Shown here: positions 1 through 35,617 of the stretch, in pieces
How the letters are laid out: every line of letters starts with the position of its first letter
Numbering within the stretch: position 1 is the first letter of the stretch
Virus record (IMG/VR): IMGVR_UViG_3300044723_002159
Coordinates: 1 to 35,617 of that record
Source of the DNA: a virus
Lineage: Duplodnaviria; Caudoviricetes
DNA length: 35,617 nucleotides
Reading direction: 5' to 3' (one strand)
Position numbers and translations under genes: made by a program
Notes under the pieces: model-generated
The model's input: the letters and a program-made list of their open reading frames with translations, nothing else
The model's database searches: none
Told to the model about the DNA's origin: nothing

Positions 1-32
1 GAAATGTATATAAGAAAAGAAATAAAAGCTAA
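1..32 (+). CDS. 3' end of an upstream gene, truncated by the window edge
   Basis: Frame ...NVYKKRNKS* ends at TAA 30-32, overlapping the next ATG (TAATG coupling, common in this genome). Confidence 0.4.
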   Translation, partial: NVYKKRNKS

Positions 33-115
33 TGTTTGATGTATTATTACTACTTACAATTTTTGTAGGTATTAACTATTTAGCTTGGTATTTAATAAGC
101 AAGGAGAAAATATGA
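32..115 (+). CDS. 27-aa single-TM microprotein (MFDVLLLLTIFVGINYLAWYLISKEKI)
   Basis: Read by hand; below the ORF-track cutoff. TAATG overlap upstream, ATGA overlap downstream, hydrophobic core. Confidence 0.55.
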   Translation: MFDVLLLLTIFVGINYLAWYLISKEKI

Positions 116-387
116 CAGAAATATATGAAGTGCAAGTTTATACCAGTGAGGGTATGGAAAGCATTAAATCAGAAATACTAAAGGTTGTTGTAAAGGTAGG
201 TAATACACCACACGAGAACCACGATAACAATTTTTATTTTATTGTTGATGATAAAGGTCAAAACATAGAATACGAATTAGTAGAAAACAATCATAGAACT
301 ACAGCAGAGATGGATAAATGTTATAACTCTATAGCTAATGAAGTTTTACAGATTGGTAAAAATCATAAAAGAGAACATATAAAGTGA
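112..387 (+). CDS. hypothetical protein
   Basis: Track ORF 85..387; ATG 112 preferred because AAGGAG lies at 101-106 and it overlaps the previous stop. Confidence 0.6.
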   Translation: MTEIYEVQVYTSEGMESIKSEILKVVVKVGNTPHENHDNNFYFIVDDKGQNIEYELVENNHRTTAEMDKCYNSIANEVLQIGKNHKREHIK

Positions 388-399
388 TAATATAAAGTT

Positions 400-510
400 A
401 TGTGTATGGTAAAAGAAAAAGAAGATGGTTCTTTTGTACAGTTATGTAACTGTAAGAATGGAAGTTCTTGTTGCAAGGAAGGTGGATTAGATGAAACTAA
501 CAGTAGTTAG
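400..510 (+). CDS. 36-aa Cys-rich microprotein (MCMVKEKEDGSFVQLCNCKNGSSCCKEGGLDETNSS)
   Basis: Read by hand; fills the gap before the DUF5675 gene; five Cys. Confidence 0.5.
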   Translation: MCMVKEKEDGSFVQLCNCKNGSSCCKEGGLDETNSS

Positions 511-1081
511 AACCCAGTTTGGTACAGATGCAACCAATGGGTTGCTATTTATAGATGGTATCTTTGAATGCTACACATTAGAAGACCAGTATCAAGCAGT
601 AAAAGTTATGCACGAAACTTGCATACCTGAAGGCACATACGATATAAAGTTTAGAAAGACAGGTGGCTTTCATGCTAAGTATTCAGAGAGATACAAGAAC
701 GCACACTATGGTATGTTACACATACAAGATGTGCCTAACTTTACCTATATTCTTATACACACTGGTAACACTGATGAACATACATCAGGTTGTTTAATTG
801 TTGGAGAAACTCAACAAGATTTAGAAGTTTCTAAGGATGGGTTTATCGGCAGCAGCACTGTGGCATACAAAAAAATGTATGCAAAAGTGGCAGGTCAATT
901 ACTACAAGGTAAACCAGTCAGTATTGAATACACAACAATAAATAAATTGTTAGATAAAGATACAGACAATGCAAGTAAAGACCACACAGTTTTAGCTACC
1001 ACAGTTTATGATAAATTGCAGGAAATAAATGGAAATGTTTTAACAATTAAATCAAAACTTAGTGGAAGGGTAATACAATAG
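491..1081 (+). CDS. DUF5675-family protein; putative endolysin with a YkuD/L,D-transpeptidase-like His/Cys motif
   Basis: Motifs YTLED, CIPEGTY and ILIHTGN...SGCLIVG; directly upstream of the holin. Confidence 0.75.
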   Translation: MKLTVVRTQFGTDATNGLLFIDGIFECYTLEDQYQAVKVMHETCIPEGTYDIKFRKTGGFHAKYSERYKNAHYGMLHIQDVPNFTYILIHTGNTDEHTSGCLIVGETQQDLEVSKDGFIGSSTVAYKKMYAKVAGQLLQGKPVSIEYTTINKLLDKDTDNASKDHTVLATTVYDKLQEINGNVLTIKSKLSGRVIQ

Positions 1082-1371
1082 TGTCAGATTTATTTGAAAA
1101 AAATAATAGAAGAAGAAACCAAGAGGGTAAGTTCAAGAAGGACTTATGGTGGACTCCTTGGAATGATGCATGGAGTTATAAAATGAGTGAAGAACTTAAA
1201 GATATGCTTGAAAGAACTTTTTGGACTTTCGTTGAAGCATTTCTTGGTGCGTTAGTCGTTGCCCCATTGGTATCTGTAGATGCCGATACTGTGCAACTTG
1301 CTGCTTTAGCAGGTGGTGGTGCTGCTTTAGCTGTGGTAAAGACATACGCAAAAAAACAAATATCTAAATAA
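1081..1371 (+). CDS. holin, r1t-like; second in-frame start at 1183
   Basis: KDMLERTFWTFVEAFLGAL...AALAVVKT pattern, two hydrophobic segments, basic C-terminus, next to the putative lysin. Confidence 0.75.
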   Translation: MSDLFEKNNRRRNQEGKFKKDLWWTPWNDAWSYKMSEELKDMLERTFWTFVEAFLGALVVAPLVSVDADTVQLAALAGGGAALAVVKTYAKKQISK

Positions 1372-1380
1372 CACAGTAAA

Positions 1381-1419
1381 TACTATTCTCCTGTATACTT
1401 ATATTGACAGGAGATAGTA
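1381..1419 (+). promoter_or_regulatory. SD-sequestering hairpin with an embedded -10 element (TATACT 1394-1399)
   Basis: TACTATTCTCCTGT (1381-1394) pairs with ACAGGAGATAGTA (1407-1419) with one bulge; AGGAG at 1409-1413. Confidence 0.6.
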
Positions 1420-2597
1420 TTACACATAAAAAACCTATACCTGAAGAGTGGGGTAATAATTTTTATAAATCAGGATGGCAACCTGGACTAGAAGTAAACG
1501 AACAAACTGGTCTTGGTGAGATAACACACGTAGGAACAGACCCTAATTACAGAAATAAGTTTGATACTATCCTGCGTGATTGGGGTTTTGACCCTAAATT
1601 ATACTACATTGAGGGGTCAGTACGTGCATCTTCATGGAATGTACAACTAAAAGGTGGCACAACAGAAACATTTTACGCATTTAAAGGCGTTGTACGTAAG
1701 AAAAATCCTGGACACGACAAGTATTTTCAAGAATTATTTAAACAAGCTAAGAAAAAACCACCAATTAAAAAGAAAACACTAGGTGGAGATACAGCATTCT
1801 TATTTTTTATGGCAGATTGGCAACTAGGTAAGCGTGACTTTGGCGTAGAGAATACAATAAAACGTTATGATGTAGCACTACAAGATGCAGTAAATAGGAT
1901 AAAAGACTTACGTAAACTTGGTGTGAATATAGATGAGATTTATATGATAGGACTAGGTGACTTGACAGAAAACTGTACTGCAGCTTTTTATGATAGCCAA
2001 CCTTTCAATGTAGAACTCTCACTTATTGAACAATATGCACTAGCTAGGTCAATGATTATGAAAACAATAGACACATTCTTACCTTTAGCAGATAAGTTAG
2101 TTCTTGCAGGTTGTCCAGGAAATCATGGTGAAATGTCTAGGTCCAGTAAAGGTCAGGTATATACAAACAGATTAGATAACAGTGACACAATGCACTTACA
2201 AATTTGTCAAGAAATTATGAGTGCAAACAAACAAAGGTATAAGTCAGTTAAGGTAGAAATACCTGATGGTTTTCACCAAGTATTAGATATAAAGGGTAAG
2301 ACTTGTGGGTGGACACATGGTCATATGACAGGTGGAAGTGGTAATCCTGAAAACAAAATAGAAAATTGGTGGAAGGGTCAGATGTATGGACACCTACCTG
2401 CAGGTAATTGTGAGATACTTATTACAGGTCACTACCACCATTTTCGTAGTAAACAACAAGGCAATCGTACTTGGTTTCAATCACCTAGCTTAGACAAAAG
2501 CATAGACTTTACAGAACGCAGTGGGTTGTGGTCGCATCCTGCTGTTCTCACTTTCACAGTTAACAAAAAAGGTTGGGATAATTTAAAAATACTTTAA
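1404..2597 (+). CDS. calcineurin-like metallophosphoesterase (actinophage MRE11/exonuclease-like); true start uncertain
   Basis: Ordered motifs ADWQLGK, GLGDLTE, PGNHG, THGH, TGHYHH. Confidence 0.85.
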   Translation: MTGDSITHKKPIPEEWGNNFYKSGWQPGLEVNEQTGLGEITHVGTDPNYRNKFDTILRDWGFDPKLYYIEGSVRASSWNVQLKGGTTETFYAFKGVVRKKNPGHDKYFQELFKQAKKKPPIKKKTLGGDTAFLFFMADWQLGKRDFGVENTIKRYDVALQDAVNRIKDLRKLGVNIDEIYMIGLGDLTENCTAAFYDSQPFNVELSLIEQYALARSMIMKTIDTFLPLADKLVLAGCPGNHGEMSRSSKGQVYTNRLDNSDTMHLQICQEIMSANKQRYKSVKVEIPDGFHQVLDIKGKTCGWTHGHMTGGSGNPENKIENWWKGQMYGHLPAGNCEILITGHYHHFRSKQQGNRTWFQSPSLDKSIDFTERSGLWSHPAVLTFTVNKKGWDNLKIL

Positions 2598-2659
2598 AGA
2601 CCTAGCTCACAATACAAACAAGTCTTGCGATACTGAAGGTCATGCTTCTTACAAATCAC
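2594..2659 (-). CDS. 21-aa CxxH/CxxC microprotein (MICKKHDLQYRKTCLYCELGL)
   Basis: Read by hand. GTG start overlaps the upstream TGA (GTGA); its stop overlaps the convergent stop of the phosphoesterase. Confidence 0.5.
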   Translation of the reverse strand: MICKKHDLQYRKTCLYCELGL

Positions 2660-2865
2660 TCTTCTTCTTGCTTCTCTATTTCATTAACAATCTTTATTGT
2701 GTTTTCATTGTGGTCTGATACAAACTCATCCATTAATTCTCTAATTCTTTGTGGGTTTGTTTTGGTAAGCATAATAGATTTCTCTACCTTTTGACCACCA
2801 CAGGCATTTGCTAACTTTATTGCCCATGTCTTTAATGTTTTAGGGTCATCAAATATATTAGCCAT
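2656..2865 (-). CDS. hypothetical protein
   Basis: Track ORF, TAATG-coupled within the minus-strand operon. Confidence 0.7.
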   Translation of the reverse strand: MANIFDDPKTLKTWAIKLANACGGQKVEKSIMLTKTNPQRIRELMDEFVSDHNENTIKIVNEIEKQEEE

Positions 2866-3170
2866 TAAAATATTCCTTTCTTTGCTAATTCTTTTTCTTC
2901 TTTAGTTTTAATTATTGCATTACAAGTAATGATTGTATGTGCGTATGGGTTGTTTTCATCAGCTAACTTTATTTGCTTAATGCAAAAATCATTACCATTA
3001 GTGTCAGTTGCATACTCTAAATGTTTTGATACAGGGCATACACCTGTTGTGCTTTTCTTACATCTTTTATCTAATGGTGCAGGTTGGCTAAAATCGTGAT
3101 TAGGAAAACGTTTCTGTAATCTTTCAACCAACCTTTGCACATTGATACTAGCTTGTTCTAGCTCTTCCAT
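2865..3170 (-). CDS. hypothetical protein with four Cys, possibly Zn-binding
   Basis: Track ORF, TAATG-coupled on both sides. Confidence 0.7.
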   Translation of the reverse strand: MEELEQASINVQRLVERLQKRFPNHDFSQPAPLDKRCKKSTTGVCPVSKHLEYATDTNGNDFCIKQIKLADENNPYAHTIITCNAIIKTKEEKELAKKGIF

Positions 3171-4066
3171 TACTTAACCTTATCGTTCCAGTTAGATATG
3201 ATTTCACTAGCAGTTTCTCCATTAATATCGCCACCATTGTATAGTTTCTTAAGTTCTGCAAGTCCATCAATGTTCTTGTCAGTAGCTTTAGCAACTATAT
3301 CCTTACACCATTTAAGTTGTGCTTCGGTAGCAGGATTGCTTTTCCACTCATCACCCATGTCATCACCTCCTTTATTAGTAATATCTTCTGTTACAAAGAC
3401 TTCGTTAAGGTCACCTAAACCTTTGTCTTTCTCTACAAGTTTATGGAATACATCAAGAAACGTACTCATCTGTTCGTTATCCCAATCTTCTACTTCTTCG
3501 GGCAGTTTAAGTTCGCTTACACATTCAACGTATGCATCTCTTTGATACTCTTTTAATTTCTCTGCATCAGATACAGTTGCCGACATAAGTTGTTTAAGTG
3601 CAGATGCATTGTTCTTTTTCTTTGGCTCTGCAACCATTTCATCAACAACTTTGTTCATCTGTTCTTTCTCTTCCTTAGTAGGTCTTTGCACTCTCTTTTT
3701 CTCTACCTTAACTCTATCATCTTGGTTACCTACCTTAGACATTTCCTCTCTACTAGGTCTTGGTTTAGTGCTACCTTGATACAACCAGTTAGCTAAAGCT
3801 CTACCAATAGCAGATGTTTCACAGTTCTCTACCCATGCATCTTTATTAGCAAAGCCACCTTGCCCTTTAGTTTCTTGTGCTATACCTGTAGTAACTGGTC
3901 TTGCATCTACTTCCATTTTATATATCTCGGCTCTCACAGTTACGCAAGTTCCATCATCAGTCATATGCACTATCTCTGTATTAATTCTTGCTTTTGGATT
4001 GTCTTTCCAAAATGCTTTTAGTCTATCTTCTACTGTTTCGTAATTATCTAAATTAAAATTAGCCAT
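3170..4066 (-). CDS. single-strand annealing protein / recombinase (Rad52/Sak-like)
   Basis: N-terminal NLDNYETVEDRL..FW and ENCETSAIGRALA motifs; C-terminal PATEAQL helical module. Confidence 0.65.
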   Translation of the reverse strand: MANFNLDNYETVEDRLKAFWKDNPKARINTEIVHMTDDGTCVTVRAEIYKMEVDARPVTTGIAQETKGQGGFANKDAWVENCETSAIGRALANWLYQGSTKPRPSREEMSKVGNQDDRVKVEKKRVQRPTKEEKEQMNKVVDEMVAEPKKKNNASALKQLMSATVSDAEKLKEYQRDAYVECVSELKLPEEVEDWDNEQMSTFLDVFHKLVEKDKGLGDLNEVFVTEDITNKGGDDMGDEWKSNPATEAQLKWCKDIVAKATDKNIDGLAELKKLYNGGDINGETASEIISNWNDKVK

Positions 4067-4263
4067 TACTCTCCTCCCTCAATTATTTTATAAACTCTCT
4101 GTCTTGAAAGTTTAAGTAACTTAGCAATCTCTTGTATTGACAATTCATTTCTCATCATTTTAATAGTTGCTAATCTTGTTTTTCTAAATGCACGTGTTTG
4201 TTTGTTAAGGTAATCTTCCTCATCTAACAATGCTTGTGCTAGTCTTTTCCAGTTATCCTGCAT
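4066..4263 (-). CDS. HTH DNA-binding protein (sigma region 4-like)
   Basis: LSIQEIAKLLKLSRQRVYKII helix-turn-helix signature. Confidence 0.8.
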   Translation of the reverse strand: MQDNWKRLAQALLDEEDYLNKQTRAFRKTRLATIKMMRNELSIQEIAKLLKLSRQRVYKIIEGGE

Positions 4264-4610
4264 TACTCTTCCTCATCTTTGCTAAATGCTTTCATTAACA
4301 TATCAGCAATACTTTTTTTAGTTCTCTGTCTTTGTTCCTCTAACATAACAAGCATCTGTTGTAACTCATTAAGATTTACAATGCTATCAAATGTTTTCTT
4401 GGTATGAACAGTTGTTAATTTAATGTGGTATATATCTCCCCATGTCAAATAGATTTCTCCCTCTGCATTAGGTAACATAAACTTAATACCACCACGTTCT
4501 TTATCTAATCTTTCTGTTATCCACTCGTTTATATCTATGTCTTGATTGTTTATAATTTTAAGTAATCCATTATAGCCATAGTCAGTGTCAGATAATTGTG
4601 GTTTGCTCAT
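4263..4610 (-). CDS. hypothetical protein with C-terminal coiled coil
   Basis: Track ORF with AGAAAGGA RBS; coupled to the next gene. Confidence 0.7.
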   Translation of the reverse strand: MSKPQLSDTDYGYNGLLKIINNQDIDINEWITERLDKERGGIKFMLPNAEGEIYLTWGDIYHIKLTTVHTKKTFDSIVNLNELQQMLVMLEEQRQRTKKSIADMLMKAFSKDEEE

Positions 4611-4887
4611 AGCTTATTCCTTTCTTTGCCTGCTCTAAAATCTCCTGTGGTGTTAGCAATAACTTATAAAAGAACTCATTGTTTTTTTTTATAGTTTCTA
4701 TTTCCCACAAGTCCTCACGCATATTAAATATGTGTGCAGATATTCTTGGTATGCGAAAGTCATAAATAAAAGTGTTGCTTGATACCTTTGGCTCACTGCT
4801 CTCTCTCGCAGTTGTCAATATCCACTCAACTCTTTCACGTTGCTTTAACTTAGGCACTGGCTTATCTCTAAAGTATTGATAGTCCAT
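4588..4887 (-). CDS. winged HTH protein (HTH_39-like)
   Basis: PRISAHIFNMREDLWEIET resembles the RLxARIxDLRxxGxxIxT pattern. Confidence 0.6.
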   Translation of the reverse strand: MDYQYFRDKPVPKLKQRERVEWILTTARESSEPKVSSNTFIYDFRIPRISAHIFNMREDLWEIETIKKNNEFFYKLLLTPQEILEQAKKGISYEQTTII

Positions 4888-5204
4888 TATCTAGATACCT
4901 TTTCTCTTTCATTATCTCCATAAACACCGATTTGATACAACCATTTTAACTGTTTATCGGTAGCTTCAAATGGAACTTTCTTTGATACTGCTAATACTCT
5001 ATCATTATCCCAGTATCTATCATCTCTATACGTATCACTATCTGCTTGTGTTAATTGCCTACCAAAAAACTCATTGATAAGGTCAACATCTAATACGCTA
5101 TTGACATAATCTCTAGGATAGTAATAACTTGTGTCGTGTTCATATTCTCCTGTCCACTCTGTAAACGTAACCATTGTGTATTCTTTTTCTAATGTATTAG
5201 GCAT
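4887..5204 (-). CDS. hypothetical protein
   Basis: Track ORF, GAGGAG RBS, TAATG coupling. Confidence 0.7.
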   Translation of the reverse strand: MPNTLEKEYTMVTFTEWTGEYEHDTSYYYPRDYVNSVLDVDLINEFFGRQLTQADSDTYRDDRYWDNDRVLAVSKKVPFEATDKQLKWLYQIGVYGDNEREKVSR

Positions 5205-5380
5205 TACAACTCCTCATCTATTGGCTCATACCAAATTACAATACTGTCATTTATTTCTAGCTCATACTTAGATGTATCTGCTAGTTCCTTTTTTGTATAA
5301 GAACTTTTATATCCCCAATTAGTGTGTCCAAAATTGTCCTCTACAAAGTCATCTATGTGTTCAGTAATATCTCTGCCCAT
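5204..5380 (-). CDS. 58-aa acidic hypothetical protein (MGRDITEHIDDFVEDNFG...YEPIDEEL)
   Basis: Read by hand; exactly fills the gap, with TAATG overlaps at both ends. Confidence 0.75.
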   Translation of the reverse strand: MGRDITEHIDDFVEDNFGHTNWGYKSSYTKKELADTSKYELEINDSIVIWYEPIDEEL

Positions 5381-5577
5381 TACTGCACCTCGCTTTCTGT
5401 TGGCTTGTCATGGTTAGTAAACTTTCTGCATATTGTTATTGCACCAGTAAGAACTTCTATCTCTCTATCTAACATGTCGCTTTCATCACGTTCAGATAAA
5501 TTAGATTTAAGTTCTTTCTGTTCATCTAACCATTTGTTTAGTTCGTGTATGGCTAACAATAAAGGTGTATCGCTCAT
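5380..5577 (-). CDS. hypothetical protein
   Basis: Track ORF, TAATG-coupled. Confidence 0.7.
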   Translation of the reverse strand: MSDTPLLLAIHELNKWLDEQKELKSNLSERDESDMLDREIEVLTGAITICRKFTNHDKPTESEVQ

Positions 5578-6344
5578 TACAATACACCTCTATGTTGTAG
5601 TCGTTTGCTAATGTTCTTTGCAATACGTTTCGCACCTTGTTTGTTTGGCTCTATCTCGTTGTAATAACAAGTAGTTCCCATAAAGTTGCGTAAGTCAAGA
5701 ACATCAAACGTTTGTCCAATGTTGTCGTGTCTGTTTTGATAATCGTTAGCTAGTCTGTACAATCTGTCGTTCCACATAGAAACAATAGACTGTGCAACAT
5801 TATCAACACCATTGAAACGTTGTGGGTTATAAGCTAAGTTACCACTGTAACAAGTAAGCAATAAGAAGTATCTGTTTCTCTTGCGTAGTTGGTGCAACAT
5901 AGTTTCGTATGCAAACATGAGTTTGTCTAACTCTGTGTTCATCAATCCCATTGTCATATTGTTGTCATCAGTTACAGTTAGTAAGTTCATCTTAGCTAGT
6001 AAGTCGTTACCACCTGCACTAATTACAACGTTGTTACCAACAACTTTGCTTACATTGTCAATGCAATCATAGATAGTAAATCCATCTACACTTTGGTCGT
6101 TTATTCTCGCCATGTATGTAGGGTTTGCGTGATATTCTGCGAAGTATTCTACAGTTCCTTTACCTGTTCCTGTATATGCTTTGCAATCAATTACACTGTC
6201 GCCAATAAAAGTTATATCAGCTTTGTTGTTTACCTTTCTTTGATTAAACGTGTATGGTTTTGTAAATGAAGTTTGTACTACTGGCTCTTTGCCGAAGTCA
6301 AACTGTTCATCTATGTACCAGTTATCTTTGTCTATATCAACCAT
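5577..6344 (-). CDS. SGNH/GDSL-family hydrolase-like protein
   Basis: Block I FIGDSVID, block III SAGGNDLL, block V variant NEIEPNKQG; AGAAAGGA RBS. Confidence 0.8.
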   Translation of the reverse strand: MVDIDKDNWYIDEQFDFGKEPVVQTSFTKPYTFNQRKVNNKADITFIGDSVIDCKAYTGTGKGTVEYFAEYHANPTYMARINDQSVDGFTIYDCIDNVSKVVGNNVVISAGGNDLLAKMNLLTVTDDNNMTMGLMNTELDKLMFAYETMLHQLRKRNRYFLLLTCYSGNLAYNPQRFNGVDNVAQSIVSMWNDRLYRLANDYQNRHDNIGQTFDVLDLRNFMGTTCYYNEIEPNKQGAKRIAKNISKRLQHRGVL

Positions 6345-6366
6345 AGTTTCCTTTCTGTCAATAAGT

Positions 6367-6397
6367 ATTGTAGCATATTGTAAATATATATGTACAA
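6367..6397 (-). promoter_or_regulatory. promoter of the minus-strand operon
   Basis: Minus strand reads TG-C-TACAAT (extended -10) shortly upstream of the AGAAAGGA RBS. Confidence 0.6.
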
Positions 6398-6705
6398 AAA
6401 AAAACTATCTAGCTTTCGGTAGTTCAAAACAGGGCATTGAAAAGAACTCCTACTAACTAGATAGCTTGTAACACACAGAGAGTTGGTATCATCTTGGCTA
6501 AGTGCCTCAAAGGTTTTGTATTGTACTCTCAAATTTCAAACCTTATACCTTTATGTGCTACAAGCTACCTACACTTTCATACGTACATATGAAGTAAAGG
6601 GGCTACAGCGTGTAAGTAGCTTGAAAGATACAATTAACGTGGTCTGCAATTAGTTGTTTCGTGTCTAGGTGGTAATGAGCCACCAACCATTATTATATCT
6701 CTCAA
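6396..6705 (-). ncRNA. array of four abutting stem-loops ending in a U9 tract
   Basis: Stems span 6621-6705, 6565-6619, 6465-6564 and 6405-6464. Every apparent mismatch in the core stems is a G-U pair on the minus strand. Poly-U at 6396-6404. Confidence 0.75.
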
Positions 6706-6816
6706 AAAAGAAAGATGAAAGTTAGCGTACCAAACTGGAATTACATTGTTTATATGGTATTTCATATCACTATTGCTATTGATAGTGTTTCCAACCTTAT
6801 GCTTTCCTTTCATCAT
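6634..6816 (-). CDS. 60-aa ORF reading into the hairpin array; possible leader peptide, may be non-coding
   Basis: Strong AGAAAGGA RBS and an upstream TG-T-TAATGT element, but the 3' part overlaps structured RNA. Confidence 0.4.
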   Translation of the reverse strand: MMKGKHKVGNTINSNSDMKYHINNVIPVWYANFHLSFLRDIIMVGGSLPPRHETTNCRPR

Positions 6817-6849
6817 TTCCTTTCTACAAGTACATTAACATACTTGTAA

Positions 6850-6996
6850 TTATATGTTGTCTTTTTCTCTAACTTTTTTTTCTTTATATAATCTTACGTA
6901 ATAGTCTGTCCAACTAGCTAACCAGTTAGCAATAGTTAATGCACCTACTAGATACACAGGCAACAATAACCAAAAGTATATTTCTAATGTACTCAT
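6850..6996 (-). CDS. 48-aa single-TM protein (MSTLEIYFWLLLPVYLVGALTIANWLASWTDYYVRLYKEKKVREKDNI)
   Basis: Read by hand; GAAAGGA RBS; hydrophobic N-terminal half and charged tail. Confidence 0.75.
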   Translation of the reverse strand: MSTLEIYFWLLLPVYLVGALTIANWLASWTDYYVRLYKEKKVREKDNI

Positions 6997-7051
6997 AGTT
7001 TCCTTTCCTTTCTTACACATTACTACACTCTTAATTTTAAGTAAGCAGTTG

Positions 7052-7080
7052 TTTACATATAATCTTACATGCAGTACTCT
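7052..7080 (+). promoter_or_regulatory. early promoter
   Basis: TTTACA (7052-7057), 17-nt spacer, TACTCT (7075-7080), then a GAAAGG RBS. Confidence 0.55.
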
Positions 7081-7105
7081 TAATTATAAGAAACGAAAGG
7101 CAGAT

Positions 7106-7267
7106 ATGATTTGCACAATTTGTGGTCAGGTTATCAGGAACGTTGATGACAGGCACAATGCAGAGCCAGTAGCAAGTGGTGTGTGTTGTAACTGGTGTAA
7201 CTATTCAAGAGTTATTCCAGAGAGATTAAGAGAACATAAACACACTATCGATACAATTAATATATAG
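7106..7267 (+). CDS. small Zn-finger protein (CxxC...CCxxC)
   Basis: MICTICG...HNAEPVASGVCCNWCN...VIPER; ATG 7106 follows GAAAGG. Confidence 0.75.
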   Translation: MICTICGQVIRNVDDRHNAEPVASGVCCNWCNYSRVIPERLREHKHTIDTINI

Positions 7268-7272
7268 AAACT

Positions 7273-7333
7273 TGTAAACAATAGTTTGCATATATTGTGA
7301 GTATGCTATTGTGTTTACATCAATTAGAAAGGT
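7273..7333 (+). promoter_or_regulatory. early promoter/RBS cassette
   Basis: TTGCAT, TG-C-TATTGT and CAATTAGAAAGGT; inverted TGTAAACA/TGTTTACA pair around the promoter. Confidence 0.55.
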
Positions 7334-7337
7334 AGAA

Positions 7338-7499
7338 ATGACAGATATAGAAAAGGCAGTAAATCTATTGCAAGAAGTATCAACTAATCTTTATAATTTA
7401 GAGTTAAGTAGAACTTATGAGTTAGGAAGTTTTGCTAAAGAGTATGTTATTGAGATTAGAAAAAGTATTGATGATGTATTACAAACACTTGATTATTAA
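7338..7499 (+). CDS. hypothetical early protein
   Basis: Track ORF 7311..7499; ATG 7338 follows AGAAAGG. Confidence 0.7.
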   Translation: MTDIEKAVNLLQEVSTNLYNLELSRTYELGSFAKEYVIEIRKSIDDVLQTLDY

Positions 7500-7501
7500 T
7501 T

Positions 7502-7570
7502 TGTAAATAACTGTTGCATATATACAGTATCTTTATATAATTACAGTATGTATTTAACAATTAGAAAGGT
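7502..7570 (+). promoter_or_regulatory. early promoter/RBS cassette
   Basis: TTGCAT (7514-7519), 16-nt spacer, TATAAT (7536-7541); same CAATTAGAAAGGT as the previous cassette. Confidence 0.6.
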
Positions 7571-7578
7571 TAGTTAAA

Positions 7579-8031
7579 ATGAACTATAAAATTATTGCTA
7601 GGTTAGTTAGTAATTGGGAATTTGTAATTGGTGTCAGAAATTATTATGAAGTAATTTCAGAAACTGGTGCAAATTCAGATTTAGCAAAATCGTATCTTAA
7701 AAAAATTAACAGGCGTGTTGGTTTGATTTTAGATATTGATGATACTAAATCTATTCGCAAAGAAATATCGTATGCTAGAGATTTAATTAAGTCTTATGAT
7801 TTTAAAAGAATTGCTAGTAAAAGAAATAAGATACGCAATATGCTTAATCACAAGTTAGCTAGTTATCCACGTAGCACTAAAGATGATGTCTACGTTAGAG
7901 ATTATCAAGCAGAACAAGATGAACTAGGTTACAGACTTGGTCATTGTGGTGGCTATGACTGTATGCATTTTGAAAGTATGCCAGTTGGTCAGATATGGAA
8001 AAAAGTTAATCAAGAAAGAAAGGTTGGTTAG
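7579..8031 (+). CDS. hypothetical early protein
   Basis: Track ORF with AGAAAGG RBS. Confidence 0.75.
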   Translation: MNYKIIARLVSNWEFVIGVRNYYEVISETGANSDLAKSYLKKINRRVGLILDIDDTKSIRKEISYARDLIKSYDFKRIASKRNKIRNMLNHKLASYPRSTKDDVYVRDYQAEQDELGYRLGHCGGYDCMHFESMPVGQIWKKVNQERKVG

Positions 8032-8033
8032 AA

Positions 8034-8369
8034 ATGACTAAAGCAATAGATAGAGAAGTACAAGCTAGAAACAACAGAGTTATGCGTAACAAGTTGTATG
8101 GAAAGACAGTTGATGTTGGGGCTTGGAAAGCTAATCAAGAAAGTTGGAAAGAAAATCTTGAACGTTACAGAAAAGAAAGAAAGGAACTTAACAACAACGC
8201 AGAAGTTGACAGTAACACTAAAAGATTTAATCCAGTTGATGTAAATAAAATGCAGTTGATTAGTAACAACATTGACATATGTTTATTGAACATTGATATA
8301 TGTACAATGCAAATCAAGATTGCAGAACTACAACAACATAACACTAAGTTGAAAACAAATCTTATGTAA
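8034..8369 (+). CDS. hypothetical early protein
   Basis: Track ORF with AGAAAGG RBS; followed by a terminator. Confidence 0.65.
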   Translation: MTKAIDREVQARNNRVMRNKLYGKTVDVGAWKANQESWKENLERYRKERKELNNNAEVDSNTKRFNPVDVNKMQLISNNIDICLLNIDICTMQIKIAELQQHNTKLKTNLM

Positions 8370-8391
8370 CATCTAATCAACTAACCGAAGG

Positions 8392-8427
8392 AAAGCCACT
8401 GTTTAATCGCAGTGGTTTTTCTTTTTC
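8392..8427 (+). terminator. intrinsic terminator
   Basis: AAAGCCACTG/CAGTGGTTTT stem with a U-rich tail; outer CGAAGGA/TCCTTCG pairing also possible. Confidence 0.8.
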
Positions 8428-8520
8428 TCCTTCGTTTGATTATCCTTCACAGATTTAATTGAGTTGCCTTCGATAAGAACTAATTTAACTATATATCTCC
8501 AGTATTAAAACAAAAGGGGT

Positions 8521-8567
8521 ACACAACATCTAGTATGCTTACAAAACACACACACAACATATAGTAT
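8521..8567. promoter_or_regulatory. tandem NrdR-box-like operators
   Basis: ACACAACATCTAGTAT (8521-8536) and ACACAACATATAGTAT (8552-8567), 31 bp start to start. Confidence 0.7.
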
Positions 8568-8694
8568 GTGCTACATAATGCATTAGGTCTATGTCGCAAA
8601 ACACAGAAATTATGTGGGCTTTCACATAGGGGGGTTAAATGTGGGGGCGGCTTTATATATGTGTATACCCTCTAAAAATATGCTGTTAAGTATG

Positions 8695-8725
8695 GTACTA
8701 AATGTAGTGGTACTATATATAGTGG
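8695..8725. promoter_or_regulatory. two abutting NrdR-box-like sites
   Basis: GTACTAAATGTAGTGG (8695-8710) and GTACTATATATAGTGG (8710-8725). Confidence 0.5.
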
Positions 8726-8806
8726 TGTACCATAATAGCTAGTAAAGTGTGTTTTTTTTATGTTAGTGTTCTTTTTAAGTTAGTGTTAGTCAAGTAAAGT
8801 AAACAT

Positions 8807-8985
8807 AGAGAGTACAGCTAACCCTGTGCCACTCCCATCCCAACCGAGTGCTATTCTGTTTAGTAGCTAATAATTCAATGTGGAATAATGGGCTTTGACC
8901 CCAGTTACCATGGTCCTGCTAGTCCACTTTATTGATGTTTTTATCAAGAATTCTTTTCTAAAAGCAGGAAGAACTCTCTGATTGT
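8807..8985 (-). ncRNA. candidate ~180-nt structured ncRNA
   Basis: Own extended -10 (TG-A-TACAGT), AGAGAGT/ACTCTCT closing stem, several internal stems, raised GC, no ORF in the track. Confidence 0.55.
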
Positions 8986-8991
8986 TTGTTA

Positions 8992-9051
8992 ACTGTATCA
9001 CATAAATTATTTAATTACAAGTTTCACTAACTAGCAATTATGTGATATAGT
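8992..9051. promoter_or_regulatory. back-to-back divergent extended -10 promoters
   Basis: TTATGTGATACAGT (minus, 8992-9005) and TTATGTGATATAGT (plus, 9038-9051), 13 of 14 identical. Confidence 0.65.
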
Positions 9052-9056
9052 GATAT

Positions 9057-9138
9057 TGGGTTTTATGATTTCTTTATTCATTAGCCCTCCTTTCTGATTG
9101 ACAGCAACATCCCTCTAGCAATAGAGGGTTTGCTGTTT
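9057..9138 (+). ncRNA. candidate ~80-nt sRNA with an anti-Shine-Dalgarno tract
   Basis: Promoter at 9041-9051; CCTCCTTTCT at 9086-9095; GCAA-tetraloop hairpin at 9101-9136. Confidence 0.6.
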
Positions 9139-9201
9139 AGACAACACTTAAATACAAAAAAAATTTTTTCACACAGCTAGTTATGGGGGGGAACAGCTAT
9201 A

Positions 9202-9425
9202 CTACACATACCTAAGAAAGTCTTAGGTATTGTGTAGGGATACACAAATAGAAAAGAAAGAATGCTTAATCATATAAGACTTTGTAGTCAGGTGATTTGT
9301 GTAATTTCATTTTCTTTCATAAAGTAGTGTGGGTGCGAGGACCTTTAATTGAGGAAACCACTGCCCACAATACTTAGAACAGTTTGGACAACTGTACGTG
9401 CAGAACCCTGCTTCGGCAGGGTTTT
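9202..9425 (+). ncRNA. candidate multi-hairpin ncRNA
   Basis: Hairpins at 9202-9237, 9241-9303, 9322-9375, 9379-9395 and 9404-9423; TATACT at 9198-9203. Confidence 0.55.
9404..9425 (+). terminator. UUCG-tetraloop terminator-like hairpin
   Basis: AACCCTGC-TTCG-GCAGGGTT followed by TT. Confidence 0.7.
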
Positions 9426-9426
9426 G

Positions 9427-9435
9427 TGGTATAGT
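9427..9435 (+). promoter_or_regulatory. extended -10 promoter of the morphogenesis operon
   Basis: TG-G-TATAGT, followed by an AGGAG RBS and ATG 9463. Confidence 0.6.
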
Positions 9436-9462
9436 AATTAATAAGCAACAACAGGAGTTATT

Positions 9463-9537
9463 ATGCCAATAAGCAAATATGGTAAAAAGAAATCTTACGC
9501 CAAAAAGGGTGGTAAGAAAAAATCTAAGAAGATGTAA
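9463..9537 (+). CDS. 24-aa Lys-rich microprotein (MPISKYGKKKSYAKKGGKKKSKKM)
   Basis: Read by hand; AGGAG RBS; TAATG coupling. Confidence 0.7.
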   Translation: MPISKYGKKKSYAKKGGKKKSKKM

Positions 9538-9617
9538 TGGCAGAGTATCAAGGTAAGTCAGTTAAGTTAGATAGTCCTTCTAGGATTAGCAAAGGCGAAC
9601 CTGGGAATGAATTATGA
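9537..9617 (+). pseudogene. 26-aa apparently truncated gene (MAEYQGKSVKLDSPSRISKGEPGNEL)
   Basis: Resembles the N-terminus of a longer basic phage protein family as I recall it (usually ending ...RARH.C...YWSC..W), but stops shortly after KGEPG. Confidence 0.5.
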
Positions 9618-9766
9618 GTTTATACGAAAATATTAATAAAAGGAAAAAAGCAGGAACAAGTAGGTCAAAGAAAAATTCTACTATTAGTGCTAAAGCATAT
9701 AGAGAAATGCAAAAAGGTTTTCCTAATAGCAAAAAAAATAAAGCTAAACGTAAAAAGAAAAAATAG
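9614..9766 (+). CDS. 50-aa basic protein (MSLYENINKRKKAGTSRSKKNSTISAKAYREMQKGFPNSKKNKAKRKKKK)
   Basis: Read by hand; ATGA overlap; resembles small basic proteins seen upstream of terminases in marine phages. Confidence 0.75.
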   Translation: MSLYENINKRKKAGTSRSKKNSTISAKAYREMQKGFPNSKKNKAKRKKKK

Positions 9767-9768
9767 TT

Positions 9769-9864
9769 TTGATAGATATACCATGTCCTAAGTGTGGGGT
9801 GGTATTAAAACCAAAGGATGAAATGAAGTGCAAAAACAAAGAGTGTAATGGCTACAACAGATAA
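9769..9864 (+). CDS. 31-aa Zn-ribbon microprotein (MIDIPCPKCGVVLKPKDEMKCKNKECNGYNR)
   Basis: Read by hand; TTG start; CPKC...CxxxxC. Confidence 0.5.
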   Translation: MIDIPCPKCGVVLKPKDEMKCKNKECNGYNR

Positions 9865-11776
9865 AAAACTTTGTTACGCAGCAGGTTGTCATAGACCACT
9901 TCCACCTAAAGCAAAAAAATACTGTAGTAAACGTTGTTACAACAGAATTAATATGCAGAAAAAACGTGCTAGAAAAGCAGGTAAAGAGTGGTCACAAGAA
10001 GATGATGTACTTGAAATACCTAGTAAAAAAACTAATGTACAGTCACGTAGAGGTCAAGTCTATAACGACATTGTAGAATCAGGTTTAGCTGCAGATATAT
10101 ACACAGAAAAAATTACAATAACAGAAGTAGCAGAAGTATTAGGCACAACACAAGGTGCAGTATCTATGGCGTACTCTGCATATGTAGAAGATTTAAAAAC
10201 AAAAGCAGAACAAGATGAGTGGTCATTACCACAAGTAGCAGAAAAAACATTAGTAGATTTTGATGATTTTAGACAAAGATATTTTCAGACAGAACAAGGT
10301 ATAGCATACGAAACACCTGAATTTCATAAACAGTGGATAGAACAAATTATGGATGCTATAGACAATGGTGGACAGCACATGATATTGTCACCACCTAGAC
10401 ATGGCAAAACAGATTTGTTAATACATTTTGCTGTGTGGCTTATTTGTAAAAATCCTAACATACGTATCTTGTGGGTTGGTGGTAACGAAGAGATTGCAAA
10501 AAATGCAATAGGTTCTGTACTTGACCAACTAGAAAGTAACGAATTACTTATAGAAGAGATATGTGGACCTGGTGCAAAATTTAAACCTACATCACGTACA
10601 GGTAAGTCTTGGTCACAAAATGGTTTTACTGTAGGCACTAGAACAGTTACAGGTATTAAGTCACCGACAATGGTTGGCATTGGTCGTGGTGGTAAGATAC
10701 TTTCTCGTGACTGTGACATAATTATTGCTGATGACATTGAGGACCACAACTCTACTATGCAACCATCATCAAGAGAAAATACAAGAAGTTGGTGGACAAC
10801 AACATTGTCTAGTCGTAAAGAGGAACACACAGCTATGGTAGTTATTGGTTCTAGGCAACATTATGATGATTTATATTCACACCTACTAGATAACGAATCT
10901 TGGACTACAACAGTAGAAGAAGCACACGATACAGCTTGTAACTTACCTGATTGGAACGAAGATGAACATGTAGATTGTATGTTGTGGTCAGGTAAACGTA
11001 CATACAAATGGTTGATGGATAGAAAACGTGCAGCAGAGACTACAGGTGGTAGAGCTATATACGAAATGGTTTATCTAAACGTTGCTATGCCTGATGGACT
11101 TGCATTGTTTGATAGAGTAGAGATAGAAACTTGTCGTGACCAAAAACGTGACATAGGACATATACCACATGGCACAAGACTTATTGCAGGATTAGACCCT
11201 GCATCTACAGGTTATCAAGCAGCTTTCTTATGGGCATACGAACCTATAGAAAATAAATTACATATGGTAGATATGAATAACAATTTAGGTGGTGGTATTC
11301 CACAAGCATTAGATATTATTAAAGAATGGTGGATGAAGTATAACTTGTCACACTGGGTTATAGAAGAAAATGGTTTTCAAAAAGCAATACGACAAGATAA
11401 AAGTATTAGGGAGTTTGCATCAGGACATGGTATATTTTTAGAAGGACACGAAACATTTAAGAACAAGTTTGACCCTATGTATGGTGTTACAGCTATGCGA
11501 CCAATGTTTCAAGAACAAAATATTTCTTTGCCATATCTTAGCTTTGAGGCACAAGAGAAGGTAAACTTATATACAAGTCAGTTAGTGTATTTTAGTTCTG
11601 CTAAAAATAAAAGCAAGAGCGTAGGCACAAAGACTGATATAGTTATGGCTAGTTGGTTTCCAATGAGAGCCATAAGAAGAATGCAAAAGGAACGCTTTGC
11701 AGAGTTAGGGTACGATTATAATCCTAGCTTTGAGGGGTACGAACCTAGTAGTATGGATTTAGATAATTGGAGTTAA
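9848..11776 (+). CDS. terL: terminase large subunit with N-terminal Zn-finger and HTH extension
   Basis: Walker A PPRHGKT, Walker B IIIADD, VIGSRQH coupling region, nuclease GLDPA; directly before the portal. Confidence 0.92.
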   Translation: MATTDKKLCYAAGCHRPLPPKAKKYCSKRCYNRINMQKKRARKAGKEWSQEDDVLEIPSKKTNVQSRRGQVYNDIVESGLAADIYTEKITITEVAEVLGTTQGAVSMAYSAYVEDLKTKAEQDEWSLPQVAEKTLVDFDDFRQRYFQTEQGIAYETPEFHKQWIEQIMDAIDNGGQHMILSPPRHGKTDLLIHFAVWLICKNPNIRILWVGGNEEIAKNAIGSVLDQLESNELLIEEICGPGAKFKPTSRTGKSWSQNGFTVGTRTVTGIKSPTMVGIGRGGKILSRDCDIIIADDIEDHNSTMQPSSRENTRSWWTTTLSSRKEEHTAMVVIGSRQHYDDLYSHLLDNESWTTTVEEAHDTACNLPDWNEDEHVDCMLWSGKRTYKWLMDRKRAAETTGGRAIYEMVYLNVAMPDGLALFDRVEIETCRDQKRDIGHIPHGTRLIAGLDPASTGYQAAFLWAYEPIENKLHMVDMNNNLGGGIPQALDIIKEWWMKYNLSHWVIEENGFQKAIRQDKSIREFASGHGIFLEGHETFKNKFDPMYGVTAMRPMFQEQNISLPYLSFEAQEKVNLYTSQLVYFSSAKNKSKSVGTKTDIVMASWFPMRAIRRMQKERFAELGYDYNPSFEGYEPSSMDLDNWS

Positions 11777-13558
11777 ATGCCTTTAGATAGCGAAAAGTTA
11801 TACGAAAAAATAGATTACCTAAGAGTAATTAATCAAGAACAAATGATTGATAGGTCTAGGATTCGTGACATTATGAATGGTGGTGAAGCTGCAGTTAAAG
11901 CACTTCTTGGTAATTCAGTTAATGTAGAATATCACGAACTACCTGCACCTAATTTATTTTTAACAGCACTAGAAAGATTTGCACAAAAACTAGGTAGAAG
12001 TCCTGATTTAAAAGTTGATATTATAAACGAAAAAGATAGCGAGAGAGCTAGAAAAAAATCAGAAAAGATAGAACGTATTGTTACATCATATGACAAGTTT
12101 CAAAAATTACATATGCAGTTACCACAAGCTGCAAGATGGTTACCTGGTTATGGTTTTATTGCATGGACTATAGGACATAAAAGAGATAAAGATGGTAACC
12201 CATATCCTTATGCTGAACTACAAGACCCATTTAGTTGTTATCCAGGAATATTTGGTAACGACCAACAACCTAAAGAATTAGCAATAATTCGTAGAGTGCC
12301 ACATACAATATTGGCAGAACAATATCCTGAAGCTAAACAGTACATATTTCAAAAAGAAGAAAACGATAATGGATTTCAAAATCCATACTCTGCACTTATG
12401 GATAGTACAGATAGAGCAGGTGGATGGGCTAACTCAACAGGACATGGAAAAGTTGTAGTTGAGTATAGAAATATAGAAGGAACTTATGTATTTCTACCTG
12501 AAAACAAAAAGATAATAGATTTTATGCCAAATGTATTAAATTCAGGACCTTGTTTTGTTGTAGCTAAAAGATATGCGTTTGACCAAATGCAATCACAGTT
12601 TCAACACATTACAGGTCTTATGGCAAACATGGCAAAAATTAACATACTTGGAACTATTGCTATGGAAGATGCAGTCTTTACAGAAACAAACATTGTTGGA
12701 GAGATAGAGTCAGGAAAATATAGAAAAGGCAGATTTGCTGTTAACTATTTAACACCTGGTTCGCAAGTGTCTAAGCCAGTCAATAATCTACCATACCAAT
12801 TATTTCAACAAGTAGATAGACTTGAAAGACACCTGCGACTTGGTGCAGCTTATCCAGTATCGGATGATGGACAATCCCCTAATGCATTTGTTACTGGTAG
12901 AGGATTAGAAGAACTAGGACAATCTGCATCACTGCATGTAAGAGAATATCAAACAGTTCTTAAAGAAGCATTACAAGAGATAGATGCTAAAAGATTAGAA
13001 TATGATGAGGTTATGTTTCCTAATAAACGTAAACCTATTGCAGGTAGACATAAAGGAACATCTTACAAAGAATCTTATACACCATCATCTGACATATCAG
13101 AAGTTTATGAAACAAGAAGAGTATATGGCGTAATGGCAGGTTTTGATGAACCACAAAAAATTATTACAGGGTTGCAATTAAAACAACAAGGCATTATTGA
13201 TACACAGACATTACAAGAAAACATGGATGGATTAGACAACATAACAAAAATACAACAACGCATAAATGCAGAAAAAGCAGAGTTAGTATTGTTTGAAACA
13301 CTTATGTCACAAGCTGCACAAGGTGACCAAAAAGCATTAATGTCAGCTATAGAGATAAGAAAAAATCCACAAAAGATGTCAGAGATATTAGATAAGTTTT
13401 ATACAGCAGAAGGTGAAGAACCTAGCGAAGAAGAGTTAGCATTACTTGGTCAAGGTGGACCACAGATACCTGCAGGTCCAGGTGGTGGATTGCCAGGTAT
13501 AGAACAAGTGTTAGGTGCATTAGGTCAAGGACCACCACAAGGAGGACCAGTTGCCTGA
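11777..13558 (+). CDS. portal protein (podovirus head-tail connector)
   Basis: 593 aa, follows TerL, helical, with a Gly/Pro/Gln-rich C-terminus. Confidence 0.8.
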   Translation: MPLDSEKLYEKIDYLRVINQEQMIDRSRIRDIMNGGEAAVKALLGNSVNVEYHELPAPNLFLTALERFAQKLGRSPDLKVDIINEKDSERARKKSEKIERIVTSYDKFQKLHMQLPQAARWLPGYGFIAWTIGHKRDKDGNPYPYAELQDPFSCYPGIFGNDQQPKELAIIRRVPHTILAEQYPEAKQYIFQKEENDNGFQNPYSALMDSTDRAGGWANSTGHGKVVVEYRNIEGTYVFLPENKKIIDFMPNVLNSGPCFVVAKRYAFDQMQSQFQHITGLMANMAKINILGTIAMEDAVFTETNIVGEIESGKYRKGRFAVNYLTPGSQVSKPVNNLPYQLFQQVDRLERHLRLGAAYPVSDDGQSPNAFVTGRGLEELGQSASLHVREYQTVLKEALQEIDAKRLEYDEVMFPNKRKPIAGRHKGTSYKESYTPSSDISEVYETRRVYGVMAGFDEPQKIITGLQLKQQGIIDTQTLQENMDGLDNITKIQQRINAEKAELVLFETLMSQAAQGDQKALMSAIEIRKNPQKMSEILDKFYTAEGEEPSEEELALLGQGGPQIPAGPGGGLPGIEQVLGALGQGPPQGGPVA

Positions 13559-13757
13559 TATAAATAAAACTTTTTTTGACATGATTAATCAAGAAGATTG
13601 GTCTGAAGATGTATACACAGGCACAGAAGAAGAAGGAAGTATTGTTATGAAAAACTTTATTACAATACCTACACCACATCCACATTTTTTTATAAATCTT
13701 ACATTTGAGTACGAATATAATCCAAAGTTAGGAGATGATTTATTTGGCGAAATATAA
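13551..13757 (+). CDS. hypothetical protein
   Basis: TTG start after GGAGG; overlaps both neighbours. Confidence 0.55.
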   Translation: MPDINKTFFDMINQEDWSEDVYTGTEEEGSIVMKNFITIPTPHPHFFINLTFEYEYNPKLGDDLFGEI

Positions 13758-14148
13758 CAGAGGTAGAAAAAGTAAGGAGTTACAAGAAGCAACTGACTTA
13801 ACACAAGGTGGTGCATTTGCTGACATTGTTGCACCTCCAAGAAAAGAAGGCGACCCAACAGGACAAACAACAATGTTAGAAGAACAAGCAGGTGCTATAA
13901 GTCCTATGCAAGAAGGTGGTGGACCACAAATGGCAAGACCACCTATGCCTGTATCACCTATGAATTTAGCTGCACCAACTAACAAAGTAGCAGAACCTAT
14001 TACTGCAGGAATACCACTAGGTTTAGGAGATAATGGTCCTACACCTATACAAACAGATACTATTAGAAATTTTTTAATTGCAGGTAAACGTAATTTTCCT
14101 GACCCAATATGGGATGAGTTATTAGAAGCTGATATAGACATAGGTTAA
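13744..14148 (+). CDS. Pro/Gly-rich hypothetical virion-associated protein
   Basis: Track ORF 13735..14148; TTG 13744 fits the upstream AGGAG better than ATG 13735. Confidence 0.65.
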   Translation: MAKYNRGRKSKELQEATDLTQGGAFADIVAPPRKEGDPTGQTTMLEEQAGAISPMQEGGGPQMARPPMPVSPMNLAAPTNKVAEPITAGIPLGLGDNGPTPIQTDTIRNFLIAGKRNFPDPIWDELLEADIDIG

Positions 14149-14149
14149 A

Positions 14150-17100
14150 ATGGATTTTAGACCTAATTTTTATCTGCCTTCACAAGCTAAAGAAGGATTA
14201 GCAGCTAAGACATCACAAAACTTACAAGAGATAGCTGCGTTTGAAAGAGCTATTACACCTGACTTAGCTAAGACAATGACAGATATTACTAGAACATATC
14301 CATCATTAGATAAACGATTAGTAGTCTATGGTGCATTGTCAGGATTACAAGCAGATGATGATGCTATGTTAAAACTTGCACAAACACAAGAAAAAGCTAT
14401 GGAGAAAAAACAACGTACAAAAGTAAATACACAAGTTAATCCATTAAAGCGTGGCACACAACTATCTTTCTTAGCTATGGATTCTGCGTTTCAAAATATA
14501 TCACGTAATTTTAAATCATCTATTGTTGCTGCACAAGAAACAGGTACATCACTTACAGGTGCTGTAGTTGGCAACACATTAGCAGGATTAGTACCTGGAG
14601 AACAACTTACAGAAAATATTCGTAAAGCTACATTAGGCAAAGAGTTTAACGATAAGTACGAAGAAACAAAAGAAGCATATGGAGAAAACGAATTTCGTAG
14701 AGCTTTAGGAGAGGTACAAGCAGGTAGACCACTTAACTTAGGTGTGGGTCTTTTACCTAATTCATTACCATTAGAAGAAACTGATGTGTATGTGAAACAG
14801 ATAAAACTAGGTAAAACACCTACAGAAGCATATGAAGCTGCAGCAGAGGTATATGGTAGACCTATTACAGAAGAGTTTGAAAGAGATGAGTATGAAAATA
14901 CATATCTAACAAAGTATGGTGAAAGAATACCTATATCACCAGGTAGAGTTGTAGCTGCACAGTTTTCTCGTGAAGGTGATATTAAGTATGCACTAGCATC
15001 TACGATTATTGATGGTGCATTTAGATTAGGTGCAGACCCTATAAACTTATTATTAGGTTATGGTGGTGCTGCTAAAACTGCAGGTAGAAAGATTGTATCT
15101 AAAGCAGAAGTAGCACAGTATGTAGATGATGCTGCATTTATGACAAGAGCATTAAAAACATTTTCTCCTACAAAAAAAGGTGCAGAAGCTAGAAGATTAA
15201 CGTTTGGTAAAACTGCTGAACAAATTATGGATAGCAAATGGGGAGATAAGTTTGTAGATGCATTAACAGAAAACAACTCTGTATCAAGACTTAAAGACAT
15301 ACCTACGTTATCAAAGGTAGACCCTAAAGTATTAAATTTATTAGCACAAGTGAAAGACAAACAATCTATGCGTGAAATAGTATTGTCATTACTTAAACAT
15401 GGTGATTTATCTGATTTGATGGTTGCACCATACACAGGTGCATTTGTAGGACAAGAGATAGCAGAAGCTGCAATACAAACACCATTGACTAAATTACCTA
15501 TGCGACAATCAGTTGTTGCAGATATGGCAAATGAATTAGCTAAGAAGTTTGCAGGTCAATCTATAGATGTTGCACCACTTAGAAATACTATAGGTGCTTT
15601 GTTAGGCAAAATGAGTGATGACCCATTTAGAGGTGTAGTTGGTTTAGGTGGTTCGTTAAAAAATGCATTACCACAAAAAGTAAAAAGATTATTTGATTTA
15701 GCACCTAGTAGATTTGCTGCAATAAATTACATAGGTGAAACTATAGAAAACATTGATGGCATTATGGTTACATTAGGTGAAAATCAAAAGACTAGAGATT
15801 TTTATATAGGTAAATTACTTACAGCAAAAACACAAAATGACATTGTAGATGTTGTTAAAACAGTAAATAAAAGAATACAAAACAAAGTTATAAAAGATAA
15901 TCCTGATTTGCAAGGTGAAGAAGATATGGTTGAGGCTGTAATAGATTTTGTCAATAATGAAATATCAGAAAAAAGAAAATATCTTTATGACAAAGATGGT
16001 AAACCTGTAGCATTTCCTGGTACAAAATATAAATACGTTCCACAAAGTGTTAATGAAGCAGGTGAGATTGTAGAAGGCATTAATGTAGCTGTACCTACTG
16101 CTTTTTCTATGGGTCAGTTTGCAGATAACTTTACACCACTAATTGATTACAAAGAGTTAGGAAGAGCATTAAATACTTTTAGAAGATTAGTAGGACCTAA
16201 AACAGGTAAGTTAAGAAAGTTAGTATCTACTACGTGGTCAGACCCTAATAGAGATTTAGGTGAAAAAATATTACAACAAGCAAAGATACCTACTAGAGGA
16301 TTAAAAAATAACTACGCTAAAAAGAAAAAAACATTAGCACCTACTACATGGATGGAATATATTTATTCTGATTACATAATGCAACGTGCATTAAAACCAG
16401 GTTGGATGTTACGACCTGCATTAGCATTACGTGTGCCACCTGAAGAAGCAGTACGTATTGCTATGTATGGTGGACCTAATGTATTTTCTCATCCATTATT
16501 ACTTGCTAGTTTAAAATCTAACTTTAGACAAGGTGACCCTACAAACATACAACTTGTTAGTAGTACAGGTGAACAATTTTATTCTTCTCGTATATTGGCA
16601 GATGAGATGGATGAAACTGCAGAGTTACTTGGCAACATAGATTTGCAAAAAAGTTTAGAAACTTTAAAGTATGATGACATACAACAGATTATGAAAGTCA
16701 TGCGACTTAACACTAATGTTAATGGTCAAGTAGGCGATTCATTTTTACAGTATGCTATTGATGGTAATAATGCTACAGACTTTGCATTTGATGAAATAGT
16801 TGGTGAACTAAAACAACTTAAAACACAAAAAGTTAACCCAGTTGGTAATCTTGGTAATTCACTAGAATTGCGTGACACAGTAAGACCTTTTGCTAATTTA
16901 TCTAAAATGCAAAAAAACATATCTGTAATACCTAATAAAAAATACAAACAAATAGTTGAGGTAGAAACTAATGCAGAAATAGCACAAGCAATACAAAACT
17001 ATGCAAATAATCCATCTATACAAATGCAACTTAAAAAATTAAATCATGGATTGTCTATACAAATAAAAGACAATTCTGTAATTCTTGATGTTACTGTACA

Positions 17101-20100
17101 ACTAGATAGTGGTAGCACAGTAGCAGAAGCAGAAACAGCATTAAAAAATGCATTAAGTATTGCTGTTAAATCACATCAACCAAAAATATATATAAGAGAA
17201 GAAGCATTTAATTTATTACCTGATAGTAACCCTATAAAAAATAGTGCTAAATATATAGAAGATAGTAATGTGTTTGAAATATCTGTATATGGTCAACCTG
17301 ACCCACGTATAGATAATGTAGATATAAATACACCTGTAATAAAAGAAGTTATGGAATATTTGTTTGATGCAAACTTCCAAACAGCTAAAAAAATAATAGA
17401 TAAAAAAGGTGGATATGCACAAGCTGCACCTTCAGGTTCATTTTTTAACACAGACAAACATTACATACAATCTATGGCAGAACAATCATTAGTAAAAGCA
17501 CTTAAACCTGGAGGTAAACAAATTAGTTCTGCAGAGGATTTTTATATTATGGTAGATAAATATTTACCTGATGGAACAATAAATCCACAATGGTGGCGTG
17601 GTTGGATTCACGACATTATAAATAAAGCAGGTGACCCTTTGTTTGTTATTGTTGCTAGAGATGGTGCAAATAAAGCATTTGATTTTTTCAGTAATACAAC
17701 ATCAGGTAAAAAATATATAAAAGAACTTATTGCAAGAAGTGATGACCCTGAAATACGTTCTGTATTAGAAAATAGTGATGATTTGCTAAAGTATCTGAAA
17801 ACTGCAGAATATGAAATAGGTAGATTACAAGGTAATCCTACAAAAAAAATTTTAAGAGATGGTCAAGAAATAACAGAGGAACAAGCAAGAGAGTTGCTTA
17901 TAGATAGCAGTGGTAAGATTAATTTTCCTGATTACGAAGTAGATTTATCTGTAGGTGCTGCAAAAGTAAGAGAGTTTATTGCTAATGGTGGATTTGTAGA
18001 TGGAGATGATTACTTAGAGTTAGCACAAAAATACTCTGTATTGTCTGCTAAAACAGAAAAATACTTTGGTAAATTTTATGACAGAATTAAAAAAGTGTTT
18101 GATGAAGATATACGACAATTAGACTTAGGACCAAGAGTACAAGCATTTAACAACAATCCATATCTTACACCTGCAGGACAACCTATAGATACAGCATTAA
18201 GTAAATGGGATGATGTATTAGGTGCAGGTTATAGTATCTTATTAGCAAAACCATCAGATTATTTAAATCGTGACCCTATGTTTAGATGGTCATTTTATAC
18301 ATTAGCAACAGACCTTATACCTTTTATGACAGAAGAAGTTAAAAAAGAATTTATTGTTGGTGCTAAAACTTGGATAGATGGTAGTGATTTATATGATGAC
18401 ATACTTAGATTAGCTAAGTTACCTGCAGAAGAAAATAGTATTGTAACACTAGAACAAGCAGAAACATTACTTAAATACAAAGCTATGGATGAAGTAAAGA
18501 ACTTGTTATACGCTAGTTCTGATAGACACGTGTTATCTGATGTTATGGCATCTTATGTACCATTTCCTGAAATATGGCAAGAGGTTATAAAGACTTGGGG
18601 TAAATTACTTGTAGAAAATCCACAGAAATTTAACAGAACACGTATAGGTATAGATAGAGGTAAAGAAGCAAAACCTTGGGATACAGACAATGCATTCTTT
18701 ACATCTGACCCTGTAACAGGCGAATTGTTATTTAATTACGTAGATGTTATGCATATGATGACATTTGGTCTTACTGCAATACCAGGTGCATTTGGTTTCG
18801 CACCACTGCAAACAGGATTGTTAGGAGAAAATTTAGAAGATGAAGGTGTACGTGTTAAACCATATGGTTTCTTAGAAGGACTTAACCTTATATCTGCAAA
18901 TGGTTTTTCTCCTGGTTTTGGTCCAATACTTACATTTCCATTTAAAATTCTTACAAAGATAGCTACAGTGCCTAAAGTCATATCTAACTTTGTGTTAGGT
19001 AACTTTGAAGCACCAGGTTCACAACCTAACTTAATAGATGAACTACCTGCATGGGCAAAAGGTTTTATGAGAGCTGTACCATTTACACAAGAAGCAACAG
19101 AAGAAATAAACGCATCATACTCTAAAACAGTTATGGATATATTTACATTGTATTACTACGCAGGTAAATGGACACCTGATGATGAACAATCAATTAAGGT
19201 TGCTATGCAAGAAGCAGAGAGAGCAGCAGCTATACACTGGTTAGTTAGAGGTACTGCACAAGCTGCGTTTCCTACTGCTATACAACCTAGATACGAAATA
19301 AAAGATAAGAATGGTGTGTGGTGGACTATGCAAGTATTAGGTCAAAAGTATCAACAAATGTTAGAAGCTAACCAGTTTGATTATTATTTAACAACACAAC
19401 AGTTTTCACAGAAGTTTGGTATGAACCCTATACCTATGCGACAATCATCTACAGTTAAAAAAGGTAGATTTCCTGTTAAAAAAGATTCGTATGCGTTTTG
19501 GCAACTAAATGAAAACAAAGAGTTATTAGAAAGAAAACCATACACAGCAATACATCTTATGCCTGACAGAGTAGATGATGAGTTTTCTTTACCTGCATTT
19601 ATGGCAGGTGGTGAGGTGTTAGACCCTAATGCATATGCAAGAGCAGTAAATCAGTCACTGTTACAGTTTGAATTAGAAAATTATAAAGAAGAATTAAATG
19701 CAGATAAAACACTAACTACTAAAGCTAGAAACGAAATGTACTCATCATACAAAGCAAAGAAACAAGATGAGTATGGTGTTATAGCATATGGTAGATTAGG
19801 TGATGCTGTAGAACAAGCAGACAAGTATCAGATTATACAAGAGCTTAGAGATTGGGAGAACGAACCATTACTAAGAGAATCACCTGCGTTTCCACCATTA
19901 CAAAAGTTTTTAAAAGAGTATGACAGAGCTATAGATGTTGTGTTAAATGGTGGTGAATTTAGAGGTGTTACAGTACAATCAGGTGGAATACCAAATAAGA
20001 CTGCAGCAACACTTTCAGGAACAAGTGGTAACATAAGTAGTATAAGAACTGAACTAGATGCTTATGCTAGAGAGTTAGCTTTACAGTACGAAGATACTGA

Positions 20101-20164
20101 ATGGATAAGTATTTATCTATCAAGTTTTTGGAAAGAATTAGATAATAGAAGGTATATTAAATGA
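14150..20164 (+). CDS. 2004-aa large internal virion (DNA ejection) protein
   Basis: Size, helical composition and position in a podovirus-like structural operon; no catalytic motif recognised. Confidence 0.6.
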   Translation: MDFRPNFYLPSQAKEGLAAKTSQNLQEIAAFERAITPDLAKTMTDITRTYPSLDKRLVVYGALSGLQADDDAMLKLAQTQEKAMEKKQRTKVNTQVNPLKRGTQLSFLAMDSAFQNISRNFKSSIVAAQETGTSLTGAVVGNTLAGLVPGEQLTENIRKATLGKEFNDKYEETKEAYGENEFRRALGEVQAGRPLNLGVGLLPNSLPLEETDVYVKQIKLGKTPTEAYEAAAEVYGRPITEEFERDEYENTYLTKYGERIPISPGRVVAAQFSREGDIKYALASTIIDGAFRLGADPINLLLGYGGAAKTAGRKIVSKAEVAQYVDDAAFMTRALKTFSPTKKGAEARRLTFGKTAEQIMDSKWGDKFVDALTENNSVSRLKDIPTLSKVDPKVLNLLAQVKDKQSMREIVLSLLKHGDLSDLMVAPYTGAFVGQEIAEAAIQTPLTKLPMRQSVVADMANELAKKFAGQSIDVAPLRNTIGALLGKMSDDPFRGVVGLGGSLKNALPQKVKRLFDLAPSRFAAINYIGETIENIDGIMVTLGENQKTRDFYIGKLLTAKTQNDIVDVVKTVNKRIQNKVIKDNPDLQGEEDMVEAVIDFVNNEISEKRKYLYDKDGKPVAFPGTKYKYVPQSVNEAGEIVEGINVAVPTAFSMGQFADNFTPLIDYKELGRALNTFRRLVGPKTGKLRKLVSTTWSDPNRDLGEKILQQAKIPTRGLKNNYAKKKKTLAPTTWMEYIYSDYIMQRALKPGWMLRPALALRVPPEEAVRIAMYGGPNVFSHPLLLASLKSNFRQGDPTNIQLVSSTGEQFYSSRILADEMDETAELLGNIDLQKSLETLKYDDIQQIMKVMRLNTNVNGQVGDSFLQYAIDGNNATDFAFDEIVGELKQLKTQKVNPVGNLGNSLELRDTVRPFANLSKMQKNISVIPNKKYKQIVEVETNAEIAQAIQNYANNPSIQMQLKKLNHGLSIQIKDNSVILDVTVQLDSGSTVAEAETALKNALSIAVKSHQPKIYIREEAFNLLPDSNPIKNSAKYIEDSNVFEISVYGQPDPRIDNVDINTPVIKEVMEYLFDANFQTAKKIIDKKGGYAQAAPSGSFFNTDKHYIQSMAEQSLVKALKPGGKQISSAEDFYIMVDKYLPDGTINPQWWRGWIHDIINKAGDPLFVIVARDGANKAFDFFSNTTSGKKYIKELIARSDDPEIRSVLENSDDLLKYLKTAEYEIGRLQGNPTKKILRDGQEITEEQARELLIDSSGKINFPDYEVDLSVGAAKVREFIANGGFVDGDDYLELAQKYSVLSAKTEKYFGKFYDRIKKVFDEDIRQLDLGPRVQAFNNNPYLTPAGQPIDTALSKWDDVLGAGYSILLAKPSDYLNRDPMFRWSFYTLATDLIPFMTEEVKKEFIVGAKTWIDGSDLYDDILRLAKLPAEENSIVTLEQAETLLKYKAMDEVKNLLYASSDRHVLSDVMASYVPFPEIWQEVIKTWGKLLVENPQKFNRTRIGIDRGKEAKPWDTDNAFFTSDPVTGELLFNYVDVMHMMTFGLTAIPGAFGFAPLQTGLLGENLEDEGVRVKPYGFLEGLNLISANGFSPGFGPILTFPFKILTKIATVPKVISNFVLGNFEAPGSQPNLIDELPAWAKGFMRAVPFTQEATEEINASYSKTVMDIFTLYYYAGKWTPDDEQSIKVAMQEAERAAAIHWLVRGTAQAAFPTAIQPRYEIKDKNGVWWTMQVLGQKYQQMLEANQFDYYLTTQQFSQKFGMNPIPMRQSSTVKKGRFPVKKDSYAFWQLNENKELLERKPYTAIHLMPDRVDDEFSLPAFMAGGEVLDPNAYARAVNQSLLQFELENYKEELNADKTLTTKARNEMYSSYKAKKQDEYGVIAYGRLGDAVEQADKYQIIQELRDWENEPLLRESPAFPPLQKFLKEYDRAIDVVLNGGEFRGVTVQSGGIPNKTAATLSGTSGNISSIRTELDAYARELALQYEDTEWISIYLSSFWKELDNRRYIK

Positions 20165-21603
20165 GTACAGAAAAATCTGTAAAACAAATAGAAAAGTATT
20201 TAAAAGATTTAGATAAAGATAAAGATTATCCTGCTAGTTTTAGTGAGTTTATATCACAACTAAACCAAAGAATATTTATACCTATACGTATACAAAAAGA
20301 AGATGGTGAAATATCAGCAGAAGATTACACACTTAGTTACTTATTAGCTTTACCTGGAGTAGGTGCTATAGGTTTTGATTATGGTGATAATCTTGTTGAG
20401 TATAGACAACAACTTTTAGAACCTGCATCATTAGATGAATACATTACAGCTCTTACTGCATATTTAGAGGCAGAGGCAACACCAACAGAATCAACATTTG
20501 GTATGCCTGGACCAAATGAACAAAACATAACGTATAGTTCTTTAGCTAATGTAGAGTTAATTAGTTCTATATCTCGTAGTATATCTGATTGGAACGTACA
20601 AGACACAGATACTGCATCATACAATATTGATGAACCAAAGATAATTGGAATAGCACCTGTAACATCTAAAGGTACAGACCCTGAAACAGGTGAAACAAAA
20701 TTTGGTTCTAATGATTATTATTCAGGTCCTAATGTAGCACTAAACACTGCTAATCAATACATAGACCCTAGAACAGGTGAAACTAAAAAATTAAATGGAA
20801 AAGTATTAACACCACATTTTAGACTTGGTGCAGCAACAGAAGTGTTTTCAGGATTAAGTCAGGAAGCAATATTTGAGATACAACAAGAATTATCAAGTCT
20901 TGGATTAGACATTGGTAGTTACAGTTTTGTTCCTGGTGTTGTTGACCCTACATTACGTGGTGGTGAGATAGATTTTATAGGTCAACTTATGACAGAAGCT
21001 AATGATGCAATAGCTATGTTTCCTGAATTAAATCTAGTAGATAGAAATGCAAATACAATATTAGGTCAACTAAGACCATATATGGAATGGAAAAAAGGTG
21101 TAGATGAACAAACAAATGTATTTGTAGAAAGTTTGCAAAGAGAGTTTGCAGCAGATGTAGTACCACCTACAGAGGCAGAAGTAAAGTCTGCTATAGACCA
21201 GTTGTTTATAGAACGTGGTATAAATCCTACATCTAATGATTATCAAAAGTATGCAACTATATTTGGTAACTTGCAGAAAGATGCAGCAGCTAGAGCAGCA
21301 GAAATAGAAGATAATAAGTTATCACTAAATGACATTATTGGATTATCTACATCTTATAACAATACAACAGAGATAGGTCCATACACATATGGTGGTTTTG
21401 GTGTATCAGTACCTTCTGCAGAAGAAGCTAGAGAAAAACTAGGTAAACCATTACTACAACAGATAGATGTAACGACAGAACTAGGAAAGATTATAGATGA
21501 TTTAGAAGCAGGTAGAATAGATGCAAGTCAAGAGATACTTGCTAGAACTGCAGCAGCACAAGATTTTAAACGTAACTTTATGGTATTTGAGGAGAACTTT
21601 TAA
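20161..21603 (+). CDS. putative internal virion protein
   Basis: 480-aa acidic ORF coupled within the ejection-protein block. Confidence 0.55.
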   Translation: MSTEKSVKQIEKYLKDLDKDKDYPASFSEFISQLNQRIFIPIRIQKEDGEISAEDYTLSYLLALPGVGAIGFDYGDNLVEYRQQLLEPASLDEYITALTAYLEAEATPTESTFGMPGPNEQNITYSSLANVELISSISRSISDWNVQDTDTASYNIDEPKIIGIAPVTSKGTDPETGETKFGSNDYYSGPNVALNTANQYIDPRTGETKKLNGKVLTPHFRLGAATEVFSGLSQEAIFEIQQELSSLGLDIGSYSFVPGVVDPTLRGGEIDFIGQLMTEANDAIAMFPELNLVDRNANTILGQLRPYMEWKKGVDEQTNVFVESLQREFAADVVPPTEAEVKSAIDQLFIERGINPTSNDYQKYATIFGNLQKDAAARAAEIEDNKLSLNDIIGLSTSYNNTTEIGPYTYGGFGVSVPSAEEAREKLGKPLLQQIDVTTELGKIIDDLEAGRIDASQEILARTAAAQDFKRNFMVFEENF

Positions 21604-22946
21604 TGTATAGTCCACAACAACTTTATCAATTTATACAATACGCTAAGAATTATCTTGAACTACAAGATGTACAGTTTAAAAGTGGGGATAACTTTATAGA
21701 CCCTAATAACGAAGAAGATGTTACTAAATTAATATCTATTGCATTAGCAGAACATAGAGATGGTGATAAGCCATCAGGTTTTGCACAAAACATACCTGGT
21801 GACCAAGGTAGGTCAAGAGGACCATGGCAAATTTATGGAAGCACATGGGAAAGTGTATTGCGTGAGTATGATGTATTTAATTCTTTTGAAGATATTAATG
21901 ATGCACTAGATGACCCTGGACTTAACGCTATAGCTGCACTTCTTGTTGCACAATATGATGTAGGGGAAAGACAAGGTTTAGATAACTGGACTACAAAAGA
22001 TATAGCAAGTCAACAAGAGTTTTTAGATGCAGCAAAAGAGTTTGATACACAACTAATAGAAAATCCTGAACGTATACAAAACCCTGATGGCACTATAGAA
22101 GAAATACCTGCAGAGCCAACAGCAGCAGGATTTGAAAGAACACAAGCACCACAAATACTAGAACAAAGTGCTAAGAGCATAGCCAATATGGCATCAGAAT
22201 TAAAACTTGCAAGTAAAGGACAGTTACTTAAAAACAAAGAAACATATGTATCTTTTACTGGTAATCAAGTAAGAAGCATGGTTGGTGAAGATATAAACAA
22301 TATACATAAGAATTTATTAGCAGGTGTAAATATTGCAGACCTAAGTAACAGAGAGATTGCAGATTTATATGCTAAGAACATACATCCTTATCTACCATAT
22401 GATGCTTCGTATAGAGGTGTAGATATGCAAGGTAATGGACAAAACATTGTTGATTTATTACAAGGCAAAAATGTAAGTCCTAATGATAGTTTTTATGTAC
22501 CAGGAGAACAAAAAGTAATTAGTGGTGATGATGTAAACAAAAGAGTTAACTTGCTTAAATCTTATATGTATCAATACTTCCTAAACAAAAAAGAACAAGA
22601 ACCTTTGTCACAACTTAACAGTGTGTATGAGTATATATTTAGAACTGCACATCCATACATAAAAGTTACAGATGATGTTATGGGTGCTTTAGGCGATACA
22701 CCTGATACTACTATTAGAACTCCTGGAACAGGATTTCCAGTAAACAGAGGACAATTTTTACAAGATAAAAACAATACTAGATTTCCAAAAAGACCAGGAC
22801 AAAACGTTGGTGAAGGAGTAGCACCACAAGAAGCTGCACCTACGTTTTTAAATAACTTAGAAAAAATATTAAGAGTAAAACCACAAGGTAGTAAAGTTCG
22901 TAGACCACAAGAGAGGAACGCAGTAAGCGATTTTTTAAATAGATAA
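21603..22946 (+). CDS. virion-associated lysozyme-like / lytic transglycosylase domain protein
   Basis: IALAEH (candidate catalytic Glu), SRGPWQI, DPGLNAIAA and GLDNW motifs in the N-terminal ~130 aa. Confidence 0.7.
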   Translation: MYSPQQLYQFIQYAKNYLELQDVQFKSGDNFIDPNNEEDVTKLISIALAEHRDGDKPSGFAQNIPGDQGRSRGPWQIYGSTWESVLREYDVFNSFEDINDALDDPGLNAIAALLVAQYDVGERQGLDNWTTKDIASQQEFLDAAKEFDTQLIENPERIQNPDGTIEEIPAEPTAAGFERTQAPQILEQSAKSIANMASELKLASKGQLLKNKETYVSFTGNQVRSMVGEDINNIHKNLLAGVNIADLSNREIADLYAKNIHPYLPYDASYRGVDMQGNGQNIVDLLQGKNVSPNDSFYVPGEQKVISGDDVNKRVNLLKSYMYQYFLNKKEQEPLSQLNSVYEYIFRTAHPYIKVTDDVMGALGDTPDTTIRTPGTGFPVNRGQFLQDKNNTRFPKRPGQNVGEGVAPQEAAPTFLNNLEKILRVKPQGSKVRRPQERNAVSDFLNR

Positions 22947-23122
22947 TGGAAGAAATAATAGAATTTATAGAAGCTAATCCTGAATACAGTGAGTATCTTG
23001 TTGATGGTAAAGTTCAGTGGGAAACACTTGGTATTGATATAGATATAGAACGTAAAGCAATAGATTATGTAAATGATGCAGAATTATTTATATCTGCAGT
23101 TTCTCTCGTTGATTTTGTATGA
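22946..23122 (+). CDS. 58-aa acidic protein (MEEIIEFIEANPEYSEY...SLVDFV)
   Basis: Read by hand; TAATG and ATGA overlaps fill the gap exactly. Confidence 0.7.
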   Translation: MEEIIEFIEANPEYSEYLVDGKVQWETLGIDIDIERKAIDYVNDAELFISAVSLVDFV

Positions 23123-26100
23123 ACTTAAATGAATTTATTACACTTGTATTTAATGGTTTAGCACGTTACATTAGTGATAATACTGATTTAAATTATAACG
23201 ATTTATCAGACTCACAATTAGAATCTGTACGTAATCAAATACGTAATACCATACGAGAAACAGCAGATACTTATGATAGTAATAATTTTCCTCGTGCAGT
23301 AAGAAGTAACATAGCTGCAGATTTAGCAGACCTTGCAGATTCTGCAGGTATAGATTTACCACCTAATTTTTCAACAAACTTTGAAGATAGATTAGGACAA
23401 ATATCTGATGAACGAATTACACAGTTTTATTTAGTAGATGATGTTATAGAACAAGCAACAGAAACCACACAAGCAGAACCAGTTGTAGATATGGACACTA
23501 GGGTGCAAGAACTTATGGATAACTCATCATCAGTAAGAGAAAAAACTATAAGGCAGATGGTAGATGATATTGCACGAGAAGAAAATTTTACAAATAGAGC
23601 AGGATTAATAGAAAATGTAACAGTAGAAGATTCTATATTTTTTGGAGAAGATAAAAAAATTGTAATAGAAATAGTCAATACTGATACAGAAGTTGACAAT
23701 ATTATAAATAGAGTTATTGATGGTGTAGAGGGTGATGACTTTGTTGTAGAAGTAGTTACATATGATGATGTAGATTCTGTGCATTTAAAAAATGCAAGAC
23801 AGTTTGGTGTAAATGATATTGAATATAATTTAGACCAAAAAGCAGTTGAATTTAAAACATCTACACATTACTTTCCTAAATCAAATGAGGAAATGCAAGA
23901 ATTGTTAAGTGGATATTTAAAACAAAAAGAAAACACTATTGTATACAGAAGTGAAACACAAAGAACACAAAGGTTATACCCTGATGGTCCATTAATAACT
24001 ACAAATCAAACAGGTCACAAAGGTTTTAATACGCATTTACGTATAAATGTACGTGGTAATGAAGTACAAAGCGTATTAGATACATCAAAAATAAAAGCTG
24101 TAATGGTTGCAGGAAACAAATCAGGTGGTACTGCAGGTGATATGTCACCAGTATTTAAAGGTGGTATTGGTAAATATTTTAAAAAATTAGGAAGAAAAGC
24201 AGAAGGTGAGAGATTTCAAGCAATAGCTAACAAACCTGGATATACAATAGGTTACGTGTTTGTTTCTCCTAATGGTTATGAACACATAGTATCTTTTGTA
24301 CATTCTGATGTATCATCATACAGAGTTCACTCAAACGATATTGATTACAGTAGTGATTGGAAAAAAGCAAATATACAAACTAACTTTTTTACTTTTCATC
24401 CTGCAGTCGTAGATGGATATTATCCAAATATTTATGATGGTACATTTAGTAAGAAAAAATTTCTAATACAAATGAAAGTAAATGAGTGGTTTCAAGGTAT
24501 GTTACATTTAGCAGATTTAGATGGTGTAACAATAGACCAAAGTCCTATTAATGGACAAGTTGCTAACTTATATCAAAAAGGTGGATTTATATGGACAGAT
24601 GAACTGCATTTATATAATGATAGATTAGCACCATTTGATGGCAGTGGTGGAATGATAAGACTTCCTAGTGGAAATAGAAATGTTATTGATGGTTGGAAAG
24701 CAGAGTTAAATACAAAACCTGAATGGCAAGTAATTAATAGTGAATCAACTATTGTAAATACAAGGTGGTCATCTCCTGACCAAGTAACAATGGTTGCTAA
24801 GAAAAGAAAGTATAGTCCTGGAGATTTAAAATATTCTGAAAGACACAGAGCTTTAGTATCGTTATCACAATTAAATTATGAAAATCTTAGACCTCATCAA
24901 ATACGAGCTGCTAATGAAGCAATATTTAGAATATCAGGATTATATGGTTTTAATCCTTCAAAATTATTAGAATATTATGAATCAACTGATAATAGAGCAG
25001 AAGCTAAATATTTATTACCTAAAACAGAGTTAAGTAATATTATTACTAAATTACCTAATGAAACTAATCCTAAATTTTTAGCAGAAACTATATTAAACTC
25101 TACACATTTAGAAGAAATAACAGGTTTAGATGTAGATTTATTATCTGACCAAGAAAAAGATATTATAAATTATAAAGAAAAAATATTTTTAGAAACATCA
25201 GATACAGGTGAATTATCTAGTAAAAGTTCATATAAATTATTTGAATCTTTTTTAGACAACATAAGTCCATCAGTACTTAATAAATTTAATATTACATTGG
25301 CAACAGATATTACTGATATAGAAGAAAGAAATAAAATATATTTAGATGATTTTGAAGATGCACAACAACAATTACAAGAAGCTGCACAAACACCTGAAAG
25401 AGATAGGTTTACTAATAGAGTACAAACAGAAGAAGGTTTGAGAAGCTACTCATTTGAAAGTATCAGACAATTATATAATGAAAATGTAGGTAATTATGAA
25501 GGATTTTATGGTCAATTAAGACAAACACTAGCAGACAATCCACAACTTATGGATGATGACTTTGGATTACATGTAGTAGATTCTGACCACGTAAGCACAT
25601 ACTTAGTAGATGATGATGCATTAGTAGCACCTATACTAGAACAAAGCAATAACAGGTCATTTATTACAGATGAAGCTAGACACATATTTACTAGAAACTT
25701 ACAAGCACTATTAGAAAAAGAAAATAATACACTTTTAACTTCAGATATAAACTTTGTTGGTAGTCGTGATGGTATTTACTATATAGAAGTAGGTACTGTG
25801 CAAGAAAGAGTAAATGATGTAGGTGATTTAGTATTTCATAAAGAATATACAACATACAGTTTAGATAGGTCAAGAGATGGTACAAATATAAGATTACGTA
25901 ATGTATTATCTACTTCATCTACAGAACCTACACATGCAATATCTAATGCATTAGCTTTAATGTTTACAGAGTATGATGTGCCTTTAGATTACAGTTTGAC
26001 TGGTGGTCTGCTAGATAAAATACATCCATCAGGAACTATAGGTTATCAAATGGGTATAGTAAATAGTCGTGATGCAGGTACTGTAAATCGTAGTAGAGGT

Positions 26101-27486
26101 AATGTATCATTTGGTTTTGAGGATTACCAAGTATTAAGAGAAGCAACTACACCTGATGCATTACAAACTACATTAGATGAATTTAGAAACCAACCAAGGC
26201 GACCAAGAGTTAGCAACACAGATGTATCACCACAACCTTTTTATACAAAGATGGTGTTTGAAGATATTAGAGCAGGTGTAACTAATAACATAAATGATGT
26301 AATTAATTTGTTAAGTGATTTAGTAGATAACAAAACTACTGGTGCATTTAGTTTAAATATTTATAAAGATACTTATTCAAGACGAGTTGGTGAAATTTTT
26401 AAAAGACATGGACAACCAATAAAATTTGTTCCTTTTCCTTTTGAAGAAGATAATTTTGTTGTTAAAGGTAATCGCATACCTGATGATTTATTTATAGGAG
26501 ATGCAACATTAGTAGCACCACATCAAGATTTTATGAATGGTGTAATACTTGAATCATTACAAAATCCACAAGTAGATAGAGGTGGATTATTTCATGTATT
26601 AGGAAATCAAGTTATTGACAGTGCAAACAATGGTCAAGTTGTGCGACATTATGATGTAGCAGCAGAAACATTTGTTCCAATAGTAGAAGATGATAACTTA
26701 CCACGTATACGTGCAAACTATAGTTTAGGAACAGACATAGGTGATGGTGGTGCTGACTTTGTAGGTAGTGCATTTAATCCTGATAGAACACCAGTTGGTT
26801 CTAAACCTGACCCCATGACACTACGTAAAATTGCTAGAAGTTTTGCAAAAACAAAGACTGGTAAGACACTAGGACTAGCTTGGAAAACAATAGACATAGG
26901 TGAAACATTAATTGCTAAAGGTTTTGCACAAGCACAGAAAGCTGCAGCAGCAGCAGGTGCAGCGACATTAGGTGGTGCAGCAGCGTTTGCAGCTACATTA
27001 TGGGCAGTGTATGAAATATCTAACCTTATAATTGCAGCAGGACAACAGATACCTGAATTAAGAAATGTTATAGCAAAACGAAATGAAATACTTGCTAATG
27101 GTGAAGAGTGGGAAAAACAAATTGTAGAAGAAACATTTTGGCAAGACTATGGTCCACAGATAATTGAAGCATTACAACGTGCAGGAGATAGGTCACCATC
27201 AGAATTATTATCAGATAAAATATGGAGTTTTACTTTAGATAATCTACGCAGACAATCAGAGGGTGAAGTATTTGAAGATGCGTTAATAGACACAAGCGAA
27301 GATTTGGACATAAGAGATGACATATATCGTGCAAGAGTACCTAACGACTATAAATTAGAGCAAATGCAAAACAACATTGATTATGATAAAGTATTAACAG
27401 GATATTATAACAATAGACCTGAAGCTAATGTAATAGCAAATAGGACATTACAACTAGCTAATGATGTTTATAATAGGGATAGATAA
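23119..27486 (+). CDS. 1455-aa multi-domain virion protein with a GNAT-like motif and a C-terminal hydrophobic segment
   Basis: PINGQVANLYQKGGF resembles GNAT motif B; AAAAAGAATLGGAAAFAATLWAVY near the C-terminus. Confidence 0.55.
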   Translation: MNLNEFITLVFNGLARYISDNTDLNYNDLSDSQLESVRNQIRNTIRETADTYDSNNFPRAVRSNIAADLADLADSAGIDLPPNFSTNFEDRLGQISDERITQFYLVDDVIEQATETTQAEPVVDMDTRVQELMDNSSSVREKTIRQMVDDIAREENFTNRAGLIENVTVEDSIFFGEDKKIVIEIVNTDTEVDNIINRVIDGVEGDDFVVEVVTYDDVDSVHLKNARQFGVNDIEYNLDQKAVEFKTSTHYFPKSNEEMQELLSGYLKQKENTIVYRSETQRTQRLYPDGPLITTNQTGHKGFNTHLRINVRGNEVQSVLDTSKIKAVMVAGNKSGGTAGDMSPVFKGGIGKYFKKLGRKAEGERFQAIANKPGYTIGYVFVSPNGYEHIVSFVHSDVSSYRVHSNDIDYSSDWKKANIQTNFFTFHPAVVDGYYPNIYDGTFSKKKFLIQMKVNEWFQGMLHLADLDGVTIDQSPINGQVANLYQKGGFIWTDELHLYNDRLAPFDGSGGMIRLPSGNRNVIDGWKAELNTKPEWQVINSESTIVNTRWSSPDQVTMVAKKRKYSPGDLKYSERHRALVSLSQLNYENLRPHQIRAANEAIFRISGLYGFNPSKLLEYYESTDNRAEAKYLLPKTELSNIITKLPNETNPKFLAETILNSTHLEEITGLDVDLLSDQEKDIINYKEKIFLETSDTGELSSKSSYKLFESFLDNISPSVLNKFNITLATDITDIEERNKIYLDDFEDAQQQLQEAAQTPERDRFTNRVQTEEGLRSYSFESIRQLYNENVGNYEGFYGQLRQTLADNPQLMDDDFGLHVVDSDHVSTYLVDDDALVAPILEQSNNRSFITDEARHIFTRNLQALLEKENNTLLTSDINFVGSRDGIYYIEVGTVQERVNDVGDLVFHKEYTTYSLDRSRDGTNIRLRNVLSTSSTEPTHAISNALALMFTEYDVPLDYSLTGGLLDKIHPSGTIGYQMGIVNSRDAGTVNRSRGNVSFGFEDYQVLREATTPDALQTTLDEFRNQPRRPRVSNTDVSPQPFYTKMVFEDIRAGVTNNINDVINLLSDLVDNKTTGAFSLNIYKDTYSRRVGEIFKRHGQPIKFVPFPFEEDNFVVKGNRIPDDLFIGDATLVAPHQDFMNGVILESLQNPQVDRGGLFHVLGNQVIDSANNGQVVRHYDVAAETFVPIVEDDNLPRIRANYSLGTDIGDGGADFVGSAFNPDRTPVGSKPDPMTLRKIARSFAKTKTGKTLGLAWKTIDIGETLIAKGFAQAQKAAAAAGAATLGGAAAFAATLWAVYEISNLIIAAGQQIPELRNVIAKRNEILANGEEWEKQIVEETFWQDYGPQIIEALQRAGDRSPSELLSDKIWSFTLDNLRRQSEGEVFEDALIDTSEDLDIRDDIYRARVPNDYKLEQMQNNIDYDKVLTGYYNNRPEANVIANRTLQLANDVYNRDR

Positions 27487-28703
27487 TGGCAATATTTAAA
27501 GAAGGCAGCTTACTACAAACACCTGATGAATTAATAGTCGTAAATGGTGAATACTATGCTGTATATAATTACACTGCATCTAGTGGTGCAACTATGCCAT
27601 TAGTGGTAGATATTGATTTACCTGAAAGTTTTGCAGAAGGTGCATTAGCACAAGCAACAGAATACACATTTGAATCATTTGCAGACAATTATGGTTATGC
27701 ATTTTTTCCTATGTTTAATTTATCAGACCTTAAAGTTGTTGACCCTAAAAATCCTAAGACAGATATAGATTGGTTGCTAGAAAATGTAGAGAATGACTTA
27801 CAAAAGAAAGCAACAATATTTGGTAAGACTTGGTATTTAGATGATGAAGTACAGCAGTTGTTTGCATATGGTGCTATTACTGGTGAGGATATATCACCAT
27901 ACCTAGAAAACCTTACATGGTTTAAAGACCATACACCTGAACAAAGAAACTGGATAGAGCTTGTATATACTAATCCAACAAAAGCAGGTAAGTTAGTAAA
28001 AGATAATTACACAGCACTTAAATTACAAATTACACAAATGGGTATATCAGGTGAAGGTGTAGATGATTTAGTAAGAGAACTTGCATCAGATATAGCACAA
28101 GGTAACTTGACTACTGCAGAAGCAGCACAGACTATATCTTATCTTATTGACCCATACAGATTAGCTATGGCAGGTGGTGCAAGTGCTATGAACCAGGAAT
28201 ACACAAAATACACAGATAGAATAAATGCTACACAGAGTGGTGTTGCAGATGCTAAAAATTTAGTTACACAATATTTAGGTTTAGATTCTGCAATAGCATT
28301 TGAAGGTAATGGTGTTATAGAAAAGTATGCTGCACTTCTTAGAGCAGATGCTGCACAAGGTGAAGGTGTTACTACAAACAGAGAAACAATTATAAATCAG
28401 TTGCAGAATGCACACGATACAATGTTTCCTAATTATGCAGGAAGTCAACACGCATTATGGTCTGCACCATTGTATAGAACATTCCAAACAATAACTGGTA
28501 AAGCTGCGTTATCTAATCAAGATAAGAAAAACGTAGACATTATATCACAAAAGGTTGGTGGAGATATGACATTGTTTGCAGGAGAGATTAGAAAGACTTA
28601 TGAGAATGACCCTACATATCAAGATAAAGTATTAGGGGATATGACTAATGTATTTAAACAAGATGTATCAGGTGTATTTACAGGACAAAGTTTGGTAGGT
28701 TAA
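27486..28703 (+). CDS. putative internal virion protein
   Basis: 405-aa coupled ORF in the structural block. Confidence 0.55.
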   Translation: MAIFKEGSLLQTPDELIVVNGEYYAVYNYTASSGATMPLVVDIDLPESFAEGALAQATEYTFESFADNYGYAFFPMFNLSDLKVVDPKNPKTDIDWLLENVENDLQKKATIFGKTWYLDDEVQQLFAYGAITGEDISPYLENLTWFKDHTPEQRNWIELVYTNPTKAGKLVKDNYTALKLQITQMGISGEGVDDLVRELASDIAQGNLTTAEAAQTISYLIDPYRLAMAGGASAMNQEYTKYTDRINATQSGVADAKNLVTQYLGLDSAIAFEGNGVIEKYAALLRADAAQGEGVTTNRETIINQLQNAHDTMFPNYAGSQHALWSAPLYRTFQTITGKAALSNQDKKNVDIISQKVGGDMTLFAGEIRKTYENDPTYQDKVLGDMTNVFKQDVSGVFTGQSLVG

Positions 28704-28705
28704 TT

Positions 28706-29983
28706 ATGGATATGACTACAGAAGAGATAAAAGCGTTACAAAGAGAACTAGGTGTTACTCCTGATGGAATTATTGGACCTATAACTAGAGCTGCTGCAGA
28801 AGCAAAGATAGCAGGGTCTAGGTCTATAGCAGAAGCCACTGCATTATCAGAACAGTTTGGTTCTGTAGCAAACACTGAAGGACTTGTAAGAGGTAGTGAT
28901 ACTGTAGATGTTACAACTGAACCTGAAGAATCTGATGATGAAGAAGAAGTTACAGAGGATATAGAAGAAGAATTTACACCATTTTATTTATACAACGAAA
29001 ATGGTGTAGCAATATTAGTTAATAGTGCTGACCAAGAATCTATATACAGAGGTCAAGGTTTTACATTAACATCACCACCAAGTGGTGAAGGTGGTGGCGT
29101 AGATACAGATACTTTATCTGACATACTTGGTACATATGCACAACAACAACAAGTACAAGAAGTTGCACAAACAGGTGCATCTACATACGAACAAGCTAAA
29201 GGTTTATTTCCTTATTTAGATGACAGACTTATTAGATTGTATTTAGATAAGTATGCAGAATCAGGTAATGAACGTTTAGCTTTAGCAGAGATGAGAGCAG
29301 ACCCTGTTATGGCAGAAGTATATCCTGGCATTAAGAGAACAGATGGAACTCTTAGAATGACAGAACAAGAATATGTTGCTGCTATAGACAATATGAAAGC
29401 TAGTTTGCGTAACTACAACTTAAATCCTAATGAGTTTGAAGATGACATAGTAGGTGCAATTAGTGGTGATGTATCTCCATTAGAATTTAGACAGAGATTA
29501 GATGCAGGTTACGAAGGTGTTGTTAATAATATTCCACAAGTAAAAGAAGCATACCTACAAAACTTCGGTGTAGATTTACCTGATGAATCTATATTTGCTA
29601 TGTTTGTATCACCTAATGTAGCTACAAAAATATTAGAAGGAAACATTAGAGCATCACAAGTTATAGGTGAAGCAGAATCTGCAGGATTTGGTGTAAATAA
29701 ATTAGTAGCACAGTCGTTAGTACAGCAAGGATTAACACAGGAAGGTGCTAGAAAAGGATTTGGTCAAGCACAACTTAGTCTTAGAGGAATACAAGGTGCT
29801 GCTGCTAGACAAGGCAGACAAGATATTACAGCTACAGAATATGTAGAAGCTACACAACTAGGTGCTGCACAAGAATTACAACGTTTACAAAATGTATTAC
29901 AACAAGTAGAAACTGAAAGTTCTGCAATACTTGGTGCAGTACGTACACAACAAGGTGCTGTTACAGGACTAGAAGAAGCATAA
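28706..29983 (+). CDS. virion protein with an N-terminal peptidoglycan-binding (PG_binding_1-like) motif
   Basis: EEIKALQRELGVTPDGIIGPITRAA. Confidence 0.65.
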   Translation: MDMTTEEIKALQRELGVTPDGIIGPITRAAAEAKIAGSRSIAEATALSEQFGSVANTEGLVRGSDTVDVTTEPEESDDEEEVTEDIEEEFTPFYLYNENGVAILVNSADQESIYRGQGFTLTSPPSGEGGGVDTDTLSDILGTYAQQQQVQEVAQTGASTYEQAKGLFPYLDDRLIRLYLDKYAESGNERLALAEMRADPVMAEVYPGIKRTDGTLRMTEQEYVAAIDNMKASLRNYNLNPNEFEDDIVGAISGDVSPLEFRQRLDAGYEGVVNNIPQVKEAYLQNFGVDLPDESIFAMFVSPNVATKILEGNIRASQVIGEAESAGFGVNKLVAQSLVQQGLTQEGARKGFGQAQLSLRGIQGAAARQGRQDITATEYVEATQLGAAQELQRLQNVLQQVETESSAILGAVRTQQGAVTGLEEA

Positions 29984-30031
29984 TACAATATCTAGTATAT
30001 ATACTTGCACAACCACAATATATGGTATAAT
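29983..30031 (+). promoter_or_regulatory. scaffold/capsid promoter overlapped by tandem NrdR-box-like sites
   Basis: ATACAATATCTAGTAT (29983-29998) and CCACAATATATGGTAT (30013-30028); TG-G-TATAAT at 30023-30031. Confidence 0.65.
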
Positions 30032-30050
30032 CAAATCAAGCTGCGTTTGT

Positions 30051-30185
30051 AAGTCTGCAGGATAATATGACTTCAATTTTGTAATCGGTCTTGATGCCTA
30101 CTGACAAGACCTGTCAAATAAAAACAGTAGTGTAAGACTAAAAAGCAGTGGTTACTTATACACCACTTGTAAAAATATCGTATAA
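30051..30185 (+). ncRNA. structured 5' leader with two predicted H-type pseudoknots
   Basis: GGTCTTG/CAAGACC with loop CTACTG pairing to CAGTAG; AGTGGT/ACCACT with loop TTATAC pairing to GTATAA. Confidence 0.6.
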
Positions 30186-30188
30186 AGA

Positions 30189-30653
30189 ATGGACAATAGA
30201 ATAATGACAGAAGAACTAAACAACTCTGACACTGGCGAAAAGAACTGGAAAGAGATGAGAGAAAAACTTAATCTCTACGAAGCGAAAATCGCAGAATTTG
30301 AAGGTAAAGAAAGACAAGAAGTTTTTAACAAAGCAGGTCTTGACACTACTAAAGGTGTTGGAAAAGCAGTTGAGATGATGTACGAAGGTGATATGACTGT
30401 TGAAGGAATACAGCAATACGCATCAGAAGAATTTGGGGTTGAGTTTGGGAATCAAGACAGATTACAAGATACTGTACAAGCTACAGAACAAAGTCAGGAT
30501 AGACTAAACAATATACAGCAAAATTCAGTTGTAGATTTATACAACACAGATGTAGTATCGCAAGTTCGTGAAATAGAAAAATCAGGAAATGTACGAAATT
30601 CAATAGCTGCCAAGTTATCTGTTATAGAGGAAGCGAAGAAAAACTCTAAATAG
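30189..30653 (+). CDS. capsid scaffolding protein (alternative start 30204)
   Basis: Acidic coiled-coil protein immediately upstream of the major capsid gene. Confidence 0.7.
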   Translation: MDNRIMTEELNNSDTGEKNWKEMREKLNLYEAKIAEFEGKERQEVFNKAGLDTTKGVGKAVEMMYEGDMTVEGIQQYASEEFGVEFGNQDRLQDTVQATEQSQDRLNNIQQNSVVDLYNTDVVSQVREIEKSGNVRNSIAAKLSVIEEAKKNSK

Positions 30654-30708
30654 ATTTTCTAAACTTCTTCAAACAATTTAGACAATTAACTTATAGGAGA
30701 AGTAAAAA

Positions 30709-31827
30709 ATGGCAAATATTTCGTTAACTAACAATACGATTTATGCACAAAACATTAATAACTTTACTGGTGAGTTGTTTAAAGTTGGTGGTCAAAGAAC
30801 ACCTTTATTGTCAGCAGTTGGTGGTTTGAATGGTGGTAAAGTATTAAACTCTACATTTTGGCAAGTCCAAGTAGAAGATAATGCAACCATTTCTTCAGAA
30901 CCAACTAAAGGACAAGAAGGTAGCACACCTACAGAATATCTTGGAAGAGATAGAGCTGCATATACTTATGTAACACAAATCTTCCATAAAGGTGTACAAA
31001 TGACCTACACAGCTTTAGCATCCACAGGTAATCAAAATCCTTTTGCTTTGTCAGCAGATATCGCTAATCAATCAGATGGCGATGGAACTGTTACAGCAGC
31101 AAACGAATTAGGATTATTTGGTGGTAACCCAGTAAATGATGAATTTGCATTACAGCTTGAAAAAGCTATGGAAAAAGTGGCAAGAGAAGTTGAGTGGTTC
31201 GCATTCAATGGTTCTTTCTCAGATGGTGCTAATGTCACCCCTGGGTCAGGAACAAGAGAAATGTATGGTATTGATGTATGGATTACATTAAACAAGAACT
31301 CTTCAAACTCTGCAGCAGTAAACGCATTAGGTGGTAACTGCTACTACAACGACACAGTGGGTGATGGAACTGGTTCAACACAAGTCATCAGTTTCGCAAC
31401 TATTGCAGGTGCGTTAAAGAGGATGTATGACAACCATGCACCAATGAAACAACCTGTACTTTGTGTTAGCCCACAACAATTACTAGACCTTAACAATGAA
31501 CTTGTTAAAGGAACAGTTGATATAGCAGGTGCAATCATTCCTAGAGATAGAAATGTTGCAGGAATTGACATTGATACAGTCATTACACCATTTGGTTCAA
31601 TAGGACTAATGGTTATTGACCCTGATATCATGCCAGCTAACACTGCTTTCATCTTAGACCTAGCTTACATACAACCAGTATTCACCAATATCCCAGGATA
31701 TGGTACTGTGTTTGTTCGTGACCTAGACCAAGATGCAAACGCTAGAATTGGTAAAGCAATTTATATGGAGATGGGATTTGAATTTGGTCCTCCTTCATAC
31801 CATTGTAAAATTCAAGCAGTATCATAA
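30709..31827 (+). CDS. major capsid protein (DUF5309/SU10-like, HK97 fold)
   Basis: 372 aa; TPLLSA, QIFHKGVQMT, REVEW and TPFGSI motifs; AGGAG RBS; downstream terminator. Confidence 0.85.
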   Translation: MANISLTNNTIYAQNINNFTGELFKVGGQRTPLLSAVGGLNGGKVLNSTFWQVQVEDNATISSEPTKGQEGSTPTEYLGRDRAAYTYVTQIFHKGVQMTYTALASTGNQNPFALSADIANQSDGDGTVTAANELGLFGGNPVNDEFALQLEKAMEKVAREVEWFAFNGSFSDGANVTPGSGTREMYGIDVWITLNKNSSNSAAVNALGGNCYYNDTVGDGTGSTQVISFATIAGALKRMYDNHAPMKQPVLCVSPQQLLDLNNELVKGTVDIAGAIIPRDRNVAGIDIDTVITPFGSIGLMVIDPDIMPANTAFILDLAYIQPVFTNIPGYGTVFVRDLDQDANARIGKAIYMEMGFEFGPPSYHCKIQAVS

Positions 31828-31843
31828 ATTAAAATTGAAGATT

Positions 31844-31873
31844 AGGGTGGAACTCCACCTCCACCCTTTTCTT
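31844..31873 (+). terminator. intrinsic terminator after the capsid gene
   Basis: AGGGTGGA/TCCACCCT stem followed by TTTCTT. Confidence 0.75.
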
Positions 31874-31892
31874 CTGCTATAGTGAGGAAAGT

Positions 31893-32222
31893 ATGATTAG
31901 TAAACAAGCATTAATAGATGTTTCAGAAGATGCAAGTAATTCATTAGGTGTAAAAACAGATGGAATGCTACTTTGTGGTGTTCAGTTTCCTGCAGCTATG
32001 ACAGGTTCTGCAATCACATTTGATTTTTCATTAGACAACTCTACATGGGTAGATGTTAAAGAAACAGATGGAACTGATGTAAGTTATACAGTTTCAGCAG
32101 GAGATGTAGTAAGAGTTGACCCTTCAGGTTGGGCTTTTGCTAGTAATGGATATATCAGAGTTACATCTGATGGAACAGAAGCAGCAGACAGAAGTATAAT
32201 ATTACACTTTAGACATAGTTAG
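31893..32222 (+). CDS. small beta-rich virion structural protein
   Basis: Follows the capsid gene; preceded by TG-C-TATAGT and GAGG. Confidence 0.65.
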   Translation: MISKQALIDVSEDASNSLGVKTDGMLLCGVQFPAAMTGSAITFDFSLDNSTWVDVKETDGTDVSYTVSAGDVVRVDPSGWAFASNGYIRVTSDGTEAADRSIILHFRHS

Positions 32223-32231
32223 GAGATATAC

Positions 32232-32417
32232 ATGAGTATGCTCTTAATACTTAAAGAGGGAAGAAATCTTGATATAGAGAGTATTCCTGACCAACCACTA
32301 GAACCTTCATTTCCAATAGTCAATCCTAATGACACAGCAAATGATGGATGGTTTGCTTATGGTGCGTTTGGACAAGCAATTTTTGCAAAAAATTTAGTTG
32401 AACAAGGTGCAGCGTAA
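32232..32417 (+). CDS. hypothetical protein
   Basis: AGGAG RBS; TAATG coupling. Confidence 0.65.
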   Translation: MSMLLILKEGRNLDIESIPDQPLEPSFPIVNPNDTANDGWFAYGAFGQAIFAKNLVEQGAA

Positions 32418-33442
32418 TGAGTGCTAATATCGGTGAATTAGTAGATAGAATTTATAGGGAGTATTTAGAACCTATGGATGACCTACAACCATATACATTA
32501 TTACAAACTATTGCACCTGCATCAGATGGTATAAACAGCACAGACACAACACTACAATTTGATGGAACATTATTGACACAAGAAGAAGAAGATGTAATGG
32601 AAGCAGGTTCTATTATAGAAATAGGAAGAGAACTTTTGTTATGTAAAGAATTAGATACTGTTAACGATAAAGTTACAGTTGTAAGAGGCGTAAGAGGAAC
32701 TACAGCAGCAGCACATAGTGAAGGTGCAATAGTTAAAATAGCACCACCATTTCCTAGGCAAGTTGTTTATGATGCAGTTGTTGACCAAATTAATAATTTA
32801 TTTCCAACATTATTTGCAGTAGAAACACAGAGTGTACAAAGTTCTAATGGATATACACTACTAGGAACATACGATAGTCCTGGAACAAATAATTATTTAG
32901 TATCTGTATTAAAAGCAATATCACAATTTACAGACTTTTCTGCAGGTTCAGACCAAACAGGTGTTGTATTTAATCCTGTATCTGTACAAATGATACAACT
33001 ACCTAATCCATTTACTTATGTAGATGACACTGCAACAGAGAGAACAATAACTTACACAACAGGACCTAATCAAGTAAACGCATTACAGTTTTTTAACATT
33101 GACCAAGGTCATACTTGTTATGTAACATTTAAAAAGAAATTTGTAGAACCTACTGCAGAAACAGACACACTTGCGACTATTGGTTTAGAAGATGAATATG
33201 AACCTATTGTTATGGCAGGTGTTGCTGCACAAATGATGTCAAGTAGAGATATACCTACAGCTACAGCAGATTACATAACAGACCAATTAGCAGTATCTAA
33301 CTTCCCTGTTGGTTCTGCTAACAGTATTAGAAACTCTTTGTTACAGTATCAACAATTACTTATTACACAAGCTAGAAAATATTTAAGAGCTAAATATCCT
33401 GAAGCTGTAGAAATAAATGGTGTTAACGCAGGGGTACAATAG
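32417..33442 (+). CDS. tail adaptor (tail tubular protein A-like)
   Basis: Gene position; VRGVRGTTAAAHS motif; helical termini typical of podovirus adaptors. Confidence 0.55.
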   Translation: MSANIGELVDRIYREYLEPMDDLQPYTLLQTIAPASDGINSTDTTLQFDGTLLTQEEEDVMEAGSIIEIGRELLLCKELDTVNDKVTVVRGVRGTTAAAHSEGAIVKIAPPFPRQVVYDAVVDQINNLFPTLFAVETQSVQSSNGYTLLGTYDSPGTNNYLVSVLKAISQFTDFSAGSDQTGVVFNPVSVQMIQLPNPFTYVDDTATERTITYTTGPNQVNALQFFNIDQGHTCYVTFKKKFVEPTAETDTLATIGLEDEYEPIVMAGVAAQMMSSRDIPTATADYITDQLAVSNFPVGSANSIRNSLLQYQQLLITQARKYLRAKYPEAVEINGVNAGVQ

Positions 33443-35409
33443 TGCCTAGAGTTACAACCACTGCAGAAGTATCTAACCCTAGAAGAAAAGGTTATGATTT
33501 TAGATTAGACAATCAGTTGTTCAGAGCAGCTATTGGACCTGGTAGAGAATTACAAATACAATCTTCTGATGTTACAGATGGACAAGTTAATGTAAAACAA
33601 AATGCAGAGGACTTTACATCTAACTTAGGTCGTATATATTCAAGAAATAATTTTGAAGGTGGTGAAGGTTTAGATAAAGCACATAGGGCAAATGGTAGTC
33701 CTAAAGATACAACTAGATTTTTTGATAGCAAAGGTATAGATGTTTTCCATGGTGATACAGTTAGTTCTTATCACATACATTTGTTATATACAACAGTATC
33801 TAAATTAACTTTAAGTGGTTCAAATAACTATTTAGCACAAACTACTAATGGAGATATGTATGTAACTGATGGTACAACAATATACAAATCTACAGATGAT
33901 GGAGATAACTGGAGTGCAGTATCTACAGGACTTACAATCAATCACAACTTTACAGGTGCAGCAGCAGTAGGTGACCAAGTATATTTTACTACTGCTGATG
34001 GAACTACAGCATCAGAACTAATACAGTTTAATGGAACTACTTGGTCAGAAAACTCAACAGACCAATCATCTAACGCAGGACTTACAGGTGTATGGTTTGC
34101 AAAAGGTCAGTTGTTTATATCAGGAGATGATGGAACTGTGGAATACTTATGGGCAGTAAGTCCATTTAATAAAACTTGGTCATCATCTGATTTAGCAGAA
34201 GCTGATGCAATCGTTACATTTGAGGATAGCCACCATGTGTCACAAGTTGTAGATGCAGGTGCAGTTGTTTTAGCTGCCTCTACAAATGGTGATATATATT
34301 CTATAAAAGATGTGTCAGGAACTATGACACTTAAAGGTCAAACCAATATACCTTTTGAAGAAGTACATTCTATAGCTGCTGCTGAAGGTATTGTATTCTT
34401 TGGTACAAAAGAAAAAACAAGACAAGTGGGTAGATTTTATCGTGCAGACTTAACTGTAGCTGATGACTTGTATGTATTAGCTAACAGACAGTTAGTAAAA
34501 GAATGGGTTATAGATAGTGTAGATACCACACCTAAACACATGTTTGCATCAAGAGATAGTATTTATATGGGTATAAAAGAAAGTGGTAGTGAAAGTTACC
34601 TATGGAGATACTATTTACCTACTGCAGGATTTGCTAGAGATTTAGAAATGGGTGCAAGTGGATTAGTTACAGGTATTACACAAGCAGATGGTAAGTTTAT
34701 ATCAGTAGTAGCAGGTGCAGGTGTATTTCAAGAAAGTTCTACATTTGAGAGTGAAGGTTATCTTATAACATCTCCTGCAGATTTCTTTACTGCAGAAAGT
34801 AAACAGTATGTAGGTGTAGAAATAGAAACAGAAACTATGCAAAATTTAGATGAAGTAGAAGTATATGCAAGTACACAGTTTGAAGCAATAAACTCAGATA
34901 CAGATAGTAGTTGGGATTTAGTATTAGAACATAGGTCAGGTAGAGGTGGTATAGAAAACCAGTTAAATTTAGTTGATAGATTTATCATAGGTAAAATAGT
35001 TTTAAAATCTGCAGATGGTAGTACAAGTCCTAAATTAAATTCAATACAGTTTCGTGCATTAGCAAGACCTGAACTTGTAGTAGTACAGATACCAGTAAAT
35101 TTAAGTGACAGAGTAGAACGACCTTATAGAAAACCTATTAGGGTTAAGAATTTAGGTGAAACTATTTACCAACAATTAAAAACTAAAGAGGGTTCTGCTG
35201 TGACACTTGAATTGTTTGACCCATCAGAGGTCATACGAGGAGTAGTGGAACGAATAAGTTATCCTGTACAAAATAATCCAAACATTGGCAGCGTTACACA
35301 ATATGCTATACTAACTGTCAGAGGTACACGACAAGGTGCATTTGCCCCTGTTACTTCTGCTAACATATTTGGCGTAGGAGAATATGCTGTAATGAGGTTC
35401 GCAGGATAA
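33442..35409 (+). CDS. tail nozzle (tail tubular protein B-like, beta-propeller)
   Basis: 655 aa, beta-rich; BNR/Asp-box YKSTDDGDNWS; follows the adaptor. Confidence 0.6.
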   Translation: MPRVTTTAEVSNPRRKGYDFRLDNQLFRAAIGPGRELQIQSSDVTDGQVNVKQNAEDFTSNLGRIYSRNNFEGGEGLDKAHRANGSPKDTTRFFDSKGIDVFHGDTVSSYHIHLLYTTVSKLTLSGSNNYLAQTTNGDMYVTDGTTIYKSTDDGDNWSAVSTGLTINHNFTGAAAVGDQVYFTTADGTTASELIQFNGTTWSENSTDQSSNAGLTGVWFAKGQLFISGDDGTVEYLWAVSPFNKTWSSSDLAEADAIVTFEDSHHVSQVVDAGAVVLAASTNGDIYSIKDVSGTMTLKGQTNIPFEEVHSIAAAEGIVFFGTKEKTRQVGRFYRADLTVADDLYVLANRQLVKEWVIDSVDTTPKHMFASRDSIYMGIKESGSESYLWRYYLPTAGFARDLEMGASGLVTGITQADGKFISVVAGAGVFQESSTFESEGYLITSPADFFTAESKQYVGVEIETETMQNLDEVEVYASTQFEAINSDTDSSWDLVLEHRSGRGGIENQLNLVDRFIIGKIVLKSADGSTSPKLNSIQFRALARPELVVVQIPVNLSDRVERPYRKPIRVKNLGETIYQQLKTKEGSAVTLELFDPSEVIRGVVERISYPVQNNPNIGSVTQYAILTVRGTRQGAFAPVTSANIFGVGEYAVMRFAG

Positions 35410-35433
35410 AAATTATGTGTATAATGGAGAAAT

Positions 35434-35617
35434 ATGGCATTAACAGAAACTAACATAGTAAACGCTTTTGAAACTACCTTAGCTGCACAATTAGCTAGTG
35501 GTGGTACAACAATGAATTTAACAGATGACCCAGGTGTAGCAGCACCTGCGTATTTTGTAATTGCACCTGATAGCGACAGTGCAAGAGAAGTAATTAAATG
35601 GGATAGTGGTGCTTATA
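35434..35617 (+). CDS. N-terminus of a probable tail fibre, truncated by the window edge
   Basis: MALTETNIVNAFETTLAAQL...FVIAPDSDSAREVI; GGAG RBS; open to the window end. Confidence 0.6.
   Translation, partial: MALTETNIVNAFETTLAAQLASGGTTMNLTDDPGVAAPAYFVIAPDSDSAREVIKWDSGAY

Follow-up and report, generated by a model that had tools for sequence, protein, structure and literature searches.

The window considered here, the whole stretch of DNA that was analyzed, is a virus record of 35,617 nucleotides (35.6 kb) that is 87% complete and has a G+C content of 34%. Its 38 proteins include a terminase, a portal-like protein, a capsid protein, and a holin-like protein. The nearest relatives of the terminase belong to Streptomyces phages, with 24 to 25% identity, and its relatives are uncultured IMG/VR contigs. 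Comparison of positions 6340 to 7050 with the GenBank phage collection yields only three short chance matches. The host can be guessed to be a low-GC marine actinobacterium from the terminase matches, the AGAAAGG ribosome-binding sites, and the genome size and G+C content of a group that is tentatively linked to "Candidatus Actinomarina" in the part of PMC3861242 available. WhiB is found in none of five records, and a motif search of the loci does not reveal it either.

On the minus strand the window carries an array of abutting RNA stem-loops, here termed cassettes, with the following features in the order of the RNA strand.

6828..6866, minus strand: promoter-like stretch, putatively of the extended -10 type, ahead of the array
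6704..6825, minus strand: cassette H5, a multi-stem RNA that folds as an abutting stem
6621..6703, minus strand: cassette H4, with a closing stem, an inner helix, a hairpin, and a long conserved single strand
6612..6632, minus strand: degenerate A-type junction between H4 and H3, a possible half site with an uncertain cut between 6621 and 6620
6562..6620, minus strand: cassette H3, outer type, with a C-rich CCCCUUU element at 6596-6602
6552..6572, minus strand: repeat B, 5' arm of a 22-bp duplex, with a predicted RNase III cut between 6562 and 6561
6466..6561, minus strand: cassette H2, inner type, with three close homologues
6457..6477, minus strand: repeat A, 3' arm of the duplex, with a predicted RNase III cut between 6466 and 6465
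6396..6465, minus strand: cassette H1, outer type, with a closing stem, an AGUA/GAA internal loop, a covarying stem, a CCCUGUU loop at 6428-6434, and U9

A first-pass annotation of this DNA had described four stems (H4 to H1) with five G-U pairs, junction heptamers at 6462, 6561, and 6617, and a terminal U9, and all of these are present in the sequence, the tail being located at 6396-6404 and the enclosed loops measuring 35 to 78 nt, as had been stated. The four units are real; the fifth, H5 (6704-6825), had been missed. The structure had been assigned to RNA of the minus strand, and folding of this strand reproduces exactly these abutting stems, with an energy of -88.4 kcal/mol (z = -3.27) and 0 of 100 shuffles equally stable. 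The stems are not formed on folding of the plus strand (z = -1.63). A scan of the whole window for chains of abutting stems, each of at least 10 bp, shows a chain of 7 at the array on the minus strand versus 1 on the plus strand, with a maximum of 3 in 30 Markov control genomes; no comparable chain is found elsewhere in the window or in these controls. Five of the seven links make up the array; doubt attaches to the remaining ones, of which one spans 6948-6826 and one involves the U tail. The possible sixth abutting stem at 6826-6948 (minus strand, 14 bp, 4 G-U) has its 5' arm inside a 56-codon gene and a 3' arm that overlaps the promoter-like site; it is partly kept in relatives and is probably due to chance. 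Neighboring stems are indeed interchangeable at their junctions, with two nearly isoenergetic pairing states of the window array (-121.0 versus -120.0 kcal/mol).

The homology of terminase relatives to the window breaks off and resumes at two repeats of ~21 nt. In the order of the RNA strand, these are B (6572-6552) and then its near-complement A (6477-6457). The earlier statement that direct repeats are lacking is true of the short array in the window but not of its relatives, whose layouts run from BA and BABA up to four B-A pairs. A pattern scan retrieves 123 viral stretches (about 310 estimated), scans with both repeats at set distances retrieve 86 and 104, and a scan of metagenomes retrieves 120 (about 220 estimated). 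From 327 parsed loci come 194 distinct arrays, a count that rests on an automatic parse and leaves out the metagenome loci, and 570 distinct segments. The 566 segments long enough to cluster fall into 217 blastn families; a figure of about two hundred families is rough, as it includes parse artefacts (some segments, including the 57 of A-A or B-B type, as well as one family or more that resembles coding DNA) and diverged families that blastn splits. The repeat columns hold 152 copies of B and 151 copies of A, and counts of repeat units are not independent of one another, since the units were chosen by likeness to the repeats of the window and are related by descent. Inserts range from 26 to 169 nt. 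There are 0 reverse-strand matches among the 566 cassettes, which shows a single fixed orientation and leads to the rejection of cassette inversion. The conserved scaffold proposed for the locus is borne out by alternating near-complement repeats common to the 194 distinct arrays: the array family is real and widespread.

Among 185,579 prokaryote genomes the repeat pair occurs once, on a 3.1-kb contig that is probably phage DNA, and 66 of 67 pattern stretches in bacterial and archaeal genomes are single matches, about the chance level by estimate. No protein family that could be a partner lies near more than 36 of 81 arrays, and a search by place for look-alikes found none. Many arrays sit between co-oriented early genes without an obvious promoter of their own. 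In L148 (~5690-5735, minus strand), an empty B-A-like unit with a 4-nt loop adjoins a cargo. Cargo families of the arrays are also seen in other long stems without A or B repeats (L015, ~5950-6140, minus strand; L030:1520-1670, plus strand; L027:150-500, minus strand), the family in L030 lying on the strand opposite to its array. The array system extends beyond one repeat family.

The two repeats form a nearly perfect duplex. Across 142 distinct units, the B:A pairing consists of 2397 Watson-Crick, 423 G-U, 9 A-C, and 11 other cells, so that pairing holds in 2820 of the 2840 cells of the 20 repeat columns, and each side adds one or two pairs more. In addition, the 3' half of A and the 5' half of the B that follows it pair to give a 10-bp outer stem (360 of 360 cells in 36 cassettes). 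Bacterial RNase III binds ~22 bp and leaves 2-nt 3' overhangs (PMC6212723, PMC1540722, and 10.1101/2023.03.12.532304, in the parts available), and its preferences are A-U as the third pair from the cut and, nine pairs out, a G or a U-G wobble (PMC1540722 and PMC6212723, likewise in part). Viewed by the rules for Escherichia coli, the B:A duplex is a helix of the expected ~22 bp, 11 or more of them to one side of the cut, and offers an A-U or U-A pair at position 2 of the proximal box and the U-G of the distal box. The H4 half site of the window differs in having G-U at position 2 of the proximal box, which by the same rules counts against cleavage. When the dyad is placed on UU/AA, the third pair from each predicted cut is A-U in 142 of 142 units on both sides. 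Wobbles of the U-G type lie nine pairs out, on the inner side in 133 of 142 units and on the outer side with G in 138 of 152 and U in 132 of 151 copies; the outermost position of repeat A in the window is G-G instead of the U-G of the family. In 30 distinct divergent inner stems, the third pair is A-U or U-A in 28, compared with 13 and 11 for the next two positions, and U-G is found in 16 at the inner and 25 at the outer position.

Sixteen registers were scored with the matrix for E. coli in vivo sites given in Table S4 of PMC6212723. The favored register is the best of the 16 in 202 of 289 canonical units and, among divergent units, in 18 of 38; it also ranks first for the window, where its score of -23.3 lies above the cut-off of -25.5 given in PMC6212723; any perfect 22-bp helix scores well with this matrix, and pairing alone favors a central register. 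Against shuffles of pair order, the divergent inner halves reach -7.51 compared with -9.24 ± 0.25, matched by 0 of 5000 shuffles, and the window alone gives p = 0.07. The second-best register, two bases upstream beside the AG/CU step, wins in 47 of 289 units. The first-pass annotation had placed the processing ends at the AG/CU step itself, two bases off the best-scoring register, which predicts cuts after B10 and A12 (AGCUU^G and AA^GCU).

Some features of the site depart from what the E. coli enzyme prefers. Almost all of the 142 units have a G-C pair flanking the predicted cuts (140 and 141), in conflict with the in vitro rule that no G-C stands at the scissile bond. Such a pair inhibits the E. 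coli and Aquifex enzymes in vitro; it occurs in 14 to 15 of 85 E. coli in vivo sites (PMC6212723 Table S4). The two pairs between the predicted cuts are A-U, and G-C is preferred there by the E. coli enzyme (PMC6212723, in part). A G located three bases after the B cut in 132 of 142 units presumably represents the "+3 G" that E. coli RNase III reads (PMC9291653, in part). The sequence of the B:A duplex nevertheless makes processing of the array by a host RNase III likely, and the earlier idea of a precursor cut into several RNAs gains from the predicted fit of the duplex to RNase III geometry on both sides. No RNase III gene is found in five phage records, and the enzyme would therefore have to come from the host.

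The cargo enclosed by the repeats consists of folded RNAs. The H1 type, picked by its internal-loop motif, comprises 62 cassettes, a few of which are not true members, with CCCUG in the loop of 53 of the 62. These cassettes share the closing stem, the AGUA/GAA internal loop, which we take to be of the bulged-G type, and a 5-bp stem in which all pairs covary; double changes affect 7 of 15 pairs of the alignment. Across five close genomes, H1 shows 99% column identity. The H3 type comprises 28 outer cassettes with a CCC(C/U)UU element, located mostly in hairpin loops on variable stems, and the CCCCUUU element of H3 itself is kept in six close relatives. In H4, 6 of 11 predicted pairs are changed on both sides among 15 aligned rows, including a U-A/A-U/G-C series, and homologues of H5 occupy B-A slots of other phages and have covarying stems; pair counts for both are inflated by rows that are not members (1 of 15 for H4 and 3 of 17 for H5). 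H2 shows one compensatory change, from G-C to A-U, among its homologues. H5 was considered as a coding region and rejected, since only 4 of 14 homologues keep the overlapping 60-codon frame intact and provided with a start, and the frame is broken in 10 of the 14.

Cassettes are exchanged between closely related phages. In six phages with 98 to 100% identical terminases the inner slot differs in all, and in five relatives with terminases 98 to 99% identical the H2 slot is filled by other families. Of the multi-member families, 14 of 92 occur in both slot types. Among 197 family representatives, CCCUGUU is found in 12, compared with 0.3 in shuffles, and CCC(C/U)UU in 16, compared with 2.0; one of the C-rich words is present in 110 of 194 arrays, against 1 and 7 for the reverse-complement controls. 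These C-rich motifs have predicted mean unpaired probabilities of 0.88 and 0.82. The AGUA..GAA internal-loop motif occurs in 14 of 197 representatives, compared with 3.9 in shuffles, and the T-loop motif in 4 of 197 with a shuffle maximum of 5, which is not a significant enrichment. Palindromic cargo loops (GUGUACAC and GUGCAC, in L038, L004, and L055) could form kissing dimers; such loops are found in 13 of 197 representatives, with a shuffle maximum of 13 and thus a borderline enrichment.

The reading of the loops as guides, put forward in the first-pass annotation, does not hold up, as the loops are conserved, covarying RNA families common to several phages, the very result that its author had named as contrary to it. 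A search for protospacer-like sites found none for the cassettes in the phage loci examined: 5,574 of 5,643 matches lie inside arrays in the same orientation, and most of the remainder can be put down to further arrays, to palindromes, or to short matches rich in AT. The inserts are conserved folded RNA and not spacers. They belong to no Rfam family, with no match at the gathering threshold in the window, in the region 6300-7100, or in 40 array loci; matches below threshold are generic hairpins, except for a tmRNA end in L470. A tRNA gene cluster was rejected, with one relaxed reverse-strand call in 194 arrays and 0 in 20 loci.

An 82-nt RNA lies just upstream of the array in L592 (L592:1503-1582; G259:C1:22508-22589, minus strand) and is also seen in L437. 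It resembles a tmRNA reduced to its tRNA-like domain, with the mRNA part missing, at 43.1 bits and hence below the 47-bit threshold, and it could be a decoy of tmRNA or SmpB. Within this RNA stands the word ACAGGG, to which the H1-type loop is complementary.

Putative signals for expression are found on both sides of the array. The promoter-like stretch at 6828..6866 resembles one before the next gene and is kept in close relatives; a scan with consensus promoters did not list it. At the other end the array finishes with U9, which appears terminator-like in the clade of the window, followed by a separate promoter-like site for the downstream gene. Three estuary RNA libraries hold contigs of 322 to 397 nt that match 6613-6814 (or 6801) with two differences, start at 6814, 6814, and 6801, and continue into a different cassette, with depths of 74.5, 12.1, and 19.8. 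Other pieces in the estuary runs are absent from X4 (3.5 kb compared) and short, with a depth of 2 to 4.4, in X5 and X12 (20 kb compared). In run X3 the B-A units are deeper (22 to 44) than their flanks (2 to 7), in X1, X6, and X11 the flanking genes are covered at similar or greater depth than the array, and in X8 the array is not covered. Runs X6 and X11 extend over all of the 20 kb, with the greatest depth of X6 at the portal gene, and are for this reason uninformative on the array. The runs that hold the array stretch are of marine, estuarine, or freshwater origin. The contigs of the three estuary libraries give a weak hint of array expression, as the runs were chosen for holding the stretch and may stem from one campaign, and the contigs are without strand or ends.

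The best reading of the locus, at a little above an even chance, is a library of exchangeable phage RNAs that are matured by RNase III and act in trans. The array would likely be made as one early transcript in which every B is fully paired to the A that follows. A pair of staggered cuts would free the inner cassette with a stem of at least 10 bp, and the leftover halves of A and the next B, being complementary, would let the outer cassette close again. The ends of the released cassettes would be helical, with 2 nt overhanging at the 3' side. The alternation of the repeats would follow from one duplex serving two cassettes, each freed with its own closing stem. Predicted products of the window are RNAs of 96 nt (H2) and 69 nt (H1), and cutting at the weaker upstream sites would add products of 59, 83, and about 122 nt. 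The stable small RNAs so released probably act in trans, with the host as the likely target. Recombination within the shared 21-nt repeats between co-infecting phages would swap the cassettes.

The cargoes may differ in their mode of action. In the commonest ones, of the H1 and H3 types, an unpaired C-rich seed would block G-rich ribosome-binding sites in the manner of the actinobacterial 6C RNA; an antisense function of the C-rich cargoes is plausible at slightly under an even chance. The word AAAGGGG, which precedes the start codon at 23 of 85 places in array phages, serves there as a ribosome-binding site, and H3-type loops could therefore block such sites in mRNAs of the host or of rival phages. 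AACAGGG, with which the H1 loop would pair, is not a phage ribosome-binding site, as only 2 of 100 phage places have it ahead of a start. The H1 and H3 loops show no strong pairing with the window's own start regions, with best energies of -12.2 and -14.3 kcal/mol. Other cargoes, such as T-loop-like hairpins and pseudoknot-like folds, would be mimics or decoys of host RNAs. A broader view, doubtful as a whole, is that the phages carry a noncoding counterpart of an anti-defense gene island, with a self-closing RNase III frame and a shared pool of several hundred folded RNAs shaped by natural selection, silencers of host mRNAs as well as decoys or ligand sponges directed at host immunity, that is reshuffled between phages at the repeats.

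The closest alternative in mechanism retains release by RNase III and takes all cargoes as decoys of proteins or small molecules, either imitating portions of rRNA, tRNA, or tmRNA or soaking up defense signals, the C-rich loops being protein-binding sites. The compact, tertiary-type folds of many cargoes and their recurrent internal-loop motifs (AGUA..GAA, as counted above) would suit such a role, as would the shortened tmRNA-like RNA upstream of one array and the failure to find a CCCUGUU target in phage start regions. The C-rich motifs, however, are unpaired within otherwise variable loops, as seeds are, and no Rfam aptamer is matched, so this account is rather unlikely. Less probable again is a role of the repeats in cis, where they would direct the processing or stability of early mRNA in the way known from phage T7, with cargo that is cis-acting or a mere passenger. 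It would explain why many arrays lie between co-oriented early genes without an obvious promoter and why one unit, in L148, is empty but for a 4-nt loop. Against it, the window array ends in U9 before a separate promoter-like site, covarying cargo folds are kept across unrelated gene contexts and slots, and a single mRNA needs no tandem units for its processing.

Recombination sites in DNA, whether attC-like single-strand hairpins, invertible segments, or ends of miniature transposons, could account for near-invariant inverted repeats, varying copy number, and breakpoints of cargo swaps at the repeats. They are very unlikely here, since no cassette of the 566 has a reverse-strand match, G-U wobbles are conserved and every variant keeps its pairing, inner halves are replaced wholesale with the RNase III-type positions kept, and no integrase is matched among the 38 proteins of the window. 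The alternation of repeats with variable inserts resembles that of TIGR arrays and would suit loops that serve as spacers and guide some effector, but inserts of 26 to 169 nt that are folded, conserved, and without protospacer-like sites in the phage loci, together with the lack of a protein family near more than 36 of 81 arrays and of a Nop domain in five records, render a guide array highly improbable. The co-transcriptional folding relay that the first-pass annotation had considered, controlling a terminal terminator, draws on the nearly isoenergetic pairings and the U9 at the end of H1. Unit number and order vary freely, though, H1-type cassettes stand inside arrays without a U tail, and the downstream gene has its own promoter-like site; hence a relay has only a very slight chance of being correct. 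The library of RNase III-released RNAs accordingly remains the preferred reading, and its predicted cut sites open the RNase III claim to a direct test in vitro.

Several known systems share single traits with the array. Bacterial RNase III substrates (PMC1540722 and PMC6212723, in part) have in common with it the ~22-bp helix, A-U at position 2 of the proximal box, the U-G of the distal box, and the predicted 2-nt 3' overhangs. Unlike the minimal substrates derived from T7 R1.1 and the E. coli in vivo substrates, the array repeats one constant duplex whose halves pair again with their neighbors, and the material enclosed is swappable noncoding RNA. DicF of the Qin prophage is, as presented in the available part of 10.1101/2023.04.14.536235, a single small RNA without a repeat frame or exchangeable library. 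6C RNA of high-GC Gram-positive bacteria has C-rich loops that pair without a chaperone (PMC6486639, in part). Unpaired C-rich loops able to pair with G-rich mRNA sites, as proposed for the H1 and H3 types, are the point of likeness; the cassettes differ from 6C RNA in their fold, are phage encoded and arrayed, and have no match to 6C in Rfam.

TIGR-Tas systems include phage arrays with two alternating repeats that are processed into small RNAs (PMC12045711, in part). In the present array, by contrast, the repeats are complements of each other, the inserts are long RNAs with folds of their own, and a Nop gene is not found: PF01798 is matched in none of five records, with four archaea controls positive, and a distant Tas could escape Pfam. 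In agreement with the first-pass annotation, box C/D motifs are lacking, with one box C-like word in the H5 stem and no box D in the window array. Type II CRISPR makes use of host RNase III, and CRISPR resembles the array in being a repeat-insert array of variable length. The annotation had also set CRISPR aside, rightly so: the repeats alternate in orientation as complements, inserts of 26 to 169 nt have conserved folds shared between phages, no cas gene is matched among the 38 proteins of the window, and no protospacer-like sites are found in the phage loci. Integron arrays (attC; PMC5737381, in part) likewise have exchangeable cassettes of fixed orientation and hairpin-forming boundary sites. 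Here, by contrast, the cargo is noncoding RNA and the sites are near invariant, and an integron or invertible DNA cassette was rejected because of the single orientation and the absence of an integrase match among the 38 proteins of a window that is 87% complete.

In the full-text literature, mostly without subscription papers, no phage array of structured RNA cassettes was found. PMC10690425, which mined the same database, has a text without the words "array," "tandem," or "cassette" and six supplements without the repeats; single cassettes may be listed unnamed in its supplementary files, apparently including alignments. The repeat-and-cargo architecture matches no described system found, and the parts of the mechanism are already known. 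The evidence suggests a library of small phage RNAs, open to exchange and not described before, with a specific, testable model of processing. If the model is true, widespread aquatic phages carry a modular library of roughly two hundred small structured RNA families absent from Rfam, and the repeat frame marks where each RNA begins and ends. Such RNAs would be ready-bounded candidates for RNA-based host takeover or anti-defense, a field with few known examples, and the frame would be a design found in nature by which a single transcript yields several stable small RNAs with the help of a host enzyme only.

Other regions of the window show further features. A GDSL/SGNH-like hydrolase with 26 homologues is encoded directly 3' of the array (5577-6344, minus strand). 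The minus strand at 3170-4066 encodes a 298-aa protein, found in only two of five other array-bearing records, whose N-terminal part resembles Pfam Slr1353_N with a dsRBD-like fold; it has no PDB match, and its single-sequence model is poor (pLDDT of 43). It may be a Rad52-like annealing protein and is a candidate single-strand annealing protein that could drive cassette exchange. About 1.2 kb at 8390-9600 is without a long open reading frame, contains short tandem repeats and G-rich runs, and is possibly the genome end or origin region. A bidirectional terminator-like hairpin is located there (8387-8424). At 9520-9620, a small gene that is intact in relatives (85 aa) seems truncated, and its start runs into a 50-aa open reading frame at 9614.
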